In this document: one piece after another, positions 1 through 64,000 of the stretch
Numbering within the stretch: position 1 is the stretch's first letter
How the letters are laid out: each line of letters begins with the position of its first letter
From: Escherichia phage nepoznato
Strand: one strand, 5' to 3'
Sequence record: NC_052658.1
Length of the DNA: 64,000 nucleotides
Notes under the pieces: generated by a model
Seen by the model: only the letters and a program-made list of their open reading frames with translations
Databases searched by the model: none
What the model was told of the DNA's origin: nothing
Made by a program: the position numbers and the translations under genes

Positions 1-178
1 CAGCTTTAGCAGCTTCAGTGTTGTCAGCTTTCAGGATAGAACCAATTTTCATGGTTGCTGTTTTAACCAGGTTAACTTCACGTACACAGTGTCCAAGGTC
101 AGAGCTAAACACTCCACCCAGAACCAGGTGTCCGAATTCCTGGCGAGAGTTAGATAAAGTAATTCCTTTAGCCATTTA
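1..178 (-). CDS. major capsid protein-like, N-terminal part (gene runs past window start)
   Basis: Minus-strand ORF starting ATG at 178 after RBS AGGAGA; translation MAKGITLSNSRQEFGHLVLGG...; sits downstream of scaffold-like gene. Identity is positional inference only. Confidence 0.35.
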
Positions 179-194
179 ATTTAATCTCCTAAGA

Positions 195-1310
195 TTATTG
201 TTTCTGGGCTTTTTTAAGTTCAGCAGCTTTCTGACTAATCAGTTCAGAAGAAGATTTAGCTACAGGTTGAGTATTGATCACATCAACACCACGTTCTGCT
301 CCAAATTCTTTCTTAACTGCGTCCACTTCTGCACGTGCTTTTTCGAATGCTTTGACGATAGTTTCAGCGATATCTTTATTGTCTACCAGATATTTAACGA
401 GAGCTTCAACTTTGTCTTCTTCTACGAAAGAATAGGATTTAACAACAGTTGTATATTCTTCTTCGATACGAGCTTGTTCAGCTTTACGAAGTTCTTCTGC
501 TTCCTGTTCTGCCTTAGCGATTTTTTCCTGTGCTTCAAGTTCTGCGGCTGCACGTGCATCTGCGGCTGCTTTTTCTACAGCTTCAGCGATCTGTGCTTTC
601 ATCAGTTCTTGGAATTCAGCAGATTTCAGGAATTCTTCTTTGTTGATATTTTCCAAAGGGGTTTCTCCTTTATTGATTCCAGTTGTGTTTGCAGATTTAT
701 CACCTGCGGGGTTAGCCTCTGCATCCACAGAGTTTGTATTAGCTTTAGCGTGAGCTTTCACTAAATAATCTTTAACTTGACTTTGTTTCAAGGAACTCTT
801 AACGAGATTACTCAAAGCATCGTCTAAAACGTCCTCAAAGAAATCAATGGAGATCATTACATCACCATCAACAACTTGATAATCAGTAACACGAACAACA
901 GGTTTAGCAACCTCTTCAACTTCAACATTCAGTCCGTCAACTTTAAAGCCAACAGAGAACATACCGTTATCTGAACAGAAAATTGCAACGTTCGCATCGA
1001 AGTCAGCATCAATAACGTAAACCCAATCCCAACCAGCTTCAAATTTTTCACGCACTTTTTCAGAAATGCGATCCATCACTTGTTGAATATAGCTTTTACG
1101 TAACTCTGTAACATCTTCTCCCATTTTAGTGAGAGCTTCTAACTTTTCAAAAGTTATGTCTGGAGATCCGTCTGACTTAAATAAAAGGGGGGTATTATAA
1201 CCAGATGCCGCTCCACCTTGAAAATCAAAAGTGTAAGCAATATGAGCACCTAGTGACTCTTCCGTAGCTTTTCCTGAAAAGTCTACGTTAGTTAAATATG
1301 TATTTGCCAC
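195..1310 (-). CDS. head scaffolding-like protein
   Basis: 371 aa; C-terminal third is an Ala/Glu/Lys-rich predicted coiled coil typical of scaffolds; lies between portal-like and capsid-like genes. Confidence 0.4.
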   Translation of the reverse strand: MANTYLTNVDFSGKATEESLGAHIAYTFDFQGGAASGYNTPLLFKSDGSPDITFEKLEALTKMGEDVTELRKSYIQQVMDRISEKVREKFEAGWDWVYVIDADFDANVAIFCSDNGMFSVGFKVDGLNVEVEEVAKPVVRVTDYQVVDGDVMISIDFFEDVLDDALSNLVKSSLKQSQVKDYLVKAHAKANTNSVDAEANPAGDKSANTTGINKGETPLENINKEEFLKSAEFQELMKAQIAEAVEKAAADARAAAELEAQEKIAKAEQEAEELRKAEQARIEEEYTTVVKSYSFVEEDKVEALVKYLVDNKDIAETIVKAFEKARAEVDAVKKEFGAERGVDVINTQPVAKSSSELISQKAAELKKAQKQ

Positions 1311-1312
1311 GA

Positions 1313-1792
1313 TTAGTCCTTCTTGACTTTAACGCCCATTGCGCCTATACTCAAACCTTTAAGAACGCCGTCTTTACGAGCTTGATATAATTCAGGGTCG
1401 TTGAATTGGATTTTAACGAGGGGAGTTCCTTCCACAACGAGTTCGTCACCAATGTAACAATCGACTTCATTTACCCAAGCTTTAATTGGAGAAAACTTAT
1501 CGGTGTTCTTCATGTGACCAAGATTACCACTAATGTTGGTAATATTCTCATTGAAGTTGTCAACCATCTTCCTGATTTCCAAATCAGACATGCGCTCTCC
1601 GTGGAGATCGTCTTCTTCAGGTGGACAATACAAGACCTCAATAACCTGCATCTTTTCTTCATCAAATTTATTTTGTTTGACTAGAGTTTCAGGTTTTTGA
1701 GATGGTATAGAATCTTGTTGGGATTCAGAATTCTCTTTAAAACCAGCGAAGGTTTTGAAGAGTTCCCACAGTGTATCTTTATTGAGTTCCAT
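1313..1792 (-). CDS. hypothetical head-morphogenesis protein
   Basis: 159 aa ORF directly downstream of promoter at 1829-1857 and upstream of scaffold-like gene; no recognisable motif. Confidence 0.35.
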   Translation of the reverse strand: MELNKDTLWELFKTFAGFKENSESQQDSIPSQKPETLVKQNKFDEEKMQVIEVLYCPPEEDDLHGERMSDLEIRKMVDNFNENITNISGNLGHMKNTDKFSPIKAWVNEVDCYIGDELVVEGTPLVKIQFNDPELYQARKDGVLKGLSIGAMGVKVKKD

Positions 1793-1828
1793 TTGAAACC
1801 TCTTAAAAACAGATATCCCATAAATCTT

Positions 1829-1857
1829 AGTCTACAGGATATTTGTTGTTTTGTCAA
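1829..1857 (-). promoter_or_regulatory. sigma70-like promoter (TTGACA, 17 bp spacer, TAGACT) with CTATTGACA context
   Basis: Minus-strand reading ...TTTTTCTATTGACAAAACAACAAATATCCTGTAGACT...; upstream of CDS 1313-1792. Confidence 0.5.
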
Positions 1858-1885
1858 TAGAAAAATTAAAAAATATTAAATATTT

Positions 1886-3451
1886 TTAATTCGACAGGTT
1901 TTGTGCTGAAGGATCTAAAGCAGAAACAGTATCAGACGTTCCAGTTCCCGCTGTAGCTAAACCATCTCCTGATCGTGAAGTTTTGTCAGGCATATAGTTA
2001 TCCATGAATTCAAAGAATTTCTCTTTATTGGCAACAATATCGTCAGGGATGCGATATTCAAAACCAATTTTTTCAAGGAACTCGTTAATAACTTCTGGGG
2101 TTAAAGGTATTGCACCAGAGGCTACCAACTGTTGAATAGCTTTAGCATTTACTTCAATATCAGGATCACCCATTTCACCACTGACAAACTTAGGCATATC
2201 TTCATCAGAAAGGAAGATATTGTTTAGTCGTAGTGTTTGAGGGATCAGTTGAGAGTTTATAGCTTCTACAACAATATCTACATCTCGCTCAATAAAATGA
2301 GACAATAGTGTTTGTTTGTTGTCAGAGAGCGCAAAACTTCCTGCATCACCATCACCCATAATCAACACACCCGCACCAAAGCGGTTATAAATATCTAGTT
2401 TGCGTTGTTTGATTAGTGCTTGAGTGTCAAACTGTTTACCCGTGCCATCAACACCTTGGAATACAAGATCGTATTGACGCATCACTGTACCTTCATAAAC
2501 GTCTGAAGGCAATACCATGTAGGCTTGCTCACCAGAGTGCAGGTTAGCGATGTTGGCTTGGAGAACTCGAAGAGATTGTGCTTCATCCCCAGCAGGATCT
2601 AAAGATGCCCTGTTTAGAATGTCACTTGGAACCTTAAGAACTGGCATACCGCCTAAATCTTTAGATACCCCAATAACCTCAAATTCCTGAATAAGAGATT
2701 TTTCACGCCAGCTACGATATACAGCTAAAAGCGGACTAACTCCTAGTGGGTTATTTTCTGTAATGTTGCTACCAACAAATAAAACTTTACTGAAAGGAAT
2801 TTCTTTAATACCAGTTTCTAAAGTTGTATTCCCTGGGGCTAACATTGTATTGGTGATATTCTGGTTAACAGACAAGATAGAACGTCCGTCTGCCGAATAT
2901 GTAAAAGGTTGAGCCATGTGAAGAGTATCTTGTGGTCTAAAAGCCAGCTTAGTTAATCGCCAATACCCAAAGTAAGGACTCTTAGGATCTTCATCCAACT
3001 CATAAACTTTTTCTGCGAATGCAAACCCATATTGCTTATATGTCAAAAGTGATCTAACATATTGACGTAGAGGGGCTTGCATATTACGTAACATATAATC
3101 AATAAACTTAGCAGCTTTTCTTGACTTTGCCGAGTTTACATTGTATTTTATCTTGAAATCAAAGAATGCTCTATCTACAAAGATATATGTAGCGTCAAGA
3201 GCAGTAGCTACATCAGGGTCTTCACCCATCTCTTTAAAAGTGCGAATACATTCTGGGAAACGAGTCTCATAAGGTTGCATGAAATTCGTAAATGCTTTGA
3301 TTGAGTTTAATCCGATCGTTCCTATTTCAGGTGACAGGAGTAACGTTTTCTCTTTCTCTGCCTCTTTTGTTGGAGAGAGAGCAGCTTTATTTGCAGCACC
3401 TTTGTCCCAGTATTCTGACTTTTTAGTGTACGTTCTTTTTCCTGTTGACAC
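1886..3451 (-). CDS. portal protein (putative)
   Basis: 521 aa ORF between terminase and scaffold genes, the usual portal position; size fits; no motif verified by eye. Confidence 0.45.
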   Translation of the reverse strand: MSTGKRTYTKKSEYWDKGAANKAALSPTKEAEKEKTLLLSPEIGTIGLNSIKAFTNFMQPYETRFPECIRTFKEMGEDPDVATALDATYIFVDRAFFDFKIKYNVNSAKSRKAAKFIDYMLRNMQAPLRQYVRSLLTYKQYGFAFAEKVYELDEDPKSPYFGYWRLTKLAFRPQDTLHMAQPFTYSADGRSILSVNQNITNTMLAPGNTTLETGIKEIPFSKVLFVGSNITENNPLGVSPLLAVYRSWREKSLIQEFEVIGVSKDLGGMPVLKVPSDILNRASLDPAGDEAQSLRVLQANIANLHSGEQAYMVLPSDVYEGTVMRQYDLVFQGVDGTGKQFDTQALIKQRKLDIYNRFGAGVLIMGDGDAGSFALSDNKQTLLSHFIERDVDIVVEAINSQLIPQTLRLNNIFLSDEDMPKFVSGEMGDPDIEVNAKAIQQLVASGAIPLTPEVINEFLEKIGFEYRIPDDIVANKEKFFEFMDNYMPDKTSRSGDGLATAGTGTSDTVSALDPSAQNLSN

Positions 3452-3552
3452 TTGTTCCTCCAGTCAGGTATAAAATCGTTAAGGCAAGGCTGTATTATAT
3501 ACAACCTCACCTATCTAGTTATAATACACTTTAAAGTGACTTTTGTCAACAA

Positions 3553-4380
3553 TTATCTTTTACGGACACTATACGGTTGGTGAAATCCGCTGTTCATTCT
3601 ACTGTATCCTGTAGGAGCATTTGTTGTTGCAGGGATAGCTACTGCTTTGAAAGTATTCTCTTTTGACAGAGTATTGAAACAAGAAGCAGCAGCATCGGGA
3701 ATGTCATCTTTAATAGTGGCTGTAGATCTTTCACCATTGAAAGATTCCAATTCTTTATAAAAGTGGGTTAAAGTTTCCACATTAGGGAAAGAATCTTCAA
3801 CAATATAAACAAAACCGTTTTGACACGCACTACTAAAAGGCATAAAACGCTGAAGCTTTTTCTTGTTGCCTGGCATAGCATCTGGTTTAACAACAAAACC
3901 CTCTAGAATAAGTTTCTTTGCAGACTCTGTATATTCTATTGTCCCAGCACCAGATGGGTCTTTAGGAAGAACTACTGTAACTTCTGGTCCATCAATCTTA
4001 CATTGATTTAGAATCAGGTTATCCCTTTCCCCAGGTAATCTTCGAAACCTTCCGAAAATTTTACTTTTCTCATCCACAGCATCATAATCATAGTCACCAA
4101 AGATGTAGATATTACCATCTTGGTCTTTACCCATTTTGACAGATGTTGTATAGTCTGGATAACGATAAGTTTCTGTAGGAACTGAAACAGCTTTATCCCA
4201 TGCTCGCATTAGTTTAAGATTATTAGGAACATCTTTATAAGATATCTTATGCAACCATTCACGTTGGAAGAAAGACTCTTTCTGTATACGTGCAAACCAA
4301 CAGCCGTCCAAGAGTTGTGCTCTTTTGATTGCTGTTTGTGATTTAAGCTGTGCTAAATAATTAGGGTTAAGCCTAATCAA
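3553..4380 (-). CDS. terL: terminase large subunit, C-terminal nuclease segment
   Basis: 275 aa; track start is TTG with no RBS; reading frame stays open upstream to an in-frame TAG at 4423-4425; C-terminal ...IKDDIPDAAAS... resembles terminase nuclease-domain end; same strand as ATPase segment 5356-6597. Confidence 0.5.
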   Translation of the reverse strand: MIRLNPNYLAQLKSQTAIKRAQLLDGCWFARIQKESFFQREWLHKISYKDVPNNLKLMRAWDKAVSVPTETYRYPDYTTSVKMGKDQDGNIYIFGDYDYDAVDEKSKIFGRFRRLPGERDNLILNQCKIDGPEVTVVLPKDPSGAGTIEYTESAKKLILEGFVVKPDAMPGNKKKLQRFMPFSSACQNGFVYIVEDSFPNVETLTHFYKELESFNGERSTATIKDDIPDAAASCFNTLSKENTFKAVAIPATTNAPTGYSRMNSGFHQPYSVRKR

Positions 4381-4559
4381 TTCTGGGTTATCAAATCTTT
4401 TTATTCTGGAGTAGTCGCAACTCTACTCCACGTTCTCTTATGAACTGCTGCACATCACTGTGCAGAATAGACTATATCATCATCTCCTAAGAGATGCTTT
4501 GCTTTTCGAGCAGCATTTGCTTCTGCCCTACTCCCTTTCGGGATAGTCGTTGAACTACA

Positions 4560-5240
4560 TCACCAATTGTAGTTATTAGATAAGTACGTATAGGTTTTCC
4601 TATCTTTAATACTCTTAACTACATTAAAACTTACACCGTATTTTTTAGCTATTTTATTTATTGATAGAATATTTTCTTGCAGCTTTTCACAAATCCCTAA
4701 GACTTTATCTTCACTTATTCTGTTGGAAGAGGGTATTTTTCTAAAGTTAAAGTCTTGTGAAATGTCTTTATATGTTCTGCCAGCTTTTATATCACTAACA
4801 ACAGATTGTGCCACATTATACATCTGACAGATATCTTTGTTACGTGATCCTTGCTCTAACAGTTTGCAAATTTCCACAGCAACAGTGTCTGGAATAGGTC
4901 TGTAGTCATTTATGACTTCTGTTCGTCTTAACCCTGTGGACATAGCATGAAGAGTATTCTCTTGTTCTGTTGTCCACTCAAGATTGTCTGCACAATTATT
5001 AAGTTTGTTGCCATCTTTGTGATTAACAAAAGGCTTATTTTCAGGGTTAGGCACAAATGCTTTTGCTATCAACCTGTGCTGTAATTCTTCTATCCTACTA
5101 CCATTTTCACAAATGGTTACTCCCTTGTAATCTCCAAGCATCTTATTTTCGCTTAGGAATTTTTGGGTGTATAAACTAAAAATACGACCATCGTATGTGG
5201 CGCAATAATGCGGGTATCCGATGAAACCTAAGTTTTTCAT
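4560..5240 (-). CDS. HNH homing endonuclease
   Basis: 226 aa; His-Me finger motif ...NHKDGNKLNNCADNLEWTTEQENTLHA; own promoter and RBS; inserted between the two terminase segments. Confidence 0.7.
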   Translation of the reverse strand: MKNLGFIGYPHYCATYDGRIFSLYTQKFLSENKMLGDYKGVTICENGSRIEELQHRLIAKAFVPNPENKPFVNHKDGNKLNNCADNLEWTTEQENTLHAMSTGLRRTEVINDYRPIPDTVAVEICKLLEQGSRNKDICQMYNVAQSVVSDIKAGRTYKDISQDFNFRKIPSSNRISEDKVLGICEKLQENILSINKIAKKYGVSFNVVKSIKDRKTYTYLSNNYNW

Positions 5241-5272
5241 TTTACTCTCCTACTAATATTTTTGGAGAAGTG

Positions 5273-5301
5273 ATTATAGCTGCTGATTATCTATTTGTCA
5301 A
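5273..5301 (-). promoter_or_regulatory. strong sigma70-like promoter (TTGACA, 17 bp, TATAAT) for the HNH gene
   Basis: Minus-strand reading GTCTATTGACAAATAGATAATCAGCAGCTATAAT, followed by RBS and the ATG at 5240. Confidence 0.6.
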
Positions 5302-5355
5302 TAGACTTCCCAGCAATTAACAAAGTTATTCGATGTGCATCGCTGCACAAAGCCA

Positions 5356-6597
5356 CTATTGATTAATGGTTCCACCAATGAACACAAATGTTTGTGGTTC
5401 AATAACCACTGTTTCACCTGTATTAGGGTTTTCCATGAAACAGTTTTCTGGATATTTTTCTTTCAGTTCTTCAGGTGTGTCAGCAAAAACAGGTTCATCG
5501 TTAACAATGATGAAATATTTTTGTTTACCACACATATCTTCTCTAGGATAACCGCCCTCATCGAGATAAGGTAATACCCAATTCAAAACCCAACTATCTG
5601 CATCGGGGTTACATGTGCACAACATGAAGCTTGTTTCTGATTCTGAACGCATACGTCCCAGAAGATAGAGCATTTCATATTGCGTGAAGTGGGTTAACTC
5701 GTCAAAACCTACCATTGAATACTGTGTACCCTGATGGTTTGTTTCTGCTGTTACGTTATCATTTTCCAAATGATCGAATTTGAGGGTTCCACCACCAGTG
5801 GCTTCAAAAATGATATCCATTGTACTTTCTTTTACGTGTGGTTGTAAAGGAAGATACAAACGTTTTGCTTCTGTAAACAGACCACCTGGTTTACGGTGAG
5901 CAGTGGTGTTCTTACGGAAAAGTATTCCACCAAACAAAGGATCTTTGTAGGCGTATTTTAAAGCTTTCAGCAATAGCAGACGAGACTTGCCGCTATTCCC
6001 AGTAACGAAGCAGTGATCGCCACGTCTAAAGACAATATAGCTGCTTGGAGTCTCAAAACAATATTTCTTATCATCTGTTGAAATAACCTCGTGTATTTTT
6101 AAGTAAGTGCTCTTTTTACCAGGTATGTTAAAAGGAACACGTTTACCGAATGGATTTTCTACATAACCTTGAAGTGGTTTTCCTATTTGCTGTAATGCAA
6201 TAAGATCTCCTACAAGAATCTCGAAATGTTTCTTTGATTTCTTTTTCTTATAGAATACAAAACGGTGTTCCATACTAAGTTCTTGGAACAATCCTACACC
6301 ATTTGTTATTCTGTATAGGTTATCTCCATTTAAATCGTATTCTACAAAATAAGGTGTTACCAATTCTAAACGCTTATTCTTAGGGTTGTATTGGTAAATA
6401 TCCTCTCCCGAATATTCACTAATCTGTCTCCAACCATCTTTTGTAAGATATTCCGTTTCAGCAGAAACACATCCAGCGGCACCACCATAAATCATAACTT
6501 CTGGCATTAAATCCATTGCAAGAGTCTGTTTACCTGGTTGAGCCTTTACTTCAATATCTACTCCAGCTAAACTACCTGCTGCCTTTTTCTTTGCCAC
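5356..6597 (-). CDS. terL: terminase large subunit, N-terminal ATPase segment, with putative mini-intein
   Basis: 413 aa; Walker B-like YSMVGFDELTHF; residues 43-201 start with Cys (CVSAETEYLTKDGWRQISE, Hint block A-like) and end with Asn followed by Ser; removing them joins ...YGGAAG to SGKSRLL..., giving a canonical Walker A GAAGSGKS. Confidence 0.55.
   Translation of the reverse strand: MAKKKAAGSLAGVDIEVKAQPGKQTLAMDLMPEVMIYGGAAGCVSAETEYLTKDGWRQISEYSGEDIYQYNPKNKRLELVTPYFVEYDLNGDNLYRITNGVGLFQELSMEHRFVFYKKKKSKKHFEILVGDLIALQQIGKPLQGYVENPFGKRVPFNIPGKKSTYLKIHEVISTDDKKYCFETPSSYIVFRRGDHCFVTGNSGKSRLLLLKALKYAYKDPLFGGILFRKNTTAHRKPGGLFTEAKRLYLPLQPHVKESTMDIIFEATGGGTLKFDHLENDNVTAETNHQGTQYSMVGFDELTHFTQYEMLYLLGRMRSESETSFMLCTCNPDADSWVLNWVLPYLDEGGYPREDMCGKQKYFIIVNDEPVFADTPEELKEKYPENCFMENPNTGETVVIEPQTFVFIGGTINQ
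5995..6471 (-). other. putative mini-intein (Hint domain, about 159 aa) inside terminase Walker A
   Basis: Codon 6469-6471 is TGT (Cys1); codon 5995-5997 is AAT (terminal Asn); next codon is AGC (Ser+1). Penultimate residue is Gly, not His, so splicing competence is uncertain. Confidence 0.45.
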
Positions 6598-6606
6598 ATT
6601 TCCTCC

Positions 6607-6951
6607 TTATTCAGCAATAATACCTTTTTCTTGCAGTGTTTTAATATATGTTTGTAAACCTAAAACCTTTCGTCTATCTTGCTCCCAAAGAGCGTTGTTT
6701 TGAGTTTGGTTGTTAACAACTTCAGATCTACTGACCCCTTTTGCAATTTGATTTTTAGTGTATGGCACAGGTGTCGATACTTTATCCATCAAATCAGAAT
6801 CTGGACCTCTAACCTTTTCTATTGCTACGGCCTTACACTCATCAATAAGAACTGGGGAAACTTTTGTTGATGATGAACAACCCGTCATCATTAGGGGCAA
6901 AGCAAGACATACTGCCAGAATTAGTTTTTGCATAATTCGTTGTATCCTCAT
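6607..6951 (-). CDS. o-spanin (Rz1-like outer-membrane lipoprotein)
   Basis: 114 aa; signal peptide with lipobox LMMTGC; overlaps the 3' end of the i-spanin gene in another frame, the usual Rz/Rz1 arrangement. Confidence 0.5.
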   Translation of the reverse strand: MRIQRIMQKLILAVCLALPLMMTGCSSSTKVSPVLIDECKAVAIEKVRGPDSDLMDKVSTPVPYTKNQIAKGVSRSEVVNNQTQNNALWEQDRRKVLGLQTYIKTLQEKGIIAE

Positions 6952-7234
6952 TGATCGTTTGTTTCTTCTTCTCTAAATCTGCTTTTAATTGTGCATTGTT
7001 TTTAGACAAGTTGTTTATTTGGGTATTTAATAATGCTCTTTCTTCATCTGCTCTTTTTTGAAGAACATCAAAATCCTGTTTTGCTTTTGCTTGGGCTGCT
7101 TGATATAATTGCGCTTGATAGGCAACACCATCTTTGTAGCCAGACTCATGTATCTTGTTATAAGCAAACATTCCGGCAAGAATAAGAACAACAATTAAAA
7201 CAAAACCTAATACAGTTTTAGTCTTTAGATTCAT
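6842..7234 (-). CDS. i-spanin (Rz-like)
   Basis: 130 aa; N-terminal transmembrane helix (VLGFVLIVVLILAGMFAY) followed by a long coiled-coil-type region. Confidence 0.5.
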   Translation of the reverse strand: MNLKTKTVLGFVLIVVLILAGMFAYNKIHESGYKDGVAYQAQLYQAAQAKAKQDFDVLQKRADEERALLNTQINNLSKNNAQLKADLEKKKQTINEDTTNYAKTNSGSMSCFAPNDDGLFIINKSFPSSY

Positions 7235-7433
7235 TATCTTCTACTTCCTCATAAAATTTTATTTTAGGAAGAGAAGGGGCGTTGTTAACTATCTTCTTCA
7301 CTTCCATCGGTTGAGCCTCCGCTAGGATCTCTTCCCACGTCTTCTCTGTCATCATAAAGTTCTTCCTCCAAGTTCCAAGCCCGTGTGTAATCATTCTTTT
7401 TATCTTTATGATAAGAAGAACGGTTAAAATCAT
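7218..7433 (-). CDS. hypothetical protein
   Basis: 71 aa ORF upstream of spanins; start uncertain. Confidence 0.3.
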   Translation of the reverse strand: MILTVLLIIKIKRMITHGLGTWRKNFMMTEKTWEEILAEAQPMEVKKIVNNAPSLPKIKFYEEVEDNESKD

Positions 7434-7510
7434 TTTTAACTACAAAATTGCGCATATTTTATCCTCCTCATATCTGATCTTATCACAAAAGTATATACAA
7501 TTGCAAGCAT

Positions 7511-7545
7511 TAAAAATAAAAAGCCCCTAACCTTTCGGAGAGGGG
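7511..7545 (-). terminator. intrinsic terminator-like hairpin with U-tract
   Basis: Minus-strand CCCCT...AGGGG stem followed by CTTTTTATTTTT, just after the stop of CDS 7597-7893. Confidence 0.4.
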
Positions 7546-7596
7546 TGTTAAAAATAACAAGGAGGAGGGGGGCAAAGCCCCAAGAGAGGAGAGGGA

Positions 7597-7893
7597 TTAG
7601 ATTACGATCTTTTTAGGAACGTCATCTGTATTCTGCACGGCAGGAGTTTCTTCTTCCATAGCTTCATAATGTTCTTCTAACCATTCTTCTACTTGCTCTT
7701 TAATAGCTTTAGCTGCTTGGAAGCGGAGAGGTTTTGCTGCATCCTTATCATTAACAAGTTCAACAATATATCGCATAGCTTCTAAATAATGCTCTGCAAA
7801 TAATTCTTTTACACTTGCTTGCGCCGCATCCATTGCGTAGATCTGTTGCATTTCGGCTGTTGGTCTTCCACGACCACGTTTTAGTTTAGGCAT
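7597..7893 (-). CDS. small basic DNA-binding-like protein
   Basis: 98 aa; N-terminal KRGRGRP (AT-hook-like); RBS AGGAGGA; first gene after promoter 7915-7943. A small-terminase role is possible from position but unproven. Confidence 0.35.
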   Translation of the reverse strand: MPKLKRGRGRPTAEMQQIYAMDAAQASVKELFAEHYLEAMRYIVELVNDKDAAKPLRFQAAKAIKEQVEEWLEEHYEAMEEETPAVQNTDDVPKKIVI

Positions 7894-7914
7894 AATAAAA
7901 TCCTCCTAAACTTT

Positions 7915-7943
7915 ATCTTAACATATAAAAAATAATAAGTCAA
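7915..7943 (-). promoter_or_regulatory. sigma70-like promoter (TTGACT, 17 bp, TAAGAT)
   Basis: Minus-strand reading CTATTGAATAAAACTTGACT...TAAGAT, upstream of CDS 7597-7893. Confidence 0.45.
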
Positions 7944-7960
7944 GTTTTATTCAATAGATA

Positions 7961-7985
7961 GCAAAAAGCCTCCAATAAGGAGGCT
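7961..7985 (-). terminator. intrinsic terminator closing the tRNA operon
   Basis: Hairpin AGCCTCC-TTATT-GGAGGCT followed on the minus strand by TTTTTGCT; located 3' of the last tRNA. Confidence 0.55.
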
Positions 7986-8100
7986 AGTAAATACTGTTAA
8001 GTTGAAATGCTTTATTATAATTGTGCGTTAAGGAGTCGCACCCCTCCATCTTAGAAGGAACCAGGCAAGGTCTTCAAAGATACCGCTGGCAAGCGATATT

Positions 8101-8179
8101 TGGAGGCGGGAATCGGATTTGAACCGATGATCTCCAGCATATGAAACTGGCGAGGACGACCAGACTCCTCTATCCCGCT
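8101..8179 (-). tRNA. tRNA-Met or Ile2 (anticodon CAU), CCA encoded
   Basis: Hand-folded cloverleaf: T-arm ATCGG-TTCAAAT-CCGAT, anticodon loop TTCATAT, D-stem GAGG/CCTC; A1-C72 mismatch at top of acceptor stem. Confidence 0.65.
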
Positions 8180-8185
8180 ATTATG

Positions 8186-8257
8186 TATCCCGTGCTGGAT
8201 TCGAACCAGCATCACAATAAGCTGTGGAACTCTTATCCTGTAAGTCTAACGGGAAAC
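8186..8257 (-). tRNA. tRNA-like element, anticodon arm not resolvable (possible pseudo-tRNA)
   Basis: Canonical T-arm GCTGG-TTCGAAT-CCAGC and a 6 bp acceptor pairing, but no 5+7+5 anticodon stem-loop found by hand. Confidence 0.3.
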
Positions 8258-8331
8258 TGGTTGTTTCGACAAGAATCGAACTTGTATCTCACGATTATCA
8301 GTCGTGGGTTCTACCATTGAACTACGAAACA
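8258..8331 (-). tRNA. tRNA-Ile (anticodon GAU), CCA encoded
   Basis: Acceptor TGTTTCG/CGAAACA, D-stem GTTC/GAAC, anticodon stem CACGA/TCGTG with loop CTGATAA, T-arm ACAAG-TTCGATT-CTTGT. Confidence 0.75.
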
Positions 8332-8394
8332 TTTAAAAGAATATCTCACGTCTGATACAGACTAACCTTTTGTCTGACGCATGAAATATTTAAT

Positions 8395-8471
8395 TGGTCG
8401 GAATTGCAGGATTCGAACCTGCGACCCTACGCTCCCAAAGCGTATGCTCTACCAAACTGAGCTAAATTCCG
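8395..8471 (-). tRNA. tRNA-Pro (anticodon UGG), CCA encoded
   Basis: Acceptor CGGAATT/AATTCCG, D-arm GCTC-AGTTTGGTA-GAGC, anticodon stem TACGC/GCGTA with loop TTTGGGA, T-arm GCAGG-TTCGAAT-CCTGC. The 5' end overlaps the stop of CDS 8462-8980. Confidence 0.8.
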
Positions 8472-8980
8472 TTATTAATGTGCTTCCATGTGGTGTAAGT
8501 AACAATATCCTGTATTGTCCATCTTGAAACTTCATACTTTTTTGCCAATGCTCGTTGACTAATTTTAGTAGTCTCATACTCCATACGGATTTGAATAACA
8601 TCTTTTTCTGATAACTTGGCTTTATTATTTTCTTCCCCTTTAGGATTAACAAGTAATCCTGTGCTAACAGCGTGTGTCATATTCTCATGCTGTGTCGCCC
8701 ACTCCACGTTATCCTTGTGGTTGTTAAGCTTGTTACCATCTTTGTGATTAACAGATTTCTTGTTTTCAGGATTAGGATGAAAAGCTTTACAAACCAAACG
8801 GTGAATCTTAAAACAAATACTTTTTCCTTTTCTACCGCCAATTTTTGTTGCGTGGGTATAGTAACCTGTTTTAGATATGGTTTGGGATAGTATCTTATTA
8901 GTTCTCTTACTTCTTAATCTTCCGAGGTCACTTATTTGGAAGTAATTCTCATAACCAGCTACATCACGCCATTCTTCCAT
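8462..8980 (-). CDS. HNH homing endonuclease embedded in tRNA cluster
   Basis: 172 aa; motif ...VNHKDGNKLNNHKDNVEWATQHENMTHA, closely similar to the HNH protein at 4560-5240. Confidence 0.7.
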   Translation of the reverse strand: MEEWRDVAGYENYFQISDLGRLRSKRTNKILSQTISKTGYYTHATKIGGRKGKSICFKIHRLVCKAFHPNPENKKSVNHKDGNKLNNHKDNVEWATQHENMTHAVSTGLLVNPKGEENNKAKLSEKDVIQIRMEYETTKISQRALAKKYEVSRWTIQDIVTYTTWKHINNGI

Positions 8981-9106
8981 TTATACCTACTTATACCTGA
9001 ATAAAACAATAAATCATTTAATGAAGGGCAACCAGAAGAAGTGTGAGAGAAGGAGAAAACCATGAGTAAAAGAGAAAGTTTTCTGGCAACCCTTTATTAA
9101 ATAATT

Positions 9107-9183
9107 TGGAGCGTTATATCGGATTCGAACCGATGCCACCGACTTGGAAGGACGGGATGCTGAACCGCTAACACTAATAACGC
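9107..9183 (-). tRNA. tRNA-Gly (anticodon UCC), CCA encoded
   Basis: Acceptor GCGTTAT/ATAACGC, anticodon loop CTTCCAA, T-arm ATCGG-TTCGAAT-CCGAT; one U-U mismatch in the anticodon stem. Confidence 0.7.
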
Positions 9184-9196
9184 TTTGTATATATTT

Positions 9197-9226
9197 ACTA
9201 TACTACATTTTACTATCGAATGTCAA
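9197..9226 (-). promoter_or_regulatory. sigma70-like promoter (TTGACA, 18 bp, TATAGT) for the tRNA-Gly unit
   Basis: Minus-strand reading TTAAATAACTATTGACATTCGATAGTAAAATGTAGTATAGT, immediately upstream of tRNA-Gly. Confidence 0.55.
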
Positions 9227-9501
9227 TAGTTATTTAATAGGTGGGACAGTGACGAGTATCCCATTGGGTGACTAGCCCTACGTTCGGTAAGCTAACTTAA
9301 AATAATACAAAACCAAAGTCAAATATTATTCTTCGTTGCTGTCGATGGGAGAGCCGCTTCTTCTTTTGCCCCATCCAACCCTACTCCGGTCAAGTTTCAG
9401 GTAACTCTTTTTGTGATCAACACAATACTAAGAACACTGTCTTTCGAACAGACCTTGTGCACAGGATACGACGATCAATCACAGTGCCCTTAATGTTGTG
9501 T

Positions 9502-9576
9502 TGGTGCTCCCACTCTGAATCGAACAGAGATCCACGGATTACAAAACCGTTGTAATAGCCATTATACTATAGGAGC
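9502..9576 (-). tRNA. tRNA-Thr (anticodon UGU), CCA encoded
   Basis: Acceptor GCTCCTA/TGGGAGC, anticodon stem ACGGT/TCCGT with loop TTTGTAA, T-arm CTCTG-TTCGATT-CAGAG. Confidence 0.65.
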
Positions 9577-9583
9577 AAAGCTG

Positions 9584-9657
9584 GGACTCGGCAGGATTCG
9601 ATACCTGCAATTCCAGAAGCCTATTGGCGACTGGGGGTTTACCTTAACTCTACAAGT
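9584..9657 (-). tRNA. tRNA-like element, atypical (8-nt T-loop, no clean anticodon arm)
   Basis: Acceptor GGACTTG/CGAGTCC pairs and a T-stem GCAGG/CCTGC exists, but the loop is TATCGAAT and the anticodon arm is non-canonical. Confidence 0.3.
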
Positions 9658-9666
9658 CCATAATTC

Positions 9667-9752
9667 TGGCGATGAGTATAGGATTCGAACCTATATTGTT
9701 CTTTCGAACACGGATTAACAGTCCGCCGCTTAAACCATTCAGCCAACTCATC
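9667..9752 (-). tRNA. tRNA-Asn-like (anticodon GUU) with a long variable arm, CCA encoded
   Basis: 86 nt; anticodon arm GCGGA-CTGTTAA-TCCGT; acceptor GATGAGT/ACTCATC; 15-nt variable hairpin GTTC-GAAA-GAAC; T-arm ATAGG-TTCGAAT-CCTAT. Confidence 0.55.
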
Positions 9753-9758
9753 TTAATT

Positions 9759-9846
9759 TGGTGGTGAGTGATGGAGTCGAACCACCCGAATCGCAATGAT
9801 AACAGATTTACAGTCTGCCCCGCTACCCCTACGGAATTAACTCACC
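9759..9846 (-). tRNA. tRNA-Tyr (anticodon GUA), type II, CCA encoded
   Basis: 88 nt; acceptor GGTGAGT/ACTCACC; anticodon arm GCAGA-CTGTAAA-TCTGT; long variable arm; T-arm GGTGG-TTCGACT-CCATC. Confidence 0.75.
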
Positions 9847-9976
9847 TAAATACTAATATTTAAATTCTTTTTAAAATAGCCAGTGTTCACACCACTAACT
9901 ATGAGTTATCGGTAAAGTGGTTACCGCCACTTGCCGAAGATTTACTCTGCTAAAGTAAGCTACATTAAAAAGAACT

Positions 9977-10062
9977 TGGCGGTAGATGTAGGACTCGAAC
10001 CTACACGCCGTTTCCGACTACAGTTTAGCAAACTGTCGTGGCTACCATTTCACCAATCTACC
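9977..10062 (-). tRNA. tRNA-Ser (anticodon GCU), type II, CCA encoded
   Basis: 86 nt; acceptor GGTAGAT/ATCTACC; D-stem GTG/CAC; anticodon arm ACAGT-TTGCTAA-ACTGT; long variable arm; T-loop TTCGAGT. Confidence 0.75.
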
Positions 10063-10067
10063 TAATC

Positions 10068-10158
10068 TGGTGGAAGGAGGGAGAGTCGAACTCCCAAGGC
10101 TCTTTCAAGCTCGGCGGTTTTCAAGACCGTTTTCGTCGCCACATCGATTTGCCCTTCC
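10068..10158 (-). tRNA. tRNA-Ser (anticodon UGA), type II, CCA encoded
   Basis: 91 nt; anticodon region ACGGTCTTGAAAACCG; acceptor GGAAGGG/TCCTTCC; T-arm GGGAG-TTCGACT-CTCCC. Confidence 0.7.
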
Positions 10159-10167
10159 ATACTTATA

Positions 10168-10196
10168 ATCTAACATAAAATAATGTTTGTTGTCAA
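10168..10196 (-). promoter_or_regulatory. sigma70-like promoter (TTGACA, 17 bp, TTAGAT) for the tRNA-Ser unit
   Basis: Minus-strand reading AAAAAACTATTGACAACAAACATTATTTTATGTTAGAT, upstream of tRNA-Ser(UGA). Confidence 0.5.
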
Positions 10197-10392
10197 TAGT
10201 TTTTTAAAACATTTTACCATGAATGGTGACTCCACCAACCCCCGTTCTCCACGAACGGTGCTCTTCGAGCATTTATGTCTTCTAATATAACCGTGGCCTT
10301 TGTTTATAATGTCTGACATACTTGCCTCATTCTCTGCCACCATGATCAGTAGTGGGTTCAAATCACTTGAGCTAATTCATGTTAAAATGTTC

Positions 10393-10467
10393 TGGTGTCT
10401 TTACAAGGAATCGAACCTTGACTAAGAGTTTAGAAGACTCCTGTGCTATCCATTACACCATAAAGAC
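10393..10467 (-). tRNA. tRNA-Arg (anticodon UCU), CCA encoded
   Basis: Acceptor GTCTTTA/TAAAGAC, D-arm GTGT-AATGGATA-GCAC, anticodon arm GGAGT-CTTCTAA-ACTCT, T-arm AAGG-TTCGATT-CCTT. Confidence 0.8.
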
Positions 10468-10469
10468 TT

Positions 10470-10544
10470 TGGTGGCCCTGGCTGGTTTCGATCCAGCTAC
10501 CTATCGGTTATGAGCCGACAGCTCTCCCATTGAGCTACAGGGCC
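10470..10544 (-). tRNA. tRNA-Met or Ile2 (anticodon CAU), CCA encoded
   Basis: Acceptor GGCCCTG/CAGGGCC, D-arm GCTC-AATGGGA-GAGC, anticodon arm GTCGG-CTCATAA-CCGAT, T-stem GCTGG/CCAGC with loop ATCGAAA. Confidence 0.7.
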
Positions 10545-10546
10545 AT

Positions 10547-10743
10547 AAATGTGGTAACAGAGACGCTGACGATTGTAGAGAACCGCTACATTCTCTAAGA
10601 CCAAGCCCAACTTTCAGCGTAAAAGTTCTTGAGCCGAGACTGTTCCTTTTCCTCTTTGGTAGCTAACCTCTGAAGAAGTAGTCTCTAACACTACCGCAGT
10701 GCAAGCCCCCTCTTAACAAAAGTCAACGACCCTGTTACCACAC
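10547..10743 (-). ncRNA. candidate structured leader RNA of the tRNA operon
   Basis: About 197 nt with no ORF between promoter 10756-10784 and the first tRNA; bounded by a perfect 10 bp inverted repeat GTGGTAACAG (10547-10556) / CTGTTACCAC (10734-10743). Confidence 0.3.
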
Positions 10744-10755
10744 TTGATGAACGTA

Positions 10756-10784
10756 TCCTAACATATGAAGGATACGTTTGTCAA
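10756..10784 (-). promoter_or_regulatory. sigma70-like promoter (TTGACA with weak -10) for distal tRNA unit
   Basis: Minus-strand reading TTAAATAACTATTGACAAACG...; same extended -35 context as promoter 9197-9226; -10 hexamer not confidently placed. Confidence 0.35.
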
Positions 10785-10791
10785 TAGTTAT

Positions 10792-11040
10792 TTAAGCATA
10801 TTCTGCTACTTCTTCACTATCTCTCTTTTCCAGAAGAGCAACAACCAAAGCTTCTGCGTTAAAAGTGTTAATTTCAAGATCCATCTCTCGCATCAGAGCC
10901 AAGAAATCAATAACTTTAACATCTTTAGTGATTACAATAGAAGTTGTACCATTGTTTTCAGATGTGTATTTTTCTGGATGGAAAAGAAAAACTGCATTGC
11001 CGTTACCATCTTCAAACACGTGTTTTTCTAATAGAGACAT
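10792..11040 (-). CDS. hypothetical protein
   Basis: Track ORF 10792-11106 trimmed to the ATG at 11040, which follows RBS AGGAGG (MSLLEKHVFEDGNGN...). Confidence 0.4.
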   Translation of the reverse strand: MSLLEKHVFEDGNGNAVFLFHPEKYTSENNGTTSIVITKDVKVIDFLALMREMDLEINTFNAEALVVALLEKRDSEEVAEYA

Positions 11041-11048
11041 TGTTCCTC

Positions 11049-11300
11049 CTAATCTGTTAGTTGTTCGTCCTCTACCAAGTTTGACACGAGAACGTCTGTT
11101 ATACATTGATGCTGATAAACCCTTTCGGGACTATCATCAAAAGCCAAACCTGTGCAAATAGAACAGAGGTCTGATTCCTTGATGACTCCATTTTTATCAC
11201 GTCTGGAGTGGTTTGTCAAATGCCTATTACAAGCACGGCACCTAAAATAAAAACTATTTTGCATATATCCTTCGAACCCCAAATGGGGAGTGATCGGCAT
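11049..11300 (-). CDS. hypothetical Cys-rich small protein
   Basis: 83 aa with CRACNRH...CSICTG (possible zinc-binding pairs). Confidence 0.35.
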   Translation of the reverse strand: MPITPHLGFEGYMQNSFYFRCRACNRHLTNHSRRDKNGVIKESDLCSICTGLAFDDSPERVYQHQCITDVLVSNLVEDEQLTD

Positions 11301-11337
11301 CTCCTCACTTCTAGTTTAGCACGAAGGATATCTTAAG

Positions 11338-11523
11338 TCAACTAGGAATAATTTTATCCTTTTTGGTTTCATAACCAGTCCAATCTAAATCCTCCCAGCC
11401 TTCATCATCGTCTAACACATTGTCATCGTCATAAGATGCAATGTTATAAATAGAACGTGGATTACAAGACATACAATCTTTAATAGGTACATGATGCCAT
11501 TTGCACGGATTCTCGCTAATCAT
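11338..11523 (-). CDS. hypothetical protein
   Basis: 61 aa ORF; first minus-strand gene next to the divergent control region. Confidence 0.3.
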   Translation of the reverse strand: MISENPCKWHHVPIKDCMSCNPRSIYNIASYDDDNVLDDDEGWEDLDWTGYETKKDKIIPS

Positions 11524-11569
11524 TGCACACCTCCATTCTTGTTAAGATGTTCCGTACTGTACTTCATAC

Positions 11570-11583
11570 TGATCTATAGATCA
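11570..11583. repeat. perfect 14 bp palindrome TGATCTATAGATCA in the divergent control region
   Basis: Read directly; flanked by GTACTGTAC-type inverted repeats (11552-11565 and 11720-11736) around an AT-rich core. Confidence 0.6.
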
Positions 11584-12004
11584 AGTATTATTTATAATAA
11601 TTTATTATTTTATTTTTAATTGATAGAAGTTGATCTGTACGTACCAGTTCTGATACACTGTACCTGTTTGTTAGATCTAATAATTATTTATTATTAATAT
11701 TTAATAATTATTAATCTAGTACGGAGTACAGTACTTGAGTACAGAGTACTACATCAACAACCTAAAACCTTAACTCGCTGCGCTCGTTAATAGATTTCTA
11801 GGGTAGCATACTTCGAACACAAAAGTCAAGAGTTTTATTAAAATTATTTTCTGTGTGCAAAAAACCTTGCTTAAACAGGTAGCAATAGTATAGCCTATAA
11901 CATAAGCTTCATAAGAGGCTCGTAGAGCAAGTTCACTTACTAGGTAAGGTGATTTATCATCTTATATATAAAAAGTGCGTCAGAGACGCGTTTAGGAGGC
12001 TAGA

Positions 12005-12328
12005 ATGAGATTTACAAGACAAGAGGTAGTTGTGCTGGACGAAGCAATGACAATGATCGTCTTTTACTACGAGGATATCTTCTGTGCAGCATATCATTTA
12101 AATGACATTCAGATCGAATGGCAGCAGATAGCATTTTTGTTGGACAAGAGTACTCATTTGGATGGCTTTGAGTATTTGGAATGGGATGGTGCAAAGGAAG
12201 TTAAAATTGTAGGGTTAAATCACGATCAGATTGTTGACATGCAATGTAAGTTGTGTCATTATCAGTTCTCAAACAAAGTCAAACTCGAAAGGCAATTGGA
12301 GGTGGTTAAAGATGATAGCACTAATTAG
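12005..12328 (+). CDS. hypothetical early protein
   Basis: 107 aa; RBS AGGAGG before the ATG; first plus-strand gene. Confidence 0.45.
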   Translation: MRFTRQEVVVLDEAMTMIVFYYEDIFCAAYHLNDIQIEWQQIAFLLDKSTHLDGFEYLEWDGAKEVKIVGLNHDQIVDMQCKLCHYQFSNKVKLERQLEVVKDDSTN

Positions 12329-12428
12329 TGAGAATCCAGTCCTGACAACAATTGTTCTGATTTTTGCCATGTGTGTGGTTCACGATGTTCTGGTAAGTTA
12401 TTTTGACAACAAAGGAGGTAAGAAATGA
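12312..12428 (+). CDS. hypothetical small membrane peptide
   Basis: 38 aa hydrophobic peptide (MIALISENPVLTTIVLIFAMCVV...); RBS GGAGG before the ATG at 12312. Confidence 0.3.
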   Translation: MIALISENPVLTTIVLIFAMCVVHDVLVSYFDNKGGKK

Positions 12429-12619
12429 AAGACGTTATTCAAATGGTATTCCGTGTAACTCTAGATGGTATACACGTTGTTAAAGGCACACAGAACTACA
12501 CAGAAGCGAAAGAACATTTCCTGGAATGGATTGAGACGTTGAAGACACAAAACGTTTCCTACAACCGTGTGACGCTCACTGGCGACCATACCCCAATCAT
12601 GGAGTACGTAAAGAAATGA
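12425..12619 (+). CDS. hypothetical protein
   Basis: 64 aa; RBS GGAGG; stop/start overlap with the next gene. Confidence 0.4.
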   Translation: MKDVIQMVFRVTLDGIHVVKGTQNYTEAKEHFLEWIETLKTQNVSYNRVTLTGDHTPIMEYVKK

Positions 12620-12855
12620 GCAAATATCCAATTACAGGTGTAACCTATTCTTGTGTATCAAAAGGTGGCTTATATACGGTCGTGGAATTTCCAAAACCTG
12701 CCGGAATATCTAAAGTGTTTGATCCTGTTGTTATCTATGAAGATCTTAGAACAGGTCAACGTTATTGGAGATTTGTGAATGACTTTTTAGATCGTATGGA
12801 GGTAGTAAGTGGCGAAAACACCGAAGAAGTTATCAAAGCCAAAGAACGTTACTAA
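12616..12855 (+). CDS. hypothetical protein
   Basis: 79 aa ORF, co-oriented. Confidence 0.4.
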   Translation: MSKYPITGVTYSCVSKGGLYTVVEFPKPAGISKVFDPVVIYEDLRTGQRYWRFVNDFLDRMEVVSGENTEEVIKAKERY

Positions 12856-13162
12856 GAAACCGAAAAACGAGGTTCTCAAAGTAGCCAAATCAGTTCCTAA
12901 GAAAGATAAGTTTGATACGGAGGCATTCGTCTTTGACACACCAATCGAGAAGATTGAAGAAGCGTTGCAACGTCTTGAGGAGCAGGAGGCAGATCCAATG
13001 GCTGAACCACTCACGGAAGACCAAATCTACTGGTTCGGATGGTGGACGCTCAACCTGCCCGATGCAAAGCGAAGAGGAATGACTTCAGTCCCTACTTGTG
13101 CAAAAGAGGCTGCTGTGTTAGGTTTGTATGATAAATCTAAGAAGAGGAGCAAAAAGAAATGA
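12809..13162 (+). CDS. hypothetical Lys-rich protein
   Basis: GTG start 6 nt after RBS GGAGG; Lys-rich N- and C-termini; overlaps the previous gene. Confidence 0.35.
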   Translation: MAKTPKKLSKPKNVTKKPKNEVLKVAKSVPKKDKFDTEAFVFDTPIEKIEEALQRLEEQEADPMAEPLTEDQIYWFGWWTLNLPDAKRRGMTSVPTCAKEAAVLGLYDKSKKRSKKK

Positions 13163-13440
13163 TCAAGACTTTCCTGAAGTGTGTAAAAGCAACAGATAGT
13201 GAGTGGTACTCTGGATTATTCACTGTTGGCAAGAAATATGAGATCCTCAACGGGACAGGCAAGAAGTTTTCTCTCGTTGTAAACGATGAAGGCACGAAGC
13301 AAATGGTATTTGCTGAAAGCTCTGTCTATGGTATCTTTGAAGTGGTGCAAGAAGGCTCTCCAATGATTCTGGAGTATCATGGCACTAATAAACCATATAC
13401 TGCTATGGATGTTATCAACAACAAGAGGAATGCAAAATGA
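13159..13440 (+). CDS. hypothetical protein
   Basis: 93 aa ORF with ATGA start/stop overlap. Confidence 0.4.
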   Translation: MIKTFLKCVKATDSEWYSGLFTVGKKYEILNGTGKKFSLVVNDEGTKQMVFAESSVYGIFEVVQEGSPMILEYHGTNKPYTAMDVINNKRNAK

Positions 13441-13619
13441 TTTTGCTCTATTCCGGTAAGGCAAAATACATGCAAGGTGTTAAACGCGTAGAGGTTACTA
13501 GAACAGTAACAATAGGGAAATCTTTTATCGTTTATTGTTTCCTTGTTAATGGGAAGGAGTATGCTGTAGCAAAGACCTTGGTTGATAATGGTAAAACTTG
13601 GAAAGTGGAGGCACTATGA
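13437..13619 (+). CDS. hypothetical protein
   Basis: 60 aa ORF, overlap-coupled. Confidence 0.35.
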   Translation: MILLYSGKAKYMQGVKRVEVTRTVTIGKSFIVYCFLVNGKEYAVAKTLVDNGKTWKVEAL

Positions 13620-13813
13620 TCACTGTAGCTGGGTGGGTGGTATTGGCAACACTTAATGGGAATGTTACTGTGGAGACTAAAACCATCTTCAAAGCACCAG
13701 AAGATTGCTATAACTCCTTGGTAACTTGGCCTCGTGATGAGGATGATAAGGCAGAGTATCAGTGTTTTTACATTGAGGGTAAGCCTGTAGAATTTGAGGT
13801 GAGGGTGAAATGA
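13598..13813 (+). CDS. hypothetical protein
   Basis: 71 aa ORF; N-terminal hydrophobic segment. Confidence 0.35.
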   Translation: MESGGTMITVAGWVVLATLNGNVTVETKTIFKAPEDCYNSLVTWPRDEDDKAEYQCFYIEGKPVEFEVRVK

Positions 13814-14295
13814 AAATAAAAATTACTAAAGCACATGTAGATAACCCACAATTCTTTTCTTTGAATACAAGCTACGATATTAAAAACGGAGATGAGTTTG
13901 AGGTTGTTGATATTGTAACAGATTCCGATGGCGTGGATTTTGGATATATGATTGTTCCTCCTTGTGGCGGTAGTCCTATTGTTGTATTGCGTGACGAAGC
14001 TGTAGAAGTGAGTTATGATGAATCCCAATACGACAGTCCATATATGACAGAGTGGATCGTGGCTGTAGATGTTGGAGGTATGGTTTCTGTACTGAAAGCT
14101 CCAAATCTCCACCCTAGTTTTACAGAGAACGGTAAGACAGCTTTGGATTATGGGTTGCCAGAAGATGTTGAGAATACACCGCCAGGTATGTACCGTTGGA
14201 TTTGCTCTTTCCATGAAGAGAAGGATTGGGAATCAGGGCTTGTGGAGGATTGGCATTTTGAAGTAGAGAGTTCTTTTTTAATCATGCCTGCTTAG
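13810..14295 (+). CDS. hypothetical protein
   Basis: 161 aa ORF. Confidence 0.4.
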   Translation: MKIKITKAHVDNPQFFSLNTSYDIKNGDEFEVVDIVTDSDGVDFGYMIVPPCGGSPIVVLRDEAVEVSYDESQYDSPYMTEWIVAVDVGGMVSVLKAPNLHPSFTENGKTALDYGLPEDVENTPPGMYRWICSFHEEKDWESGLVEDWHFEVESSFLIMPA

Positions 14296-14305
14296 AGGAG
14301 GTTAT

Positions 14306-14662
14306 ATGGGTACTATTATTTGGCTTGATGATTTACGTGATCCAAAAGATTATGGTTATCCAGATGCAATCTGGTTTAAAACATCACAGGAACTTCTTGC
14401 CTCTCGTTACATGAATGAGGTGCAGAAGGGTTATCGTTTTGTAGACGAGTGGCATTTTGACAACGATTTGGGTGAAGACTCTGATCGAGATGGGTATGAT
14501 GTTTTCTTACATTTGGAAGAACTCCTGATGTTTGGTAAACCTTGTTTTGGTTCACCTACTATTTTCGTGCATACTTCTAATCCCTCCGCTGGGGATAAAT
14601 TCATGCTTGCAAAAGAATCCATGCTGCGTTATGGTATTCAAATGAAGCGTGTTCACTATTAA
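14306..14662 (+). CDS. hypothetical protein
   Basis: 118 aa ORF preceded by RBS GGAGG. Confidence 0.4.
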   Translation: MGTIIWLDDLRDPKDYGYPDAIWFKTSQELLASRYMNEVQKGYRFVDEWHFDNDLGEDSDRDGYDVFLHLEELLMFGKPCFGSPTIFVHTSNPSAGDKFMLAKESMLRYGIQMKRVHY

Positions 14663-14673
14663 GGAGAAACTTA

Positions 14674-15030
14674 ATGAGCAGTATTGATCAGAACATTTGT
14701 TACCAACCTCTCACTTGGATCGGTGAGGGGCATTATGCGCAACGTGTTATCGTCTGTGCTGCGAATAAGTATATTTTGAATAATGGTGAAGAATTAATTA
14801 TTCCTTGCGTTCGACATGCAAATCCTGTACTATATGCACAGTTAAACGTGTTGAAAGAAGCAGGTGTAATCAACAAAACTTTGTGCACACCAGATAATCA
14901 AGGCTTTATCGATCAGTATTACAATTGGTGGAGTCGTGCGGATGCTTACATCATCGCGGAAAATGCTGACCAGATCGACCATGAGCGTAATGGTCACGAC
15001 CATGAATTATTTAGCGAGGGATTATACTAA
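14674..15030 (+). CDS. hypothetical protein
   Basis: 118 aa ORF. Confidence 0.4.
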   Translation: MSSIDQNICYQPLTWIGEGHYAQRVIVCAANKYILNNGEELIIPCVRHANPVLYAQLNVLKEAGVINKTLCTPDNQGFIDQYYNWWSRADAYIIAENADQIDHERNGHDHELFSEGLY

Positions 15031-15581
15031 TGTTTATTACAAGCGATTTGCATTTTATGCATAAACGTATTCGAGAGTTTGCTCCTGAATATCGTCCGTG
15101 GGAAGATATGGACCACATGACAGAAGCCTTGATCGAAGCATGGAACAAATGTGCTACTACTCCTGGTGTTAAGATGTGGCATTTGGGCGACTTCTGTTTC
15201 GGAACTGAAGAAGATACCCGTAAAATTGCTTCCCGTCTCCAAGGAGATATCACCTACTGTGTTGGGAACCATGACTACAGCAAACACCGAGAAGTGCTTG
15301 CAGAGTATGGCGAAGTGGTGTATTATGACGAAGTGAAATACCAGAAGCTGTTCTTCGTCTTAAGTCATTACCCTATTGCCTCCTGGAATAAACAAGGTCG
15401 TGGATCAATCATGCTACACGGGCATTCCCACGGATCTTTCCCTGATGAAGCTTATGGTAAAATGTTAGATGTGGGTTGGGATGCACACGGAAAAATCTTG
15501 CATTTTGATGAGATAATTTCTATGATGAGTAAACGAGATATCGTGACTGTAGACCATCACAAAATAATCAAAGGAGAGTAA
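15030..15581 (+). CDS. calcineurin-like metallophosphoesterase (candidate RNA end-healing phosphatase)
   Basis: 183 aa; metallophosphatase motifs DLHF, GDFCFG, GNHD, HGHSH; directly upstream of RNA ligase and kinase. Confidence 0.6.
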   Translation: MFITSDLHFMHKRIREFAPEYRPWEDMDHMTEALIEAWNKCATTPGVKMWHLGDFCFGTEEDTRKIASRLQGDITYCVGNHDYSKHREVLAEYGEVVYYDEVKYQKLFFVLSHYPIASWNKQGRGSIMLHGHSHGSFPDEAYGKMLDVGWDAHGKILHFDEIISMMSKRDIVTVDHHKIIKGE

Positions 15582-15582
15582 T

Positions 15583-16515
15583 GTGACTAAATTTAATTGC
15601 GACGATTTGGTTGAAAAAGGTTTAGTTCATAAGAAAACATATAAAGAAGGAGAGTATTCTGGTCTATCTGTTCTTAAGTATAAGAACAAAGTTTTCTGGG
15701 ATAACTTATGGAGTATTGATTCTCGTCTTCTAGAATGTCGCGGGATCGTTGTTGATGCTGATGACAATGTTGTTATTTGGCCTTTCACTAAGATTTTTAA
15801 TCGTTTTGAGAATGGCACAGATCTACCAGCGGATGAACTTGTAGATGTGGTTCGTAAAGTAAATGGTTTTATGGCCTCTGTAGGTGTATATAAAGGTCAA
15901 CTTATTGTATCGACAACAGGAAGCCTTGAATCAGATTTTGCAAGTATTGCAAAGAATCGTATTGTTTCAGAGTGTGATGACATAGAACATTTCATCAAAT
16001 GGACAGAGAGTGCAAAAGCAACTTTCCTTTTTGAAATCTGTGATCCTTCTGATCCGCATATTGTCGAAGAAGAACCAGGTGCATACTTAATTGGTGCCAG
16101 AATTCAAAATCCTGATGGGACAAGTTTTATGTTACCTGAAGGTGCTCTTGATGGAATTGCTTCTGTCACCAAATTTAAGCGTCCTGAAGTTCATTCGATG
16201 GTTAAGTTTTCAGATGTTGTTGAAATGTCTAAACATTGTAAACACGAAGGGTTTGTAGTTCGTGAAACAAACTATCCGTTCAACTTGCTTTTAAAAATTA
16301 AATCACCACACTATCTTACTAAGAAGTTTCTTATGCGTGGTGGAGATAAAAAGTGGGATCTGATTTGGGATAATCCAAAAAATGCCAAACAAATGGTTGA
16401 CGAAGAATATTACGCTTTGTTAGAATGGATTCGAAATAATTTTACGAAGACTCAATGGGCTGCTTTAAATCAGCAAGAGCGACGTGAAAAAATCGAAAAC
16501 TTTTTTGGAGGATAA
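15583..16515 (+). CDS. RNA ligase, Rnl1 family
   Basis: 310 aa; ECRGIVVD matches T4 Rnl1 ECRGIMFE; nucleotidyltransferase motif I VRKVNGFMASV matches T4 Rnl1 LTKEDGSLVS (KxNG variant). Confidence 0.6.
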   Translation: MTKFNCDDLVEKGLVHKKTYKEGEYSGLSVLKYKNKVFWDNLWSIDSRLLECRGIVVDADDNVVIWPFTKIFNRFENGTDLPADELVDVVRKVNGFMASVGVYKGQLIVSTTGSLESDFASIAKNRIVSECDDIEHFIKWTESAKATFLFEICDPSDPHIVEEEPGAYLIGARIQNPDGTSFMLPEGALDGIASVTKFKRPEVHSMVKFSDVVEMSKHCKHEGFVVRETNYPFNLLLKIKSPHYLTKKFLMRGGDKKWDLIWDNPKNAKQMVDEEYYALLEWIRNNFTKTQWAALNQQERREKIENFFGG

Positions 16516-16920
16516 ATGAAACAACTTATCATTTTACGTGGCGTTTCAGGTGCTGGTAAATCTACAGTAGCAGAAATTATTTCTGAAGGTTATTGGCCTA
16601 TCTGTGAGGCAGATCAATATCATTACACAGAGAGTGGTGTTTACGATTGGAAGCCAGAAAATGTAGGTAAAGCACACGCATGGTGTCAGGGTATTGTTCG
16701 TGATGCTATGGCATCTAATCTTAACAAGATTATTGTTTCTAATACTTCAACCACAGAGAAAGAACTTAAACCTTATCTAGCTCTTGCTGAAGAGTTTGGT
16801 TATCAAGTTATCTCTTTAATTGTTGAAAATAGGCACGGTAATGATTCAATTCACGAGGTTCCACAATATATCCGTGATCAGCAAGAGAAACGTCTTCGTG
16901 GTTCACTTAAACTTCAATAA
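16516..16920 (+). CDS. polynucleotide 5'-kinase (T4 Pnk kinase-domain-like)
   Basis: 134 aa; P-loop LRGVSGAGKSTVA matches T4 Pnk TIGCPGSGKSTWA; VSNTSTT matches ISDTNLN; no HAD phosphatase domain attached. Confidence 0.6.
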   Translation: MKQLIILRGVSGAGKSTVAEIISEGYWPICEADQYHYTESGVYDWKPENVGKAHAWCQGIVRDAMASNLNKIIVSNTSTTEKELKPYLALAEEFGYQVISLIVENRHGNDSIHEVPQYIRDQQEKRLRGSLKLQ

Positions 16921-16929
16921 GGAGAAATA

Positions 16930-17256
16930 ATGCAGATTTATACAGATGATCGTAAATATGAGACAATTTTAGATGAAGATACTGGACGAATTACCGTTCT
17001 CCGTCACGGTGAAGAGTGGCGTGATGAAACGGGAGACAATTATATCTTGTCTCTGATTCATCTTATTGAACAAATGCGTGATGATTACGCTGAACTGCAT
17101 TATGAAAATGAGGCTAATAAAGTAAAATTTGAAAATGAATTAGAAGAGAAAGAATCTGAAATGGTATATCTAAAAGAAGAGATCTCCCGTTTGGAGGAAG
17201 AGATTGATGCTCTTCAAGAAGAGATTTACGAACTCAACAACGAACTGAACGCTTAA
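16930..17256 (+). CDS. hypothetical coiled-coil protein
   Basis: 108 aa; C-terminal heptad-like Glu/Leu-rich segment. Confidence 0.4.
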   Translation: MQIYTDDRKYETILDEDTGRITVLRHGEEWRDETGDNYILSLIHLIEQMRDDYAELHYENEANKVKFENELEEKESEMVYLKEEISRLEEEIDALQEEIYELNNELNA

Positions 17257-17265
17257 GGAGGGATT

Positions 17266-17457
17266 ATGAAAAAAGATATCGTTGTTGTTGGTTGGCTGAC
17301 TTGCCCTTGTGGTAGTAATGACATAACTGTAAACACAGAGGGTGATAAAAATTATTTATTCTACGGGGATAAAATCACTTGCAATACCTGCGGACGTGTT
17401 GGTATTATAGAAACCGATGATTGTTGTGCTTTTGAATCTTGGGATGAAGAAGAATGA
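17266..17457 (+). CDS. hypothetical zinc-ribbon protein
   Basis: 63 aa with CPCGS...CNTCGR. Confidence 0.35.
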   Translation: MKKDIVVVGWLTCPCGSNDITVNTEGDKNYLFYGDKITCNTCGRVGIIETDDCCAFESWDEEE

Positions 17458-17675
17458 GTACTGCATTTTATGTTCGTAGCGGAGACGAGGATTTTCTAGC
17501 TACTTTTGATGACGGTGATCTTGAAGATATGTATGAAGATATGCTTGACTATGCCAAAGGGCAAGGTTTCACAAGCATTGATTATATGTTGGCAACATCT
17601 ACAACGTTACTCGACGCAGATTTGGATGAAGTGTGTAACAGATTGAAAATTTCAGTTTTTAAATGGGAGGACTAA
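17454..17675 (+). CDS. hypothetical acidic protein
   Basis: 73 aa ORF. Confidence 0.35.
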   Translation: MSTAFYVRSGDEDFLATFDDGDLEDMYEDMLDYAKGQGFTSIDYMLATSTTLLDADLDEVCNRLKISVFKWED

Positions 17676-18790
17676 TGCAACAAACAAATCAAACGCTGTA
17701 TGGTAAAGATTCAAAAGGAAAACTTAAACAGTGGACAGTGTATACAGATGGTGCAGTTGTTACTGTAGCTCATGGAAGAGTAGGTGGAAAGATCACAGAA
17801 AAATCTTATACAGCAGAAGCAAAAAACATTGGTCGTTCCAATGAAACAACACCGGAAGAACAAGCTGAACTTGAAGCTTTTGCCAAATGGACAAAACAGT
17901 TAAAGAATGGCTATTATAAAACAAAAGAAGAAGCTGAAAACCATGTTCCTTCCACACCAATGAAATGCCAGGATTATAAAGATTATCCTGAAAGGGTTGT
18001 GTTCCCTGGTTATGCACAATACAAACTGAACGGGTTACGTTCTATGATTAACATGAAAGGGGAGTGTTTATCAAAAGCTGGGGAAGTGTATAACCTGCCA
18101 CCTCATTGGAAAGGTATTCCAAACTTTATTAGTGAAGTTGTTGGTCATCCTCTTGATGGTGAAGTGTTTGCTGGGTTAGGTGTCCTTAGTCTGCAACAAA
18201 TTAACAGTGCTTGGAAGAAGCATAATGCAAATACACCTTTGCTGAATTATTACGTATACGATATTCCAGTTCCAGGTCTACCGTTTGAAAAACGTGTTGA
18301 TGCTCTTGCTGCTCTTAAGGCAGTAGTTGAAGATTATGGTCTTGACGAGCTTATTTGTGTAGTTCATACAGAGTATATTGAAAACCAAGAGCAGTTTGAC
18401 GCTTTCTATGAAAAAGCTTTACTTGAGAAAGCTGAAGGTGTAGTATATCGTAATGCTCACGGAGTTTACGAATTTGATAAACGTTCTTATGACGTTATTA
18501 AACGTAAGCCTCGCCACACCCTTGAAGTTAAAGTAACAAATTCAAAAAGCGATAAAAATGGCGATGGAGTGTTGACAGGTGAGATGGAAAATGGTAAAGT
18601 AGTCGAATTCTTAATGCGTAAAGATGCTCATGAGACTATCAATTATCGTAAAGCAGAGAATGCTTCTACCTTGATTAATCAGTTCGTTGAAATAGAGTAT
18701 GAAGAATTTTCAGATGAAGGTATTCCAACAAAACCTGTTGGTGTTCGTATTCGAGAAATGATTCCAGGCACTTGGGAACCAGCAGAGTAA
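17663..18790 (+). CDS. ATP-dependent polynucleotide ligase (DNA ligase-like, KxNGxR motif I)
   Basis: 375 aa; motif I YKLNGLR (KxDGxR with Asn in place of Asp); EGVVYRNAHG resembles motif IV; downstream KRKP resembles motif V. Confidence 0.5.
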   Translation: MGGLMQQTNQTLYGKDSKGKLKQWTVYTDGAVVTVAHGRVGGKITEKSYTAEAKNIGRSNETTPEEQAELEAFAKWTKQLKNGYYKTKEEAENHVPSTPMKCQDYKDYPERVVFPGYAQYKLNGLRSMINMKGECLSKAGEVYNLPPHWKGIPNFISEVVGHPLDGEVFAGLGVLSLQQINSAWKKHNANTPLLNYYVYDIPVPGLPFEKRVDALAALKAVVEDYGLDELICVVHTEYIENQEQFDAFYEKALLEKAEGVVYRNAHGVYEFDKRSYDVIKRKPRHTLEVKVTNSKSDKNGDGVLTGEMENGKVVEFLMRKDAHETINYRKAENASTLINQFVEIEYEEFSDEGIPTKPVGVRIREMIPGTWEPAE

Positions 18791-18799
18791 GGAGGAAAA

Positions 18800-18994
18800 A
18801 TGTTCTTAGCCATTTTAATCGTTTTCAGTGTACTTTCTTTTTATTGTATGAATGCTTCGGAAAACTTTCCTAAGAATTCAAAGAAAAGAACCGTATGTGT
18901 TGTGATTGATTCATGTATGTCTGGAGTTGGGTATGCGGTAGTTTCTTGTTTCTTAGCTTATCATTGTTCAAAATACCTGGAGGCATTTTTATGA
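18800..18994 (+). CDS. hypothetical membrane protein
   Basis: 64 aa hydrophobic ORF. Confidence 0.3.
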   Translation: MFLAILIVFSVLSFYCMNASENFPKNSKKRTVCVVIDSCMSGVGYAVVSCFLAYHCSKYLEAFL

Positions 18995-19173
18995 TAATTT
19001 TAGCAACAATTCTTATGATGCTGATAGCAATTGCTATTGTAATACTGGCATCTTTTCCAGCGGATAAATGGTATTTCAATATTCCACGTATGCTTGTTTT
19101 CGGTTTTGCAGGAATTTACATGGGTGAGTCTGTAGTAAATATTAGCAACTTTCTAGAAAGCTATTTTAAATAA
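18991..19173 (+). CDS. hypothetical membrane protein
   Basis: Track ORF 18913-19173 trimmed to the ATG at 18991 after RBS GGAGG; two predicted transmembrane segments. Confidence 0.3.
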   Translation: MIILATILMMLIAIAIVILASFPADKWYFNIPRMLVFGFAGIYMGESVVNISNFLESYFK

Positions 19174-19182
19174 GGAGTTATA

Positions 19183-19908
19183 ATGATCGAGAATTTTTTT
19201 AAAGATATTAAATTCGATACTGAATTTTTCAAAAATGCAGCGAAGCACGTGATTGATTGGAATGCTAAAGCACGAGGTGGTGAACAACCTGAATTCACTC
19301 AAGAGCTATTTATGTCCCAAATCGGATTCGTTCGTGAAGAGCTTAAAGAGTATGAAACAGCCGCGAAAGTAAACGATCATGTAGAACTCTTGGATGCAGC
19401 AGCGGATATTTTTGTAGTATCCAGTTATCTGACCTACATGTTCTTTGGTGAAGAACATACGATGAATTTCTTGGACTATGCTGTAGGCGATGTTTTTACT
19501 CCAACTGTGTATACTGATTTTGATGCTTTGGAACAAACATTTACAGAGCCAGTTCAAATGGCACTAATGGCTGCTGGTATTATGCGTATGTCTCGTGACA
19601 CTCTAATCCGTTCAAAATATCCAGAAAAGAAAATTATTAAAGAAGTATTGAAAAGTAACGATTCCAAGTATCCAACTAAACAACAGTTGCTGAAAACTTG
19701 GAAAACTTCAGATATCGATTCAGCCATTGCACAAGAATGCACTGCAATTGAAGAACGAAACGCCAATCGTCCAGAAGGAGCATACACGGGTGTTCATGCT
19801 GTTTATAATGAAAAACAGAAAGTGTATGTGTTCTTTGATGATAAAGGTAAGATCATGAAGTGGTCAGGTTTCATTAAACCTAACATTGCAGCCATTATTA
19901 ACAAGTAA
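19183..19908 (+). CDS. MazG-like nucleotide pyrophosphohydrolase (putative)
   Basis: 241 aa; helical EExxE...ELLDAAADI pattern typical of all-alpha NTP pyrophosphatases. Confidence 0.4.
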   Translation: MIENFFKDIKFDTEFFKNAAKHVIDWNAKARGGEQPEFTQELFMSQIGFVREELKEYETAAKVNDHVELLDAAADIFVVSSYLTYMFFGEEHTMNFLDYAVGDVFTPTVYTDFDALEQTFTEPVQMALMAAGIMRMSRDTLIRSKYPEKKIIKEVLKSNDSKYPTKQQLLKTWKTSDIDSAIAQECTAIEERNANRPEGAYTGVHAVYNEKQKVYVFFDDKGKIMKWSGFIKPNIAAIINK

Positions 19909-19964
19909 TGTTGTAAGCCGCCCTTTACGGGCGGTAATGTGAGATGTATTAAATAGGAGGAAAC

Positions 19965-20843
19965 ATGTTTGTAAAATCTTTTAAATCCGCTCTGCCTATG
20001 GTTGTTGGTGACAATGCTTCTGTAGCATCCCTTAACAGCATTACAGATATTCCTCTGGAATTTGTAACAGCAGAAGGCTCCCAGTCACACACTATCGGTC
20101 TTGTTCGTTTCGAAGATGACTCTAAATTTGTAAAAGAGTTTTCAGATCTTGAACTGCTTAATGTAGGTCAATCTGTGAAGAAGGTAGATAAAAAGAAAGT
20201 TAAACGTATTCTGAATGAACGTCTAGAAGAAATGCGTCAGGACATGGAGAGCGAAGGTAAAGAGTTTTATGTCGATAAAGAAGTAGTCAAAGCAATGAAA
20301 GAAGATATTGAATTTGCACTATTGCCTGAAACAGAACCTGAAGATTTCTTTAACTATGTTGTCTTGGATAAAACTACGAATCTTCTTTATGTTCTTAATG
20401 GAAGTAAGAAGGTTGCAGAAGAGATTACTTCTTTCCTCCGTTCCGTCCTGGGGACTTTCCCTTCGGTAGGTTTTAGTGTGCACGAAGAAGCTATTGTAAA
20501 AGGTTTTGGTGAATTGCTGGAGAATCACGAAGCAGATCGTATTACTCTCGGAAATTATATCAAAATGGAGGATAGCGAGGGCGTTGTTGTTTGGAGTAAA
20601 GAATCTCTATACGAGTCTAAAGCTGTCGAACTAAAAGAAGATGGTAAAGATGTTGTTGCAATCGGTCTTGAATATGACGGTGTTGTAGATTTTGTAGTGG
20701 ATAAAGAGTTTAAACTTTCTAAACTACGTTTTCCGAAATATTTTGCAGACGAAGAAGGTAGTATTGAAGCTTCAGTCCTTCTGTGCTTCAATGAGATTCG
20801 AGGTCTGATGGAAGATTTAACCAAAGCAACAATCCTTAAATAA
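19965..20843 (+). CDS. RdgC-like recombination-associated protein (putative)
   Basis: 292 aa; ...KEDIEFALLPETEPEDFFNYVVLDKTTNLLYV... resembles E. coli RdgC ...[31 protein letters not shown].... Confidence 0.4.
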   Translation: MFVKSFKSALPMVVGDNASVASLNSITDIPLEFVTAEGSQSHTIGLVRFEDDSKFVKEFSDLELLNVGQSVKKVDKKKVKRILNERLEEMRQDMESEGKEFYVDKEVVKAMKEDIEFALLPETEPEDFFNYVVLDKTTNLLYVLNGSKKVAEEITSFLRSVLGTFPSVGFSVHEEAIVKGFGELLENHEADRITLGNYIKMEDSEGVVVWSKESLYESKAVELKEDGKDVVAIGLEYDGVVDFVVDKEFKLSKLRFPKYFADEEGSIEASVLLCFNEIRGLMEDLTKATILK

Positions 20844-20847
20844 GTTC

Positions 20848-20876
20848 TTGACTTGCGGGATTAGTTATGATATTAT
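20848..20876 (+). promoter_or_regulatory. sigma70-like promoter (TTGACT, 17 bp, TATTAT)
   Basis: cTTGACTtgcgggattagttatgaTATTAT; overlaps the upstream flank of terminator 20877-20905. Confidence 0.45.
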
Positions 20877-20905
20877 GCCTACCTACTTAATGAGGTAGGC
20901 TTTTT
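20877..20905 (+). terminator. intrinsic terminator
   Basis: Hairpin GCCTACCT-acttaatg-AGGTAGGC followed by TTTTT. Confidence 0.6.
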
Positions 20906-20915
20906 AGGAGGCGTT

Positions 20916-21125
20916 ATGAAAAAGATTCTGACAGTCGTTCTTTTAGCTTTTAGTTTCACAGTAGCAGCAGGTCAAATTACTTTAATCTTGTCTGATTCTG
21001 AAGTTAATGGCAACACAAAATATTGCTACTATTCTAACGCTAACCAAGATGAAGTTATAGCAATCCCGAAAAGTCGTCAATGTCCGTATACTAAAACATT
21101 CTCAACAGAGGATGACGATGAATAA
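20916..21125 (+). CDS. small secreted protein (signal peptide)
   Basis: 69 aa; N-terminal MKKILTVVLLAFSFTVAAG signal-like segment; RBS AGGAGG; ends with TAA at 21123-21125 in the same frame as the RNase H-like gene. Confidence 0.4.
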   Translation: MKKILTVVLLAFSFTVAAGQITLILSDSEVNGNTKYCYYSNANQDEVIAIPKSRQCPYTKTFSTEDDDE

Positions 21126-21137
21126 TTAGGGGGAAAT

Positions 21138-22256
21138 ATTAGCGGTTATATTTTAATTAAACCTGAAGATCTTCATTTATATGTCAACGAAGAAACAATA
21201 GCTGCAATTGATTATGATCAGATCGCTTTCCAAGCAGCGTCTGCATTAGAGAAAAGAACAATCATTGCGAAGCACATCCCTTCAGGTGCTCAAAAGGAAT
21301 TTAAAAATAAGACAGAGTTTTGGGGTAAAAGCAAGACTAAAATTGGAGGTTGGCTAGGAGATACAAATGCAGAAAGAGCCTCCAAAAACAAACGTCCCTT
21401 CACAAAGGAAGAGTTCGAAATCATTGATAAGCAATATCCGCCAGAAGATATCGGACACACCTTCCAAGCAGCTAAAACAAAAGTCTTAGGTATTCTAAAA
21501 CATCTACGTTTAGAAAAATATTGCGGAGTTATTGGCGTAGGAAAAACTTTCAGACACGCCTTCAAAATGCCTGTAGAATATAAATCTGAACGATTAGATA
21601 TCAAACCACTCCAGCTTTCAGAAACCAAAGATTATCTTGTGGAGTTCCACAATGGTGATGTTGTTACTGTAATAGAAGCTGATGATGAGTTAGAGAAGTA
21701 TGGTTTCCAAGGTTATAAAGATTATAAAAGAACGGGTAAATTTTCTTATATCGTAGTGTCTATAGATAAAGATAGTTTACATACTCCTAGTATTCTTTTT
21801 AATTTCTATAAAGAAGATGGAGTCTTTAAAAACCCAGATATAATTCTTATTGATGAATCTATTGGCGACATATGGATCGTAGATAAAGGTAAAAAGAAAG
21901 AAGTTAAAGGTTGGGGCAGTTACTGGTTAGCATATCAGATGCTAATGGGAGATAAAACAGATAGTATCCGACCTTATCAAGATTTTGATATTAAGTTTGG
22001 AGATATTACTTGTTTTAATCTTCTTTCAGCTTGTAAAACTCAAGCAGAGCTTTTCCAAACAGTTAAAGATACTTACTACTCATGGTTCCCAGATGGTGTT
22101 AATTTTACTTCTTGGGATGGAGAAGAAGTCCATATGACAACAGATGAATGGATAGAAACAATTTTCCAGTTGGTATACATGAAACGCTGGGATAATGACG
22201 ATACAACATTTGAGAGTATGCTTCAGTCATACATCTCGCAACAGGAGGAAGAGTGA
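21138..22256 (+). CDS. RNase H / flap endonuclease (T4 RNase H-like 5'-3' exonuclease); start codon not canonical
   Basis: The frame of track ORF 21567-22256 is open back to 21126. N-terminal IAAIDYDQIAF matches T4 RNase H ICLIDFSQIAL; also TFRHAFKMPVEYKSER, EADD, SIDKD and LMGDKTDSI. No in-frame ATG, GTG or TTG before 21567. Confidence 0.55.
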   Translation: MSGYILIKPEDLHLYVNEETIAAIDYDQIAFQAASALEKRTIIAKHIPSGAQKEFKNKTEFWGKSKTKIGGWLGDTNAERASKNKRPFTKEEFEIIDKQYPPEDIGHTFQAAKTKVLGILKHLRLEKYCGVIGVGKTFRHAFKMPVEYKSERLDIKPLQLSETKDYLVEFHNGDVVTVIEADDELEKYGFQGYKDYKRTGKFSYIVVSIDKDSLHTPSILFNFYKEDGVFKNPDIILIDESIGDIWIVDKGKKKEVKGWGSYWLAYQMLMGDKTDSIRPYQDFDIKFGDITCFNLLSACKTQAELFQTVKDTYYSWFPDGVNFTSWDGEEVHMTTDEWIETIFQLVYMKRWDNDDTTFESMLQSYISQQEEE

Positions 22257-23212
22257 GCAGATTAACAGAAGAGCAGAAAGCAGATATCCTTAGTATGAGT
22301 GCAGAGGGTATGTCTTCTCGCAATATTGCAGCAATTGTTTTAGGTAGTCCAACAAGAAAAAGCACAGTGAACGATTTCCTTGCACGATTCGGAGCAAGTA
22401 AACAAGAGCCAGTTAAAAAGAAACAACCAGTTATTAAAATTATTGATGTTGAAACTGCACCAGAGATTGCATATACTTTCCGTCGATTCAAAGCCTTCAT
22501 TTCTCCAGATCAAGTAATTCGTAGGGGTTATTTGTTATCTTACTCTTCTGCTGACCTGTATACTGGTGAAGTGGAAGGTAAGAACTTGTCTTCTTATCCT
22601 CTTTTTGATATTGATCATACAGATGATTGGGAGCTTTGCCAAGATCTTTGGAACCTTCTAAATGAGGCAGATGTAGTTGTGGCACACAACGGATACAAGT
22701 TTGACCGTGCATATATTAACCAACGATTTGCATATCATGATATGGCTCCTCCTTCTAACTATGTAGTTGTTGATACATTGAAGGCAGCTAAGAAACAATT
22801 TGCACTTCCTTCCAACTCCCTTAAAGAAATGGGAGCATATTTCGAAACAGAAAGTGAAAAACTGGATAACGAGGGGTTCCCTTTATGGAAAGCATGTTGT
22901 GAAGGTGATCGTGATGCTTTTGAACGTATGCAGATTTACAATGACGGTGATGTTGTTTCACTCCGCGATTTGTATATGAAAATCCTTCCGTGGATTCCAC
23001 AACATCCTAACTTATCCGCTTATTATCCAGATGAGAAGGTCCGTTGTTCTCGTTGTGGCAGTGATCACGTTCACGTTGTTACTGGTAAGCAATACCACAC
23101 TGCGGTAAGTTCTTTCGATATCATTCGTTGTGAATCTTGCGGAGGTTTGTCACGTAGTAGAGCAAACACCAGATCCAAGGATAAACGAGCAGCAACTATC
23201 ATCGGAATCTAA
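22253..23212 (+). CDS. DnaQ-like 3'-5' exonuclease (DEDD family) with C-terminal zinc ribbon
   Basis: 319 aa; Exo I IIDVETAPE, Exo II VVAHNGYKFD, Exo III YNDGD; C-terminal CSRCGS...CESCGG. Confidence 0.55.
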   Translation: MSRLTEEQKADILSMSAEGMSSRNIAAIVLGSPTRKSTVNDFLARFGASKQEPVKKKQPVIKIIDVETAPEIAYTFRRFKAFISPDQVIRRGYLLSYSSADLYTGEVEGKNLSSYPLFDIDHTDDWELCQDLWNLLNEADVVVAHNGYKFDRAYINQRFAYHDMAPPSNYVVVDTLKAAKKQFALPSNSLKEMGAYFETESEKLDNEGFPLWKACCEGDRDAFERMQIYNDGDVVSLRDLYMKILPWIPQHPNLSAYYPDEKVRCSRCGSDHVHVVTGKQYHTAVSSFDIIRCESCGGLSRSRANTRSKDKRAATIIGI

Positions 23213-23218
23213 TAATAA

Positions 23219-23241
23219 GGGAGCTTCTTGCTCCCTTTTTT
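23219..23241 (+). terminator. intrinsic terminator
   Basis: Hairpin GGGAGC-ttctt-GCTCCC followed by TTTTTT. Confidence 0.65.
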
Positions 23242-23242
23242 A

Positions 23243-23271
23243 TTGACAAAAATTTGATATTAGTGTATACT
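23243..23271 (+). promoter_or_regulatory. sigma70-like promoter (TTGACA, 17 bp, TATACT)
   Basis: tTATTGACAaaaatttgatattagtgTATACT, followed by RBS AGGAGG and the ATG at 23299. Confidence 0.55.
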
Positions 23272-23298
23272 CTGCTAACCACAATAAAAGGAGGAAAT

Positions 23299-23526
23299 AT
23301 GAGCATTACATTAACAGGTAACGAAATTTTCGAACTGTTTGAAATGTTAGGTTTGAACTATACCATCGAGAAAGACCCAGATTTACTTGACGTTGAAATA
23401 ACAATTCAAGAAGATACAGCAATCTACAATAACGATGGTGATGTTATCTATCAAGGTAGGGTAGCTTATTATACAGACTACCCAGAAGAAGGCGCAGTAG
23501 GAATTCAGGAGGAAAATTATGTCTAA
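23299..23526 (+). CDS. hypothetical protein
   Basis: Track ORF 23254-23526 trimmed to the ATG at 23299, which follows an RBS and lies downstream of the promoter. Confidence 0.4.
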   Translation: MSITLTGNEIFELFEMLGLNYTIEKDPDLLDVEITIQEDTAIYNNDGDVIYQGRVAYYTDYPEEGAVGIQEENYV

Positions 23527-23914
23527 TGCTTTTGATAATCAGGTTGACGGTGATCACTACACAAAAATGGCAATGCAACCTATCGAATTAGCTTATTTGG
23601 TTGGTGGCACACCTTGTTTTTGCAAATTGGCAAAATACGCAACACGTATTAAAGGTGAGCGTCAGATTAACCTGGATAAAGCTATCCATTGTATTGAACT
23701 GGAAAGAACGCTCATGGAAAATAACACGTATATGGTTCGTGAAAATTATCCGTCTATGACTAGTGCAGCTAAACATGATCAAGCTATGCTTCTTATCGAT
23801 TTCTTCACAAAAGATCCTTTAATCCGAGTAGCACTGAAACACATGTATAACTCTTCTTATGTAGATGCAATCGAAGCTATTAAACAACTTAAGGAACGTA
23901 TTAGTGGCGAGTAA
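23519..23914 (+). CDS. hypothetical protein
   Basis: 131 aa ORF. Confidence 0.4.
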   Translation: MSNAFDNQVDGDHYTKMAMQPIELAYLVGGTPCFCKLAKYATRIKGERQINLDKAIHCIELERTLMENNTYMVRENYPSMTSAAKHDQAMLLIDFFTKDPLIRVALKHMYNSSYVDAIEAIKQLKERISGE

Positions 23915-24087
23915 TACTAAACAATATGGAGCAGGAGAAGTTTATAAAATATTCAACCGCAAAGGTGATAAACTTTTACTAACTTTGACTATTCCAGAAA
24001 CAATGTGCAAGGCGGGGTTAGACCGCCTTTTGTTTTTTAAACATAATATCCCACCAGGGGAATATACAGCTAAAAAGGTGAGCAATA

Positions 24088-24663
24088 TTGGCAGGTGAAC
24101 CAAAAATAATGTGGGGTGAAGGAACACCCTGGAAAACACAAGCTGAATTTTATACTTATCTTAGGGGATGTTTTAGAAAAGCATGGATGAGACACCCTAA
24201 TAAAATTAAGGTTATCAATGCAAGGCGTTTTAAAGTTGATCGTGTAGATAAAGACGGCAATGTAATGATAGACAAGAAAACTGGAAAACCAAAACAAGTT
24301 TGGAATTGTGAGTGTGAAATATGTGGACATAAAGGAGGAATGAAAGACTTCCAAGTGGATCATATTCACGCAGCAAAACAACTTCAATGTTTTGATGATA
24401 TTCCTCTTTTTGTTTTCCGTTTAATCTATGTGAAAGAAGAAGATTTGCGCATGGTTTGTAAATTGTGCAACTCTATTCTTGCTTATGCAGACAAACAAGG
24501 TATATCTTTTGAAGAAGCGAAAGCTGAAAAAGAAGCGATAGCTTTGTGTAGAGCTAAGAAAGATAAAGCTTGGTTGAAGAAGCGTAAAATAGAACCTGAA
24601 AGCACAGTAGCGAAACGCCGTAAACAAATAGTCAAAATCCTATTGCAGGAAATTGAAAGTTAG
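24088..24663 (+). CDS. endonuclease VII-like Holliday junction resolvase (putative)
   Basis: 191 aa (track start is TTG); CECEICGH...FQVDHIH...MVCKLCN matches T4 gp49 CLICQ...HLDHDH...LLCNLCN. Confidence 0.5.
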   Translation: MAGEPKIMWGEGTPWKTQAEFYTYLRGCFRKAWMRHPNKIKVINARRFKVDRVDKDGNVMIDKKTGKPKQVWNCECEICGHKGGMKDFQVDHIHAAKQLQCFDDIPLFVFRLIYVKEEDLRMVCKLCNSILAYADKQGISFEEAKAEKEAIALCRAKKDKAWLKKRKIEPESTVAKRRKQIVKILLQEIES

Positions 24664-24699
24664 TATAAGATAACTATACTAAAAGAGAGAGGAGGTTTT

Positions 24700-25308
24700 A
24701 TGCAGATCGTATGTGATTGGGATTTAGTTGTGGCTCCATTAGATGTTGCTTGGTTAGAATGGTTGAATAAGATTAGTGGACTTGGTGTTAAGATAGACAC
24801 ATTCACAAAAAATGCAGACTACGATCTTACCAACTACTTCCCTGGTTTCAGGGAGGAGTTCAATATAGATCCTTACGGATTCCTGGATAATCCTCATCTC
24901 TATGATACAATGGGTTTTGTTACAGGTATGCCGGATTTCTTAAAATATGTTTCAAGAAAAGGTAGCAATCTTTTGATCGCAAGTGTTACAAAAGGTGGTC
25001 ACTTAAGTTCTAAACATAAACATGTTTTAAGAACATTAGATACGATTGATTTTAGCAAAGGATCTGGTAACGGCTTTTTTGCTACAAAAGAAAAATATTT
25101 ATTGCCTTGTGATATAGCAATAGATGACAGGGCTGATAACCTACTATATTTTCCAGATGAAGTGGTTAAAATATATTTTAATACACCTTATAAAGATAAC
25201 CATCTAGAAGAACTAAAGAAAAAACCAAATGTTGTGATCACAGGTTTAGAAGATCAGTGGCTAACATGTTTGGATGTTTTTAACACTTTGAACAATTTTA
25301 AAAACTAA
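24700..25308 (+). CDS. HAD-superfamily 5'-deoxyribonucleotidase-like phosphatase
   Basis: 202 aa; N-terminal MQIVCDWDLVV (DxD motif I); RBS GGAGG. Confidence 0.45.
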   Translation: MQIVCDWDLVVAPLDVAWLEWLNKISGLGVKIDTFTKNADYDLTNYFPGFREEFNIDPYGFLDNPHLYDTMGFVTGMPDFLKYVSRKGSNLLIASVTKGGHLSSKHKHVLRTLDTIDFSKGSGNGFFATKEKYLLPCDIAIDDRADNLLYFPDEVVKIYFNTPYKDNHLEELKKKPNVVITGLEDQWLTCLDVFNTLNNFKN

Positions 25309-25317
25309 GGAGAAAAA

Positions 25318-26316
25318 ATGACAAAACAGATTTCGGCTAGTATTATTGCGCATTCCATCACTGAAGACGGAAAAGAGATTGTAACTTTTGAACTGGAATA
25401 TCCACGTATTATTCATTCAGAATTGATGACTCACCGCCTGTTCAGTCGTAATGCTGCTTCTAGCCGTGCTATACCTGTTAAAACACTGATTGAAATGGTG
25501 CGAAATCAGCCTGCTCGTCCTTATCGTTTTGGGGCTAACCAACCTGGTATGCAGGACAAAGGTGTTGACCATGATGCTCTTATTGATGCAGGTTATACTG
25601 CTCAAGAGTGGTGGGATCTTGCCGCGCTTAGTGCAGCACGTTTTGCAGAAGAATTCTCTTTGGCAGGGTACCACAAACAAGTTGCAAACCGTCTTCTGGA
25701 ACCTTTCCAACGAATTAAAACAGTTCTGACAGCAACAGAATATGAAAATTTCTGGTGGCTACGTGATGACAAAGAAGCCGATCCTACTATCGAAGCTTTG
25801 GCTAAAGAGATGCACAAAGAGTATGAAGGATCTACACCAGAAGTGCTGAAACCAGGGCAATGGCACACACCTTATGTAGACCATTTCTATGATAGTATTG
25901 GCACAGAAGGTGACGATCATTTTGTTTTTGGTGGATACTACGTTCAAGATGAATCTGGAGAAGTTGTTGTGCTTACTTTGGAAGAAGCCAAAGCTATTTC
26001 AGCTTCGTGTTGTGCACAGGTTAGCTATCGTCGTTTAAATGCAACTAAAGATAAAGCTTTAGATATCTATGGTCGTTTGCTGACTGGGCGTAAGGTTCAT
26101 GCTTCTCCGTTTGAACATCAAGCTACTCCAATGCAAGAAACATGCGAACAATATGGAGAGAACTGTTTTGAAGATTTGTTTATCAATGCTCCTTGGGATT
26201 TTAACTCTTGGGAACCAGGTATTACCCATGTAGATCGTAATGGTAAGTTTTGGTCTGGCAATTTCAAAGGCTGGATTCAACATCGTCAACTTTTAACAAA
26301 TCATACTAAATGGTGA
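25318..26316 (+). CDS. ThyX-like protein (flavin-dependent thymidylate synthase family)
   Basis: 332 aa; ELMTHRLFSRNAASSRAIP resembles the ThyX RHRx7S motif but first Arg is Thr and the protein is longer than typical ThyX. Confidence 0.45.
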   Translation: MTKQISASIIAHSITEDGKEIVTFELEYPRIIHSELMTHRLFSRNAASSRAIPVKTLIEMVRNQPARPYRFGANQPGMQDKGVDHDALIDAGYTAQEWWDLAALSAARFAEEFSLAGYHKQVANRLLEPFQRIKTVLTATEYENFWWLRDDKEADPTIEALAKEMHKEYEGSTPEVLKPGQWHTPYVDHFYDSIGTEGDDHFVFGGYYVQDESGEVVVLTLEEAKAISASCCAQVSYRRLNATKDKALDIYGRLLTGRKVHASPFEHQATPMQETCEQYGENCFEDLFINAPWDFNSWEPGITHVDRNGKFWSGNFKGWIQHRQLLTNHTKW

Positions 26317-26332
26317 TCTGTTTAAATAGTTA

Positions 26333-26360
26333 TTGACTTTAGTATTAGTTTTAGTATAAT
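26333..26360 (+). promoter_or_regulatory. sigma70-like promoter (TTGACT, 16 bp, TATAAT)
   Basis: aaatagttaTTGACTttagtattagttttagTATAAT, upstream of CDS 26414-26825. Confidence 0.55.
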
Positions 26361-26413
26361 ATAGCACAATACTGGGAGGAGGTGAGTTCTCCCATTCAAA
26401 ATGAAGGAGAAAA

Positions 26414-26825
26414 TATGTCATTAGTAAATACTACAACTTGGGCTACCGTAAGCATGTCTACTGTAATGTCTACCCCTATCTGGAAACTAGAATCAAATAA
26501 ACACAATGGCAATATCCCACACGAGAAACAAAATGCTGTTATTAGAGCGTCGCTTGTAATGCTGGGTATGGCTGAAGATTCACACTATTCTGTTGAGCGT
26601 AATGTGAATATCCGAAGCAATAACGATAAGCGAGTAGTGTTTGCAAATACAACGCTTTTCACTTTCCCTGTTTCACCTAATTGTGGTTTTAAACGAATCT
26701 ACCAAGAAAATGATATTTTTCATTTTGGTGATGAAGAATTTACAGGTTGGGGTGCGTCACATATTAAGATGGATGATTTCGGTAACTCTTATGATCCTGC
26801 GAAAGCAGATGATACTAATCAATGA
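26414..26825 (+). CDS. hypothetical protein
   Basis: Track ORF 26382-26825; start more likely the ATG at 26414 after RBS GGAGAA. Confidence 0.35.
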
Positions 26826-27076
26826 GAGGGACAATGACTGATAATAAATATGAAGGCTGTGAAATCGAAGTCTATTTTGATGAAACTGTTGGTTGTAATG
26901 TAACTGTAATTCTAGACACTTCAAAACGTTTATCTCCTAAAAGACAAGAAGCAGACCGTCGAGCAAAAGCAAAAGGGTTTGATGACATAACTCATTTTGA
27001 AGGTTTTCTATATGCTAATGGACTTTTTAATGAAATGAAGTTCGGTTATGATGTAGATGTTTTGAATATGCATTAA
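26822..27076 (+). CDS. hypothetical protein
   Basis: 84 aa ORF. Confidence 0.35.
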   Translation: MRGTMTDNKYEGCEIEVYFDETVGCNVTVILDTSKRLSPKRQEADRRAKAKGFDDITHFEGFLYANGLFNEMKFGYDVDVLNMH

Positions 27077-27092
27077 TAATAGGGAGGAGAAG

Positions 27093-29333
27093 TTGATTCG
27101 TTTTGTAACTAAATCTAATGGTAAGACAGAGGAGTTTAATCCAGAAAAACTTCGCAAGTGGTCTGAATTTGCAGCAGGTAAACTAAACTGGTCTGAAATT
27201 GAATTAGAAGCTGTGAAGCGGTGTTATGACGGTGTGTCTACACGTGATCTGCATAAAGCAATGATTGCAGCGTGTATTGACAAGAAAACACAAGCTTACA
27301 GTGATATGGCAGGAAGACTTCTTCTGGGTATGATTTACAAACAGGCTCATGGGGGATACCACAGTATCCCTTCACTGAATACCTTTTATCATGATATGGT
27401 AGAACGTGGACATTGGGCTAAAATGGATTATACTGATGAAGAGATCAAAGAAATCGGTAAGATTGTAAAGCATAATAAAAATCTAACTTATGGTTATTCT
27501 GTTTTACGTCAGATGGTAGATAAATATCTTATTCGAGATGCAGTAAACGATGTGGTGCATGAGTCTCCACAGTTTCTTTTCATTGGTATCGCAATGAAGG
27601 TTATGGAGATCCAACCAAAAGAACGCCGTATAGAAGATATTAAAAAACTTTATACTTATGTTAGCGATCTTAAGATTAATCTGCCATCGCCGTATCTGAC
27701 AACTCTACGAACTCCAATCAAAGGAAGTGCGTCTTGTTGTTTATTCCGTGCAGACGATACGGCAGAATCTTTAGCCATTGCTAATTACTTAGCTCATGAG
27801 TATACGTTGAATAACGCAGGTATTGGTGTTAATCTTCAAACTCGTGCCACTGGTCAAGGTGTTAAGAATAATCGTATTATTCATGGTGGTCTTCTTCCGT
27901 ATCTGAAATGGATGGAAGATAGTGTTGGAGCTTCGAAACAAGCAAGCCGTGGAGGTAGTGCTACAGTTACCTTTACCATACTTGAACCAGACTTCGACGA
28001 TCTGATTCGACTGAAGAATCCAACAACACCTATAGATAAACGAGTAGACAAACTGGATTATTCTATTGTTGTTAACCGTTCGTTCTTGCGTCGAGCAGCA
28101 AAAAACGAAGATTGGATGTTAGTTAGTTGTGATGATGCTCCTGAACTTTATGAAGCTTTGTATAAAAGTGAAGAAGAGTTTGATGCAGTTTATGACAAAG
28201 TAAGCCGTCGTCGCATTAAGAAAAAATTTGTTAAGGCTCGTGATCTTCTGACAGAGATTATTGTTCAACGTGCAGAAACAGGACGTATTTACATGTTCTT
28301 TGCTGACAACGTTAACAACCATACACCTTTCTTGGATACGGTGTATCAATCAAACCTGTGTCAAGAGATCTTCTTACCAACTAAAGCTTTCCACAGTATG
28401 CCGGATCTCTTTACTGGTGAGAATACAGAAGATCAAGAATTGGCTTTATGCTTCTTATCTTCTATTGTTGCTGGTCGTGTCTTACCTGAAGAATATGAGG
28501 ATGTTGCATACTACACTGTATTGACAATTGACAACGTTATTGAAACAATGGATTATCCATTTAAACATAACGAAATAACTGCTAAAGCACGTAGATCTAT
28601 TGGTGTAGGCATTACAAACTTAGCGCATTACTTGGCAAGTAATTTTGTAAATTATTCAGATGCTTATGCTAAAAAATTAATGCATGAACTTGCAGAACGT
28701 CATTACTTTTGGTTGGCAAAAGCCTCTCTGCGTCTGGCTAAGGAAAAAGGTAATGCGGAATGGATCGATAAAACCAAATGGCCTCAAGGTTGGCTACCAA
28801 TTGACACTTATGCTAAAACAGTAGATAGTATCGGTAATTTTGATCTTAAAATGGACTGGGAAGGCTTACGTGCTGAAATCATTGAACAAGGTGGTATCCG
28901 TAACAGTGTCTTGGCTGCTATTGCACCTAATGAGTCCAGCAGTTTGGTAAGCAATACTACTAACTCTCTGTACCCTGTTCGTGATACTATTATGTATAAA
29001 CAAAGTCAGAAAGGTAGCGTATTATTTATTGTTCCAGACTACGAAAAACTGAAAATGTTCTACCAATCCGCCTGGGATACTCCGGCTAAAGACCTTGCAG
29101 AAATGTATGGTATCTTTACCAAGTTTACGGACCAAGGAATTTCTTGTGATTCTTGGCTAGATTATTCTAAATTGGTAGGTGGACGTTTATCAGTGAAAGC
29201 CGAGATGCAGTTTATTCTGAATTTTGCTAGATTGGGTGGCAAGTCGTTGTATTATCTTAACAGTAGAACGAAATCAGCAGATTCTTTAGCACAAGAAGAT
29301 TCTGATGGCGGTTGTGAAGCTTGCAAGATGTGA
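27093..29333 (+). CDS. nrdA: ribonucleotide reductase large subunit (class I NrdA-like)
   Basis: 746 aa; TTG start after RBS AGGGAGGAG; N-terminal ATP-cone-like region; NLCQEIFLP motif; C-terminal Cys pair ...GGCEACKM. Confidence 0.8.
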   Translation: MIRFVTKSNGKTEEFNPEKLRKWSEFAAGKLNWSEIELEAVKRCYDGVSTRDLHKAMIAACIDKKTQAYSDMAGRLLLGMIYKQAHGGYHSIPSLNTFYHDMVERGHWAKMDYTDEEIKEIGKIVKHNKNLTYGYSVLRQMVDKYLIRDAVNDVVHESPQFLFIGIAMKVMEIQPKERRIEDIKKLYTYVSDLKINLPSPYLTTLRTPIKGSASCCLFRADDTAESLAIANYLAHEYTLNNAGIGVNLQTRATGQGVKNNRIIHGGLLPYLKWMEDSVGASKQASRGGSATVTFTILEPDFDDLIRLKNPTTPIDKRVDKLDYSIVVNRSFLRRAAKNEDWMLVSCDDAPELYEALYKSEEEFDAVYDKVSRRRIKKKFVKARDLLTEIIVQRAETGRIYMFFADNVNNHTPFLDTVYQSNLCQEIFLPTKAFHSMPDLFTGENTEDQELALCFLSSIVAGRVLPEEYEDVAYYTVLTIDNVIETMDYPFKHNEITAKARRSIGVGITNLAHYLASNFVNYSDAYAKKLMHELAERHYFWLAKASLRLAKEKGNAEWIDKTKWPQGWLPIDTYAKTVDSIGNFDLKMDWEGLRAEIIEQGGIRNSVLAAIAPNESSSLVSNTTNSLYPVRDTIMYKQSQKGSVLFIVPDYEKLKMFYQSAWDTPAKDLAEMYGIFTKFTDQGISCDSWLDYSKLVGGRLSVKAEMQFILNFARLGGKSLYYLNSRTKSADSLAQEDSDGGCEACKM

Positions 29334-29341
29334 TGAAACTA

Positions 29342-29361
29342 GGGGCTTCGGCCCCTTTTTA
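29342..29361 (+). terminator. intrinsic terminator (GGGGC-UUCG-GCCCC)
   Basis: Hairpin followed by TTTTTATT. Confidence 0.6.
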
Positions 29362-29377
29362 TTGAGGAGAATTTTAA

Positions 29378-30463
29378 ATGGCAGCAATTAATTTACACAA
29401 TGAAGTTTACAAGACAGGGAAATATCCAGTATTTTTGGGGGAGCAATTAGGGATCTTTGATTCTGTTAACGTGACTTATCCAGAAATGCACAAACTCTAC
29501 AAACTTCAAAAAGCACAAGATTGGGATGAAAACGAAGTTAACTTGGATCAGACACGTAAAGATTTCGTAGCTTGTTCTAAAAACAACTATGATGTTATGA
29601 TTAAAAACTTATCGTTCCAATGGGAAAATGATTCTCTTGCAAAATCAATCATCACTTTGTTCTCTCCATTCTTGAGTAACAATGAAGCCTGTGCTATGAT
29701 GATGAAGCAGAGTGAAATGGAAGTTCTCCATGCGTTAACGTATTCTGAAATAATCCGTCAATGTACTCCAGATCCAATCGAAGTCATCAATCAGATTATG
29801 ATTAATGATAAAATTTTCAATCGTATGGGTATCATTGCTGATATCATGGGTCAGTTGGAAGAAGCTGGTCATAAGTATGCTCTAGGATTGATTGAAGCTA
29901 ACGATGAACTTCGACTGCTGATTCTTAAAGGGATGGTAGCCCTGATTGGGTTAGAAGGTATCCAGTTTATATCTTCCTTCTCTGCTACTTTTGCTATGGC
30001 AGAACAACAACTGTTTGTTGGAGCTTGTAAACTGATCCAGAAAATTATGCTAGATGAAATCTTGCATGTTAAGATGGATTATGCTGTAATTGATGCATTG
30101 ATGCATGACCCAATTTGGCGTAAAATTTACGAAGACAACATTGAAGAGTTGACTTTGATCCTCGACACTGTTGTTGAACAAGAGGAACAGTGGTGTGACT
30201 ACCTGTTTAGTGAAGGTCGTTTTATTGTAGGTCTTAACGCCGAATTGTCTAAACAGTGGGTTTATTTCAATGCTGCTCCTATTTATCGTCGATTGAAAAT
30301 GAAAGCCAAGTTTAAAGCACCTAAACATAGTCCTTTAGCTTGGATGGAAAAATGGTTGAATCCTGATTTGATTCAGTCAGCAGCCCAAGAGATTCAGTTA
30401 ACTAATTACAAATTGAATTCAGCTAACAAAGATCTCTCTGATGATGAGGAGCTTGACTTCTAA
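29378..30463 (+). CDS. nrdB: ribonucleotide reductase small subunit (NrdB-like)
   Basis: 361 aa immediately after nrdA; size and position fit a class I R2 subunit; iron-ligand motifs not individually verified. Confidence 0.75.
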   Translation: MAAINLHNEVYKTGKYPVFLGEQLGIFDSVNVTYPEMHKLYKLQKAQDWDENEVNLDQTRKDFVACSKNNYDVMIKNLSFQWENDSLAKSIITLFSPFLSNNEACAMMMKQSEMEVLHALTYSEIIRQCTPDPIEVINQIMINDKIFNRMGIIADIMGQLEEAGHKYALGLIEANDELRLLILKGMVALIGLEGIQFISSFSATFAMAEQQLFVGACKLIQKIMLDEILHVKMDYAVIDALMHDPIWRKIYEDNIEELTLILDTVVEQEEQWCDYLFSEGRFIVGLNAELSKQWVYFNAAPIYRRLKMKAKFKAPKHSPLAWMEKWLNPDLIQSAAQEIQLTNYKLNSANKDLSDDEELDF

Positions 30464-30672
30464 TGATTTTGAGATGTGTTGGTATAATCGACACATTCAA
30501 AGACGTTTTTGACAAAGGGGCTTCTTATGAAGCCTCCGAAATGAAGAATGGTTTTTGTGATGTATTCGGTAAACGCCTGAAGAAAAACGGCGATCCTTGG
30601 CTAGGAGTTATGTCTTGTGGTCATATTATTGTAAATGGTGTTGCCAAGTTTGAAATAATTAAGGAGGAATAA
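30463..30672 (+). CDS. hypothetical protein
   Basis: 69 aa ORF with ATGA overlap to nrdB stop. Confidence 0.35.
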   Translation: MILRCVGIIDTFKDVFDKGASYEASEMKNGFCDVFGKRLKKNGDPWLGVMSCGHIIVNGVAKFEIIKEE

Positions 30673-30818
30673 TGGCTGAAAAACTTATTTTTTGTCCTGT
30701 GTGCGGTGGGACTGGACAGATGGAAGTGGAAATTATGGTAACATTTCCTTGCCTGAATTGTCATGGTGAGGGACGAGTAGTAGTCTTTGAAAAAGAAGAG
30801 GTGGAAGATGGAGAATGA
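30672..30818 (+). CDS. small DnaJ-type zinc-finger protein
   Basis: 48 aa (below track cutoff): MAEKLIFCPVCGGTGQ...CLNCHGEG, two CxxCxGxG repeats; RBS AAGGAGG. Confidence 0.35.
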   Translation: MAEKLIFCPVCGGTGQMEVEIMVTFPCLNCHGEGRVVVFEKEEVEDGE

Positions 30819-30961
30819 AAAAGAGTATGTCCGTATTCCACGAGAATTAACAGATCACATTGCAGAAGCAATAGCTTTCGAAGCTAGATGTTGTGGAGGC
30901 ATTGCTTACGATATTTATGAAGCAATTATTAAAGCTGCTCAAGAAGAGGAGGAGATGAAAA

Positions 30962-31288
30962 ATGGGTATTGATATCGAATGGCGTATGTTACAGGGTGCA
31001 CCTTTTAATAAGTGGGAAGAGGCTGTAGGAGAAGATCCTAGAATTGAAGAAGAATTTGATGGAGATTTTAACTGGTTCTTACAAGAAGGTCTTGACTTAA
31101 GTCGCATCTCTCCTTTCTACGATGCGGATGAGTCTTATTGCATATATGGCATTTATTTAGAAGGTGGAGAAGGAAGCGTAGCTGTAGATCTTGAACAACT
31201 AAATGCAAATGCAAAAGAAGCCTATGCAGAGCTACTTGAAAAATATAACATTAAAACGGAGACTATTATTTCTCAACATGTCTGGTAA
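30962..31288 (+). CDS. hypothetical acidic protein
   Basis: 108 aa ORF. Confidence 0.35.
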   Translation: MGIDIEWRMLQGAPFNKWEEAVGEDPRIEEEFDGDFNWFLQEGLDLSRISPFYDADESYCIYGIYLEGGEGSVAVDLEQLNANAKEAYAELLEKYNIKTETIISQHVW

Positions 31289-31297
31289 GGAGAGAAA

Positions 31298-31864
31298 ATG
31301 AAAGTAGAAAAAACAAAAATTGAAGGTGCGGTAATTATCAAACCAGACGTTTATAAAGATGATCGTGGTTTCTTTTTAGAAACATACAATGAACAAAAAT
31401 ACGAAGATATCATTGGTAAACAGACTTTCGTTCAAGATAATATGTCTAAATCAAACTTCGGTGTTTTGCGAGGAATGCACTTTCAAACAAATAATCCGCA
31501 AGGTAAGCTTGTTCGTTGTGTAAGTGGGGAAGTATTGGATTTCGCTGTAGACTTACGTAAAGACAGTCCAACTTACGGTGCTTGGGACGGTGTTGTTCTT
31601 CGTGCACGACACCATACGCAGTTTTGGCTTCCTCCTGGTTTGGCACATGGTTTTATAGTTTTGAGTATGGATGCGATCTTTGAATACAAATGCACAACTC
31701 CATACGACCCTTCTAGTGAACAAAGTTTACGTTGGGATGATCCTGACATAGGGATCGATTGGGGCTTCGATATGATTTTTGACGAAGGTTTTAAACCTAT
31801 CTTATCAACAAAAGATGCAATGGCTAAATCTTTTCAACAGTTACGTAGCGAGGGTGTATGCTAA
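31298..31864 (+). CDS. rmlC: dTDP-4-dehydrorhamnose 3,5-epimerase (RmlC-like cupin)
   Basis: 188 aa; strings shared with E. coli RmlC: DDRGFF, VLRG.HFQ, KLVRCV.GEVLDFAVDLRK.SPTYG, HGF.VLS, WDDPDIGI.W. Confidence 0.75.
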   Translation: MKVEKTKIEGAVIIKPDVYKDDRGFFLETYNEQKYEDIIGKQTFVQDNMSKSNFGVLRGMHFQTNNPQGKLVRCVSGEVLDFAVDLRKDSPTYGAWDGVVLRARHHTQFWLPPGLAHGFIVLSMDAIFEYKCTTPYDPSSEQSLRWDDPDIGIDWGFDMIFDEGFKPILSTKDAMAKSFQQLRSEGVC

Positions 31865-32700
31865 CATATCTGGTATTGGGCGGTAATGGACAACTGGGAC
31901 AAGCTTTACGTAAAGTGGTTCCTTCAAATGTATCTTTAATTTATCCTAAAGAACGTGTAGATATTACAAATTTTGAAGCTGTGCGAAACACTATTGTTGA
32001 AGATTATGTAGATGGTGTTATTAATTGCGCCGCTTATACGGCTGTAGATAAGGCAGAACATGATTTTGCTACTGCTTTGGCTGTTAATGCGTATGGACCT
32101 GCAAATATTGCGGCAGTGTGCAGCAAACTTAAAATTGATTTTGTGCATATTTCTACAGATTATATTTTTAATTATTCTCATCCTATTTTTGAAGATACTA
32201 CACCTAACCCAATAAACAATTATGGGTATACGAAAGAACTTGGTGAAAAAATGGTGCGAGGAGTTAACCCAAATGCATATATTATTCGAACAACCTCGGT
32301 ATATAGAGAATTTGGAAATAACTTTCTAAAAACCATGTTGTCTCGCTATAATGATGGACAACGTGATTTTATTATTGTTGCTGATCAGTTCTCTTGTCCA
32401 ACATATGCTCCAGATTTAGCAGAAGCTATTTTTGAAGTATTAAAAACAGGTTGGTCAAGGTCTGTTAAGACTTACCATTTTGCAGGAAGCCATCTTATTT
32501 CTTGGGCGGAGTTTGCGGAAAAGATCTTGACACAGATGCCAGAACCTGTTAAGATATCGGCGGTATCAGCTTCAACCTATAATGCTCCAGCAGCACGTCC
32601 GGTGAAGTCACAACTAGTAACCAGTCACTATCTTACAAAATCAGATTTAAATAAAGGTATTGAACAGTCTTTAGCAGTATTACTTAATAAGGAGAGGTAA
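31858..32700 (+). CDS. rmlD: dTDP-4-dehydrorhamnose reductase (RmlD-like)
   Basis: 280 aa; GGNGQLG Rossmann motif, AAYTAVDKAE, STDYIF, YGYTKELGEK, NNFLKTML, PTYAPDLAEA, all alignable to E. coli RfbD. Confidence 0.75.
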   Translation: MLTYLVLGGNGQLGQALRKVVPSNVSLIYPKERVDITNFEAVRNTIVEDYVDGVINCAAYTAVDKAEHDFATALAVNAYGPANIAAVCSKLKIDFVHISTDYIFNYSHPIFEDTTPNPINNYGYTKELGEKMVRGVNPNAYIIRTTSVYREFGNNFLKTMLSRYNDGQRDFIIVADQFSCPTYAPDLAEAIFEVLKTGWSRSVKTYHFAGSHLISWAEFAEKILTQMPEPVKISAVSASTYNAPAARPVKSQLVTSHYLTKSDLNKGIEQSLAVLLNKER

Positions 32701-32960
32701 TGGAATTTGTAATTTTTGGTAAACCTAACTGTCAATTTTGCGAAATGTCAAAACAACTATTAACCATGCGCAATAAACAGTTTGAATATTTAAGTCTTGA
32801 TCAAGACTATGATTTAGAATCAATGACTAAAACAGTTGTTGATCTTACCGGAGTTCCTCCACGCACATTTCCACAAATTCTGTCTGAAGTGAACGGGGAG
32901 GTAACATACGTAGGCGGTTTTACCGAACTGCGTGATCTCATGGCTCAAATTGCGGAGTAA
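32700..32960 (+). CDS. glutaredoxin / NrdH-like redoxin
   Basis: 86 aa; MEFVIFGKPNCQFCEM with CxxC active site. Confidence 0.55.
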   Translation: MEFVIFGKPNCQFCEMSKQLLTMRNKQFEYLSLDQDYDLESMTKTVVDLTGVPPRTFPQILSEVNGEVTYVGGFTELRDLMAQIAE

Positions 32961-32965
32961 CAATT

Positions 32966-33115
32966 ATGAAAAGTAAACAGAAACGTAAGATCTTTTCTCG
33001 TGCTTTGGCAAATGAGCTGAAGTCCAACATAAAGAAAACGAAACCAAAACGTGAAACTTCTCCAGAACATCTGTTGTTTAACGAGTTGGATCACGGAGTA
33101 GGAGACGACGAATAG
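32966..33115 (+). CDS. hypothetical small basic protein
   Basis: 49 aa (below track cutoff), MKSKQKRKIFSRALANELKSNIKK...; weak RBS. Confidence 0.25.
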   Translation: MKSKQKRKIFSRALANELKSNIKKTKPKRETSPEHLLFNELDHGVGDDE

Positions 33116-33122
33116 GAAGTAA

Positions 33123-33623
33123 ATGGCTAAAGTAGTAGATGAGTTTGATATGCTACGAGTCGATGAAGGACTGAAGCTTACTGTTTATCAAGACCATCTT
33201 GGTTATTGGACAGTCGGCATAGGACACCTTCTGACTAAAATAAAAGATAAAGCAAAGGCTATTCAAATCTTAGATAATCTTCTTGGTCGTAAGACTAATG
33301 GAGTTATCACAGAAAAAGAAGCCCGTCAAATCTTTGCTGACGATGTTGCAAAAGTGAAGAGAGACATAAAAAACAGTGCTATCTTATCACCAATCTATGA
33401 TAAGGTGAGTGATACTCGTAAATTGGGAATAATTAACATGGTTTTCCAGTTGGGGTTAAAAGGTGCTGAAGGGTTTCAAAATAGCTTGACTTTAATCAGC
33501 AATGCATATTATACTCAAGCAGGTAAAAACATGCGTAAAAGCCGATGGTATAGCCAGACGCCAAACCGTGCTGAACGAGTAATTAAAGTTCTGACTTCTG
33601 GAACTTTAGATGCTTACAACTAA
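33123..33623 (+). CDS. endolysin, T4 lysozyme (gene e)-like
   Basis: 166 aa; [28 protein letters not shown] matches T4 lysozyme [44 protein letters not shown] matches KSRWYNQTPNRAKRVI. Confidence 0.8.
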   Translation: [166 protein letters not shown]

Positions 33624-33627
33624 TAAA

Positions 33628-33645
33628 GGGGCTTCGGCCCCTTCT
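33628..33645 (+). terminator. hairpin GGGGC-UUCG-GCCCC with weak U-tract (partial terminator or processing site)
   Basis: Same hairpin as at 29342 and 47124 but followed by TTCT only. Confidence 0.35.
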
Positions 33646-33660
33646 AAAAGGAGTGCTACT

Positions 33661-34419
33661 ATGGGAAATAAAACCGCAGCTAAAACACAACGGCAGAAAC
33701 TGGCTAATTCAGCAAAGATTGAAAGCCGTTATGCAGCAAAAGCGGTAGGTAATGACGATTACCGTTTAGATGAATTTATGCCTGAAGGGGACCAAAATAA
33801 GATTGTTCAAAGCATGATTTGGAATGATCTGACTGTTGTAAATGCTCCGGCAGGGACTGGTAAAACCTCTGTTGCTTTATGGAAAGCTTTGCAGATGCTT
33901 CGTTCAGGAGACTTCCGTAAACTACTTTTTATCAAGAACCCTACTGAAGTAGGAGATGATCAGATTGGTTTCTTGTCTGGGGATAAAACAGATAAACTAG
34001 CAGCACACTATGAATCTACAAAACGTATTTTCCAGCAATTCATGACAGCCAACAAATTGGAAAACGATATTGGATCAGGTAAGATCGAATTGAATATTCC
34101 TAACTATTTGTTGGGAGCTACCCTGGATAATACAATTGTCATTATTGACGAAGCACAACTTATGTCAACAGAAACACTTAAACTTCTTATTGAACGTGCA
34201 GGTATTAATACGCATGTTATTGTATTAGGCGATGTTCGCCAGACATATGCAATTAAAAAACGTAGCAATGGTCTGCATCAAATTTTGGAACTTTTATATC
34301 CAGAAAATGAAGAAGGTGTTCGTGAGCCAATTGTAGATTTTATTGGATATGTTGAACTGACAACGGACGATAATAAACGTGGACGTTTGTCTAAACTGAT
34401 TACTGAAGTGTTTATTTAA
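33661..34419 (+). CDS. phoH: PhoH-like ATPase
   Basis: Track ORF 33610-34419 trimmed to the ATG at 33661 after RBS AAGGAG; Walker A APAGTGKTS; Walker B-like IVIIDEAQ. Confidence 0.7.
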   Translation: MGNKTAAKTQRQKLANSAKIESRYAAKAVGNDDYRLDEFMPEGDQNKIVQSMIWNDLTVVNAPAGTGKTSVALWKALQMLRSGDFRKLLFIKNPTEVGDDQIGFLSGDKTDKLAAHYESTKRIFQQFMTANKLENDIGSGKIELNIPNYLLGATLDNTIVIIDEAQLMSTETLKLLIERAGINTHVIVLGDVRQTYAIKKRSNGLHQILELLYPENEEGVREPIVDFIGYVELTTDDNKRGRLSKLITEVFI

Positions 34420-34451
34420 TAACGTGGCAGGGAAGCCATTTATAAGGAGGA

Positions 34452-34955
34452 TTGATGGGTGTAGCAACAATAGCTATCGGAAGAAGCGGTATAGATGAGT
34501 GCTATCAAACGGGACTCGTAAAACCTAACGAATTTCGTCAAATTTGTGTAAACCATATTGAAAAAGAGATTGCTCTTACTTTAGAGAATATGACCCTCCG
34601 AGATAAACTGGAAATGTTTAAATGTTGGTGTCTAGGAGAAGATTGGCTTTTAAACCATTTTCAAGAACTTTCTGATAGTAAAGAAAGCTTGTTTGATTGT
34701 ATAATAGGAATAGCTGGCTCCGATCCCAGCCTTCTGCACATAACAGAAGAAGAGGCGAAGTTACTGTTCTTAAGTAATTTGTTTAATAAGAAAGCACTGC
34801 TTGTTCGTGATTGTAGTGATCTTCTTAATAACCCGCTCGCAACGTCTGATCAAATTTTTGTTGACAAAGAGACACTACGTGCGATAGAATACATCTGCAA
34901 ATATGTGAATGGCGGGAAAGCGGTTCTTAAAACATTAACAGAGGAGGAAGAATAG
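34452..34955 (+). CDS. hypothetical protein
   Basis: 167 aa ORF; RBS AGGAGG. Confidence 0.4.
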   Translation: MMGVATIAIGRSGIDECYQTGLVKPNEFRQICVNHIEKEIALTLENMTLRDKLEMFKCWCLGEDWLLNHFQELSDSKESLFDCIIGIAGSDPSLLHITEEEAKLLFLSNLFNKKALLVRDCSDLLNNPLATSDQIFVDKETLRAIEYICKYVNGGKAVLKTLTEEEE

Positions 34956-35647
34956 TGACGACAATTATTGCAACCAAGAATAAGATTTTGAGTGATGGTA
35001 AGGTAACTTTTGGCGGACGTGTAGATTCTATTAATTTCAAAAAGGTCCGAAAAATTGGAGATTACCTTGTAGGTGGTGCTGGTCGTCTGACCTCCGTGCT
35101 TTCTTTCTTTCAATGGTTTGAACAAAACCTACAGTGCGAAGCAGCACGTGATGCTGTCCCTGGTTTGATGATTCATTCTGATCCAGACAAAGAAGATGAA
35201 GAGTTTATTGCGCTTGTTGTTCATCCAGACGGACGTATTTTCCTGCACGAAGGTAACAATCCAACACGTGCATATCCGATTGATGAAGAATATTATGCAG
35301 TAGGAAGTGGGTCAGACTTTGCTTTAGCTGCTCTTGATGCAGGGGCAACACCAGAACAAGCTATGGAAGTAGCTAAAAAGCGAGATGCTTTTTCTGGTGG
35401 TGAAACATTTATTGAAGAACAAGACGAGATTATTGAATTAACAGACGATGATTTAGAAAACTTCTCCAAAGAAGAATTAATCAATCTTTTGAAATTCGGT
35501 AATCCCTACGGTGAAGAAGAACCTCGTAACGTGGCAGGTAACGAGGCGGATACTGAAGAAAAATCTGTTGCAGAAAACAACTTGACTTCTAAATCTGAAA
35601 ATATTAATCTCGTAAATGTGGCGGATTTCGAAGGAACCGCTATTTAA
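34955..35647 (+). CDS. HslV-like Ntn-hydrolase peptidase (putative)
   Basis: 230 aa; MTTIIATKNKILSDGKVTFGG...KKVRKIGDYLVGGAG resembles E. coli HslV MTTIVSVRRNG...KKVRRL...AGFAGG, with Thr directly after the initiator Met; acidic C-terminal extension. Confidence 0.5.
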   Translation: MTTIIATKNKILSDGKVTFGGRVDSINFKKVRKIGDYLVGGAGRLTSVLSFFQWFEQNLQCEAARDAVPGLMIHSDPDKEDEEFIALVVHPDGRIFLHEGNNPTRAYPIDEEYYAVGSGSDFALAALDAGATPEQAMEVAKKRDAFSGGETFIEEQDEIIELTDDDLENFSKEELINLLKFGNPYGEEEPRNVAGNEADTEEKSVAENNLTSKSENINLVNVADFEGTAI

Positions 35648-35653
35648 CAAACT

Positions 35654-35676
35654 GCCCCTTCGGGGGCATTTCTTAA
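35654..35676 (+). terminator. intrinsic terminator-like hairpin
   Basis: GCCCC-ttcg-GGGGC followed by ATTTCTT. Confidence 0.45.
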
Positions 35677-35692
35677 ACATAGGAGATTAATA

Positions 35693-36127
35693 ATGTTACA
35701 AGTTCCTGCTAAGTTTGTTGAAGGCGCTATCCACTCTTACCGTCAAACATGTAAGAGGGCAAGAAACTGTTTAGATGGTCTGGTGGCAAAAACCTATACT
35801 GTTGAAAAGAAGAAACGTTGGTTTGGCAAAGATGTTTACGAAGTTAATATTTTTGGTGAACATAAACTAAACCACGATACTCCTGAAAACATGTTAGAAA
35901 TATTTCTAAGAGATGACAAAATATCTCCTATGGATTACCAACTTTTAAAATTTTATGATTCTTCTTTGGCTATTGATAAGTTTGTTGAGGATATTCTGTC
36001 TAGAAAAACAGATAAAAACACTTATCCTCTAGAGGCTGATCAAATAGGATTATTAAACGAGATTTCATCTTTTAAAGAGTTGGATAATATTACAAAAGAG
36101 GAGATTTTAGATGGCATTAGATTATGA
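35693..36127 (+). CDS. hypothetical protein
   Basis: 144 aa ORF. Confidence 0.4.
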   Translation: MLQVPAKFVEGAIHSYRQTCKRARNCLDGLVAKTYTVEKKKRWFGKDVYEVNIFGEHKLNHDTPENMLEIFLRDDKISPMDYQLLKFYDSSLAIDKFVEDILSRKTDKNTYPLEADQIGLLNEISSFKELDNITKEEILDGIRL

Positions 36128-36620
36128 TCGCCCAACGAGCGATTATTATCCAACACCGCAAAAAGCAATCAATAGTTTGTTTAGTGTTATAGATTTCAAA
36201 AATCTAAAGGAAGAAGGTTGGGTTTTTGCAGAACCTTGCAGAGGTGAAGCTGAAGCGATTTATCGCCATTTTCCTGAAGGTTCAGAATATTGTGAACTTG
36301 AAGAAGGTAAGGATTATTTTAGTCACGAGTGGGAAAATCGTCCCGACATTATAATCACAAACCCTCCATTTAAGTTAGCAATGGAGTTCTTGGAAAAGAG
36401 CTTAAAAGAGGCGGATGTTTGTATTTATCTTCTTCGGTTGGGCTTCTTGGAGTCAAAGAAACGACGAGAGTTCCATCAAAAGAATCCACCGACAAACCTT
36501 ATAGTTCTTTCAGAACGGCCTTCGTTTGTTGCAGGTGGAACAGATAAGACAGCATACGCTTGGTATGTATACGACCCAAAGAATCGTTTGGGCCTCTCTC
36601 AACCATTTTATTTTGTTTAA
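36111..36620 (+). CDS. DNA N6-adenine (or N4-cytosine) methyltransferase-like
   Basis: 169 aa; DYYPTP near N-terminus and catalytic-type IIITNPPF. Confidence 0.5.
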   Translation: MALDYDRPTSDYYPTPQKAINSLFSVIDFKNLKEEGWVFAEPCRGEAEAIYRHFPEGSEYCELEEGKDYFSHEWENRPDIIITNPPFKLAMEFLEKSLKEADVCIYLLRLGFLESKKRREFHQKNPPTNLIVLSERPSFVAGGTDKTAYAWYVYDPKNRLGLSQPFYFV

Positions 36621-36632
36621 GGAGTGTGAACT

Positions 36633-36869
36633 ATGGGTAAACTAATTATGACAGTGGCTATTGATTTTGATGAAGTAGATGAAAGCCTCAACCTTTCACT
36701 TTCTACTGATGTAGAGGGTGAAATGGATAATATTGAAGCAGCTACTGCTCTTTTCTTCAAAAAAGCTATTGAAGTTTATGCCGAACATGCTGCAAACCAA
36801 GCAGTAGACTATGGCGGCATCGTGCGAGCTTTGGTTCACTCTACCGAGGACAATGACTGGGAAGACTAA
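36633..36869 (+). CDS. hypothetical acidic protein
   Basis: 78 aa ORF. Confidence 0.35.
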   Translation: MGKLIMTVAIDFDEVDESLNLSLSTDVEGEMDNIEAATALFFKKAIEVYAEHAANQAVDYGGIVRALVHSTEDNDWED

Positions 36870-37072
36870 TGGCTTACAATTATTACTGCATTTATGCACA
36901 TGAAAAGAAAAAAGGTGACACTGGGACTAACGTTTATGCGGAGTCTGAATCTCATGCAAAAGAGATTGGTGCTATCCTTCTATCACGCTGGACTGGAAAT
37001 AATTACAGTGCAGAAGATATGTTTGCAGAAGTAGATTCTGGTATCCAAGAAGACAACATAACAACTACGTGA
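36869..37072 (+). CDS. hypothetical protein
   Basis: 67 aa ORF. Confidence 0.35.
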   Translation: MAYNYYCIYAHEKKKGDTGTNVYAESESHAKEIGAILLSRWTGNNYSAEDMFAEVDSGIQEDNITTT

Positions 37073-37080
37073 TATACTTA

Positions 37081-37106
37081 TACTCCCTTCTCGGAGGGAG
37101 TATTTT
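37081..37106 (+). terminator. intrinsic terminator
   Basis: Perfect 8 bp stem TACTCCCT/AGGGAGTA followed by TTTTAAGG. Confidence 0.55.
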
Positions 37107-37117
37107 AAGGAGGGATT

Positions 37118-37312
37118 ATGCAGAGCGGAGAAGAACTTTTAGAGAAACAATTCTCAACGCGTCAACAAGCTTTAAGTTATATGGTTTTTCTAAGCAATCT
37201 TGATGTGAATGAGATACTTTTACGGCGCGAAGGTAATTTCTGGAGCGTTAAATATCATGCAACAAGGTCTGTAATCTACCTGGAAGAGGCGGAATTCTCT
37301 TTGGTAGAATGA
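37118..37312 (+). CDS. hypothetical protein
   Basis: 64 aa ORF. Confidence 0.35.
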   Translation: MQSGEELLEKQFSTRQQALSYMVFLSNLDVNEILLRREGNFWSVKYHATRSVIYLEEAEFSLVE

Positions 37313-37899
37313 TCCGAGGAGTAGTTATGCGTTCAACTTTCACTGGCAAAATAAACGCTGGTTTGATTTTTACCGCAGTAAGCATTCTTAGCAAAAAGTT
37401 TAAAGTTGTTAACTTACCTGTGTGTGTCGATTTCGATCATGTTTTTGATCCTTCGAACCCCACTCGTTGCATAGTAAGGAGTAATGTTGAAAACCCAACA
37501 GAAAATCTTTTTTATGTAACAAAACCATCTCAAAGCATACTTAACCAGGTTGAGGCGAAATTGATACCTAACGGTAAATATTACTCCTTTTTACCTTGTA
37601 AGTCGGTTGAAGTAGAGAATAGCAGTACTTTCGCTAACAACTTGTCTGTATTCGTTTTCTTTGTTTCGCACGAAGATGAAACAGATGAAATGGTAGCAAC
37701 AGTGAGATCACTTTATGACTCTTTAGGGGTTGTTTATAGACAACAAGTGTGCGAAAATAATAAAGCCTGTGTAGATTTCATTATCAACGGTATTTGTGTT
37801 TGTAGAGTAGAATCTTTTTGGCTGCACGATACATATGTGACTGTAGCAGAGGTTATATCTGAACCAAAATTTAGTCATGCTGTTTCGTTAATAATTTGA
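37309..37899 (+). CDS. hypothetical protein
   Basis: 196 aa ORF. Confidence 0.4.
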   Translation: MIRGVVMRSTFTGKINAGLIFTAVSILSKKFKVVNLPVCVDFDHVFDPSNPTRCIVRSNVENPTENLFYVTKPSQSILNQVEAKLIPNGKYYSFLPCKSVEVENSSTFANNLSVFVFFVSHEDETDEMVATVRSLYDSLGVVYRQQVCENNKACVDFIINGICVCRVESFWLHDTYVTVAEVISEPKFSHAVSLII

Positions 37900-37909
37900 G
37901 GAGGAAGGA

Positions 37910-38239
37910 ATGGAAATTACTACAGAACAAGCCCTTATCGACGAGGGTCGTAAAATCTTAGAAAAGCATTTAGGGGAGATTCATAAAACTCCTGGCTATT
38001 TGGGTTGGAGAATTGTTGAAGCTGTAGATTTCCTTCCTCGTAACAGTAAAAGCGTCGAAATGCGATCTCTTTTCTTATTAGTAAAGGTGGATGGGGATAC
38101 ACCTTTTAAAGATGCCGCAGAGCATATTGAAAAAGTTGAAGAGAAAGCTTATGCAGAATTTGCCGATCTTGTTTTAGAACAAGAGATTGAAGGAAAGGTG
38201 AATATTTTTATTTTCTTAGATTTTGAGGAGGATAAGTGA
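37910..38239 (+). CDS. hypothetical protein
   Basis: 109 aa ORF; RBS GGAGGAAGG. Confidence 0.4.
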   Translation: MEITTEQALIDEGRKILEKHLGEIHKTPGYLGWRIVEAVDFLPRNSKSVEMRSLFLLVKVDGDTPFKDAAEHIEKVEEKAYAEFADLVLEQEIEGKVNIFIFLDFEEDK

Positions 38240-38979
38240 TCATACATAGAGAAATTACTGTTAAAAGCGATCAAGATCTTTTTATAATTGGAGATCTACA
38301 CGGTTGTTATAATTTGTATGAAAAAGGAAAGGCAAAGTTAGGTATCCGAGATACAGATGTAGTTGTATCTTTAGGAGATCTTACTGACCGTGGAAAGCAA
38401 AACTTTCGTTGTGTTTTAGAATTTACTCGTAAACACAATCGCTACGCTATTCGTGGAAATCATGAAGACATGATGATTAAAGGTATGCTGGAAGGAGATC
38501 GTAGCTACTTCGAGTGTTGGTATCAAAATGGAGGATATACAGTCCTTGAAGAATGTGGTGAAGAAGGAGCTACAGCCTTAGCAATGATGACAGAAGATTT
38601 ACCTGTTGTTCTCATTGTTAACTACAGAGGCATGAAACTTGCGTTTATTCATGGTGGGTATCCATCTTCTTTGGAATATCTCCCTGTAACAGATATTCCA
38701 GAATACACTTTGAAGATGACAAAAACACAGGAAAACCGTTTTGCTGAAGCACTTATGTGGGACAGAGATATGGTGGACTGTGCTAAAGAGGGAATGAAAC
38801 TTCCTGTTGTGATGGGTGTGGACTATGTGTTTCATGGACACTCTTATGTAAAAACACCTATTATCAATGCGAATCGTGTTTATATGGATACTGGATCTGT
38901 GTTCAATAATAACTTAACATTTGCTTATTTCGATATGGACGGTGGTCTTCAATTTTATTCAACTCTTGAGGAGGATTAA
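38236..38979 (+). CDS. Ser/Thr protein phosphatase (lambda-phosphatase-like metallophosphoesterase)
   Basis: 247 aa; GDLHGCY, GDLTDRG, RGNHE and later HGH motifs. Confidence 0.65.
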   Translation: MIIHREITVKSDQDLFIIGDLHGCYNLYEKGKAKLGIRDTDVVVSLGDLTDRGKQNFRCVLEFTRKHNRYAIRGNHEDMMIKGMLEGDRSYFECWYQNGGYTVLEECGEEGATALAMMTEDLPVVLIVNYRGMKLAFIHGGYPSSLEYLPVTDIPEYTLKMTKTQENRFAEALMWDRDMVDCAKEGMKLPVVMGVDYVFHGHSYVKTPIINANRVYMDTGSVFNNNLTFAYFDMDGGLQFYSTLEED

Positions 38980-39287
38980 TGTATAAGATTACAATTATTC
39001 AAAGTGTAGGTAATATCCGTAAAGAAGTTATCTTAGAAACAGAAGATGTTAATCTTGTTCGTGAGATTGTTTTTAAGGAAGATAACCTGCAAACTGTAGA
39101 ATCGGATGCACCGAATCTTATGGTGGATCAAGAATATTCTGAACTTCGTCGTATTTTTGAAGAGATTCAGAAGAAAGAAACACAACCTACCATAAAACCT
39201 TTTGGTCCTTATGATCCGAGCAATCCTAGCAGTCCTTGGATCATGAGAAATACGGAACCCTATACACCTTTTGAAATTACTTGTTGA
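38979..39287 (+). CDS. hypothetical protein
   Basis: 102 aa ORF. Confidence 0.35.
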   Translation: MYKITIIQSVGNIRKEVILETEDVNLVREIVFKEDNLQTVESDAPNLMVDQEYSELRRIFEEIQKKETQPTIKPFGPYDPSNPSSPWIMRNTEPYTPFEITC

Positions 39288-39294
39288 GGTGATT

Positions 39295-39876
39295 ATGGCA
39301 GAACTGTTCTATACGGGAGTTGGAAGTAGAGACATATCTGAAGAAGAGTGGGCTTTGATGGTAGGCATAGGAAAATGGCTTTCAAACCTTGGGTTTAAAT
39401 TAAGGTCTGGGAAGGCAGAGGGTAGTGATTCTGCTTTTGAAACAGGTGTCCAAGAGTCTGAAAATCCTACTAACAAGGAGATTTATGTTCCTTGGGAAAA
39501 TTTCAAAGGTAATCAGATTCCAGGTGATGTTATTGTTCTTGCAAAACCAGATACAATGAACTATGCTATCTCTGTGCAATGGATCAAAGATGTTCACCCA
39601 GCTTATGAAAAGCTTAAGCAGGGTGCTAGAAAATTGCACCAACGTAATGTGCATCAGGTGTTAGGCAGAGATTTGGAGAATCCTGCTCCATCGTGTTTCT
39701 TGTTGGCTTGTGCTAATACTGATAAACATGGGGATGCAAAAGGTGGAACAGCTACGGCTTGGAAGATAGCTAAAGCCAATAATGTTCCTTGTTTAAACAT
39801 TCGTGGGAAAACAAAACAAGAGATTTACGATTTTCTACGACCTTTGGTAATGAGGGCAATAACAAGTGATTCCTAA
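39295..39876 (+). CDS. DprA/SLOG-like Rossmann-fold protein
   Basis: Track ORF 39271-39876 trimmed to the ATG at 39295 after RBS GAGGTGA; YTGVGSR and LRSGKAEGSDSAFETG resemble the DprA/Smf signature. Confidence 0.4.
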   Translation: MAELFYTGVGSRDISEEEWALMVGIGKWLSNLGFKLRSGKAEGSDSAFETGVQESENPTNKEIYVPWENFKGNQIPGDVIVLAKPDTMNYAISVQWIKDVHPAYEKLKQGARKLHQRNVHQVLGRDLENPAPSCFLLACANTDKHGDAKGGTATAWKIAKANNVPCLNIRGKTKQEIYDFLRPLVMRAITSDS

Positions 39877-40378
39877 ACGTAAACGTGGTGAACAAAGAAC
39901 AAATTTGGCAGAAATCTTAGATTACAACATGGTTAATGATGTGACAAAAGAAATTCTCCCTATTGTAGAAGATATTCTTCGTAGAGGGTTACGATTCTGC
40001 TCGGATCGGGTACATTTCATGTGGACACATAAAAGTGACTCCGCTTTGAATTTCTATCCTTTAGATTATACTCTGAACAATACAGAGATGAAAGATATCA
40101 ACAAATACTTAATGGGATATAAAGATATAACCGAAACTGTTCTTGGAGAATTGGCAGAGATCTTGGCTAATGATATCCTTAGAAATATTAATAAGGCTCT
40201 TGACAGAAGTCCAGCAGGAGTAGTAGTATCTTTTGCTGTGCCAGATATGGTTAAATATGAGTCTACAATACCTAATAAAGCTTATGCCTTTCTTCGGAGA
40301 GACGTTCGTGGAAATGTGTTGGAGATGGAGTCAAACTACAAGATTGAGGAGGTTTTATGGCAGAGTTCGGATCAGTAA
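39866..40378 (+). CDS. hypothetical protein
   Basis: 170 aa ORF. Confidence 0.4.
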   Translation: MIPKRKRGEQRTNLAEILDYNMVNDVTKEILPIVEDILRRGLRFCSDRVHFMWTHKSDSALNFYPLDYTLNNTEMKDINKYLMGYKDITETVLGELAEILANDILRNINKALDRSPAGVVVSFAVPDMVKYESTIPNKAYAFLRRDVRGNVLEMESNYKIEEVLWQSSDQ

Positions 40379-40647
40379 CAAGTTTTGAAAGTAACTTCGT
40401 TACCGCTTGGGAAGCTTGGGATGAAATGGGTGTTGGGGAACTTTATTTTTACAATGTAACACTACGTCCAGAGTATGCTTACCTGGTACCAGAAGGAACA
40501 GTTCAAATTGGCATGTATTTGTCTTCTCAAGACGGTGTTGTTCAATTTGAGTTTTATTCTAACACAACGGACAACGAATTTACATACCGCGCATTTCATG
40601 TCAACATGTCTTTAGGAGAGGAGAAATTTTATGACGACCAAGTTTAA
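40357..40647 (+). CDS. hypothetical protein
   Basis: 96 aa ORF. Confidence 0.35.
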   Translation: MAEFGSVTSFESNFVTAWEAWDEMGVGELYFYNVTLRPEYAYLVPEGTVQIGMYLSSQDGVVQFEFYSNTTDNEFTYRAFHVNMSLGEEKFYDDQV

Positions 40648-40828
40648 AACAGTAGAAGAAGCCGTAAAAGCAGCTTATGAGGCTTTAGCGGAAGCAGAGC
40701 AGTTAGCAGATGAGACTGGTAAAGGTTTCCGTTTCTCCCCTGAATATGGGATGGGTGGTTATTATGATCCAGAAGACGAAAATGAGAACACTGGAACAAA
40801 TTGGCATCCATCTTCTTTAAGTTGTTAA
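40631..40828 (+). CDS. small acidic protein, W-x-S-S-x-x-C C-terminal family member 1
   Basis: 65 aa ending ...TGTNWHPSSLSC. Confidence 0.4.
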   Translation: MTTKFKTVEEAVKAAYEALAEAEQLADETGKGFRFSPEYGMGGYYDPEDENENTGTNWHPSSLSC

Positions 40829-41109
40829 TAGGAGGTAAAGTGGGAATCGAAGATATCAAAGGTTATAAACCGCATACCGATGACAAAATTGGTAAAGTGA
40901 ATGCTATTAAAGATGCTGAAGTTCGATTAGGATTAATCTTTGATGCTCTAATGTCTGAATTGTGGGCTGAACTGGATGATTGTGAAGATTTGGAAGAGTC
41001 TACCAATATATCCACCCGCCTTGACCAAATTTCAATAGCAAAGACTAAGTTGAAAGAAGCTTCTATGTGGGCCTGTCGTTCCGTTTTCCAACCAGAGGAG
41101 AAATACTAA
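40801..41109 (+). CDS. hypothetical protein
   Basis: 102 aa ORF. Confidence 0.35.
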   Translation: MASIFFKLLIGGKVGIEDIKGYKPHTDDKIGKVNAIKDAEVRLGLIFDALMSELWAELDDCEDLEESTNISTRLDQISIAKTKLKEASMWACRSVFQPEEKY

Positions 41110-41327
41110 TGAGTGATCGTAATGTTGAAGAATTAACTGAAAAAGCCCAAGCTATTATGGCTTTAGTGGACGAACTTACAAAAGAAGCTGAAGATGCTGG
41201 TTTTGGTCTTAGTTTAGAAAATGACGCAATCTGTTTTGAAGATTGGCAATCCTCTTCTTGTTATGGTGAAGGTGATGATGGTTTCGTCGTTAATTCTCAA
41301 GGCGTTTGGCACAGTAGTAGCTGTTAA
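41109..41327 (+). CDS. small acidic protein, W-x-S-S-S-C family member 2
   Basis: Track ORF 41067-41327 trimmed to the ATG at 41109 after RBS GGAGAA; contains WQSSSC internally and ends VWHSSSC. Confidence 0.4.
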   Translation: MSDRNVEELTEKAQAIMALVDELTKEAEDAGFGLSLENDAICFEDWQSSSCYGEGDDGFVVNSQGVWHSSSC

Positions 41328-41336
41328 GGAGAGATT

Positions 41337-41609
41337 GTGGAGTCTGAAGGCGAACTGCTGATAAAAAAGAAAGTTAAAGAGATGGAACAAGCACAAAGAA
41401 AGTTTCGTAAGGAGATTGAAGAACTTTGTGAACAGTTTCAGGAACAAGCTTGGATAGGTGACTACGGTAACGGAGAAACTTATTACCCTACAGGAACGCC
41501 AGCCGCAGATCACTATATTGATTTCATTTGTGAAGATTATGGTGTAGAGTTGGATGAAAATGGTTTAACCACAAGAGGTGTTTGGATCTCTTCTTCCTCA
41601 ATGTGTTAG
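41337..41609 (+). CDS. small acidic protein, W-x-S-S-S-x-C family member 3
   Basis: GTG start after RBS AAGGAGAG; ends ...TTRGVWISSSSMC. Confidence 0.4.
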   Translation: MESEGELLIKKKVKEMEQAQRKFRKEIEELCEQFQEQAWIGDYGNGETYYPTGTPAADHYIDFICEDYGVELDENGLTTRGVWISSSSMC

Positions 41610-41619
41610 TAAATAATAA

Positions 41620-41640
41620 CCCGCTTCGGCGGGTTTTTTA
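41620..41640 (+). terminator. intrinsic terminator
   Basis: CCCGC-ttcg-GCGGG followed by TTTTTTA. Confidence 0.65.
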
Positions 41641-41669
41641 TTGACAGAAATCTGGAAGCTTGATAAACT
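41641..41669 (+). promoter_or_regulatory. sigma70-like promoter (TTGACA, 17 bp, TAAACT)
   Basis: ttttttaTTGACAgaaatctggaagcttgaTAAACT, upstream of CDS 41700-42635. Confidence 0.45.
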
Positions 41670-41699
41670 TAACCTATCAACCAATAGAGGAGAAATATT

Positions 41700-42635
41700 A
41701 TGGTGTTAATTGGTAGCCGTGCATTACAAATTCATGCTATGGATATGGGAAAAGACTTGTATCGCCCTTGTGTAGATTTAGATTACCTCTGTACAGAACA
41801 AGAATGGGAAGAATTATCAAAAATGTTCTCTCAAGATGAGTTTGTTGAACTTGTAGAGCGTAAAGGGAACAAGGGCCATGTCAAAATGATAGCTGGTGCA
41901 CATTTGGAATACGATATTGCTTCTCAAGGAGATAGCACAGAAGCTTTGATTAGTTATTGTGAAGACTCTGATGATATTCGTCGAACTTACGCTGGACACG
42001 TTGTTGCTCCTTTAGATGTGCTCTACCTTCTTAAAATGAGTCATCGTTTTAAAAAGGATAGTCCTCACTTCTTTAAAACTATGAAAGATATTCATTTCAT
42101 GCGGTCACTGGGCGCAAAGATCCCAGAAAATCTTAAGAGTATTTATGAGTTGCGTGAGAAAGAAACATACACTTACTCTCATCCAAACTTAAACGTGAGA
42201 AGTAAAGACTTCTTTAAAGGTGATGAGGTTCCGTATGTTTATGATCATGACTCTATTCATGAAGCAATCGCAGTAATGGATGCTCCAGCATATAAATCTT
42301 ATATGAAAGATGGAAGTGAAGTTATGACCAGCAAAGAAAAGTTTTTTGCTCAACCAAAACATGTGCGCCTGTTAGGTGTTTATGAAGAAGCGTGTGTTTT
42401 GGCTTTGGAACGTTCACAAATTCCTTTCGGTGAAGAGATCGGAGGTCCAACCCCTAAGCAAAGTTTTATGATGGCTTTATCTAAAGTTTGCACATCTATC
42501 ACTAGTGGTTGGTTTCGTGAATATGCCTATGAATCCTTCCATGTCGTGATGAAGCTTTATGAAAGTATGGGAGAAGATGATTACATCAAAAGATTCCACG
42601 CTAATAAACACTTACTTAAACCTTTTGAGGAATAG
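41700..42635 (+). CDS. hypothetical protein, possible nucleotidyltransferase fold
   Basis: 311 aa; N-terminal LIGSRALQIHAMDMGKD...CVDLDYL loosely resembles the GS...DxD nucleotidyltransferase signature but spacing is atypical. Confidence 0.3.
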   Translation: MVLIGSRALQIHAMDMGKDLYRPCVDLDYLCTEQEWEELSKMFSQDEFVELVERKGNKGHVKMIAGAHLEYDIASQGDSTEALISYCEDSDDIRRTYAGHVVAPLDVLYLLKMSHRFKKDSPHFFKTMKDIHFMRSLGAKIPENLKSIYELREKETYTYSHPNLNVRSKDFFKGDEVPYVYDHDSIHEAIAVMDAPAYKSYMKDGSEVMTSKEKFFAQPKHVRLLGVYEEACVLALERSQIPFGEEIGGPTPKQSFMMALSKVCTSITSGWFREYAYESFHVVMKLYESMGEDDYIKRFHANKHLLKPFEE

Positions 42636-42636
42636 T

Positions 42637-43308
42637 ATGGGGAGGAAATTAGAAAACCTGTCTGGAATGGTATTCAATGGTATAACAGTTCTTGATGTAG
42701 CAATTAAGGAGACTGGATGATCTACAAAATGGAATTGTATTTGTCATTGCGGTGAGAAGTTTGTTACTACAGCCGAAAGATTAAAATCTGGTAAAACTAA
42801 ATCTTGTGGTTGTGAGCGTTACCATTACAAGTTCATTGAGGATAGATATACATATAATTCCTACAATGCCATGATAGACAGGTGCACCAATGAGAACTCA
42901 CCGAATTATCCTAAGTATGGAGGTAGTGGAGTTTCTGTATGCTGTAGATGGTTAGAGAAGGGGGACTTAGGTTTTTTGAATTTCGTTGAGGATATGGGTA
43001 GTAGACCACAAAACACAACCTTAAACAGAATTAATTCTGCTGATGTTTATAGCAAAGAAACCTGTGAGTGGGCTTCACTCGCAATGCAATCTTATGATCA
43101 AAAACTAAGGAAAGATAATCTATCCGGTATTTGTGGGGTAAAATACAGAAAAGATAGGGGCAAATGGATTGCATACATCCGAGTCAATGGAGAGCATATT
43201 AGTTTATACTATGGTAACAGTAAAGAAGAAGCTATTCGTAAACGGAAGGAGGCAGAGATGTTATATTATGATAGGGCTAAGGTGAAACCTTACGAAGGAG
43301 GTTATTGA
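42637..43308 (+). pseudogene. AP2/HNH-family endonuclease-like gene interrupted by an in-frame TGA
   Basis: ATG at 42637 gives MGRKLENLSGMVFNGITVLDVAIKETG, then TGA at 42718-42720, then the same frame continues STKWNCICHCGEKF...KSGKTKSCGC...YGGSGVSVCCRWL... to the stop at 43308. Confidence 0.4.
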
Positions 43309-43309
43309 T

Positions 43310-43708
43310 ATGGGTTGGTGTGATCAGTCACAAAGTTACTTCAAAGTAACACATGCGGATCTCAACAAAGCAAGAGTGAAGTTGTTGAGTATCGAAAAAG
43401 AAACAGTGGCTATTGACAAACGTCTCCGAGAGAGTAAAGTGGTAATCACTTCTTGGTTTGGACTGAAACGTAAAGTCATGACGCAACGAGAGCATGTAGT
43501 TAAAAATATGCACGGTTGGGCTTGGTTCCACGATATGGCAGAACATTTGGGATACATTTCTCCTGAAGAACATGATCTCTTGGAGTTACGCTACCGCCTT
43601 CCAGATGTAGAAGATTTAGATTTGTGGATCAGTTCAGAACAGATCTTCCTAACAGAAAGTGATTGGCGTAAAGTTATGGCTTGTCTTGAATGGAGGGGTA
43701 ATGAGTAA
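43310..43708 (+). CDS. hypothetical protein
   Basis: 132 aa ORF. Confidence 0.4.
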   Translation: MGWCDQSQSYFKVTHADLNKARVKLLSIEKETVAIDKRLRESKVVITSWFGLKRKVMTQREHVVKNMHGWAWFHDMAEHLGYISPEEHDLLELRYRLPDVEDLDLWISSEQIFLTESDWRKVMACLEWRGNE

Positions 43709-44384
43709 AACAGTTTTGTCTATGTTTGACGGATCTGGGATCATGGTGTTACGTTATGCCGAAGCAGGTCACAAGTGTTTTTGTGTAAACGCTGATGAAG
43801 GGGACCACGGTAAATACGAGGTTAGGATGGAGCACCCAAACATAACCTATGTGAATGCTTGGATAGATTCTACATTCAACCCTGAAGATCATGGAATACC
43901 TAAACCCGATATTATTTTTGGATTTCCACCTTGCACTATGTTAGCAGGTAGTGGTAGCAAACACGAACGCAGCACAGAGGAATTAGATGAAGCTTTAGCT
44001 AATATTCGTGTAGTGGAAGATTTGGGTAACAAATACAATGTTCCTTGGATGATTGAGAACCCAGTAGGTAAACTTTCAACCTTATGGCGTAAACCAGATT
44101 TTTACTTTGATCCTTATGAGTATGGTGGGTATTTGTTTGAAGAGGAAGGAAGCTTTCATCCTAAAATGCCTACCCGTGATGGGTATACAAAGAAAACTTG
44201 TATTTGGCACGGCAATGGTTTTGTTCAACCAGTGAAGAAACCAGTAGATCATATAGGCTGCTTCTGGGGTTGGAAAAGCTTAGGTGGAGCTAGTGCAAAA
44301 ACAAAACAACTTAGATCACTAACCGCACGTGGTTTTGCTCGTGCAGTGTTTTTGTCTAACAATCTTCTAGATAAGGAGAAATAA
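43701..44384 (+). CDS. DNA cytosine-C5 methyltransferase-like protein
   Basis: Track ORF 43659-44384 trimmed to the ATG at 43701 after RBS GGAGGGG; motif I SMFDGSG, motif IV GFPPCT, ENP (ENV-like). Confidence 0.45.
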   Translation: MSKTVLSMFDGSGIMVLRYAEAGHKCFCVNADEGDHGKYEVRMEHPNITYVNAWIDSTFNPEDHGIPKPDIIFGFPPCTMLAGSGSKHERSTEELDEALANIRVVEDLGNKYNVPWMIENPVGKLSTLWRKPDFYFDPYEYGGYLFEEEGSFHPKMPTRDGYTKKTCIWHGNGFVQPVKKPVDHIGCFWGWKSLGGASAKTKQLRSLTARGFARAVFLSNNLLDKEK

Positions 44385-45034
44385 TGTCAAATTCAAAACC
44401 AGTGGTTGCTTATCAAGTAGATCGTAATGATGGTGAAGGAAGTGTTGTTATTTTCAGTACACACGGTCTTGAGGCTCGTCGAAAAGGTGCATATCGTTTA
44501 GAATGTGAGTTTGAAGACTGCACAAGCCACCGTGTCAAACAATTCGATCAATATGCTGATAAAGGCTTCGTCCCTATCAAAGCCTTACTGGAAGATGGTT
44601 GGTGGGTATATTCTGCTTTTGATGGTGTTAGACTCGACGAACCTGTAGGAGGTCTTGAGGCAGATTTTGATGAATGCGAAGATGGCTTGTATATTGAAGA
44701 GGATCTTGTATTCTCCCTTGACGAGAAAAGTGTGTGGAAGAACTGGGAAGAAATGGAACGTCACGCGCATTTTATCAACAATGCTTTGATTCGTAAAGCT
44801 TGGTTTATGGAGGCGGTGAAGGTAGCGTATCCGCAGTTCACCTTTACAGAGGTTTGGGGCGGTCCACACCACATCACCCATACAGCATTTTTCGACTTCC
44901 CTGGTTCACGTTACAAAGGTAATATAATGTGGGACTGGGATGAGAATAAAGTACCATCTGTTAAAGACTTTCGTTGCTATGTTTGCCAAGGTGATCAAGA
45001 AGCCCTTGACAAATACCTACAAAGTCTGGTATAG
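44384..45034 (+). CDS. hypothetical protein
   Basis: 216 aa ORF. Confidence 0.4.
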   Translation: MSNSKPVVAYQVDRNDGEGSVVIFSTHGLEARRKGAYRLECEFEDCTSHRVKQFDQYADKGFVPIKALLEDGWWVYSAFDGVRLDEPVGGLEADFDECEDGLYIEEDLVFSLDEKSVWKNWEEMERHAHFINNALIRKAWFMEAVKVAYPQFTFTEVWGGPHHITHTAFFDFPGSRYKGNIMWDWDENKVPSVKDFRCYVCQGDQEALDKYLQSLV

Positions 45035-45052
45035 TGCCAACATCTGAACAAA

Positions 45053-45080
45053 GCCTCCTGTTTCAGGGGGCTTTTCTTTT
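45053..45080 (+). terminator. intrinsic terminator
   Basis: GCCTCCTG-tttc-AGGGGGC followed by TTTTCTTTT. Confidence 0.55.
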
Positions 45081-45092
45081 ATAGGAGGGAAT

Positions 45093-45572
45093 ATGTTTCA
45101 AGTAAATATCAATGTGCATAATAGTTACTCTGATTGTGAAACGTGTGGCTATAATTCATCTAATGTTGTTCGTATTAGTGGCGATTTAGGAGAAGCTTCT
45201 TTTGGAGAAGAAGCAAGTTGCTTTAGTGGTATGGATGCAGAATGGAATGATATTGCACATTGGTTGGTGAGCAAACTAAAAGAAAAAGAGAAACCCTTTC
45301 CTACTCTGCTTGATCGTTCCTTTGTAGAAGATGCAGGTAAAGCATATGCGGATTATGCTTATGCAGACGGGAAATATTTGGAAGATGATAAGGCTAACCA
45401 TTTGCTTTATGTTTATTATGAAGCTGAATCTGCCTACGATAATTATTATAGCATGTCTAACATCCTCCGTCTATTTGCAGAGTTTGATATTTATTTTGAA
45501 GTAGAATTTTCAGAAGATGATACTTACGAATATGATTCTTATGATCCATTTGAGGAGGACGAGGGTGAATGA
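45093..45572 (+). CDS. hypothetical highly acidic protein
   Basis: 159 aa rich in Asp/Glu/Tyr; C-terminus ...EDDTYEYDSYDPFEEDEGE. Confidence 0.4.
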   Translation: MFQVNINVHNSYSDCETCGYNSSNVVRISGDLGEASFGEEASCFSGMDAEWNDIAHWLVSKLKEKEKPFPTLLDRSFVEDAGKAYADYAYADGKYLEDDKANHLLYVYYEAESAYDNYYSMSNILRLFAEFDIYFEVEFSEDDTYEYDSYDPFEEDEGE

Positions 45573-46309
45573 TAGAACGAAAACCCTTACCAGATAGAGA
45601 TTACTTGTTATCAAGGTTTAGTGTGGAGAATGGTCGTCTTGTTTGGAAACCTAAACCTTCTACAACAAAAGAGAACAAAAGGTGGAATAGCAGATACGCA
45701 GGGAAGATTGCAGGGACTATTGATAAAGTTGGTTACTCTCATGTCAAAATAGATGGTATTGTATACTTGGAGCACAGAGTTTGTTTTAAAATGTACCATA
45801 ATTACTGTCCAGATGTTATAGATCATGATGATGGCAATAAGCTTAATAATGCGGAAAGTAATTTATTGGATAGTAACTATTTATTAAATAATAACAATAG
45901 ACATGTGGATGGGTTAGAAGGTATTTATGAAAAGGATGGTGTTTTTCTTTGGGTTATAAACTACAACCAAGAAACTTTCTCTGTTTCAGGTTTCAAAACT
46001 AAAGAGGAAGCTACTGTAGCTAGAGCTTTAGCAAAACAAGAAATTTTGAAAGGATCTTATATCAAAAAAGAAAAGAAGCGTATAGATAACACTTCAGGAT
46101 TAAGTTGTGTGTTTGTGGCAACAAGAGAGAGAACATTCTTTTTCAAGTTTGTGTTTGACAAGACCACGTATTGCAAATATGGTTTCAACGATCCAGAGAG
46201 ATGTGCTATAGCTCTGGAGAAGCTAAGGTTGAAGGTGATGAAAGAAAAATATAAACCTGCAAATAAAAGCATTTGCGAAAAACATAAGGAGGAGATTTAT
46301 GCCGCGTAG
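45569..46309 (+). CDS. HNH endonuclease
   Basis: 246 aa; ...DVIDHDDGNKLNNAESNLL HNH core. Confidence 0.6.
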   Translation: MIERKPLPDRDYLLSRFSVENGRLVWKPKPSTTKENKRWNSRYAGKIAGTIDKVGYSHVKIDGIVYLEHRVCFKMYHNYCPDVIDHDDGNKLNNAESNLLDSNYLLNNNNRHVDGLEGIYEKDGVFLWVINYNQETFSVSGFKTKEEATVARALAKQEILKGSYIKKEKKRIDNTSGLSCVFVATRERTFFFKFVFDKTTYCKYGFNDPERCAIALEKLRLKVMKEKYKPANKSICEKHKEEIYAA

Positions 46310-47114
46310 AGTCATATTCATAACTGGCGCAGGACTATCTGTGGATAGCGGTATCCCAGCTTTTAGAACAGATACTTCTTCAGGGGAGGCGTTATGGTCT
46401 TCTTATAATCTTTCTGAAGTCTGTGACATTTTCAACTTCCGTGACGGTTATCAGCAAGAACAAGGTATTCTTGATGCTATGGGCGGTTTAGATGCGGAAG
46501 GATATAACCTCTACCGTAAAACTCACGACTTTTACAATAAACGTCGCGCGGAATTAGAGAAAGTTGACCCGAATCCGGCACATCTTCAGATTGGGGAATG
46601 GTTCAAAAAACATGGTGCAGAAAAGATTATTAACATCACTACTAACGTTGATGACCTCCTTGAACGAGCAGGAGTAGATAGGGAAGAAGTGCTACATGTG
46701 CATGGTTTTCTTCCTGAAATTACTTTTCAAAGAAAAGCTGGACAACCTACAATTGTAAAAGATGTTGGTTATCAAGCCATAGATGTAGATGACTACCATT
46801 ATGTAAAACCTAATGTAATCTTCTTTGGGGAAGCTGCTCCACTTTACACAGATATGTATCATATTTTTGATACACTGACGGCTCAAGATATGGTTATCGT
46901 TGTAGGCTGCTCTAACCAAGTAATCAACTTCAACTGGGAACTCTTCCCTGCCCTGAATATTGGGGTTAAGATGGTTGTAGTTAACCCAGGTTTGAATTTT
47001 GTAGAACAAACTCTCTACGAAGAACGTGGAGTGCTTGTCTACCGAGAGAAAGCAGGAACAGTCTTCAGTGATGAAGGCTTTATCAAAATGGTCGAAGACC
47101 ACTTAAACAAATAA
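46299..47114 (+). CDS. Sir2-family protein (NAD-dependent deacylase / ADP-ribosyltransferase-like)
   Basis: 271 aa; ITGAGLSVDSGIPAFR, TTNVDDLLERAG, LHVHG, NVIFFGEAAP; no CxxC zinc module. Confidence 0.65.
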   Translation: MPRRVIFITGAGLSVDSGIPAFRTDTSSGEALWSSYNLSEVCDIFNFRDGYQQEQGILDAMGGLDAEGYNLYRKTHDFYNKRRAELEKVDPNPAHLQIGEWFKKHGAEKIINITTNVDDLLERAGVDREEVLHVHGFLPEITFQRKAGQPTIVKDVGYQAIDVDDYHYVKPNVIFFGEAAPLYTDMYHIFDTLTAQDMVIVVGCSNQVINFNWELFPALNIGVKMVVVNPGLNFVEQTLYEERGVLVYREKAGTVFSDEGFIKMVEDHLNK

Positions 47115-47123
47115 ACCACTCAA

Positions 47124-47146
47124 GGGGCTTCGGCCCCTTTCTTATT
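47124..47146 (+). terminator. intrinsic terminator (GGGGC-UUCG-GCCCC)
   Basis: Hairpin followed by TTTCTTATT. Confidence 0.55.
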
Positions 47147-47157
47147 AGGAGAATAAA

Positions 47158-47430
47158 ATGACTGAAGAAATCCGTGATTACTACCTTGCACATTACGTTT
47201 ACTACTTTGCTAATGCTACACAAAAAGGGGAAGGTAATCTTTACTTGGCAACAGGGCATGGAACAGGTGTTAGGAAATCAAATATTGATAATGCCTTGGC
47301 TCAAGTGGCTGCTGGGCTAGAAGATAAACTTAAAACACCTGTAGTTGTAGTGATGCAAAACATAAGTTACCTAGCAAGTTGTACTGAAACCGAATTTAAC
47401 GCGTCTGAAACGCAATCTAACGAAGAATAA
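47158..47430 (+). CDS. hypothetical protein
   Basis: 90 aa ORF; last plus-strand gene before the convergent terminator. Confidence 0.4.
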   Translation: MTEEIRDYYLAHYVYYFANATQKGEGNLYLATGHGTGVRKSNIDNALAQVAAGLEDKLKTPVVVVMQNISYLASCTETEFNASETQSNEE

Positions 47431-47440
47431 AATAAAGGCA

Positions 47441-47475
47441 CCCACTTGGGTGCCTTTCCTATTTTAGAGCGTCTC
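47441..47475. terminator. bidirectional intrinsic terminator at the convergence point
   Basis: Hairpin GGCACCC-actt-GGGTGCC with T-run downstream on the plus strand and A-run upstream. Confidence 0.6.
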
Positions 47476-47499
47476 TGTTTGATTTAGGTGGGTTCTAGC

Positions 47500-47730
47500 T
47501 TACTTGTGTAGTGCTCTCTCGTATAACTCAATAATCAATTCATCCTCTACTGTAATACGCGCCATTTGATCCGTCTTAAGGATTGTTGGTTGGTAGTGGT
47601 GCATTTCACTATTGATACTACAATCCCATTCGTCATTACCTAAATACTCTCCTATGTGGATCTTAACCATAAACGGAAACGGGTTATCTACCAAAAATGC
47701 CATACAACCTTCTTCGATTTTATTTAACAC
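47500..47730 (-). CDS. hypothetical protein
   Basis: 76 aa ORF. Confidence 0.35.
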   Translation of the reverse strand: MLNKIEEGCMAFLVDNPFPFMVKIHIGEYLGNDEWDCSINSEMHHYQPTILKTDQMARITVEDELIIELYERALHK

Positions 47731-47821
47731 ACGACCTCCTATTGCTACAGATATGAAAAAACCCGCCGAAGCGGGTTCTATTGCTACGATAGAATCACTA
47801 TCCTATAGTATTGTTTCTGTG

Positions 47822-48103
47822 TCAAGCCTTAGCGTAGAAAAACTTCTCATATTCAGCTTTTGTTACGATTGTGGGGCAACCTTTTGTTCCATCCTCGATA
47901 ACAGGGGCTTCTACCATTCTGGTGTTGAATAAGCAATAATTTCCACGCATGTAAATACCCAGTTTTGTTTCTACGATGTGCTCTTTACTTACACTTGAAA
48001 ACTTAATCTCACCATCGGAGTCTCTTATAGCAATAAGCGCATGTTCGGGCCAATCTTTTCCTTTTGCTCCTAAAGCATTATACAATTCTTGAACGAGTTC
48101 CAT
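47822..48103 (-). CDS. hypothetical protein
   Basis: 93 aa ORF. Confidence 0.35.
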   Translation of the reverse strand: MELVQELYNALGAKGKDWPEHALIAIRDSDGEIKFSSVSKEHIVETKLGIYMRGNYCLFNTRMVEAPVIEDGTKGCPTIVTKAEYEKFFYAKA

Positions 48104-48115
48104 ATGACCTCCTTA

Positions 48116-48316
48116 TTAAATAACAAATTTTTCTTCTTCTGGCTTATCGTAATCTGGAGAATAAACATGTGCGGGATTAAAACCTTTAAAATTTCCGCGA
48201 CCTTTACGTGGACAGTTGAATGTGCGAGCTTGATGATCCCCAAAAGATTTCCCACAATGCATACATTTAAAATCAGTGCGTTTAGTCATGCCATATCTCC
48301 TTTTAAAAGGCTGCAC
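48116..48316 (-). CDS. hypothetical zinc-ribbon protein
   Basis: 66 aa with CMHCGK...FNCPRKG. Confidence 0.35.
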   Translation of the reverse strand: MQPFKRRYGMTKRTDFKCMHCGKSFGDHQARTFNCPRKGRGNFKGFNPAHVYSPDYDKPEEEKFVI

Positions 48317-48452
48317 CTATTGAAGATGCAGCTTTGATAGATTATTTAGATGAGTCTAAAATGTCTTTTACTTTTGCCGTGATAACGTCTTGATATTTGT
48401 TAATAAGATAGCCTACAACTACACCTACGATAAATGAAACCATTATTTCTCC

Positions 48453-49061
48453 TTATTTAAGTGGTGAGAGAACAATCTCTCGGTTTTTTAAGAACCAAAG
48501 CATGTCATCTTGATCATAGTCTGATCCCTCTGTAGTAGAATTTTTGATAGAATCAAAAAACCAACGAGGTATGCCAAAACAACTTCCAGATGACTGCACG
48601 TCTTTCTGCGACATTTTAAATGTGATTGGAAAATCACAATTCTCAATCTCTCGGATATCTGCTGAAGATAATATTGTAACTTCAACCAGTTCGTCGTTAG
48701 ATGTAGTATCGTTGTCTTCCTCAATAATGTCAAGTGCTTTTTGCACATCTTTTACATCTAATGTTAAACCTGTGGCTTTCTGAAAAGCCGAAACAAAAAT
48801 GAGAGCTTCTTCAGAGCAAGGGGCTTCCAGCAAATGAGCCATAATAGGTGACAAGCAAATGTTAAGATCTTTGTCATACCAACGAACAATCCACACAGGT
48901 GTTGATCCGTTTTGTTTGTCACGAGCCAAAATTGTAACGTGCTGACCCTCTTCTGGTATATGATACAAACCAGAAAAACCAGGGCCTGTAGTAGATTTTT
49001 TGACACGTGCTACATGTCCCACTTCTAAAGGATCTTTACCATCCCAAATCTTCTCTTCCAT
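48453..49061 (-). CDS. hypothetical protein
   Basis: 202 aa ORF. Confidence 0.4.
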   Translation of the reverse strand: MEEKIWDGKDPLEVGHVARVKKSTTGPGFSGLYHIPEEGQHVTILARDKQNGSTPVWIVRWYDKDLNICLSPIMAHLLEAPCSEEALIFVSAFQKATGLTLDVKDVQKALDIIEEDNDTTSNDELVEVTILSSADIREIENCDFPITFKMSQKDVQSSGSCFGIPRWFFDSIKNSTTEGSDYDQDDMLWFLKNREIVLSPLK

Positions 49062-49069
49062 ATAACCTC

Positions 49070-49333
49070 CTAAATAACATCTTTGAAATAGTGAATCACT
49101 TCAATATTATGATACAAAGTGCTTCGCTCTTTTGTGTACTCTGTTTTAGTAACAAACACTTTTGCAATACCGTACTTATGTGCTGGTAGGTTTGGATTAG
49201 TTTGCATAATTTCTTTCACTACGCTTATAGTTTCGTGCTCGGATTCCCAATAAGTGAAGTAACCCTCACTATCAACGATTAAAGACTCGTTTTCAAGATC
49301 TACAAAACAGAAAAATATTGACGGATGGCTCAT
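49070..49333 (-). CDS. hypothetical protein
   Basis: 87 aa ORF. Confidence 0.35.
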   Translation of the reverse strand: MSHPSIFFCFVDLENESLIVDSEGYFTYWESEHETISVVKEIMQTNPNLPAHKYGIAKVFVTKTEYTKERSTLYHNIEVIHYFKDVI

Positions 49334-49497
49334 TCTTTTTCTTCAACCTTCCTCAAAGCTTTTTGATCGAATATGGCGTGTTGCAATTCCCCGTTTTCAT
49401 CGAACCAAGTTACTTTACAAGATTCACCATAACTTTCTATTACTGTCATTTGTTTGTTTGCACCTTTAAGGCAAACCACATCACCTACTTGCATCAT
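49330..49497 (-). CDS. hypothetical small protein
   Basis: 55 aa (below track cutoff), MMQVGDVVCLKGANKQMTVIESYGESCKVTWFDENGELQHAIFDQKALRKVEEKE; ATGA overlaps with both neighbours. Confidence 0.35.
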   Translation of the reverse strand: MMQVGDVVCLKGANKQMTVIESYGESCKVTWFDENGELQHAIFDQKALRKVEEKE

Positions 49498-49943
49498 GAT
49501 TGAGTTCCTTTTTGTTTTTCAATAGCTGCACGAATTTCTGCTAAAGGTTCTGCTACCAAGTCTTCAACTTCTTGGATTTGTTCATTCATCACATCACGAA
49601 CCATTTGAATACGCTCTTCAAGGGAAACAGCAAGTTCATCTGCATAAGCCATATTAAGAACGTGGTAGAAATTTTCTTGTGCACTTAAAGCACCAGATAA
49701 CAAATAATCCTGATCTTCCTCTGGTAAAAGCATGTGTTGCTCATATTCAGCAAAAGTGTTTTTGTTAATCTCAAGCAAAGCACCCATCATAACATCATAC
49801 TGATAATCTTTATGACCAGGATTGTTTAAAATAATATCTTCAAAGATATTAAGAAGAATCTTAGTAACAAAAGCATTGTTTTCGGCACCTTCCATCTGAC
49901 GGATTACCGTGATTACTTCTTTTTCTTTAGCGTTTTGGCTCAT
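49494..49943 (-). CDS. hypothetical protein
   Basis: 149 aa ORF. Confidence 0.4.
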   Translation of the reverse strand: MSQNAKEKEVITVIRQMEGAENNAFVTKILLNIFEDIILNNPGHKDYQYDVMMGALLEINKNTFAEYEQHMLLPEEDQDYLLSGALSAQENFYHVLNMAYADELAVSLEERIQMVRDVMNEQIQEVEDLVAEPLAEIRAAIEKQKGTQS

Positions 49944-50133
49944 AGTGTTTCTCCTCTGATTCTATTTCGATATAGCCTGTGGTTTTGCACGGGTTACACT
50001 CGTAAATTTGACCTACATCCGCCATAACATATCCTGCACCACCACAATAGGGGCAAGGCATAGGAGGACAAGGTATGGACGTAGTGATTGTTACGACATT
50101 ATCAATTTCCAACATTTTCGCCATTATTACCAT
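49927..50133 (-). CDS. hypothetical Cys-rich protein
   Basis: 68 aa with CPPMPCPYCGG...CNPCKTTG. Confidence 0.35.
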   Translation of the reverse strand: MVIMAKMLEIDNVVTITTSIPCPPMPCPYCGGAGYVMADVGQIYECNPCKTTGYIEIESEEKHYEPKR

Positions 50134-50372
50134 TCCGCTATTAACGTCAAACCAAGTGCATCGTTAAAACGCTCAACATTTGAGTATAGGTATGGAGGGG
50201 TTATTTGCTCTAAAATTTGTGCTGCTTCCACTTGGTGCTCTATGTTTTGAGAAGTTCGGGCATAAACTAAGACACCCATTTTATTCAAAATAAAAACAGA
50301 ATCAGACCCATCCAGCTTATCAACGGCTGCATACATTTTAGTCATATTTTCTCCTGGATTACCATTCAGCAA
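50127..50372 (-). CDS. hypothetical protein
   Basis: 81 aa ORF. Confidence 0.35.
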   Translation of the reverse strand: MLNGNPGENMTKMYAAVDKLDGSDSVFILNKMGVLVYARTSQNIEHQVEAAQILEQITPPYLYSNVERFNDALGLTLIAEW

Positions 50373-50574
50373 TAAGACTAGGATTCATAGCAAAAGCTTT
50401 GAAAGTTGTTATGTCATGACTAACATTAAAACTAACGCCTTTTACTTTCTCTAGTATTTGAACTTTCGTCTCTCCGTCCCACGGTAGTATGATAACACCA
50501 TCTTCTGTGATCAACCACCAATGGTTCTCTCCATCTCGTGAATCTTTTGCTTTGTATAGAAAATTGGAACTCAT
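50359..50574 (-). CDS. hypothetical protein
   Basis: 71 aa ORF after RBS AGGAGGAAG; first gene after promoter 50613-50641. Confidence 0.4.
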   Translation of the reverse strand: MSSNFLYKAKDSRDGENHWWLITEDGVIILPWDGETKVQILEKVKGVSFNVSHDITTFKAFAMNPSLIAEW

Positions 50575-50612
50575 TCTTCCTCCTGTTCGGTATTATTCAC
50601 TTGTGAGACACA

Positions 50613-50641
50613 ATGTAACACAAGCTTTGTGAGTTTGTCAA
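50613..50641 (-). promoter_or_regulatory. sigma70-like promoter (TTGACA, 17 bp, TTACAT) with operator-like inverted repeat in spacer
   Basis: Minus-strand reading CCTTGACAAACTCACAAAGCTTGTGTTACAT; spacer contains CACAAAGCTTGTG. Confidence 0.45.
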
Positions 50642-50934
50642 GGATCTAATTACATTCTACAGAAGAAGAGGGTTAATAACTATAGGAATAGTCTTACTAT
50701 AGGTGCAATACTAGTTAAGAGTTAGATTGATAGGTAAGATTTATCTTAAACACATAATTGATAGGTGAACCAGCATTGACTTTTTCAAAAAAATATGGTA
50801 CCCTAAACATATGTTTACGAGCGATAGCGAGTAGTAGATTTCTATATAATAATGTTTCATGTTACTCACGATAGTGAGGTATGAAACGTAAGTGAAGGTA
50901 GATAAACTATGATCATCTATCTACCATCTATTAA

Positions 50935-51144
50935 TCAGTATAGATCTAATGTTAGACTAACAGTTATCCAACAAACAATAACAGTCCATATAACAAGTAA
51001 TGATCTACAAAATACATCCCATTCAAATACATTGTATGTTAACCATTCTCCCATCACAACAGAAGAACCTAACCAACATCCAACAATAACTATAATCCAA
51101 TAAAAGAATCCTACAGTGGAGTATATAGCAAAAGCTTTTAACAT
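50935..51144 (-). CDS. hypothetical small membrane protein
   Basis: 69 aa with two hydrophobic segments. Confidence 0.35.
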   Translation of the reverse strand: MLKAFAIYSTVGFFYWIIVIVGCWLGSSVVMGEWLTYNVFEWDVFCRSLLVIWTVIVCWITVSLTLDLY

Positions 51145-51557
51145 CTTTCCTCCAGAAGTTGTTCAACAGTTTGACGAGTATGATTGTCCCAGTAAACCTT
51201 AGTGAAGTCAAGAGTTCCTTGTTCGTTTCTCTTAGTTTCGAAGAAGTATCCGCCTTCTCTTTCTACTCTGTCTCTAATGTGCTCTATGAGGTGCTTTTTA
51301 CAAGATGCTGATAAACAGTAGTCATACTCCCCACGAAGTAACGCTATAGCTGCAAGTCTGTTATCACCAACTTGAGATATTGTCCAAGAAAGCATACTAC
51401 CTTCTATACCTAAAGGTGTTTGTCGGATTGAATATCCACCATACCGACTGATAGAAATTATGGAGAGTGGTTCTCCTGTTAGAGATCTTCCTAATGCACC
51501 TTCTGTTGGACTTCCTTCAATAATACGTTTGAAAAAAGCTTTGATCTTACCTAACAT
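51138..51557 (-). CDS. hypothetical protein
   Basis: 139 aa ORF. Confidence 0.4.
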   Translation of the reverse strand: MLGKIKAFFKRIIEGSPTEGALGRSLTGEPLSIISISRYGGYSIRQTPLGIEGSMLSWTISQVGDNRLAAIALLRGEYDYCLSASCKKHLIEHIRDRVEREGGYFFETKRNEQGTLDFTKVYWDNHTRQTVEQLLEERC

Positions 51558-51701
51558 AAGTCCCCCTTAAAAACTTACTTGTTTAAAGTATCTCTTACTT
51601 GTTCTGCTTGACGTTTAGTAATAAAAGTTCCAACAGAAACATTAAACTCATTGACTACAGAGAACGATCCATCACGATTCTCACGAATATTAAACAACTT
51701 C

Positions 51702-51905
51702 TTACTCATTACTACCTCCTTCAATGCTTTGTGCCGTACCGTCCCAAGACATTAGAATGTTTGCCAATAGTTCACGAGGCTCTTTAAACCAAACTTCCAT
51801 CTCATCTAGAATCTCGTCCGTGTCGTAAGTATAACCTGGAACACCAAGTTCACATTTCTTAAGGTAGCTTTCTAACCAACGGTGATAATTCTTAACCCCA
51901 TTCAT
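51702..51905 (-). CDS. hypothetical protein
   Basis: 67 aa ORF. Confidence 0.35.
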   Translation of the reverse strand: MNGVKNYHRWLESYLKKCELGVPGYTYDTDEILDEMEVWFKEPRELLANILMSWDGTAQSIEGGSNE

Positions 51906-52230
51906 ACTGTGCTACCTTTTCTTTTACCCAATTTACACGATCTTTGTCATAATGTTGAGTGCCAATGAAAAGAGCATTGTGGAAGCTTTCAGCACCGAAA
52001 GGGTAGATTGGATCTAAACCATCTTCTTCAAATAACATTTTTAGTCTCTTTGATGTAGATTTCTTAGTTTCTGAATCGTAGCTTGTGGTTATAAGCCAAT
52101 CTTCCAAACAACGACATAACCCTTGACGAGAATCCCAAGGAAAAACACAATCTCCGACAGGAGCTTGTTCAGCCCATTTCAACCAGCCTTTAAAAAAGTT
52201 ATACAATATGTAGTCTTCAGTGTAATACAT
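51892..52230 (-). CDS. paralog family member A (GLCxCL / [YL]PF / WVK[DE]R motif family)
   Basis: Track ORF 51892-52278 trimmed to the second Met at 52230, which follows RBS AAGGAGG and matches the starts of the paralogs. Confidence 0.45.
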   Translation of the reverse strand: MYYTEDYILYNFFKGWLKWAEQAPVGDCVFPWDSRQGLCRCLEDWLITTSYDSETKKSTSKRLKMLFEEDGLDPIYPFGAESFHNALFIGTQHYDKDRVNWVKEKVAQYEWG

Positions 52231-52245
52231 TAGCGCCTCCTTTAC

Positions 52246-52276
52246 GTATACAATAACACCCCGCAGAACGGGGTGC
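52246..52276 (-). terminator. intrinsic terminator/attenuator hairpin
   Basis: Minus-strand CACCCCG-TTCTG-CGGGGTG followed by TTATTGTAT; between CDS 52282-52893 and CDS 51892-52230. Confidence 0.45.
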
Positions 52277-52281
52277 AACTA

Positions 52282-52893
52282 TTATTTAATCTGTTTAAAA
52301 ATTTCGTTTGGAACGGTACCGTTTAAAATACCTTCTACGATCTCTTGTGCAGATGTGTAAGAGAGTCCAAAAGAAGCTACGCCTAAAATTGCCTCCTTCA
52401 AAGGATCTGGCAGGGGTTCAAAATTACCTGCAACAAAGCCACCTGCACAAGCAGCGCCTTCATCATCCCAGAAAACAACTGCTACATCGTTACCATGCGA
52501 AGTTGTGCGATGTGCAATAACTTCAACTTCTGTTCCTTCTTTAGGAACAGAATAAGAACTGTCCCAAGAATATCTTTCCAAATCAGGAACAAAGATAACC
52601 TTTTCACCTACTGGCGGCAGTTCACAACGATAATACCAAGAATTTTTTTCGTTCATTGTTTTATTTTCCTCCACGTCTTCAAAAGTAACGATCCAATCGT
52701 AGCCGTAAGAAAACGGATATTTTAGATCTAAAGAATAAGTTTGACCTAGATCGTCCTCAACAAGAACCATCCTGTCAAAGTTTGCGATGTTAGGATTATG
52801 TTTAATGACAGGGTATGTTTCCCCTACAGTAAATTGTCCCAAATGGTAAAGTTCATCTCTCCAAGTAATTTGGATATGAGTGCATTGAATCAT
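52282..52893 (-). CDS. hypothetical protein
   Basis: 203 aa ORF. Confidence 0.4.
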   Translation of the reverse strand: MIQCTHIQITWRDELYHLGQFTVGETYPVIKHNPNIANFDRMVLVEDDLGQTYSLDLKYPFSYGYDWIVTFEDVEENKTMNEKNSWYYRCELPPVGEKVIFVPDLERYSWDSSYSVPKEGTEVEVIAHRTTSHGNDVAVVFWDDEGAACAGGFVAGNFEPLPDPLKEAILGVASFGLSYTSAQEIVEGILNGTVPNEIFKQIK

Positions 52894-52897
52894 AAAA

Positions 52898-53170
52898 TCA
52901 CCCCCAAGAAATATTTATATATCTTACAATGTTTGCACTGTCTAAAGCCATGTTTGCACCACACCCACGCTCGCGCCAATAACTAACAATACCTTCACAG
53001 ATACTCTCTTGTATCTTCTTATCACTTGGCATTTCTAGTATAAGACTTGGGTTGTGGATGTTTATGTTATAATATCCTTCCTCTGCGGCTTGAGCTACCA
53101 ATTTACTTACTTTTTCAAAGTACGGGGAATTAGTGGCATCTGCCATTGCTTTTAAGGTTTGTCTATCCAT
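52898..53170 (-). CDS. hypothetical protein
   Basis: 90 aa ORF. Confidence 0.35.
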   Translation of the reverse strand: MDRQTLKAMADATNSPYFEKVSKLVAQAAEEGYYNINIHNPSLILEMPSDKKIQESICEGIVSYWRERGCGANMALDSANIVRYINISWG

Positions 53171-53568
53171 TATTCTGCCTCATCATAGAAGAAATCCAAC
53201 TCTTGTTCCAGTTGTTTAACTCGCTCCTTAACCCACTGTACACGTTTTTCATTAAACATGCAACGTTTTTCCTTACACTCTTGCTCAAAAGATTTTGCTG
53301 TGTTAAACGGGAAAGTTGTATCTAAACCAGCATTTTCAAAACTGGCTAATTGCATACCATAAACAGAATATGCTAAAGAATGATCGGCTCGAAATTCATC
53401 ACTTATATACATACGTAGACCTCGGCATAAGCCAACATCAGCGTAACCACTTTCTCGTGGAAAGAGACGGAGGTGTTCTAACCAATTATTATAGAAATCT
53501 AAAAGAATCCTCTTACACTTCAAATCAATTGTCATAAAAAGTTTCTCCTTCATCGAACAAGTTGGCAA
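53170..53568 (-). CDS. paralog family member B
   Basis: 132 aa; shares LLDFYNNWL...GLCRGL...FPF...RVQWVKERV with members A, C, D, E. Confidence 0.45.
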   Translation of the reverse strand: MPTCSMKEKLFMTIDLKCKRILLDFYNNWLEHLRLFPRESGYADVGLCRGLRMYISDEFRADHSLAYSVYGMQLASFENAGLDTTFPFNTAKSFEQECKEKRCMFNEKRVQWVKERVKQLEQELDFFYDEAE

Positions 53569-53935
53569 GATTGTTCACCGCAATTTGGGTGGAAAGAAGA
53601 CAACTGTTTGCAGACACATAAGCACGGGCTATTTTGTAAACATAAACTTTCGTATTGCAATCTTCTAAAATCGGAAGACTTTCATCGATAGCATCTATAA
53701 CACTAAACATCACATCTAAAACTTTAATTGTAAGTATTGTATCTATATCTTCGTAACCTTTTTCAATCCGACCTGAATAGAAAGTATAGTCCTCAACAGT
53801 TCGTCGTTTAAATTGGCGCATAAAATCAGAACCATCTGTAGCAGAATTGAACAAATTTTCAAAAAATACCTCCCATCCGGCAAAAAGGGCTGACAGCATG
53901 ATTAAGTGATCTACAGATTCATTTTCTTGTTTCAT
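53525..53935 (-). CDS. hypothetical protein
   Basis: 136 aa ORF. Confidence 0.4.
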   Translation of the reverse strand: MKQENESVDHLIMLSALFAGWEVFFENLFNSATDGSDFMRQFKRRTVEDYTFYSGRIEKGYEDIDTILTIKVLDVMFSVIDAIDESLPILEDCNTKVYVYKIARAYVSANSCLLSTQIAVNNLANLFDEGETFYDN

Positions 53936-53943
53936 ATCCTCTC

Positions 53944-54621
53944 CTATTTAATGTTCAATCTAGCACACAAGCGAGAAACAGTTTTAGCATCCCACTTACC
54001 ACCACGTGCTGTTGCGATTTTCTTACTATTGAATTTTTCAGCAATAGTTTTGTAAGGTGTATTTAAATCTCTAAGGATTTCTAAGCGTTCACGGAATGTC
54101 TCTGCAAAAGCATCTGCTTTAACAGAATTGTATTCCATTTTTCCTTTTCTACGTGCAGCGGCAGTTTTAGGATTAGCACTGCCTAATAAAACACCTTTGC
54201 TTTTTGCTACAGCAAGACCCTTTTTAATACGATCAGCAATACCTCTGACTTCTTGTTCAGCCAAAACAGACAGAAGCTGTATAACCATTTTATCTGCGTC
54301 TGGCATGATGGCTATCTTAACATCGATCATTTCTAGAAGAGTTGCTACGGAGGCGTTGTTACGACCCAAGCGGTCAACTTTAGCTACCAATAAAGTTGCT
54401 CCGGTAGCTTTACACATTTCAACCGCTTTAACCAGTTCCTTACGTTGCTTCCAATCGCCCTTACCAGAATAGTATTCAGAAAATTGACCAATAACTTCAG
54501 CATCAGGCACAGAGTCTAAGAAGTAACGGATATCGTTCTCTTGGCTCTCCATACCATATTGTGCCTCACCTTTTTTCTGTTTAGAAAGACGACTGTAAAC
54601 AACAAACTTTTTCATAACCAC
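53944..54621 (-). CDS. serine recombinase (resolvase/invertase family)
   Basis: 225 aa; catalytic-domain VVYSRLSKQ (YxRxS), VDRLGRN, LAEQEVRGIADRIKKG; C-terminal HTH-like segment; own promoter at 54645-54673. Confidence 0.65.
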   Translation of the reverse strand: MVMKKFVVYSRLSKQKKGEAQYGMESQENDIRYFLDSVPDAEVIGQFSEYYSGKGDWKQRKELVKAVEMCKATGATLLVAKVDRLGRNNASVATLLEMIDVKIAIMPDADKMVIQLLSVLAEQEVRGIADRIKKGLAVAKSKGVLLGSANPKTAAARRKGKMEYNSVKADAFAETFRERLEILRDLNTPYKTIAEKFNSKKIATARGGKWDAKTVSRLCARLNIK

Positions 54622-54644
54622 TCCTAAACCATTGCTGTATTCTC

Positions 54645-54673
54645 ACTTTACAAAACGAATAAACACTTGTCAA
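54645..54673 (-). promoter_or_regulatory. sigma70-like promoter (TTGACA, 17 bp, TAAAGT) for the serine recombinase gene
   Basis: Minus-strand reading CCTTGACAAGTGTTTATTCGTTTTGTAAAGT, then RBS TAGGAG and the ATG at 54621. Confidence 0.5.
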
Positions 54674-54685
54674 GGTATTTATTAT

Positions 54686-54898
54686 TTACAGCCATTCTAC
54701 TTTTAAGCAGTATTCTTCGACATGTTGTTTACGCTTGTTTTTGTCTATGTAAGTGTATTCAACAAATGTCCCAAGATAATCCTTGTCCACATTGTGTTGG
54801 CTATTAATTGGACATTTAGTACGACAAACCCGTTGCCACTGACGAAGAATTACGGCTTTGTTTTTAGGATCAAAGGGATGAGGGTAATGTGCCTTCAT
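54686..54898 (-). CDS. hypothetical protein
   Basis: 70 aa ORF. Confidence 0.35.
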   Translation of the reverse strand: MKAHYPHPFDPKNKAVILRQWQRVCRTKCPINSQHNVDKDYLGTFVEYTYIDKNKRKQHVEEYCLKVEWL

Positions 54899-55222
54899 TC
54901 ACGCCTCCTGTTTTAGTCGAAAAATATTTTGAATAACGAGAGATGTATAGTTATCACTTAGTCCCATAAGTTCTACTTCCAAGTTTCGAATATCTTCCAC
55001 CGTAGGAGGATATGTTGGTAAAAATGCTTGAGCATTACCAGATCCAACCTCATTGCTGTAAGCAGTTGTAAAATTGTAAGATACAAAACATGAAACACCT
55101 TTTTGTCGGTACCCGATTAATCGACGAATACACCAGATAAGAGCCAAACCTATGAGAACACCTCCTAAACCAGCTAACAAGAAGGATAAGTTCATAATAG
55201 CTTCGTTAACAACTGCTTGCAT
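54899..55222 (-). CDS. hypothetical membrane protein
   Basis: 107 aa; N-terminal transmembrane segment (LLAGLGGVLIGLALIWCI). Confidence 0.35.
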   Translation of the reverse strand: MQAVVNEAIMNLSFLLAGLGGVLIGLALIWCIRRLIGYRQKGVSCFVSYNFTTAYSNEVGSGNAQAFLPTYPPTVEDIRNLEVELMGLSDNYTSLVIQNIFRLKQEA

Positions 55223-55232
55223 TCTTTTCTCC

Positions 55233-55580
55233 TTAGTTGTGTAAACCCAAATGTGCTACAACTTCTCTACGATAAGATAACTGCATAGCGATTTTATAGC
55301 CAGGATGAAAACCATTTACATCAATGTCATCAAACCAAACCTCAAATGAACCGTGTTTAAGAGTCATTAAGTTAATATACCATTCAATAGTATAATGATC
55401 GTTAGCAATACCTTCGATGTAAAATTCTCGACAACAGTGAGATAAATCTTCACTTGTTTCACGTTTCCAGTCTTTGATAGCACCCTTCTCTTTGGCTTTA
55501 TTCAGAATGTGGATCAGGTCTTCAACTTGCATATTCTCTCCTTTAGTTCCAACTAATAATAATGTGTTTGATAATCCCAA
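55233..55580 (-). CDS. hypothetical protein
   Basis: 115 aa ORF. Confidence 0.35.
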   Translation of the reverse strand: MGLSNTLLLVGTKGENMQVEDLIHILNKAKEKGAIKDWKRETSEDLSHCCREFYIEGIANDHYTIEWYINLMTLKHGSFEVWFDDIDVNGFHPGYKIAMQLSYRREVVAHLGLHN

Positions 55581-56097
55581 AAATACTGTGCTCTGCGGTT
55601 GCCAATGTTACATCCAAACCTTTTGCACGTAGCATTGTAGCTACAACATTTGCCCCTCTTTTCTGTTCACTTATCTGTTCATAAGAAGAAGGGTTATTGC
55701 ACAAACCAAAACTGGAAGGTTCAAAGTATTTTTCAAACTTCCCTTGTTCCGCACAATCTTCAATCTCTAATAGAACGGCGTCTACCATTTCAGTAAAATG
55801 GGAATTTGCTTGCAGTGCTTTATTACGCAGTTTATCACGTAAACTTCCCGTAGATTCTTCCTGCTCTTCTGTCTGTCCATCTTCACAGAAAGGATGAAGT
55901 TCAGCCCAGTCCCAAGCATCTCCTTCTAAAGCAAATAGAGTGTTGTAATTGAAGAAAGTGCAGCGCGGATATTCCCCGTTGAAAGAATCTTTCAGCAGAA
56001 TATATTTCTTACCGTTTGCATGGAAGAGTTCTCCTTTGATAACCTTACCTACAAGGATATCACTGTTAGTGGAACGGGTGCAAATAAACTTTTTCAT
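55543..56097 (-). CDS. hypothetical protein
   Basis: 184 aa ORF after RBS AGGAGAAAA; downstream of promoter 56127-56155. Confidence 0.4.
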   Translation of the reverse strand: MKKFICTRSTNSDILVGKVIKGELFHANGKKYILLKDSFNGEYPRCTFFNYNTLFALEGDAWDWAELHPFCEDGQTEEQEESTGSLRDKLRNKALQANSHFTEMVDAVLLEIEDCAEQGKFEKYFEPSSFGLCNNPSSYEQISEQKRGANVVATMLRAKGLDVTLATAEHSIFGIIKHIIISWN

Positions 56098-56126
56098 GAT
56101 TTTCTCCTCTTTGTTTCGATGAGATG

Positions 56127-56155
56127 ATTATGACAAAGACAGATCCTTCTGTCAA
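56127..56155 (-). promoter_or_regulatory. sigma70-like promoter (TTGACA, 17 bp, CATAAT) with inverted repeat in spacer
   Basis: Minus-strand reading AAATAGTTGACAGAAGGATCTGTCTTTGTCATAAT. Confidence 0.5.
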
Positions 56156-56159
56156 CTAT

Positions 56160-56381
56160 TTATTTCCATTCCCCTTGGTGTTCTTTGATCTCATAAGAGT
56201 AGTATTCGAACATGCTCATACAAACCACACCAGACATTTCTAAACAAAGAGGTTTACTATTATAAAAGGCACTTATCATTCTTCCAGCTTTATCTGCTGA
56301 CTCTTTAGTATCACATCCACAAACTGTTCTCACCCAAGGATCAGGGCCATCATATTTAAGACGCACAATCCACATGATCAT
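56160..56381 (-). CDS. hypothetical protein
   Basis: 73 aa ORF. Confidence 0.35.
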   Translation of the reverse strand: MIMWIVRLKYDGPDPWVRTVCGCDTKESADKAGRMISAFYNSKPLCLEMSGVVCMSMFEYYSYEIKEHQGEWK

Positions 56382-56605
56382 TCTTCCATCTCAAACCATT
56401 CAGGGAACACTTTGCGGAAGACCCGCGTGTTTTCTAAGAGAAATTCCAACTCTTTTTCCAAATCTGCGTTCCAACCGTTTATTTTAACACGGATTGCCAA
56501 TGCACTTGCACGGCGACTCAATTCTTGACAGATTGGATCACGCAGAACTATTGAGTCATAAAACTGACAAACAGCCTCAAGTTCATACCAGTTATAATCC
56601 GACAT
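56378..56605 (-). CDS. hypothetical protein
   Basis: 75 aa ORF. Confidence 0.35.
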   Translation of the reverse strand: MSDYNWYELEAVCQFYDSIVLRDPICQELSRRASALAIRVKINGWNADLEKELEFLLENTRVFRKVFPEWFEMEE

Positions 56606-56931
56606 TATTCATCCTCCTCTGCAATACGATCTCTTACCCAATTAATCCTGTCCACGTTCAGGTGACATACCTCTGCATCTGATTCTAAGACATATGCATC
56701 GTAGTTCTCATTGAAAGGGAGTGCTTGACTCAACCCTTTGTGGTAAAACTGTGCGTGCATTTCATCTGACAAGGTTGTTATAAGGGGATTGTAATTACCT
56801 CTGTGCACATAATCGAACAAGTTGGCACACAAACCACAATCCCGCCGAAAAGGTTTACCATCAGGAGCACCAACATCAATCCATGCTAGATAAATTTTAT
56901 AAAACTCCATCAACCTTGTGCTTGTTTTCAT
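56605..56931 (-). CDS. paralog family member C
   Basis: 108 aa; EFYKIYLAWI...GLCANL...LPFNENYD...RINWVRDRI. Confidence 0.45.
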   Translation of the reverse strand: MKTSTRLMEFYKIYLAWIDVGAPDGKPFRRDCGLCANLFDYVHRGNYNPLITTLSDEMHAQFYHKGLSQALPFNENYDAYVLESDAEVCHLNVDRINWVRDRIAEEDE

Positions 56932-57169
56932 TTAGCCACCTCGTTAGTTTTTCTTGCTCTTTGTTTGCGCGTTCTAAGCTTCTGAACTTTAAACAGAGGG
57001 AACGAGAATCCCTACCCATGCACAAGCTTTCATCTAAGCTGTGCTCCCCAACCAACCAAAGAGAGTATGTTTGAACATCTAACCCATAGTTTCTGTCTTT
57101 CCATAATCTCACCCCAAGAACATCAAAAGGAGCTTCCGCGACTAAAGAAAGAAACCGATCTTTATTCAT
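56897..57169 (-). CDS. hypothetical protein
   Basis: 90 aa ORF. Confidence 0.35.
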   Translation of the reverse strand: MNKDRFLSLVAEAPFDVLGVRLWKDRNYGLDVQTYSLWLVGEHSLDESLCMGRDSRSLCLKFRSLERANKEQEKLTRWLNENKHKVDGVL

Positions 57170-57231
57170 ATTACACCACCTTGCTCACGTTGATAATGTA
57201 TGTATACCATACATAAAATAAATGTCAAGGC

Positions 57232-57432
57232 TTATCGACACAGATAGTTGTAACGATCTGCTTTATCCTCGGCTTCAGCAAAGTCAGCAATCAAGGAAGT
57301 TTTGAGTTCTTCCAACTCTTTCACCCAAGAGTCGTAATCGTTCTGTGTTTCTCCAATAGTTTGGAGAAAACAATCGTCGTAGCCAATAGACATGGCTAAC
57401 TCGATAATACGTTCCAGTTTTTCTTCCATCAC
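57232..57432 (-). CDS. hypothetical protein
   Basis: 66 aa ORF. Confidence 0.35.
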   Translation of the reverse strand: MMEEKLERIIELAMSIGYDDCFLQTIGETQNDYDSWVKELEELKTSLIADFAEAEDKADRYNYLCR

Positions 57433-57798
57433 TTCTCTCCTTCTACAGACTTCTGTTTAACATAAAAGTAAGCACCACGAGCAAGATACAAATCATGTTC
57501 AATATCGCTCACAGGAAAACCATCTGGATTTTTAAAACCGTCTTCTACAGCCAAAATGAGAGATCGTAAACTGATAGCTAACAACTCCATTTGATCTTGT
57601 AGTTTTCTATTTTCTGCATAAAGGTTTTTGCATTTTTGTTCTGCATTTTTCCATTGTTCTAATGCATGATCATAGTTTCGCATAAGGATAGCTTTTTCTT
57701 GTTCACGTTTAAAAGTTTCTTCACAAATGAAACCCGTGCCTAAACCAGTTTCTTCATCTTTGACAAACACTTCAACAAAATCTTTAGACATATTATCT
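57429..57798 (-). CDS. hypothetical protein
   Basis: Track ORF 57429-57923 trimmed to the ATG at 57798 after RBS AGGAGAT (MSKDFVEVF...); avoids overlap with the upstream gene. Confidence 0.35.
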
Positions 57799-58056
57799 CC
57801 TATTTGCTTTTGGATACTCCCAACCCTCTGGGAGATCTTCTTTACACATCCACTCAAAAGGCCAGCGACAATAACTGTGCCACTTTCCATCGAGATACAA
57901 GCAATCTTCATCCACTGGTCCACAAGGGTTGATAACTACAACACACCCTTTTGCTCGCCAATATTGAACTATTTCAGGGTAAAAACAAGAAACGTCGGTC
58001 CACTCCCAAATACGTTCATCATTCAAACGGTATGCTGCTGGCAATGTCTCTTTCAT
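57793..58056 (-). CDS. hypothetical Cys/Trp-rich protein
   Basis: 87 aa ORF. Confidence 0.35.
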   Translation of the reverse strand: MKETLPAAYRLNDERIWEWTDVSCFYPEIVQYWRAKGCVVVINPCGPVDEDCLYLDGKWHSYCRWPFEWMCKEDLPEGWEYPKANRR

Positions 58057-58060
58057 ATTA

Positions 58061-58507
58061 TTAAACCTCTGTCAAAGAGAAACGCCAATCCTTACTACTA
58101 CCTACACCAAGGAAGATATAGTCTCCGGTACTAACGGAATATCTCCAAGCGGGAATCCAATCAGGAATCTCTGGCTTATGGCTGTAGCCATAACGCTCGC
58201 CACTCGAATCTGTTGCAATATAATTAACAAATTCAGGAACCTCTAAAGTTTCACCTTGATACTCTACACGCTTGAAGCCATCTTCCACTTCTTTCTCACC
58301 TTCTACCAGAAGGGCAAGAAGTTTGATGTGAGGGCAAGTGAAATCTTGTCCTGGATAACGTGAACGGATATCTGTTAACAATGCGACTACAGCATCCGAT
58401 AACTCTTTATAATCCTCATATCTTACAAATGTACCTTCTGTCGGATCATCAGGACACAAACGCCAAACATCGTTGCAGTTTACAGCATAATGTCTCATTT
58501 TAGTCAT
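58061..58507 (-). CDS. hypothetical protein
   Basis: 148 aa ORF. Confidence 0.4.
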   Translation of the reverse strand: MTKMRHYAVNCNDVWRLCPDDPTEGTFVRYEDYKELSDAVVALLTDIRSRYPGQDFTCPHIKLLALLVEGEKEVEDGFKRVEYQGETLEVPEFVNYIATDSSGERYGYSHKPEIPDWIPAWRYSVSTGDYIFLGVGSSKDWRFSLTEV

Positions 58508-58579
58508 AAATACCTCTATTCATATATTAAGAAACCCAAAATAATAACCAGAACAATGAAAATGATAGTCTCTATCATA

Positions 58580-58828
58580 TTACCAAGCTGCCACTACCCC
58601 AGTGCGTAGGGTTTCTTCATACCCCCAAATATCTGCACTAAGAGCAACAGCAGTCCATTCTGGGGACCAAGTAAAACCCAACAGATCTGTCATCTTTTCA
58701 GCATCTTTTTTAATGCTTTCTTCATCAGAGAAAACACGGTAAAGATCTTCCAACTCTTTTGTAATCTCTGCACGTTCTTCTTCGGTAATCGGTGTTCCTA
58801 CACGATCAGTAGTAAAAACATTCAGCAT
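58580..58828 (-). CDS. hypothetical protein
   Basis: 82 aa ORF. Confidence 0.35.
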   Translation of the reverse strand: MLNVFTTDRVGTPITEEERAEITKELEDLYRVFSDEESIKKDAEKMTDLLGFTWSPEWTAVALSADIWGYEETLRTGVVAAW

Positions 58829-58837
58829 AATATCCCC

Positions 58838-59236
58838 TTATCGTTGCGTACAATCAGCTTCTAGAGTAAGAACATTCGTTATTGTTTTATCATTTTTTAG
58901 AAATGCAAACCAAGCCAAAGTGTCTCGATACTCTGTGCGCATCATCACAACTTCGGTAGTGCCAATAAACTGCTGTGAACCGTACATAGAACTTCCATCT
59001 TTACTCTTTCCTCCTGTGTTTTGAAGAATACCGCTCATCAAAGCACCACCCGAATTTTTAAGGATAAAAGAGTTATCTTTATTAATGACAACAGAAGCCA
59101 TTTTCTTAGGACCAGAAATCACTTCACCTTTCAGATTTTTAACAACTACATCTGATACACACTCATAAACTTGAGACGCATTTGCTGTTCCAAGAGATGC
59201 AATGAGTAACAATAAACCTACGATAATCTTTTTCAT
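58838..59236 (-). CDS. secreted/periplasmic protein with signal peptide
   Basis: 132 aa; MKKIIVGLLLLIASLGTANA then SQVYE (signal peptidase I-type site, no lipobox). Confidence 0.4.
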   Translation of the reverse strand: MKKIIVGLLLLIASLGTANASQVYECVSDVVVKNLKGEVISGPKKMASVVINKDNSFILKNSGGALMSGILQNTGGKSKDGSSMYGSQQFIGTTEVVMMRTEYRDTLAWFAFLKNDKTITNVLTLEADCTQR

Positions 59237-59331
59237 ATAAACTCTCCTCTTTGTTTACCCGATGCGCCCCTGTTGGGCGGAAAGGGTTGTACGCAAAATT
59301 TTTAGCTCCAATCGTCGGGTGTCCCGACTCC

Positions 59332-59538
59332 TTACGCTTTTAATGTTTTAACAGAATGACAAGCTTTGCAAACCATAACCGGAACAAGTTCGTCTCCACT
59401 ATCCGCATAAATCACTGTTTTCTTCATTCTGCCACCACATGAACAATACTCTGTATGATCCGCTGGAATATTAAATATTCCGTAATCACTTTCATACTGT
59501 TTCTTACATATGGACACTGCTTTTGTAAAACAAGACAT
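59332..59538 (-). CDS. hypothetical zinc-ribbon protein
   Basis: 68 aa with CSCGG...CKACH. Confidence 0.35.
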   Translation of the reverse strand: MSCFTKAVSICKKQYESDYGIFNIPADHTEYCSCGGRMKKTVIYADSGDELVPVMVCKACHSVKTLKA

Positions 59539-59540
59539 AC

Positions 59541-59762
59541 CTACTCCGAAAGAACATTCACTTCGTCAGAGAAAAATACGTAATCACAACCTTCCCAAAC
59601 ATCTTCTTCAAACCACTCCCATCCCTCAACTTTGGACATTTCTTCTATCGTAACAAAGAATGTTGTCATATCATCACTAACAAGATGTGCTTCAACAACA
59701 AAAGGAATCTGAACATTCTCAAAACCAACATAACCCAATACATCACAAACTCTAATTTTCAT
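59541..59762 (-). CDS. hypothetical protein
   Basis: 73 aa ORF. Confidence 0.35.
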   Translation of the reverse strand: MKIRVCDVLGYVGFENVQIPFVVEAHLVSDDMTTFFVTIEEMSKVEGWEWFEEDVWEGCDYVFFSDEVNVLSE

Positions 59763-59763
59763 A

Positions 59764-59964
59764 TTATGCTCCTTTGTAGATTATGTTGGTGCGTTCACAC
59801 TCTGCCACCAGCAAGCGATTAGCAATGTTGTCCATAGGAACATCAATCTCTACGCTCCAGGCATTGATATACACTTCTTCAATCTTTGCTCCAAGCATTT
59901 GTGCGATCAGAGCAACAGCCCCAGCATATTCAAGTTTAATCTCAATTACCATTTTGCACCTCAA
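59764..59964 (-). CDS. hypothetical protein
   Basis: 66 aa ORF. Confidence 0.35.
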   Translation of the reverse strand: MRCKMVIEIKLEYAGAVALIAQMLGAKIEEVYINAWSVEIDVPMDNIANRLLVAECERTNIIYKGA

Positions 59965-59966
59965 GG

Positions 59967-60203
59967 TTATTTATCTTGCTTATATCTTACAAGGCGATCA
60001 CACTCCAGGTCAAGAAATTTCTCCGCATTTCGTTCATGTTTGAGCACAATACATTGTTCTTTCAAGTCTGTAGCTCTTTGCTGCGCGGCTCCTGGGTCAA
60101 AATCCCAAAGCCATGCGGCGAAAAGAACAACCATAACAATTGCCAAGAAAACAAACACTATAGGCATTGCACATCCTCCTGTGTAGCATGATCTTTTACC
60201 CAT
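59967..60203 (-). CDS. hypothetical membrane protein
   Basis: 78 aa; one transmembrane segment (IVFVFLAIVMVVLFAAWLW). Confidence 0.35.
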   Translation of the reverse strand: MGKRSCYTGGCAMPIVFVFLAIVMVVLFAAWLWDFDPGAAQQRATDLKEQCIVLKHERNAEKFLDLECDRLVRYKQDK

Positions 60204-60472
60204 TTTATACGGGCAGCATTCAAATGCAATAGCCCGTTTCTTTGTGCAAAATCATATTTAAACCAGTCTCCGTCATCAAACGGGTATTCTTCAGACAACC
60301 CTGCTTCTCGAAATTGCATTTGCATTTCATAATTTAGGTCATCATAACCACCAGACCAAAGATAGAGGCAACTACATAATCCTTTATCATGCCAGAAAGG
60401 ATTATTATCTGGAGCACCAGCTAATAGCCAGTTATGATATGCCTGATAAAATTCTTTAAGTTCCTCTGACAT
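60158..60472 (-). CDS. paralog family member D
   Basis: 104 aa; EFYQAYHNWL...GLCSCL...YPFDD...RIKWVKDH. Confidence 0.45.
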   Translation of the reverse strand: MSEELKEFYQAYHNWLLAGAPDNNPFWHDKGLCSCLYLWSGGYDDLNYEMQMQFREAGLSEEYPFDDGDWFKYDFAQRNGLLHLNAARIKWVKDHATQEDVQCL

Positions 60473-60649
60473 TTAACCTCCTGTATGCAGTGTTGAAAGA
60501 TACGCAGCAAAAGCATTCTCGGCTGTTTTCACCTCCTCTTCAAGATCTTCACGCTCTGCTGGCGTTAATGCATTCCGCACAGCAGCGTCTGCTTCTCGGA
60601 TTTTTCTTACTAAACGTGAAACATCTTTCAATTGTTGAAAAGTAGCCAT
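60473..60649 (-). CDS. hypothetical small helical protein
   Basis: 58 aa (below track cutoff), MATFQQLKDVSRLVRKIREADAAV...; RBS GGAGAAAG. Confidence 0.3.
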   Translation of the reverse strand: MATFQQLKDVSRLVRKIREADAAVRNALTPAEREDLEEEVKTAENAFAAYLSTLHTGG

Positions 60650-60664
60650 AATCTTTCTCCTGTT

Positions 60665-60949
60665 TTAGTTAGTGTCACGCCATTCGGCAATCTCTTCGGC
60701 TAAACGATCACAAGAATCGAAAGCCACTTTACCTTTAGTCTGATTTTCATGTCGTACTTCCTTCAATGCGAGTAATGCGTTCACCAGATTATCAACACCT
60801 TGATCATCCAGTGCGATAACATCGAAGTTAAACCCTGTATCAGTTGGGACTTTACGTTTTATGGTGTAATAGTCTCCTTCATGACGTTCAACATACGCGT
60901 ATGGGTAACTGCTGTTTGGATCATGTTTCACGCGAATAGATGTTTTCAT
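60665..60949 (-). CDS. hypothetical protein
   Basis: 94 aa ORF. Confidence 0.35.
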   Translation of the reverse strand: MKTSIRVKHDPNSSYPYAYVERHEGDYYTIKRKVPTDTGFNFDVIALDDQGVDNLVNALLALKEVRHENQTKGKVAFDSCDRLAEEIAEWRDTN

Positions 60950-60964
60950 GTTTTGTTCTCCTCT

Positions 60965-61216
60965 TTAATCAAACCAGTTGTATTCGGAAGGGTAACGAGC
61001 GTAGTTTGGCTTGTACCCCAGTCTTTTCATCTTAACAGACATACGAGTGAAGCCAAAAGTTGTTTTGCCCTTAGACATAAACTTCTTCCCACTCTTCATT
61101 GGCTTCTTAGGGTTTTTGATCGTCTGGTGTAACGCTCGCGCAAGCCACAAAGTGTATGCGCTAGGCACTTGATTAACTTTCATCTTGTTACCTTTCATCA
61201 TTTCACCTCGGACCAA
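60965..61216 (-). CDS. hypothetical basic protein
   Basis: 83 aa Lys-rich ORF. Confidence 0.35.
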   Translation of the reverse strand: MVRGEMMKGNKMKVNQVPSAYTLWLARALHQTIKNPKKPMKSGKKFMSKGKTTFGFTRMSVKMKRLGYKPNYARYPSEYNWFD

Positions 61217-61497
61217 TCAATAGTGATCCACTCATATGCTCCGTTTAGGTCCATTTCTTTATAAACAACAAGCCCACGCTCACGAAGAATTGCTACTGCT
61301 TCATCCATCCATTTCACCTGATTGTAGATTTCCCCTGGGTGGGTAGGGGAATTATCCAGACCAAAATCGGATGGCGTGAAATTCCTTGAAGAGTTTCCCG
61401 CTCGTGCTTCAGCAAAACAAGTCTCGATCACTTCTTCAACAGGGAAGTTGAAGGAAGCTTCTTTTGCAATACGGCGTAACTGTTCAGTCAGATTCAT
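61198..61497 (-). CDS. hypothetical protein
   Basis: 99 aa ORF. Confidence 0.35.
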   Translation of the reverse strand: MNLTEQLRRIAKEASFNFPVEEVIETCFAEARAGNSSRNFTPSDFGLDNSPTHPGEIYNQVKWMDEAVAILRERGLVVYKEMDLNGAYEWITIDWSEVK

Positions 61498-61524
61498 CTT
61501 ATTCTCCTTTCGTTGTGTGAAACA

Positions 61525-61962
61525 TTATAACAGATCTAATGCTTTCAACTCTTCTTTCAATGATTCAAGCAGGTCACATTCAACGTCAATCAGAGATAAC
61601 AAGTGACCAACAATGCCTTCCAGATGTTGATACTCACTATAACTTATAAATTCAGAATTGTAAACAGAAACATCCTTAGTTTCTTTCACAACTTCCCCCG
61701 CAGACACGCAAATAAAAAAGTTACGCTCTCCGCGAGCTAACAATATCTCCCAACTTCTGAACGGATACTGTCCAGCCTCAATAATATCCCCGCTGTCCAA
61801 TAAAGTCAATGAGCAAACAGACCCTGATTCACTAACATCTTCGACGCGGAAACAAGACCCGTCAATCAAAGCCGCCATTTTGAAATTTTCATCAGAGATC
61901 ATAGAGAAAGCTTCACATGCAGCTTTACTTTTGAAACAGTAAACAGCATTAACTTTAAACAT
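61525..61962 (-). CDS. hypothetical protein
   Basis: 145 aa ORF. Confidence 0.4.
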   Translation of the reverse strand: MFKVNAVYCFKSKAACEAFSMISDENFKMAALIDGSCFRVEDVSESGSVCSLTLLDSGDIIEAGQYPFRSWEILLARGERNFFICVSAGEVVKETKDVSVYNSEFISYSEYQHLEGIVGHLLSLIDVECDLLESLKEELKALDLL

Positions 61963-62050
61963 AACATTCCCCTTTTAAACAAAAGACACACCGATGGTAG
62001 CAACAACCAGACGCTTATAAACTTCAACCTCTTCTGTAGGATTAGCCATT

Positions 62051-62503
62051 TTATGCTCTGCCTAGTTCATCATACCATTTCAAAGCGTCTTTTGGAAGCA
62101 TACCAAAATCTTCTTTTAGTTCTTTTTCAATCTCTTCTTTCAGTTCATTCAACACTTGCAGTTGGCGTATTTTCTTCCGTAACAAAGCTTCCCGTTCACT
62201 GTTGCTTGGTGTTACTTCATTTCCTGCTATCATCACATATCCTGTCGGAGAGCAAGGAAGATAGTCATCAATATCTTCTAAAGCATAACGATAATTGGAG
62301 TCCAGGAAGTTTACATGCACACGATCACATCCAAACAAGGTAGCACGGAATACTTCGTAACGAGTTTCAGATAGGATATGTTGCACACAGACAATACCTA
62401 CATCATTTTGCACTGCACAGGTTACATCCAACAAACTTGAATGTTCTTTGACATAATCTGCAACACATTGCACATGTGCTTCCAGTATAGATAGTTGTTT
62501 CAT
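62051..62503 (-). CDS. hypothetical protein
   Basis: 150 aa ORF. Confidence 0.4.
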   Translation of the reverse strand: MKQLSILEAHVQCVADYVKEHSSLLDVTCAVQNDVGIVCVQHILSETRYEVFRATLFGCDRVHVNFLDSNYRYALEDIDDYLPCSPTGYVMIAGNEVTPSNSEREALLRKKIRQLQVLNELKEEIEKELKEDFGMLPKDALKWYDELGRA

Positions 62504-62748
62504 TTTCTACCTCCCCATAATGCTAACATTTTATTGAAAATGGAAACGCGTCGTGCGCGAGATGCCATATCATAATTCATTCTTTCCGTCTCTGCAAGAA
62601 ATTGATCTACTGTAATCAACGCTTTTGTCTTCTCTTTCAGAGTTTGCATATTCATCCATTCACATTCAGAGTACCAATTATCGAAATACAAACTATCAAG
62701 AAGATCCATTGCTGCTTCATTCTGTTGTGGTGTGATCATTGCACACAA
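62500..62748 (-). CDS. hypothetical protein
   Basis: 82 aa ORF. Confidence 0.35.
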   Translation of the reverse strand: MCAMITPQQNEAAMDLLDSLYFDNWYSECEWMNMQTLKEKTKALITVDQFLAETERMNYDMASRARRVSIFNKMLALWGGRK

Positions 62749-62751
62749 CCT

Positions 62752-62982
62752 TTAATAAACAATTTCATATTCGTGAGGAAAGAAAACATAATCTTCTCCT
62801 TCTCGTGCATCTATCTCGTCCCAAAACCATTCCTGCACTTCCATCATCTTCGAGAATCGCACATGAGCAAGTCCACTGTATTCCACCGTAGCTTCCAGCA
62901 CAAGTGGAAATTTTGCATGTGCCAAGCCTTTATAACCACCATCATTCTCAATACGAATTTTCATGCGTTTCATGTTATGCAT
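62752..62982 (-). CDS. hypothetical protein
   Basis: 76 aa ORF. Confidence 0.35.
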   Translation of the reverse strand: MHNMKRMKIRIENDGGYKGLAHAKFPLVLEATVEYSGLAHVRFSKMMEVQEWFWDEIDAREGEDYVFFPHEYEIVY

Positions 62983-63184
62983 CCTTCAGACCCTTAATAA
63001 AGTAACGACCAACCGGATTCCCTCGGAAGTATTCGTTAATGAAATCGATAACACACGTTTCACTGCCTGTCACAACGGACGGCTTACAGTTTTGGAATTC
63101 TACAGCTACACGGCTGGCTTTAGCCAGTGCTTGCACACGTGTAGGATTAGTCAAGAACATTGTGACAGTTTTCAAATTCTTCAT
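62975..63184 (-). CDS. hypothetical protein
   Basis: 69 aa ORF. Confidence 0.35.
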   Translation of the reverse strand: MKNLKTVTMFLTNPTRVQALAKASRVAVEFQNCKPSVVTGSETCVIDFINEYFRGNPVGRYFIKGLKDA

Positions 63185-63242
63185 TTCATCTCCTCATTAA
63201 CTGTTTGTTATGCGCGGTATGCAAACTATCATACAAACATCT

Positions 63243-63617
63243 TTATTCAATGCAAGCATTATTTGCATCTTCAATTCTGTCTTTCACCCACTGAAGACGT
63301 AACGTGTTGGTATGACACGCCAAGTTTATACACTCTGAAAGGTAATCCATGCAATCTGCATTGAACGGAAGATTGTAGTCCAGCCCTGCACATGTAAATT
63401 GTTTCCTCATTTCATATTTCAAACGGTCTAACAAATGATCACGCCATCTTCTATCTTCTTCTCTAGTTGTCTCACCAACAAAATCATCTACGTAATCTAC
63501 CAGACAACCACATAAGCCACTCGTTGTGCGATTCATTGCAGGATAGTTGGCAATCCATGCTTTATAGAAGCGAAGCAATGTTGCACTACTCAACGGAACA
63601 TTTTTACTCTCTTGCAC
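63243..63617 (-). CDS. paralog family member E
   Basis: 124 aa; RFYKAWIANYP...GLCGCL...LPFNADCMDY...RLQWVKDRI. Confidence 0.45.
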   Translation of the reverse strand: MQESKNVPLSSATLLRFYKAWIANYPAMNRTTSGLCGCLVDYVDDFVGETTREEDRRWRDHLLDRLKYEMRKQFTCAGLDYNLPFNADCMDYLSECINLACHTNTLRLQWVKDRIEDANNACIE

Positions 63618-63803
63618 GATAATCTCCTCTCATCATTAGCCATCTTTCATGGCAATCATCAATCACCAACATCATACGATCAATCTTCGGCAATTACAAT
63701 CGAATTATCATAGGGGATTCCTATCAATTATCCCATATATACTGATTATTTTTGACACCCCACTCTTGTATAAAAAGTAACCCAAAATATCTACGGGGAG
63801 AGA

Positions 63804-63998
63804 TTATTTCGGGACACCCTGTTTCATGGCAATCATGGCAAGAATATCTAATAGAATCAATATCATATGGCAAAAATCATGGCGTATACGTAAGAAGTGC
63901 TTAACGCGAATTTTCGGGCCGTCAGGTCCACGCAGCGACAATTCCCAAATATCATGCGAATGAGAATAATTATCATTCGTATTCAATGACTTATGCAA
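63804..63998 (-). CDS. hypothetical protein
   Basis: 64 aa ORF at window edge inside a repeat-containing non-coding stretch; weak support. Confidence 0.25.
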   Translation of the reverse strand: MHKSLNTNDNYSHSHDIWELSLRGPDGPKIRVKHFLRIRHDFCHMILILLDILAMIAMKQGVPK

Positions 63999-64000
63999 GG

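Follow-up and report, generated by a model that had tools for sequence, protein, structure and literature searches.

Here we report that the large terminase gene (terL) of a phAPEC8-like phage (Phapecoctavirus) is interrupted by an insertion of exactly 969 nt, very probably a mobile, self-splicing group I intron of the phage IA type whose P6 loop contains the gene for an I-HmuI-like HNH endonuclease and which arrived recently from a Justusliebigvirus-type donor. In the window, that is, the whole 64-kb stretch of DNA analysed, terL lies on the minus strand, where matches to Terminase_6N, HNH_3, and Terminase_6C follow one another in this order. The first-pass annotation, made from the sequence alone, had described a terL split by an HNH-carrying insertion of about 1 kb and had suspected two kinds of selfish element in the terminase; both views are borne out, the second by a 159-aa mini-intein found in the Walker A P-loop in addition to the intron. 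Introns with HNH genes are already described in the terL genes of related phages, while among open-access papers we found none on an intron or intein in a Phapecoctavirus terL.

Exact junctions of the terL insertion

The insertion was delimited by comparison with the uninterrupted terL of phAPEC8_ev052, a check proposed in the first-pass annotation, which set the exon junction at 5366/4396 (Table 1). The open reading frames (ORFs) at 5356-6597 and 3553-4380 match Terminase_6N (E 3.3e-11) and Terminase_6C (E 3.5e-4) of Pfam, respectively, so that the downstream segment does have the homology to terminase nuclease domains whose absence had been named as a possible refutation. The two segments were correctly placed on the same strand with the HNH ORF between them, but their bounds needed correction: exon 1 ends at 5366, not 5356, its ORF running three codons into the intron to a TAG, and exon 2 starts at 4396, not 4380. 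In silico removal of the insertion restores the codon AU↓A (arrows mark junctions) and the uninterrupted TerL sequence GGTI↓FDNPEL in frame, and joining the exons yields a protein of 691 aa that is collinear with the TerL of phAPEC8_ev052.

The insertion had been thought to part the ATPase segment from the nuclease segment. Instead, the exon junction corresponds to residue 252 of the spliced, intein-free protein, inside the N-terminal (ATPase) Pfam domain, which covers residues 36-301; it is thus located 49 residues before the end of the profile and not between domains. When both the intron and the intein are removed in silico, the Terminase_6N match grows from 43.7 bits (profile positions 8-155) to 69.6 bits (positions 1-214) and spans both junctions. 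A sequence search of the PDB with the mature TerL gave no match.

The nuclease segment was rightly described as lacking a ribosome-binding site before the TTG at which its track starts and as having a frame open upstream to 4423, where the stop codon 4425-4423 closes it. Besides a group I intron, these features had suggested a split gene, in which a free-standing or degenerate-intron HNH cassette would divide terL without RNA splicing and the products would assemble in trans, as for NrdA/mobE of Aeromonas phage Aeh1. Non-splicing HNH insertions are documented (discussed in PMC7344957), and both terL pieces are long ORFs that gene callers annotated separately in UAB_1 and other records. Nevertheless, the TTG at 4380 lies within the gene as a Leu codon of PELIRL, and trans-assembly of a split terL was therefore rejected as very unlikely. 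Exon 2 begins in the middle of a codon, its frame enters from intron sequence, and neither an ATG or GTG start nor a Shine-Dalgarno sequence precedes the TTG in exon 2. In addition, the break falls within the ATPase-domain profile, and the HNH ORF is flanked by a complete ribozyme core with covariation support.

Predicted structure of the group I ribozyme

Judged by its sequence, the terL insertion is a complete group I intron, with all helices from P1 to P10 and with P7.1 and P7.2. The Rfam model RF00028 gave two half-matches, one of 27.2 bits (E 3.9e-4) at 5375-5163 and one of 47.3 bits (E 3.7e-10) at 4636-4448. Since the model is interrupted by the ORF of ~700 nt in P6, each stays below the gathering score of 50 bits; in phage RudolfGeigy, where the homologue at this codon has no ORF, the score is 95.6 bits. 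A hand-built fold of the insertion flanks, a check also proposed in the first-pass annotation, allowed all group I helices P1-P9 to be placed. In the P1-P10 model, which includes the P3/P7 pseudoknot, 93.3% of cells pair, as compared with 32-49% in slid controls. Pairs changed on both sides, i.e. compensatory, number 23 versus 0-7 in the slid controls, and none of 500 shuffles reaches the model; the covariation set consists of eight sequences, seven of them from closely related Vequintavirinae, and many of the compensatory changes represent one contrast of the window with the rest.

The splice-site pairing in P1 (CCAU↓UA with UAGUGG) is invariant in all eight sequences, and its U.G pair falls where the comparison with the uninterrupted gene had independently placed the junction. 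P10 pairs the intron guide AUCAA with UUGAU of exon 2 (4394-4390) by five base pairs in register, the terminal G4397 directly preceding exon 2; compared with rV5, it shows one compensatory C-G to U-A change that tracks the exon difference TTC/TTT, and one G.U to G-C change. P7.1 has the form CCC-GAAA-GGG, and P7.2 (GGCAG/CUGCU) contains two compensatory pairs. These two helices place the intron in the phage IA type (IA2 or another IA subtype). Both ribozyme halves are 100% identical to those of UAB_1, an isolated, viable phage. The reading of the insertion as a group I intron with a homing-endonuclease ORF, put forward in the first-pass annotation, is upheld by the Rfam matches, the covariation-supported helices, the in-frame restoration of terL, and the published homologues at the same codon.

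Table 1. Coordinates of the terL exons, the intron and its structural elements, and the intein in the window
Feature	Position	Strand	Description	Basis
terL exon 1	5366..6597	-	GTG start 6597; last exon base U5366; precursor residues 1-410 and 2 nt of Ile411	Alignment to phAPEC8_ev052 terL, Terminase_6N match
Mini-intein, 159 aa	5995..6471	-	Precursor residues 43-201, in Walker A motif: GGAAG↓C...TGN↓SGKS	
Co-conversion tract in exon 1	5368..5416	-	10/10 informative sites from -3 to -51 in Justusliebigvirus state, all synonymous	
Group I intron	4397..5365	-	969 nt; 5' splice site after U5366; terminal G4397	RF00028 half-matches, junction comparison, covariation
5' ribozyme half	5270..5369	-		Hand model checked on alignment, consistent with Rfam alignment
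P1	5369-5364/5358-5353	-	U5366.G5356 wobble	
P10 guide	5363-5359	-		
P2	5349-5344/5339-5334	-		
P3 5' strand	5325-5319	-		
P4	5315-5310/5286-5281	-		
P5	5306-5301/5294-5289	-		
P6/P6a 5' strands	5280-5276 and 5274-5270	-		
Candidate sigma-70 promoter TTGACA-17-TATAAT	5273..5301	-	Perfect consensus match; -35 in P5 stem/loop, -10 is P6 5' strand	
Shine-Dalgarno AGGAGAG of HNH gene	5245..5251	-	Can pair with UUCUCC (5269-5264), weak hairpin	
HNH homing endonuclease gene (putative)	4560..5240	-	226 aa, fills P6 loop; last codons and stop codon form 3' strand of P6a	
3' ribozyme half	4397..4563	-	P6a/P6 3' strands 4563-4554; terminal G 4397	
P7	4548-4543/4475-4470	-		
P7.1	4542-4540/4535-4533	-		
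P7.2	4527-4523/4513-4509	-		
P3 3' strand	4503-4497	-		
P8	4496-4491/4486-4481	-		
P9	4465-4459/4454-4448	-		
P9.1	4445-4442/4435-4432	-		
P9.2	4429-4423/4414-4408	-		
terL exon 2	3553..4396	-	First base A completes Ile411 (AU↓A), then FDNPELIRLNP...; stop codon 3555-3553	Alignment, Terminase_6C match

Putative HNH endonuclease gene and its candidate expression signals

By sequence comparison, the ORF within the intron is predicted to encode an I-HmuI-like HNH homing endonuclease. It matches HNH_3 (E 1.8e-9, 37.6 bits against a cut-off of 24.8), I-HmuI (1U3E; E 1.7e-10 over residues 10-156), and PHROG 59 (E 3.4e-49), and its product is 62% identical to ORF65 of rV5. I-HmuI of Bacillus phage SPO1 is the closest solved relative, and its gene, too, lies in a group I intron of a phage; it is, however, a nicking enzyme of 174 aa from a DNA polymerase intron, whereas the protein reported here has an extra C-terminal helix-turn-helix region.

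The TTGACA-17-TATAAT sequence noted as a promoter in the first-pass annotation is present in the insertion as the sole perfect consensus match in the 64-kb window; when up to one mismatch is allowed, four such sites are found versus 0.88 expected. The TATAAT hexamer is present in all ORF-containing relatives and missing from the ORF-less ones. The hairpin over the ribosome-binding site of the HNH gene (-5.8 kcal/mol, z-score 0.1) is no more stable than shuffled sequence, and sequestration of this site by the hairpin, which is conserved in outline, is speculation.

Evidence for recent homing between phage genera

Seven Justusliebigvirus records contain an intron with 99.5-99.9% identity to this one over 969 nt, but their exons share only 75-79% identity with those of the window. 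Since the intron is far more alike than the exons and is accompanied by a clean 51-nt donor tract, the comparison indicates recent cross-genus homing from a Justusliebigvirus-type donor into Phapecoctavirus. As judged from the informative sites, the co-conversion is one-sided, comprising 51-56 nt of donor exon 1 upstream and less than 13 nt downstream. Beyond the tract, from -57 (5422) upstream, all the next 35 informative sites listed are in the recipient (Phapecoctavirus) state, as are all 20 listed in exon 2 from +13, and the surrounding terL is phAPEC8-like, with 98-99.9% identity. Eight of the ten tract states are native to intronless Justusliebigvirus as well. Intronless records show at most 94.4% identity to the ligated 180-nt junction, a shortfall of 10 nt that equals the number of tract sites. 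An older, nested footprint (AACCAU↓A) is common to all intron-bearing alleles.

An assembly chimera, in which sequences from a mixed lysate were wrongly fused so that a Phapecoctavirus genome received the intron region of a Justusliebigvirus, would agree with the absence of the insertion from all 63 Phapecoctavirus records of the phage collection and with the finding that the junction between the intron 3' end and the Phapecoctavirus exon 2 has no second copy in IMG/VR, JGI metagenomes, GTDB genomes, and complete E. coli genomes. We regard this explanation as extremely improbable, as the switch points lie in identical stretches of only 5 bases (-57 to -51) and at most 12 bases (exon 2 +1 to +12), far below any assembler k-mer, and an intron with a short one-sided flank is the classical footprint of homing. 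Just as hard to credit is an old resident intron, inherited vertically in Stephanstirmvirinae and precisely lost from the other Phapecoctavirus genomes: its sporadic occurrence in Justusliebigvirus too (7 records with the intron, many without) and the homologues in the sister subfamily Vequintavirinae would suit such a history, but the disparity in identity between intron and flanking exons and the donor-state tract within an otherwise nearly identical phAPEC8-like gene argue against it.

Mini-intein in the Walker A motif

Sequence comparison and structural modelling both support a real intein of 159 aa interrupting the TerL Walker A P-loop, at a point where the TerL of Vequintavirus has an uninterrupted GGAAGSGKS. 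An exhaustive HMMER search yielded 686 homologues, compared with only five fragments from a word-indexed protein search; the 686 homologues are inserted in unrelated ATPases and other proteins, including RecD-like, SF2 and SNF2 helicases, SAM synthetase, RtcB, a primase, and other terminases. The family shares the conserved elements C1, LSxEH, YCF, and TGN↓[SCT]. The intein found here extends from C43 to N201↓S202. In alignments of 12-13 sequences, neither C1 nor the terminal GN varies, and position +1 is occupied by S, C, or T.

An AF2 model built from a 12-sequence alignment has a pLDDT of 95 and a pTM of 0.87, and thus the alignment-based prediction resolved the fold, as opposed to the single-sequence AlphaFold prediction (pLDDT 37). 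The best 50 Foldseek matches listed for this model in the PDB are all inteins, BIL or hedgehog (HINT) domains, the top one being 6ZGQ (E 2e-7). Sequence searches of the PDB returned chance matches only, and there was no match to the curated profiles of Pfam (E up to 10) or NCBIfam (E up to 1); we interpret the latter as a family lying outside the coverage of these models, a profile match being an operational and not a defining criterion. Intein annotation is absent from the phAPEC8_ev052, UAB_1, and EmilieFrey records examined.

In mycobacteriophage TerL, P-loop inteins are known from the Walker A motif of the terminase ATPase (Kelley et al. 2016, PMC5050341). Like the class 3 split intein AceL NrdHF (6ZGQ, PMC7891396), the mini-intein has Cys in block F and Thr in block G and lacks both the Trp of block B and the penultimate His. 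In contrast to the mycobacteriophage TerL and AceL NrdHF inteins used for comparison, its family keeps an invariant Cys1, and its insertion point is G↓SGKS rather than between Lys and Thr.

Proposed maturation of TerL and spread of the intron

According to the proposed mechanism, terL would be transcribed together with the intron, and ribosomes would halt at the UAG three codons into it. The RNA would fold into P1-P9, and an external guanosine would attack after U5366, held in the U.G pair by the guide UAGUGG. P10 (UUGAU/AUCAA) would then align the 3' exon, the terminal G4397 would be exchanged, and ligation of the exons would create the codon AUA. From the encoded 691-aa TerL precursor, the mini-intein would remove itself out of the Walker A loop, leaving a terminase of 532 aa. 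The HNH enzyme, probably produced from its own intron-internal promoter and ribosome-binding site, would cut or nick the intronless terL alleles of co-infecting phages, and their repair would copy the intron in.

A further-reaching scenario, which we consider rather unlikely, combines live and very recent homing from Justusliebigvirus to Phapecoctavirus with two regulatory features. Under this scenario, the HNH gene would be driven by the perfect host-type sigma-70 promoter embedded in the ribozyme core (-35 in P5, -10 in P6), so that its expression may be early and independent of the late terL transcript, and internally started RNAs would not contain the sequence that pairs over the ribosome-binding site. 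The maturation of TerL would hinge on two consecutive self-splicing steps, first of the RNA and then of the protein through an unannotated P-loop intein, class-3-like but with Cys1 retained; either step could gate DNA packaging.

The terL genes of this phage and of at least seven Justusliebigvirus records, now given as a truncated terminase and a hypothetical protein, should be annotated as one spliced gene, with the intein marked as well. With its sharply bounded, one-sided co-conversion, the locus provides a clean example from nature of an intron homing between phage genera, and it offers a ready-made system in which to measure homing, the specificity of the endonuclease, and what limits the spread of introns among therapeutic coliphages. 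Trees can also be distorted by insertions and conversion tracts of this kind, terL being a standard marker in phylogenetics. The understanding of how group I introns work is unchanged by these findings.

Relation to known phage introns

The same element, in essence, is found in Justusliebigvirus cardinal, vB_vPM_PD114, UAB_1, and the 'Campylobacter phage' records A150, A145, C3, and A110a, where GenBank gives the two terL pieces as separate or hypothetical genes and not as one spliced gene. More distant relatives occur in Vequintavirinae, including rV5, whose terL has been divided, both in its annotation and in print, into three segments with a homing endonuclease (DQ832317; Kropinski et al. 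2013, PMC3606486). The second terL intron of rV5 and those of other Vequintavirinae interrupt the same codon (G[GA]TI↓FDNP) and share the helices P1-P9.2, and the rV5-type intron also has its ORF (ORF65) in the P6 loop and TATAAT as the P6 5' strand. It differs from the intron described here by a nucleotide identity of about 67% with many compensatory changes, by the -35 hexamer TTGCTA in place of the perfect TTGACA, and by a P10 guide that fits a different exon (TTC there, TTT here); moreover, rV5-like terL lacks the P-loop intein and contains an additional intron after Walker B. ORF-less versions at the same codon are present in RudolfGeigy, JEP1, WM, and A147.

RT-PCR has demonstrated that an HNH-carrying terL intron is spliced in Pectobacterium phage CB7 (Certrevirus, Vequintavirinae; PMC7344957). 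Like the intron studied here, it carries an HNH gene and interrupts the large terminase gene, and its phage is a related myovirus. The CB7 locus retrieved by sequence similarity is a DNA polymerase intron and not the terL intron of this phage.

The td intron of T4, located in the thymidylate synthase gene, belongs to subgroup IA2, contains P7.1 and P7.2, and has the ORF of its endonuclease I-TevI, a GIY-YIG enzyme, looped out of P6. This ORF has an internal promoter and a hairpin overlapping its ribosome-binding site, and homing of the intron involves co-conversion of flanking exons; the intron promoters of T4 are phage middle and late ones, not of sigma-70 consensus. The terL intron is similar to td in its IA type with P7.1 and P7.2, in the placement of the ORF in P6, in the internal candidate promoter, in a possible hairpin at the ribosome-binding site, and in the co-converted exon sequence next to it, and differs from it in the interrupted gene, the HNH type of the enzyme, the sigma-70 consensus of the promoter, and the weakness of the predicted hairpin.

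Structure of the interrupted terL locus

The window comes from a phAPEC8-like phage (genus Phapecoctavirus, subfamily Stephanstirmvirinae). Its 3300-6900 segment matches dozens of phages of this type at 98-99% identity, but over only 73% of its length and in two pieces. The first-pass annotation had described the locus accurately; its three ORFs lie on the minus strand, and Pfam assigns a domain to each of them (see table). In phAPEC8_ev052, a Phapecoctavirus used as reference, terL is a single uninterrupted ORF of 691 codons, which aligns to the window in two abutting blocks. Because these blocks abut, the insertion, previously put at about 1 kb, measures 969 nt (5365..4397), with U5366 as the last base of exon 1 and A4396 as the first base of exon 2. 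With ^ marking the splice site, the window reads ...GGA ACC AU^UAAUCAAUAG ... AAUAAAAAG^A UUU GAU AAC CCA GAA UUG..., where phAPEC8_ev052 has the uninterrupted ...GGG ACA AUA UUU GAU AAC CCA GAA UUG...; the intronless phAPEC8 site in DNA is ..TTTATCGGTGGGACAAT^ATTTGATAACCC... In silico ligation of the exons restores AUA (Ile) as the junction codon and yields the protein sequence GGTIFDNPELIRLNP, with ...GGAACCAU^AUUUGAU... as the predicted spliced RNA junction.

The exon-1 ORF runs three codons into the insertion and ends at UAG. Two details of the earlier description stood in part. The frame of the nuclease segment is indeed open upstream, as far as a stop at 4425-4423, but its supposed TTG start at 4380 is an internal Leu codon within PELIRL. 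The insertion does separate the ATPase and nuclease ORFs, but not strictly between the two domains. The Terminase_6N match, 43.7 bits over profile positions 8-155 in the first ORF, reaches 69.6 bits over profile positions 1-214 (residues 36-301) once the insertion and the intein are removed, and this enlarged match covers the exon junction at residue 252 of the intein-free protein; therefore, the break lies inside the N-terminal ATPase-domain profile, immediately ahead of the conserved DNP motif.

Features of the terL locus and elements of the intron (hand model, P1-P10 positioned manually)
Feature	Position (nt)	Strand	Sequence or description	Basis
ORF, 413 aa	6597..5356	-	Terminase_6N	Pfam
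Mini-intein, 159 residues	6471..5995	-	GGAAG^CVSAE...FVTGN^SGKS	Vequintavirus TerL
ORF, 226 aa	5240..4560	-	HNH_3	Pfam
ORF, 275 aa	4380..3553	-	Terminase_6C	Pfam
Portal gene	after 275-aa ORF	-		ORF list
P1			CCAU^UA with UAGUGG; last exon base in canonical U.G wobble	hand model
P2			GNRA loop	hand model
P3			CUUUGUU/AGCAAAG	hand model
P4, P5			both placed	hand model
P6/P6a			GCUAU-A-AUCAC with GUGAU-GUAGU, enclosing ORF	hand model
P7			GACUAU/AUAGUC	hand model
P7.1, P7.2, P8			all three placed	hand model
P9			GNRA loop	hand model
P9.1, P9.2			both placed	hand model
P10			guide AUCAA with exon-2 UUGAU, in register	hand model
Terminal G	4397	-		hand model
Shared AACCAU^A positions	5366-5372 and 4396			comparison with muut and rV5

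A group I ribozyme with compensatory changes

Of the two readings first offered for the insertion, a group I intron with a homing-endonuclease ORF or a split gene needing trans-assembly, the former is right, as seen from the Rfam matches, the P1-P10 elements, the covariation and the in-frame junction. The Rfam group I model matches at 5375..5163 (27.2 bits, E 3.9e-4) and 4636..4448 (47.3 bits, E 3.7e-10), each alone below the gathering score of 50 bits; the two matches are the halves of a ribozyme split by the ORF. All elements, for which a search of the insertion flanks had been suggested earlier (P1-P9), were placed by hand. The presence of both P7.1 and P7.2, which we take to be the mark of subgroup IA, the type known from phage T4, assigns the intron to that subgroup. 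On the minus strand, the 3' ribozyme half contains two copies of the heptamer GGAGUAG, one forming the 5' strand of P9.2 (4423-4429) and the other lying between P7.1 and P7.2 (4529-4535); because of this duplication, an alternative pairing with CUACUCC (4414-4408) is conceivable.

A sensitive search with the intron as query found homologues in terL of Vequintavirinae, all inserted at a common codon (..G[GA]T I^FDNP..). Those carrying the HNH ORF, including rV5, YP-6, HdK5, PDX and Avunavirus 18-1-2, share about 67% identity with the window intron and, where measured, have lengths of 979-982 nt, while RudolfGeigy, JEP1, WM and A147 have ORF-less copies of 266-268 nt, the RudolfGeigy copy scoring 95.6 bits against RF00028. 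Covariation was counted in an alignment of eight ORF-deleted introns, the window's and seven from Vequintavirinae, with P7 entered as a pseudoknot. In this alignment 93.3% of cells pair, vs 32-49% with slid partners, and none of 500 shuffles reached the result; 23 pairs are altered on both sides, vs 0-7 when slid, although in so small a set, with seven of the eight sequences closely related, the compensatory changes amount to roughly a handful of independent events. Such changes are present in P2, P3, P5, P6, P7.2, P8, P9, P9.1 and P9.2, and they are consistent in every variable helix. P10 covaries with the exon, its guide going from G to A where the exon goes from TTC to TTT.

Elements of this kind are already known from several precedents, and the family to which the window intron belongs has been published. 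In the rV5 record terL is annotated as three joined pieces, and the rV5 paper, in its section "Introns in terminase", describes three segments, of which one carries a homing endonuclease (PMC3606486); terL of the BASEL phage RudolfGeigy is annotated likewise. In the related phage CB7, splicing of a terL intron carrying an HNH gene was demonstrated by RT-PCR (PMC7344957). The window intron is presumably spliced as well. What is added here is the precise junction, evidence of recent cross-genus homing and an apparently unannotated intein family. The Vequintavirus terL of RudolfGeigy contains another ORF-less group I intron (849-1127 of the extracted locus, 84 bits), directly after the Walker B FDE. 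At the equivalent window site, near 5700, there is no intron and MVGFDELTHF is continuous; Vequintavirus terL has the post-Walker-B intron without the intein, whereas the window terL has the intein without that intron.

The HNH endonuclease and putative signals for its expression

In the 226-aa protein, an HNH_3 domain precedes helix-turn-helix regions. The protein is a member of PHROG 59, is 62% identical to rV5 ORF65, and has I-HmuI of phage SPO1 as its closest solved relative (E 1.7e-10); its specificity as an endonuclease is presumed. The ORF fills the P6 loop, and its stop codon lies within the 3' strand of P6a. The predicted promoter TTGACA-17-TATAAT was found at 5301..5273 (minus strand) and is the sole perfect match in 64 kb. 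Its -10 hexamer TATAAT forms the 5' strand of P6 and is kept in every ORF-containing relative, ORF-less ones carrying GCCAAGCC instead. The -35 hexamer, in the P5 stem and loop, is perfect in the window variant only, rV5 having TTGCTA. The promoter is probably used. UUCUCC (5269-5264) is able to base-pair with GGAGAG, the Shine-Dalgarno sequence of the HNH gene, and a transcript begun a few bases past the -10 hexamer would start within this strand. A similar promoter and ribosome-binding-site hairpin arrangement belongs to I-TevI of T4, which the putative start resembles. Masking of the Shine-Dalgarno sequence might be proposed by this analogy; the hairpin is weak, its stability being no better than that of shuffled sequence.

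A near-consensus sigma-70-like site (TTGACA-17-TATTAT, 11/12) lies at 3521-3549 (minus strand), where a short stretch separates the terL stop from the portal start. Separately, a free-standing HNH gene (8462-8980, minus strand) is found among ten tRNA genes (cluster 8104-10544). It is paralogous to the intron HNH gene (49% identity over the HNH domain), and about 10 nt at its 3' end are shared with the tRNA at 8398-8471.

A mini-intein in the terminase P-loop

The expectation that terL carries two kinds of selfish element was borne out: one is the RNA-level group I intron with its HNH homing endonuclease, the other a protein-level mini-intein. The latter splits the Walker A motif, which is contiguous in Vequintavirus TerL (GGAAGSGKS). 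Curated profiles (Pfam, NCBIfam) and PDB sequences gave no detection of the insert, and an exhaustive HMMER search returned 686 relatives; many of these match as separate N- and C-terminal stretches, which we read as larger inteins interrupted by an additional central domain. Their hosts are RecD-like, SF2 and SNF2 helicases, SAM synthetase, RtcB, primase and other terminases. Conserved in the family are C1, LSxEH, YCF and TGN followed by S/C/T, usually with GK[ST] next.

The AlphaFold model of the intein (12-sequence alignment) has a pLDDT of 95, and each of the 50 top PDB fold matches listed is an intein or another HINT domain; AceL NrdHF, an unusual class 3 intein, ranks first. Both have the block F Cys and block G Thr, and both lack the block B Trp and the penultimate His (PMC7891396); unlike most class 3 inteins, the terL intein retains a Cys1, which is invariant. 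Among mycobacteriophages, inteins in the terminase P-loop are well known (PMC5050341); for coliphages, a 2024 paper states that none had been reported (PMC11162368). The phAPEC8_ev052, UAB_1 and EmilieFrey records examined do not annotate the intein, and a search of the open-access literature found no paper describing this intein; the family is apparently unannotated.

Evidence for a recent arrival of the intron from another genus

The intron is 99.5-99.9% identical to those of seven Justusliebigvirus records (cardinal, PD114, UAB_1 and four "Campylobacter phage" entries, which seem to be mislabelled) and was found in 0 of 63 Phapecoctavirus records spanning the site. Compared with UAB_1, the ribozyme halves are 100% identical, the flanking exons just 79% and 75%. 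In exon 1, ten positions in the 51 nt next to the splice site distinguish phAPEC8 from UAB_1, and all ten show the UAB_1 state, each difference being synonymous. Farther upstream, the next 35 informative sites listed, starting at -57, are all in the phAPEC8 state, as are 20/20 listed sites in exon 2 from +13 onward. The ligated 180-nt junction has at most 94.4% identity to intronless records, a shortfall of 10 nt that equals the number of tract sites. Since the intronless Justusliebigvirus muut has eight of the ten tract states, the comparison identifies the donor as Justusliebigvirus or a similar lineage.

Judged from the aligned sequences, these patterns are evidence that the intron homed across genera very recently and left a co-conversion tract with sharp limits. 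A chimeric assembly joining two genomes is unlikely, because the switch points fall in identical runs of 5 and at most 12 bases. The one-sidedness of the co-conversion suggests that cleavage takes place in exon 1 or that resection is asymmetric. Across three genera, all intron-bearing alleles, including rV5-like ones, share the two other tract states, -6 A and -3 C, as well as +1 A (AACCAU^A, -6..+1), where Justusliebigvirus without the intron has GGTACTAT^C and phAPEC8 has GGGACAAT^A. The -3 C forms the second C-G pair of P1, and the shared motif looks either like the footprint of an older co-conversion, nested in the recent 51-nt tract, or like the outcome of selection for pairing in P1.

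MG065639, MG065644, MG065645, MG065650, MG065656, MG065689 and others (our hits H2-H5, H16 and H63) are labelled 'Campylobacter phage', and at least one is flagged UNVERIFIED. Because these records closely match coliphage-type terL, falling among Phapecoctavirus, Justusliebigvirus and Vequintavirus genomes, their labels suggest mislabelled hosts or mixed lysates.

Follow-up and report, generated by a model that had tools for sequence, protein, structure and literature searches.

A conserved, strand-specific RNA structure between a promoter-like site and the first tRNA gene of Phapecoctavirus phages

What occupies the roughly 200 nt that separate the promoter of a phage tRNA operon from its first tRNA gene, and is it there for the sake of the tRNAs or for its own? 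The question is raised by one end of the tRNA cluster of Escherichia phage nepoznato (NC_052658.1), of which we analysed a stretch of 64,000 nt, hereafter the window. The 2.1 kb around this locus show 97-99% identity to phAPEC8-like E. coli myophages (genus Phapecoctavirus, subfamily Stephanstirmvirinae). Ten tRNA genes were identified with ARAGORN and Rfam between positions 8101 and 10544, every one on the minus strand, and the feature must therefore be read as minus strand as well. Read in this way, it does lie between a promoter and the first tRNA, as the first-pass annotation had placed it: the -35 hexamer is at 10784-10779, the -10 element ends at 10755, and tRNA-Met starts at 10544. The features at the head of the operon are as follows.

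10547-10745, minus strand: element A, a structured non-coding RNA domain of 199 nt, characterised by its fold, its covariation and the lack of an ORF; proposed first cistron of the tRNA operon
10470-10544, minus strand: tRNA-Met(CAU), the first tRNA of the cluster, identified by ARAGORN and Rfam
10755-10784, minus strand: promoter P1, with TTGACA, an 18-nt spacer and TG-n-TAGGAT; 10/12 in a sigma-70 consensus scan, with an extended -10

A perfect 10-bp inverted repeat, GTGGTAACAG, had been proposed to close the domain. The repeat exists, whereas the positions first assigned to it (10547-10556/10734-10743) were off by +4 and -2; the 10-mer is found at 10551-10560 on the plus strand and its reverse complement at 10732-10741. 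Approximately a dozen perfect 10-bp inverted repeats with arms within 200 nt are to be expected by chance per 64 kb (64,000 x 200 / 4^10), and the 10-bp repeat by itself is therefore weak evidence. It forms, however, the perfect core of I1 (arms 10547-10581/10711-10745), and the window contains no longer inverted repeat; as minus-strand RNA, I1 gives a 22-bp helix with several G.U pairs and a single U.U mismatch.

The predicted fold of the minus strand is stable, with a minimum free energy of -75.9 kcal/mol and z = -4.9 against 200 dinucleotide shuffles; the corresponding values for the plus strand are -51.8 kcal/mol and z = -2.9. Element A is more stable than all 3,190 segments of 206 nt tiled across the 64 kb on either strand, for which the best value is -65.6 kcal/mol and the mean -40.7 (sd 8.2).

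Homologues fall into three lineages; i.e., (i) a phAPEC8 type, with 98-100% identity to the window, (ii) a phiWec179/PsgM04F type, with ~80% identity, and (iii) one IMG/VR contig. When a 66-pair model was applied to five representatives, 99.7% of cells were paired and 10 pairs had changed on both sides, whereas slid controls in which the partners were shifted by 1-3 columns have 38-45% paired and 0-2 double-changed pairs. Alignment of 13 distinct sequences to the covariance model gave 99.5% paired, with nine pairs showing compensatory double changes. This covariation rests on few independent events, given three lineages at 80-100% identity, yet it is consistent in every inner helix. The model comprises the following parts.

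10745-10723/10569-10547, minus strand: closing helix P1, of 16 bp, a U.U mismatch and 6 bp
10722-10710, minus strand: junction J1/2, CUUUUGUUAAGAG, single-stranded in the consensus, with 11/13 columns invariant across the three lineages
10709-10705/10601-10597, minus strand: helix P2, constrained in pairing only
10702-10698/10692-10688, minus strand: hairpin P3, with a fully variable loop
10685-10672/10654-10636, minus strand: arm P4 (10636-10685), with an invariant apical hairpin, GGU-UAGCU-ACC, at 10658-10668
10635-10620/10616-10604, minus strand: hairpin P5 (10604-10635), of 6 + 7 bp with an AGA bulge, nearly invariant
10596-10592/10581-10577, minus strand: hairpin P6 (10577-10596), with invariant GUAGC in its loop

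Helix P1 holds one arm of the 10-bp repeat (10732-10741) in its 5' strand (10723-10745) and the other (10551-10560) in its 3' strand (10547-10569), the latter ending 2 nt before G1 of tRNA-Met (10544). It is kept in 13/13 sequences with at most one mismatch in each, and only 1/44 of its positions differs between lineages, as opposed to 27% of the element's other positions (Fisher p = 1e-4). Compensatory changes in P4 occur at alignment columns 69/112 and 76/100, while columns 77/99 display three pair types (G.U, C-G and U-A) at one pair of the model; P5 has undergone one compensatory swap, from U-A to A-U, at columns 127/139. Three of the five pairs of P6 covary across the three lineages, and RNAalifold places this hairpin in an alternative register, with broken pairs. 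Constraint is thus of two kinds: P1, P5 and the tip of P4 are held in sequence, whereas P2, P3, P6 and the base of P4 are held in pairing only, a mixture that is typical of functional RNAs. Element A is a real, conserved and strand-specific RNA structure that is not described in the databases checked, and the first-pass proposal, of an RNA in the tRNA operon that is structured, lacks ORFs and could be a processing platform or a small RNA, is supported in substance.

Two further complementarities involve its single-stranded parts. The GUAGC of the P6 loop is complementary to the GCUAC of the P4 tip, and the model would allow a loop-loop contact between them; both motifs are invariant. Within J1/2, UUGUUAAGAG is complementary to CUCUUAACAA, a boxA-like sequence, resembling the rrn antitermination boxA, GCUCUUUAACAA; this match of 7-10 nt could easily arise by chance and was set aside.

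Might the locus nonetheless be a decaying spacer that happens to contain an inverted repeat, or else a degraded or very small protein gene? A bare 10-bp repeat within 200 nt is no surprise in 64 kb, as calculated above, and a CDS of 35 aa is annotated inside element A in the GenBank record of PsgM04F, the only one of ten records inspected over the element to carry any annotation there. We nevertheless consider such an origin hardly credible. The fold is an extreme outlier with pairs kept by compensatory change; stops occur in all six frames, with a longest stop-free run of 47 codons in any of five variants, in agreement with the earlier ORF-free description; and indels between the lineages shift the reading frame. 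Moreover, the element is present in all 69 Phapecoctavirus records found and is retained in every one of these carriers.

The same inverted repeat could, in principle, matter as DNA, with repeats of 22-35 bp serving as protein sites, as a recombination site, or as the ends of a MITE-like insertion. I1 is the longest inverted repeat in the window, both of its arms are invariant in sequence, and compared to the Klebsiella phage discussed below, element A looks like a discrete ~200-bp insertion. As DNA, however, the arms are only 77% complementary, and near-complete pairing is reached only by the minus-strand RNA with its G.U pairs; in addition, the ten covarying internal pairs are not explained by a function of DNA ends. 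There is one copy per genome; the rest of the window (as judged with the covariance model), E. coli genomes and other phage genera all lack it, and no target-site duplication was seen by eye at the element. A role at the DNA level is thus very unlikely in our estimation, and a MITE-like mobile insertion in particular was rejected on the basis of the single copy per genome, across 5,426 E. coli genomes and other phage genera, where multiple copies would be expected.

How, then, is the element transcribed? Promoter P1 (distinct from helix P1) is conserved in the phiWec179 lineage, where TTGACA is invariant and is followed by a 17-nt spacer and TG-n-TAAGAT. The start site predicted from this promoter is near 10748, ~3 nt before helix P1. 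Three mismatch-free copies of the motif AACTATTGACA are present in the window, all of them inside the tRNA cluster (10779, 10191 and 10221); promoters P2 and P3 abut their tRNAs, with leaders of ~2-7 nt. A second structure overlies promoter P1.

10744-10784, minus strand: hairpin/palindrome over promoter P1 (inverted repeat I16), 14-16 bp, -17.7 kcal/mol, z = -4.7

The I16 palindrome spans from the -35 hexamer to about +4. In phiWec179, the hairpin (-17.9 kcal/mol) is kept via compensatory changes despite sequence differences, and a 9-bp inverted repeat was recognised by eye at the matching site in the Klebsiella relative. I16 could be an operator, or else an RNA hairpin that ends read-through transcripts of the upstream gene. 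The presence of a hairpin over the promoter suggests that some transcripts read through from upstream, such that element A may not always carry a primary 5' end.

The distribution of the element bears directly on whether the tRNAs need it. The records that contain the neighbouring gene of 61 aa (11338-11523) also number 69 and break down by organism name as those of element A do, with four Salmonella phages in addition. Covariance-model searches returned no match to element A in phi92 (Justusliebigvirus) or in Klebsiella phage phi1_175008, nor in the rV5 region examined, which is a region without a tRNA cluster. Klebsiella phage phi1_175008, from the same subfamily, has a homologous upstream gene and the same type of promoter, with tRNA-Met following ~11 nt later; in phi92, the upstream gene is directly followed by tRNAs. 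Given its absence from these two phages, element A is a Phapecoctavirus-specific insertion of ~200 nt that is not needed for tRNA expression. Sensitive blastn in distant mode gave no match in 5,426 complete E. coli genomes, and a scan of IMG/VR with an 18-mer gave none either. Of the 11 loci hit by a 17-mer from helix P1, one was the true third lineage (IMG/VR contig L014) and the other 10 were matches by chance; a metagenome scan yielded two contigs nearly identical to known lineages, leaving the family at three. In Rfam 15, no family reaches its gathering threshold on element A, the families covered including tRNA, tmRNA, 6S, YrlA, GOLLD, ROOL, ribozymes and riboswitches; only tRNAs pass in the window, and permissive scans (E <= 10; 7800-11400 and 10540-10800) placed nothing meaningful on it. 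The literature searched held no transcriptome or small-RNA study of a Phapecoctavirus.

We lean, with modest confidence, towards element A being a lineage-specific structured non-coding RNA gene, the first cistron of the tRNA operon in Phapecoctavirus. A separate RNA cistron is favoured over an obligatory processing platform because the Klebsiella relative has its promoter directly before tRNA-Met without the element. From its placement and structure we infer the following course of events. Host RNA polymerase would start at promoter P1, ~3 nt before the closing helix, and co-transcribe tRNA-Met and tRNA-Arg. The ~200-nt RNA would fold into a five-arm domain, locked by the 22-bp helix that joins its 5' end to the tRNA-Met-proximal sequence. 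RNase P, cutting at the 5' end of tRNA-Met as general tRNA biology would have it, would generate the 3' end of element A, and/or RNase III would cut within that helix of two turns. A discrete and stable RNA would be expected to persist because the helix encloses its two ends, and the free RNA might then act in trans on a partner through its invariant helix and loops. Element A would thus be an accessory RNA, a type of "RNA moron" that the tRNAs do not need. The invariant helix and loops do argue that the sequence of element A is read by something, and the label "leader" given to it in the first-pass annotation, while positionally right, is probably misleading as to function.

A riboswitch or attenuator at this position was considered and rejected, as there is no expression platform, tRNA-Met follows 2 nt after helix P1, and no terminator-like site is present in or after element A.

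Element A has company within the cluster. The first-pass annotation had pointed to similar ORF-free spacers further along the operon, and all three are present and ORF-poor; long closing helices are found in two of them (modules B and C), whereas the third (D) is only partly structured.

10206-10393, minus strand: module B, a helix-closed structured spacer starting at the CCA end of tRNA-Arg; z = -3.6; inverted repeat I5
9862-9977, minus strand: module C, a helix-closed structured spacer starting at the 3' end of tRNA-Ser; z = -4.2; inverted repeat I4
9418-9503, minus strand: module D, a hairpin of 22 bp that directly adjoins the CCA end of tRNA-Thr; nearly invariant across lineages

Ranked by length among the inverted repeats of the window, A comes first, C fourth and B fifth, and the long helices of A, B, C and D all measure 18-23 bp (~two turns), located within 0-2 nt of a tRNA end. 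The closing helix of module B (11 + 7 bp) is conserved with one compensatory pair, while the centre of the module is replaced in the other lineage. Conservation of module C extends to phi92, and its closing helix displays G-C, C-G and A-U at one position and a change from U-A to C-G at another. Spacer D as a whole (9501-9227) has z = -1.9 and is weakly structured beyond its hairpin. Descent of the four spacers from one another was rejected, since no further copy turned up when the window was searched with the element A covariance model; likewise, an origin of spacer D as a decayed gp112 of phi92, which occupies the same position in that phage, was rejected for lack of similarity in tblastn.

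This recurrent geometry fits a purely cis-acting account, in which element A would serve the tRNA precursor as an RNase III stalk, a folding insulator, a 5' stabiliser that conceals the end of the transcript or a shield that prevents ~200 nt of untranslated RNA from becoming a Rho loading site, and the excised piece would have no function of its own. Approximately two helical turns is the size that RNase III uses, and RNase P, given how it uses the 5' leader, could be hindered rather than helped by a helix that stops 2 nt short of its cleavage site, which would fit a cis-acting role. The inner helices, moreover, drift with compensation, as if the fold alone mattered. RNase III is known to take part in both rRNA-operon processing and T4 tRNA maturation (PMC4810235). 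Against this, the tRNAs of the Klebsiella relative, and those at P2 and P3 here, are driven with leaders of a few nucleotides; since such leaders suffice, there would be nothing to process away unless the element exists for its own sake. Furthermore, the sequence itself, and not only the pairing, is invariant throughout P1 and P5 and in several loops, which a simple insulator or a Rho shield would not need. We regard a purely cis-acting role, the chief alternative, as possible, on the tentative side, and retain the separate RNA cistron as our preferred reading.

A bolder extension of the RNA-gene interpretation is that A, B, C and the D hairpin are unrelated helix-capped modules, each lying flush against a tRNA end and set free as a stable RNA through cleavage by RNase III and RNase P, with A as a trans-acting effector; we consider this doubtful. 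As such an effector, element A might be a decoy or sponge for a host dsRNA-binding, RNA-processing or defence factor; another possibility is self-association, which would make it a small counterpart of the large phage RNAs ROOL and GOLLD. The parts that would serve in such a role are the invariant 22-bp helix, the palindromic apical loop of P4 (UAGCUA) and the GUAGC loop complementary to it.

The remainder of the cluster offers several observations in its own right. A possible eleventh tRNA with a long arm lies directly downstream of promoter P2 (10072-10158, minus strand); it was missed by ARAGORN and scores as tRNA-Sec-like in Rfam, below threshold (35.7 bits versus 47). A tRNA-Ser is annotated at the syntenic position in PsgM04F and phi92, the phi92 record marking a TGA pseudogene. 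A tRNA-like sequence of 90 nt at 9577-9666 (minus strand), missed by both ARAGORN and Rfam, has an acceptor stem, a good T-arm (GCAGGUAUCGAAUCCUGC) and an aberrant, enlarged anticodon arm; its counterpart in phi92 is at 1102-1180 of the region examined (L005), and it recalls the tRNA-like fold of T4 RNAC. An ORF with NUMOD4 and HNH_3 domains (8462-8980, minus strand, together with 8476-9002) is likely a homing endonuclease. It sits between tRNA-Gly and tRNA-Pro, where phAPEC8 and phiWec179 have a tRNA-Gln, and its 3' end overlaps tRNA-Pro (8395-8471); ARAGORN detected no tRNA-Gln anywhere in the window.

Inter-tRNA slots are variable cargo sites between phages. Small protein ORFs of phi92 (gp112, gp111 and an rIII-like ORF; 681-1004, 1669-1821 and 125-253 of L005) are located where the window has module D or nothing, and PsgM04F has an extra insertion between the tRNA-like element and tRNA-Thr. 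At the far end, a terminator-like hairpin at 7967-7985 (minus strand; AGCCUCC...GGAGGCU, then UUUUGC), ~115 nt past the last tRNA-Met, probably ends the tRNA operon. An ORF of 413 aa (5356-6597, minus strand) resembles a terminase large subunit on inspection by eye; it lies ~1.5 kb past the 3' end of the cluster and ~4 kb from element A.

Among known systems, the closest analogues of element A are RNAC and RNAD of phage T4 (species 1 and 2), non-coding RNAs of ~120-140 nt from inside a coliphage tRNA cluster. These small stable RNAs of the tRNA region share a transcript with the tRNAs and have no known function (PMC3014915, PMC9697503). Like them, element A lies within the tRNA cluster and on the same strand as the tRNAs, and both clusters contain a homing-endonuclease gene: segB in T4, paralleled by the HNH/NUMOD4 ORF in the window. 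The differences are considerable. No homology in sequence or structure links element A to rnaC or rnaD, the predicted folds differ, and the covariance model run over the T4 tRNA region with filters off gives no match above noise on either. T4 RNAC folds into a tRNA-like shape with a T-arm, whereas element A has no tRNA-like arm; the T4 RNAs are at the 3' end of their cluster, whereas element A is at the 5' end, directly after the promoter; and element A is larger (~200 nt) and closed by a 22-bp helix.

GOLLD and ROOL are structured non-coding RNAs of unknown function that are encoded by phages and prophages, often by tRNA islands, and are far larger, many GOLLD members exceeding 800 nt (PMC12286853). 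They contain pseudoknots and form multimeric cages, in contrast to the ~200 nt of element A, which neither Rfam model matches even at E <= 10; their hosts are Lactobacillales, rumen and marine bacteria, as opposed to E. coli.

The RNase III stalks of rRNA operons, T4 tRNA precursors and T7 early RNA resemble helix P1 in being flanking helices of about two turns near tRNAs. P1 likewise provides a continuous flanking helix of ~20 bp or more, for which cleavage by RNase III is a prediction from analogy. Here, the enclosed domain is not rRNA and has its own conserved architecture; in T4, only an 11-bp hairpin is predicted upstream of tRNA-Gln, where a long helix was looked for. A further parallel is YrlA, the bacterial Y-RNA-like RNAs, in which the two ends of the RNA pair into a long terminal helix that closes off a multi-branched domain, some members being phage-associated. 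The YrlA Rfam model does not match element A, its sole weak match being on the tRNAs at 8274-8450; element A lacks a tRNA-like module, and we know of no Rsr/Ro gene in its context.

Element A is thus a new RNA family of a known kind. The T4 RNAC and RNAD RNAs have been known for ~50 years as extra RNAs of a tRNA cluster with unexplained roles, and the larger GOLLD and ROOL also occur at phage tRNA islands; element A adds a compact case of ~200 nt in an easily cultured genus of E. coli phages that is used in phage therapy. Its clear structure model, its defined predicted promoter and processing sites, and the natural empty-site comparator in the Klebsiella relative render it tractable. If it acts in trans, it would afford a handle on what tRNA-linked RNAs do; if it does not, it would document how untranslated inserts are packaged such that a tRNA operon tolerates them. 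Should the helix-capped modules be released effectors, they would define a new effector class, phage RNAs that the tRNA-processing machinery delivers. Although unsurprising in kind, element A offers a clean, tractable instance of a class that has long lacked an explanation.

Follow-up and report, generated by a model that had tools for sequence, protein, structure and literature searches.

Predicted sigma70-type promoters and a conserved putative leader hairpin in a divergent control region of a phAPEC8-like phage

Well-described cases of strong sigma70 promoters that carry AT-rich UP elements are E. coli rrnB P1 and the early promoters of phages T4 and T5. AT-rich DNA also accompanies promoters at phage origins of replication, as in T4 oriF and oriG, which combine a middle promoter with a downstream DNA-unwinding element and are primed from an R-loop, and in the primary origin of T7, where promoters phi1.1A/B are followed by an AT-rich region; E. 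coli oriC carries AT-rich 13-mers (GATCTnTTnTTTT) together with a GATC cluster and DnaA boxes. Promoter-proximal RNA hairpins include the nut boxB elements of lambda and P22, which act in N antitermination, and 5'-terminal stabilisers such as the ompA leader; comparable structures are the d(GCGAAGC)/GNA mini-hairpin and, in phage N4, promoters made of DNA hairpins. For rV5-like Certrevirus phages, a sigma70-like early promoter with an UP element has been described, AAAA(N3)TGTTGAC(N19)TATAAT (PMC7344957), and in rV5 bidirectional promoters were expected at strand switches and found at one of the two expected sites (PMC3606486).

The locus compared here lies within a 64,000-nt stretch of Escherichia phage nepoznato (NC_052658.1), referred to throughout as the window, which is Phapecoctavirus DNA of the phAPEC8/ESCO13-like type (~98% identity). 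An earlier sequence-only reading had placed a gap between a minus-strand and a plus-strand gene block, and the flanking genes were confirmed at 11338-11523 (minus strand) and 12005-12328 (plus strand). This 480-bp gap is unannotated and occurs in ~70 public phAPEC8-like genomes. Leftward of it come a 61-aa gene with its ATG at 11523, a further two small ORFs and a tRNA block, with terminase, portal and protease genes beyond; rightward of it, small early genes and genes of nucleotide metabolism extend over ~35 kb. The very AT-rich core and TTATT repeats described in the same reading proved extreme: the two most AT-rich 40-mers of the window (39/40 AT each) start at 11586 and 11679, the lowest-stability 50-mers in all 64 kb start at 11671 (+5.1 SD) and 11575 (+4.8 SD), the 150-mer from 11571 is the global stability minimum of the window, and TTATT occurs eight times in the 216-bp core against 0.61 expected. 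Ten flanking small proteins matched only families of unknown function, with no recognisable DNA-binding domain among them, and an adjacent gene was rejected as a candidate regulator on this basis. Searches with Rfam 15 returned no meaningful matches in 10500-13000, 11450-12050 or 50500-51200; matches were at chance level (14.5-16.2 bits against gathering thresholds of 40-70 bits), apart from the adjacent tRNA gene, the sole match in the scan of 10500-13000. In the literature on this subfamily, no transcriptome, mapped promoter or start site, or origin specific to it was found.

Four predicted promoters in alternating orientation were identified in the region (Table 1), with hexamers resembling TTGACA/TATAAT that lie 17-18 bp apart and with an A at position 2 and a T at position 6 of the -10 box. 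PL2 scored highest by PWM within the region (12.2 bits; rank 40 among positions of the window), with PR1 (11.8 bits, rank 48) and PL (11.5 bits, rank 59 of 640,000 positions) also ranking highly, and PR3, taken from a consensus scan, scored 9.9 (rank 124). Among the best 39 PWM matches outside the region, 34 were co-oriented with the local genes, so the phage evidently uses sigma70-type promoters genome-wide. Comparison regions were selected by synteny, rather than by pattern, from several Stephanstirmvirinae lineages (phiWec188, phi92, EmilieFrey, FKP3 and Tr1), and across the six syntenic regions hexamer positions were conserved while the spacers drifted. The positional homologues of PL in these five genomes, all among the top matches there, have TTGACT or TTGACC, 17-18 bp, then TAGAGT, TACACT or TAGTAT, with unrelated spacers, and those of PR1 have TTGATC, TTGTAA, TTGTTA or TTGATT, 17-18 bp, then TACTAT, TAGTAT or TATAGT. 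The PL2 arrangement (TTGACn, 17-18 bp, TGnTACCCT) ranked in the top three matches in 6/6 syntenic regions, again with unrelated spacers, and its TAGGGTA-CA and GTCAA are invariant columns of the alignment. PR3 has homologues in FKP3 (TTGACA, 17 bp, TATCAT) and Tr1 (TTGACT, 17 bp, TACCAT). With four predicted promoters whose hexamers are conserved by position across lineages, the earlier suggestion of a divergent promoter region is supported, and the region is quite probably the main divergent control region of the phage, read by host RNA polymerase with sigma70. The locus is genuine and conserved, but in large part ordinary, as its most likely content is four promoters of host type with a common AT-rich block upstream.

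Table 1. Features of the control region and the second PL2-type cassette, in window coordinates
Feature	Position	Strand	Predicted start	Composition
PL, sigma70-type (predicted)	11556-11584	-	near 11549	-35 TTGATC 11584-11579, 17-bp spacer, -10 TACAGT 11561-11556
PR1, sigma70-type (predicted)	11630-11659	+	near 11666	-35 TTGATC 11630-11635, 18-bp spacer, extended -10 TGaTACACT (hexamer 11654-11659)
PL2, sigma70-type (predicted)	11800-11829	-	near 11793	-35 TTGACT 11829-11824, 18-bp spacer, extended -10 TGcTACCCT (hexamer 11805-11800)
PR3 (predicted)	11932-11960	+	near 11967	-35 TTCACT 11932-11937, 17-bp spacer, -10 TATCAT 11955-11960
Left arm, imperfect inverted repeat of ~56 bp	11554-11609			PL -10, spacer and -35, and part of AT block 1
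Perfect 14-bp palindrome TGATCTATAGATCA	11570-11583			Covers 5/6 PL -35 bases (AGATCA, 11578-11583) and part of the PL spacer
AT block 1, ~45 bp	11585-11629			Between the back-to-back -35 boxes of PL and PR1; 39/40 AT from 11586
AT block 2	11678-11716			Includes palindrome TTAATAATTATTAA (11701-11714); inside the predicted PR1 and PL2 transcripts
Right arm, inverted repeat	11679-11734			AT block 2 and part of the right GTAC cluster
Right GTAC cluster AGTACGGAGTACAGTACTTGAGTACAGAGTACT	11717-11757			5/10 GTAC sites of the region
Leader hairpin, predicted PL2 transcript	11770-11790	-		Apical 13-mer CGAGCGCAGCGAG (minus-strand reading; plus coordinates 11774-11786)
5'-UTR stem-loop GCGTC-AGA-GACGC	11977-11989	+		4 nt upstream of the Shine-Dalgarno AGGAGG (11994-11999)
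Second PL2-type cassette	50776-50832	+		Intergenic; TTGACT, 17 bp, TGgTACCCTA, 12 nt, CGAGCGATAGCGAG

The predicted promoters resemble the described UP-element promoters in hexamers 17-18 bp apart, in the extended -10 (TGn) of PR1 and PL2, in a stretch just upstream of the -35 box that is almost entirely AT (AT content of the 22 upstream nt: PL 100%, PR1 91% and PL2 86%), and in standing at the head of blocks of small early genes in a window with no recognisable RNA polymerase gene. Unlike those promoters, two of the four share a single AT block back to back, and two more are placed among them in such a way that PR1 and PL2 point at each other; TTGATC replaces TTGACA in two of the -35 boxes, and the -10 boxes are of a non-consensus TAC type (TACAGT, TACACT and TACCCT). 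An AT block stands at the position of AT block 1, between the same two promoters, in all five other lineages examined, and indels of 7-12 bp change its length among relatives, as would be expected of two independent UP elements. The position and base composition of AT block 1 suggest a shared pair of UP elements, situated where these would contact the RNA polymerase alpha subunits on both sides. With rV5, the genome has in common large gene blocks in opposite orientations, a GC skew that flips with transcription and an expectation of divergent promoters at the switch; rV5 is a member of another subfamily (Vequintavirinae), and neither an UP block nor an inverted duplication or leader hairpin has been described for it.

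In the proposed arrangement, PL (leftward) and PR1 (rightward) would stand back to back across AT block 1, and PL2 would lie ~125 bp downstream of PR1 and face it, so that the 5' ends of the two divergent units would overlap. PL should drive the 61-aa gene, the two small ORFs and the tRNA block, leftward transcripts thus reaching three small ORFs and the tRNA cluster with the terminase, portal and protease genes lying beyond, and rightward transcripts would reach the ~35 kb of small early and nucleotide-metabolism genes. PR3 would be the promoter nearest the right-hand genes, being the rightward candidate closest to the 107-aa gene. The stem-loop in the 5'-UTR of that unit has a fold z of -1.6, and phi92 and Tr1 have different complementary pairs in its place (GCTC...GAGC). 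That PL2 points at PR1 would seem wasteful, save for a purpose of interference or antisense regulation. The unannotated gap thus becomes a testable promoter map with predicted starts for two large divergent transcription units, which is of use for engineering or timing gene expression in these therapeutic-candidate phages.

PL2 appears to be one copy of a dispersed cassette in which an invariant hairpin of 13-14 nt comes after a promoter, close to the transcript's 5' end. The layout comprises an extended -10 promoter with an unusual TACCCT(A), then 11-15 nt, then the hairpin, whose apex CGAGCG-N(1-2)-AGCGAG (13-14 nt) is invariant and whose lower stem covaries. At PL2 the hairpin is made up of a GC/GC stem, a GNA loop, two flanking G.A/A.G juxtapositions, which would themselves pair, and a closing UUAA/UUAA lower stem. 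The apical 13-mer is identical in the syntenic regions of all lineages examined, and the covariation of the lower stem reached 0.345 against 0.173 +/- 0.041 in shuffles (0/500 reached it), with slid controls at most 0.155. Eight cells of the hairpin alignment are G.U, placing the hairpin on the minus (RNA-like) strand. Altogether 318 places in 146 records were listed for the cassette, with 2-3 places per genome in most of them, and where checked the copies were upstream of and co-oriented with genes, whereas the window's own copy at 50.8 kb is oriented against its neighbours.

The closest likeness among known leader structures is with hairpins of the boxB and ompA type, with which the PL2 hairpin shares a short GC stem and a GNA or GNNA loop in an invariant apex, ~10-30 nt from the predicted start, and, as for nutL and nutR, the cassette stands at several operons per genome. 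It differs from boxB in the two G.A juxtapositions of its apex and from nut in that, on reading the sequences, it shows no boxA-like element, and no candidate binding protein was identified. The hairpins of N4 act on the template strand, whereas the G.U pairs place this one on the RNA-like strand; no N4-type polymerase gene was seen in the window, and none is known from the rest of the genome. No match to the cassette hairpin was found in Rfam. The most likely role of the hairpin is to stabilise the RNA or to bind a regulatory protein. A fuller interpretation, in which PL2 belongs to a new cis-regulatory cassette conserved across Stephanstirmvirinae, the hairpin binds an RNA factor and PR1 and PL2 form an interference switch, is less likely than not, and well short of the promoter assignment in probability. 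If it were true, the hairpin would be the recognition site of a phage or host RNA-binding factor and a nut-like antitermination, timing or decay-control signal co-regulating a few early operons, and at the genome's main strand switch PL2 would create a switch based on interference between the convergent PR1 and PL2.

In Justusliebigvirus-type genomes, copies of the cassette were located upstream of PRPP synthetase, NAMPT and NadR- or PnuC-like genes (ORF translations read by eye). A link between the PL2 leader and NAD-salvage genes was nevertheless dropped because other copies precede unrelated small genes and the copy in the window precedes small ORFs and tRNAs. Pattern scans of IMG/VR recovered the subfamily copies plus many further matches, which are probably due to chance since ~10 and ~200 chance matches were estimated for the two patterns. 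One unrelated metagenomic lineage in IMG/VR carries an inverted pair of TACCCTA...CGAGCGAAGCGAG. The 14-mer CTCGCTGCGCTCGG presumably also occurs near the pBR322/pUC origin, to which no weight was given.

As the least stable DNA of the window, the region might be, or double as, an origin of replication, with the AT blocks acting as DNA-unwinding elements and a transcript from an adjacent promoter opening or priming the duplex. Variants of this proposal would have PR1 transcribing into AT block 2 or PL2 into both blocks, and GATC sites might add Dam/SeqA timing. Both AT blocks are directly abutted by promoters, one AT block is kept in all lineages, the cumulative GC-skew minimum falls here, and GATC is mildly enriched (four sites against 0.89 expected, P = 0.013), its four sites lying within ~110 bp, with GATC or AGATCT recurring in this region of phiWec188 and Tr1. 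Against an origin, the skew flips coincide exactly with the flips in gene orientation both here and at ~47 kb, and the switch in transcription direction is fully sufficient to explain the flip here; the same conclusion was reached for rV5 (PMC3606486). The conserved AT block would be fully explained as UP elements, and the PL2 transcript would meet it only after ~75-130 nt.

As in T4 and T7, the predicted PR1 start is followed within ~12 nt by a 39-bp almost pure AT tract, which is the window's least stable DNA, but this order of promoter and then AT block is confined to the clade, and the AT block that is conserved lies upstream of both flanking promoters. As in oriC, GATCT followed by AT-rich sequence occurs twice (11571 and 11674) at a similar GATC density; unlike oriC, there is no DnaA box array, half of the close relatives lack the first GATC and the second copy is limited to the clade. 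Counts of DnaA, IHF and Fis-like sites in the region were at or below chance, with one DnaA box against 1.7 expected, itself not conserved. No repeated motif fit for initiator binding is conserved, the GTAC repeats being clade-specific and decaying, and no replication gene is adjacent to the region. DNA of the low stability expected of an unwinding element is present and conserved iterons or DnaA boxes are not; an origin role is not supported by the sequence and is considered improbable.

The perfect palindrome at 11570-11583 to which the sequence-only reading drew attention is present, as are the inverted repeats ~170 bp apart, GTACTGTAC at 11554-11562 and the reverse complement GTACAGTAC at 11727-11735, which are separated by 173 bp. 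The palindrome by itself is near chance and is weak evidence, because 10 perfect palindromes of 14 bp or more occur in the window where Markov shuffles give 5.1 +/- 2.3; the region holds two of the 10, the second within AT block 2. The short inverted repeats are the cores of the longer imperfect repeat formed by the left and right arms, which gave a local alignment score of 55 against 31.7 +/- 5.0, with a maximum of 50, in 500 shuffles. GTACTGTAC overlaps the PL -10 box, and the right arm resembles a degenerate inverted copy of PL that retains a TACAGT -10 box (11727-11732) without a usable -35 box; in the PWM scan no rightward sigma70 match above 6.4 bits was found out of this arm. Relative to Tr1, phiWec188, phi92 and FKP3, the window has at least 35 extra nucleotides at the right arm, and AT block 2 is clade-specific, absent from these four. 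These observations suggest that AT block 2 and the right GTAC arm are most likely a clade-specific, degenerate inverted duplicate of PL, to which the promoter account gives no function. The palindrome is most likely a by-product of the -35 box and spacer of PL. More generally, a perfect palindrome, inverted repeats and a restriction-site cluster show how eye-catching symmetry can arise from promoter hexamers and local duplication. In GenBank, 55 bp of the left arm carry a 'repeat_region' annotation in MN850618, and the right arm bears the same annotation in MN850648.

The same elements could instead serve as operators to which a phage or host protein binds, or could switch the divergent promoters according to Dam methylation; the earlier reading had also suggested a regulator binding site. 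The symmetry does span the PL -35 box and spacer, each TTGATC -35 box contains a GATC Dam site, PR1 is bracketed by the 56-bp inverted arms, and the clustering of GTAC is far beyond chance, with 10 of the 55 GTAC sites of the window falling in the 216-bp core, at 11554-11750, where 0.19 were expected (P about 1e-14). Conservation does not follow this symmetry. Among eight close relatives the palindrome is intact in four, and in the other four, tuntematon, KKP 3954, nieznany (TAATC...) and phAPEC8 (TGATT...), the dyad is always broken in the left half, the half containing the PL -35 box being invariant; the first GATC of the region is missing from those same four genomes. No positions in the region vary more than the GTAC sites, which fall from 10 in the window to three in KKP 3954 and one in BI-EHEC, with the remainder of the region nearly identical; in both phages sites of the right cluster are eroded to GTAT or ATAC. 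Both the palindrome and the GTAC repeats are missing from the homologous region of phi92, FKP3, Tr1 and phiWec188. Dyad symmetry is not kept by selection, the small proteins next to the region are, as noted above, without a recognisable DNA-binding domain, and an operator role is accordingly unlikely, even more so than that of an origin. The GTAC repeats were also rejected as iterons, being the least conserved positions, and an RNA hairpin that they could form (z = -3.0) was discarded after reading of the alignment, its pairs being lost in BI-EHEC without compensating changes.

The idea that this region forms an end of the genome, a site of packaging or a hot spot of recombination, its AT-rich repeats marking the physical termini, is very improbable and was rejected, for although one public assembly (nieznany, MN850598) breaks inside it and subfamily members are reported to have direct terminal repeats (PMC12695924), other records run continuously across it and the Schickermooser record, for which a 328-bp terminal repeat has been reported (PMC6563267), starts and ends with an exact 329-bp repeat whose last 99 bp map to 63902-64000, at the far end of the window, placing that end ~52 kb away.

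The predicted promoters remain the preferred account of the region, and the loss of GTAC around them appears to be part of a wider trend. GTAC occurs 55 times in the 64 kb, at an observed/expected ratio of 0.31 that is the lowest of all 16 palindromic tetranucleotides, and between two phages 2.6% apart 62% of aligned GTAC sites were lost. These counts point to a genome-wide, site-specific purging of GTAC that is still under way, which, with the conserved promoter-plus-hairpin cassette matching no RNA library, may be of wider interest. Within the region, GTAC-to-GTAT changes in BI-EHEC convert the PL -10 box from TACAGT to TACAAT, nearer to consensus.

The window is approximately 98% identical to Phapecoctavirus genomes (ESCO13, phAPEC8, ZCKP1 and others; subfamily Stephanstirmvirinae), and its AT-rich control region, hereafter the gap, separates two oppositely oriented gene blocks. 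The left-hand block is entirely on the minus strand and continues with two further small ORFs, nine tRNA genes and then terminase, a Mu-like portal and protease. On the right, the plus-strand block extends to approximately 47 kb, beginning with small genes of unknown function, followed by RNA ligase, DNA ligase, RdgC, ThyX, ribonucleotide reductase and a Sir2-family gene. GC skew changes sign at the gap and at approximately 47 kb, both of which are gene-orientation switches.

Coordinates of the gap, its predicted promoters (PL and PL2 leftward, PR1 and PR3 rightward) and copies of the PL2-type cassette
Feature	Position	Strand	Details
Gap	11524-12004		481 bp; between 61-aa gene 11338-11523 (minus) and 107-aa gene 12005-12328 (plus)
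PL	11584-11556	minus	TTGATC, 17 bp, TACAGT
PR1	11630-11659	plus	TTGATC, 18 bp, TGaTACACT
PL2	11829-11800	minus	TTGACT, 18 bp, TGcTACCCT
PR3	11932-11960	plus	TTCACT, 17 bp, TATCAT; rank 124 in sigma70 scan
Second cassette in window	50776-50832	plus	TACCCT promoter and CGAGCGATAGCGAG hairpin
Cassette copy, ESCO13	129.8 kb		
Cassette copy, phi92	129.8 kb		
Cassette copy, Justusliebigvirus-type contig			upstream of NadR- and PnuC-like genes (read from ORF translations)

Homologous gaps of close relatives were gathered by synteny and aligned (alignment A1), and distant ones were found via the flanking 107-aa protein, namely those of phiWec188, phiWec179 and phiWec190, the Justusliebigvirus phages phi92, EmilieFrey and KKP_3264, Klebsiella phage FKP3 and Citrobacter phage Tr1. 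In a sigma70 position-weight scan of the whole window, PL2, PR1 and PL were among the best 60 of 640,000 positions. As 34 of the 39 best matches elsewhere in the window are co-oriented with local genes, the phage clearly appears, by these predictions, to use a sigma70-type promoter class. The same scan of the other lineages placed the top matches at equal relative positions; their hexamers are conserved and their spacers unrelated. The invariant columns of the five-lineage alignment (A3) are the PL -35 box (GTCA), the PR1 TTG, CTCGCT-CGCTCG, TAGGGTA-CA and GTCAA. The conserved hexamers lend good support to the promoter part of the earlier proposal of a divergent promoter region, and the gap is an ordinary sort of phage control region. 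An AT-rich block separates PL and PR1 in every lineage compared (AT block 1, 11585-11629 in the window), and from this constant presence and length shifts of 7-12 bp between relatives, together with its position and composition, we infer two abutting UP elements. The predicted PR3 leader contains a stem-loop at 11977-11989, where phi92 and Tr1 have different complementary pairs. Between PL2 and PR3, phiWec188, phiWec179, phiWec190 and Pseudomonas phage PsgM04F have a 70-aa ORF that is preceded by a promoter of its own (compared on locus L007, 1659-1871); at this place the window (approximately 11860-11940) and its close relatives have no more than approximately 80 bp of unrelated sequence.

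Within the gap, conservation across the subfamily is highest in TAGGGTAGCA...GTCAA together with CTCGCTGCGCTCG, which on the minus strand reads as the extended -10 promoter PL2 followed, 11-15 nt past TACCCTA, by CGAGCG-N-AGCGAG. This cassette of promoter and leader hairpin occurs at 318 places in 146 listed subfamily records, with two to three copies per genome in most. Across 14 distinct copies the hairpin apex varies only at one or two loop positions (GAA, GCA, GAUA, GGGA), and covariation is seen in the three base pairs beneath the apex (score 0.345 versus 0.173 +/- 0.041 in shuffles, none of 500 reaching 0.345; maximum of slid controls 0.155). Read on the other strand, eight G.U cells would be mismatched; together with the covariation, they point to the transcript as the most likely place where the hairpin folds. 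It matches no Rfam family, and a 5' stabiliser or protein-binding site is the favoured role. PL2 faces PR1 at approximately 125 nt, an arrangement that would allow interference or antisense effects.

The second cassette in the window (50776-50935 with the sequence that follows) is intergenic, and a strong promoter on the minus strand (50641-50612) stands back to back with it; by eye, further stem-loops seem to come after it, such as CUCAC-GAUA-GUGAG. Since the cassette opposes the neighbouring minus-strand ORFs, its product may be a small or antisense RNA. In Justusliebigvirus-type genomes, two copies precede NAD-related genes (locus L031, 4697-6192 and 6929-7627; locus L010, 1-1579). In phi92 these genes are annotated as PRPP synthetase and NAMPT; in L031 they are NadR- and PnuC-like, judged from ORF translations alone, and the L031 leader seems, by eye, to have a terminator-like hairpin and then a U-run. 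As the genes behind other copies are unrelated, a specific link to NAD-related genes is not claimed. An unrelated metagenomic phage lineage (L021, L022, L028 and approximately 25 other IMG/VR loci) carries an inverted pair of TACCCTATCCCCCCCAACGAGCGAAGCGAG approximately 70 bp apart, with no recognisable sigma70 -35 box, for which homology, convergence on a GCGAAGC-type mini-hairpin and chance are all candidates.

The repeats singled out by the sequence-only reading are real: the palindrome TGATCTATAGATCA is present at 11570-11583, as is the inverted pair GTACTGTAC (11554) and GTACAGTAC (11727), and the window's two most AT-rich 40-mers and two least stable 50-mers all lie in the gap. The palindrome on its own is unremarkable, because the window holds 10 perfect 14-bp palindromes against 5.1 +/- 2.3 expected. 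GTAC is under-represented more strongly than any other palindromic tetranucleotide in the window (55 sites, observed/expected 0.31), and 10 of these sites fall in 11554-11750 (P about 1e-14). An imperfect inverted repeat of approximately 56 bp (11554-11609 versus 11679-11734; score 55 versus 31.7 +/- 5.0 in shuffles) has the short GTAC repeats as its cores, and both of its arms are already marked as a 55-bp 'repeat_region' in two GenBank records.

The suggestion that these elements form a regulator binding site is not supported, as neither the palindrome nor the GTAC repeats are conserved as binding sites. Five of the six PL -35 bases (opposite strand) come from the right half of the palindrome, AGATCA, which is invariant; the left half falls within the PL spacer, and four of eight close relatives have mutations in it. 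GTACTGTAC overlaps the PL -10 box, which in BI-EHEC is TACAAT. No positions in the gap vary more than the GTAC sites, which number 10 in the window, nine in phAPEC8, three in KKP 3954 and one in BI-EHEC, with nearly all changes to GTAT or ATAC. AT block 2 (11678-11716) and the right GTAC cluster are missing in the other four lineages, the window having at least 35 extra nucleotides there, and in alignment the right arm is a degenerate copy of PL in inverted orientation, with TACAGT retained but no usable -35 box. The nieznany assembly MN850598.1 begins inside the gap and is short of approximately 80 bp (the remainder of AT block 1 and the greater part of the PR1 region), probably through an assembly break or collapse at AT-rich repeats.

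Genome-wide, comparison of the window with BI-EHEC (2.6% divergence) shows the loss of 23 out of 37 aligned GTAC sites, mainly by change to GTAT or ATAC. GTAC thus appears to be under negative selection, most simply restriction avoidance with ongoing purging of the sites, and is not needed for gap function. Other depleted palindromic tetranucleotides are CCGG (0.35), GGCC (0.38) and CTAG (0.49, all observed/expected). Some novelty lies only in this purge and in the hairpin cassette.

That the gap also serves as an origin of replication, a minor and non-exclusive alternative, is improbable. Its GC-skew minimum would fit an origin, but skew tracks transcription, as the rV5 authors likewise concluded (PMC3606486). 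Predicted promoters flank AT-rich DNA, and the promoter-then-AT order resembles T4 oriF/oriG, but that order is confined to the window's clade. The gap has the lowest duplex stability in the window and some GATC enrichment, yet it contains no conserved iterons and one DnaA box against 1.7 expected. The gap as a genome end is rejected: the Schickermooser record begins and ends with one exact repeat of 329 bp (PMC6563267 reports a terminal repeat of 328 bp), and its inner 99 bp are identical to window 63902-64000, approximately 52 kb away, so that the physical end should lie approximately 230 bp past the right edge of the window.

The terminase large subunit is apparently split (3553-6597, minus strand), with Terminase_6N in ORF 5356-6597 and a weak match to Terminase_6C, slightly under the Pfam cut-off, in ORF 3553-4380 (both minus strand). 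The intervening ORF 4560-5240, with HNH endonuclease and helix-turn-helix domains, suggests an intron or homing-endonuclease insertion. Within the tRNA cluster, the tRNA-Pro/tRNA-Gly interval holds a minus-strand ORF (8462-8980) with NUMOD4 and HNH endonuclease domains; the ESCO13 interval has a tRNA-Gln gene instead and no annotated ORF. Records nearly identical to these coliphages are deposited under Campylobacter, Acinetobacter and 'Dompiswa' phage names, and a more diverged relative (83% identity across part of the gap) under the name Pseudomonas phage PsgM04F; the host labels of all these records may be unreliable.
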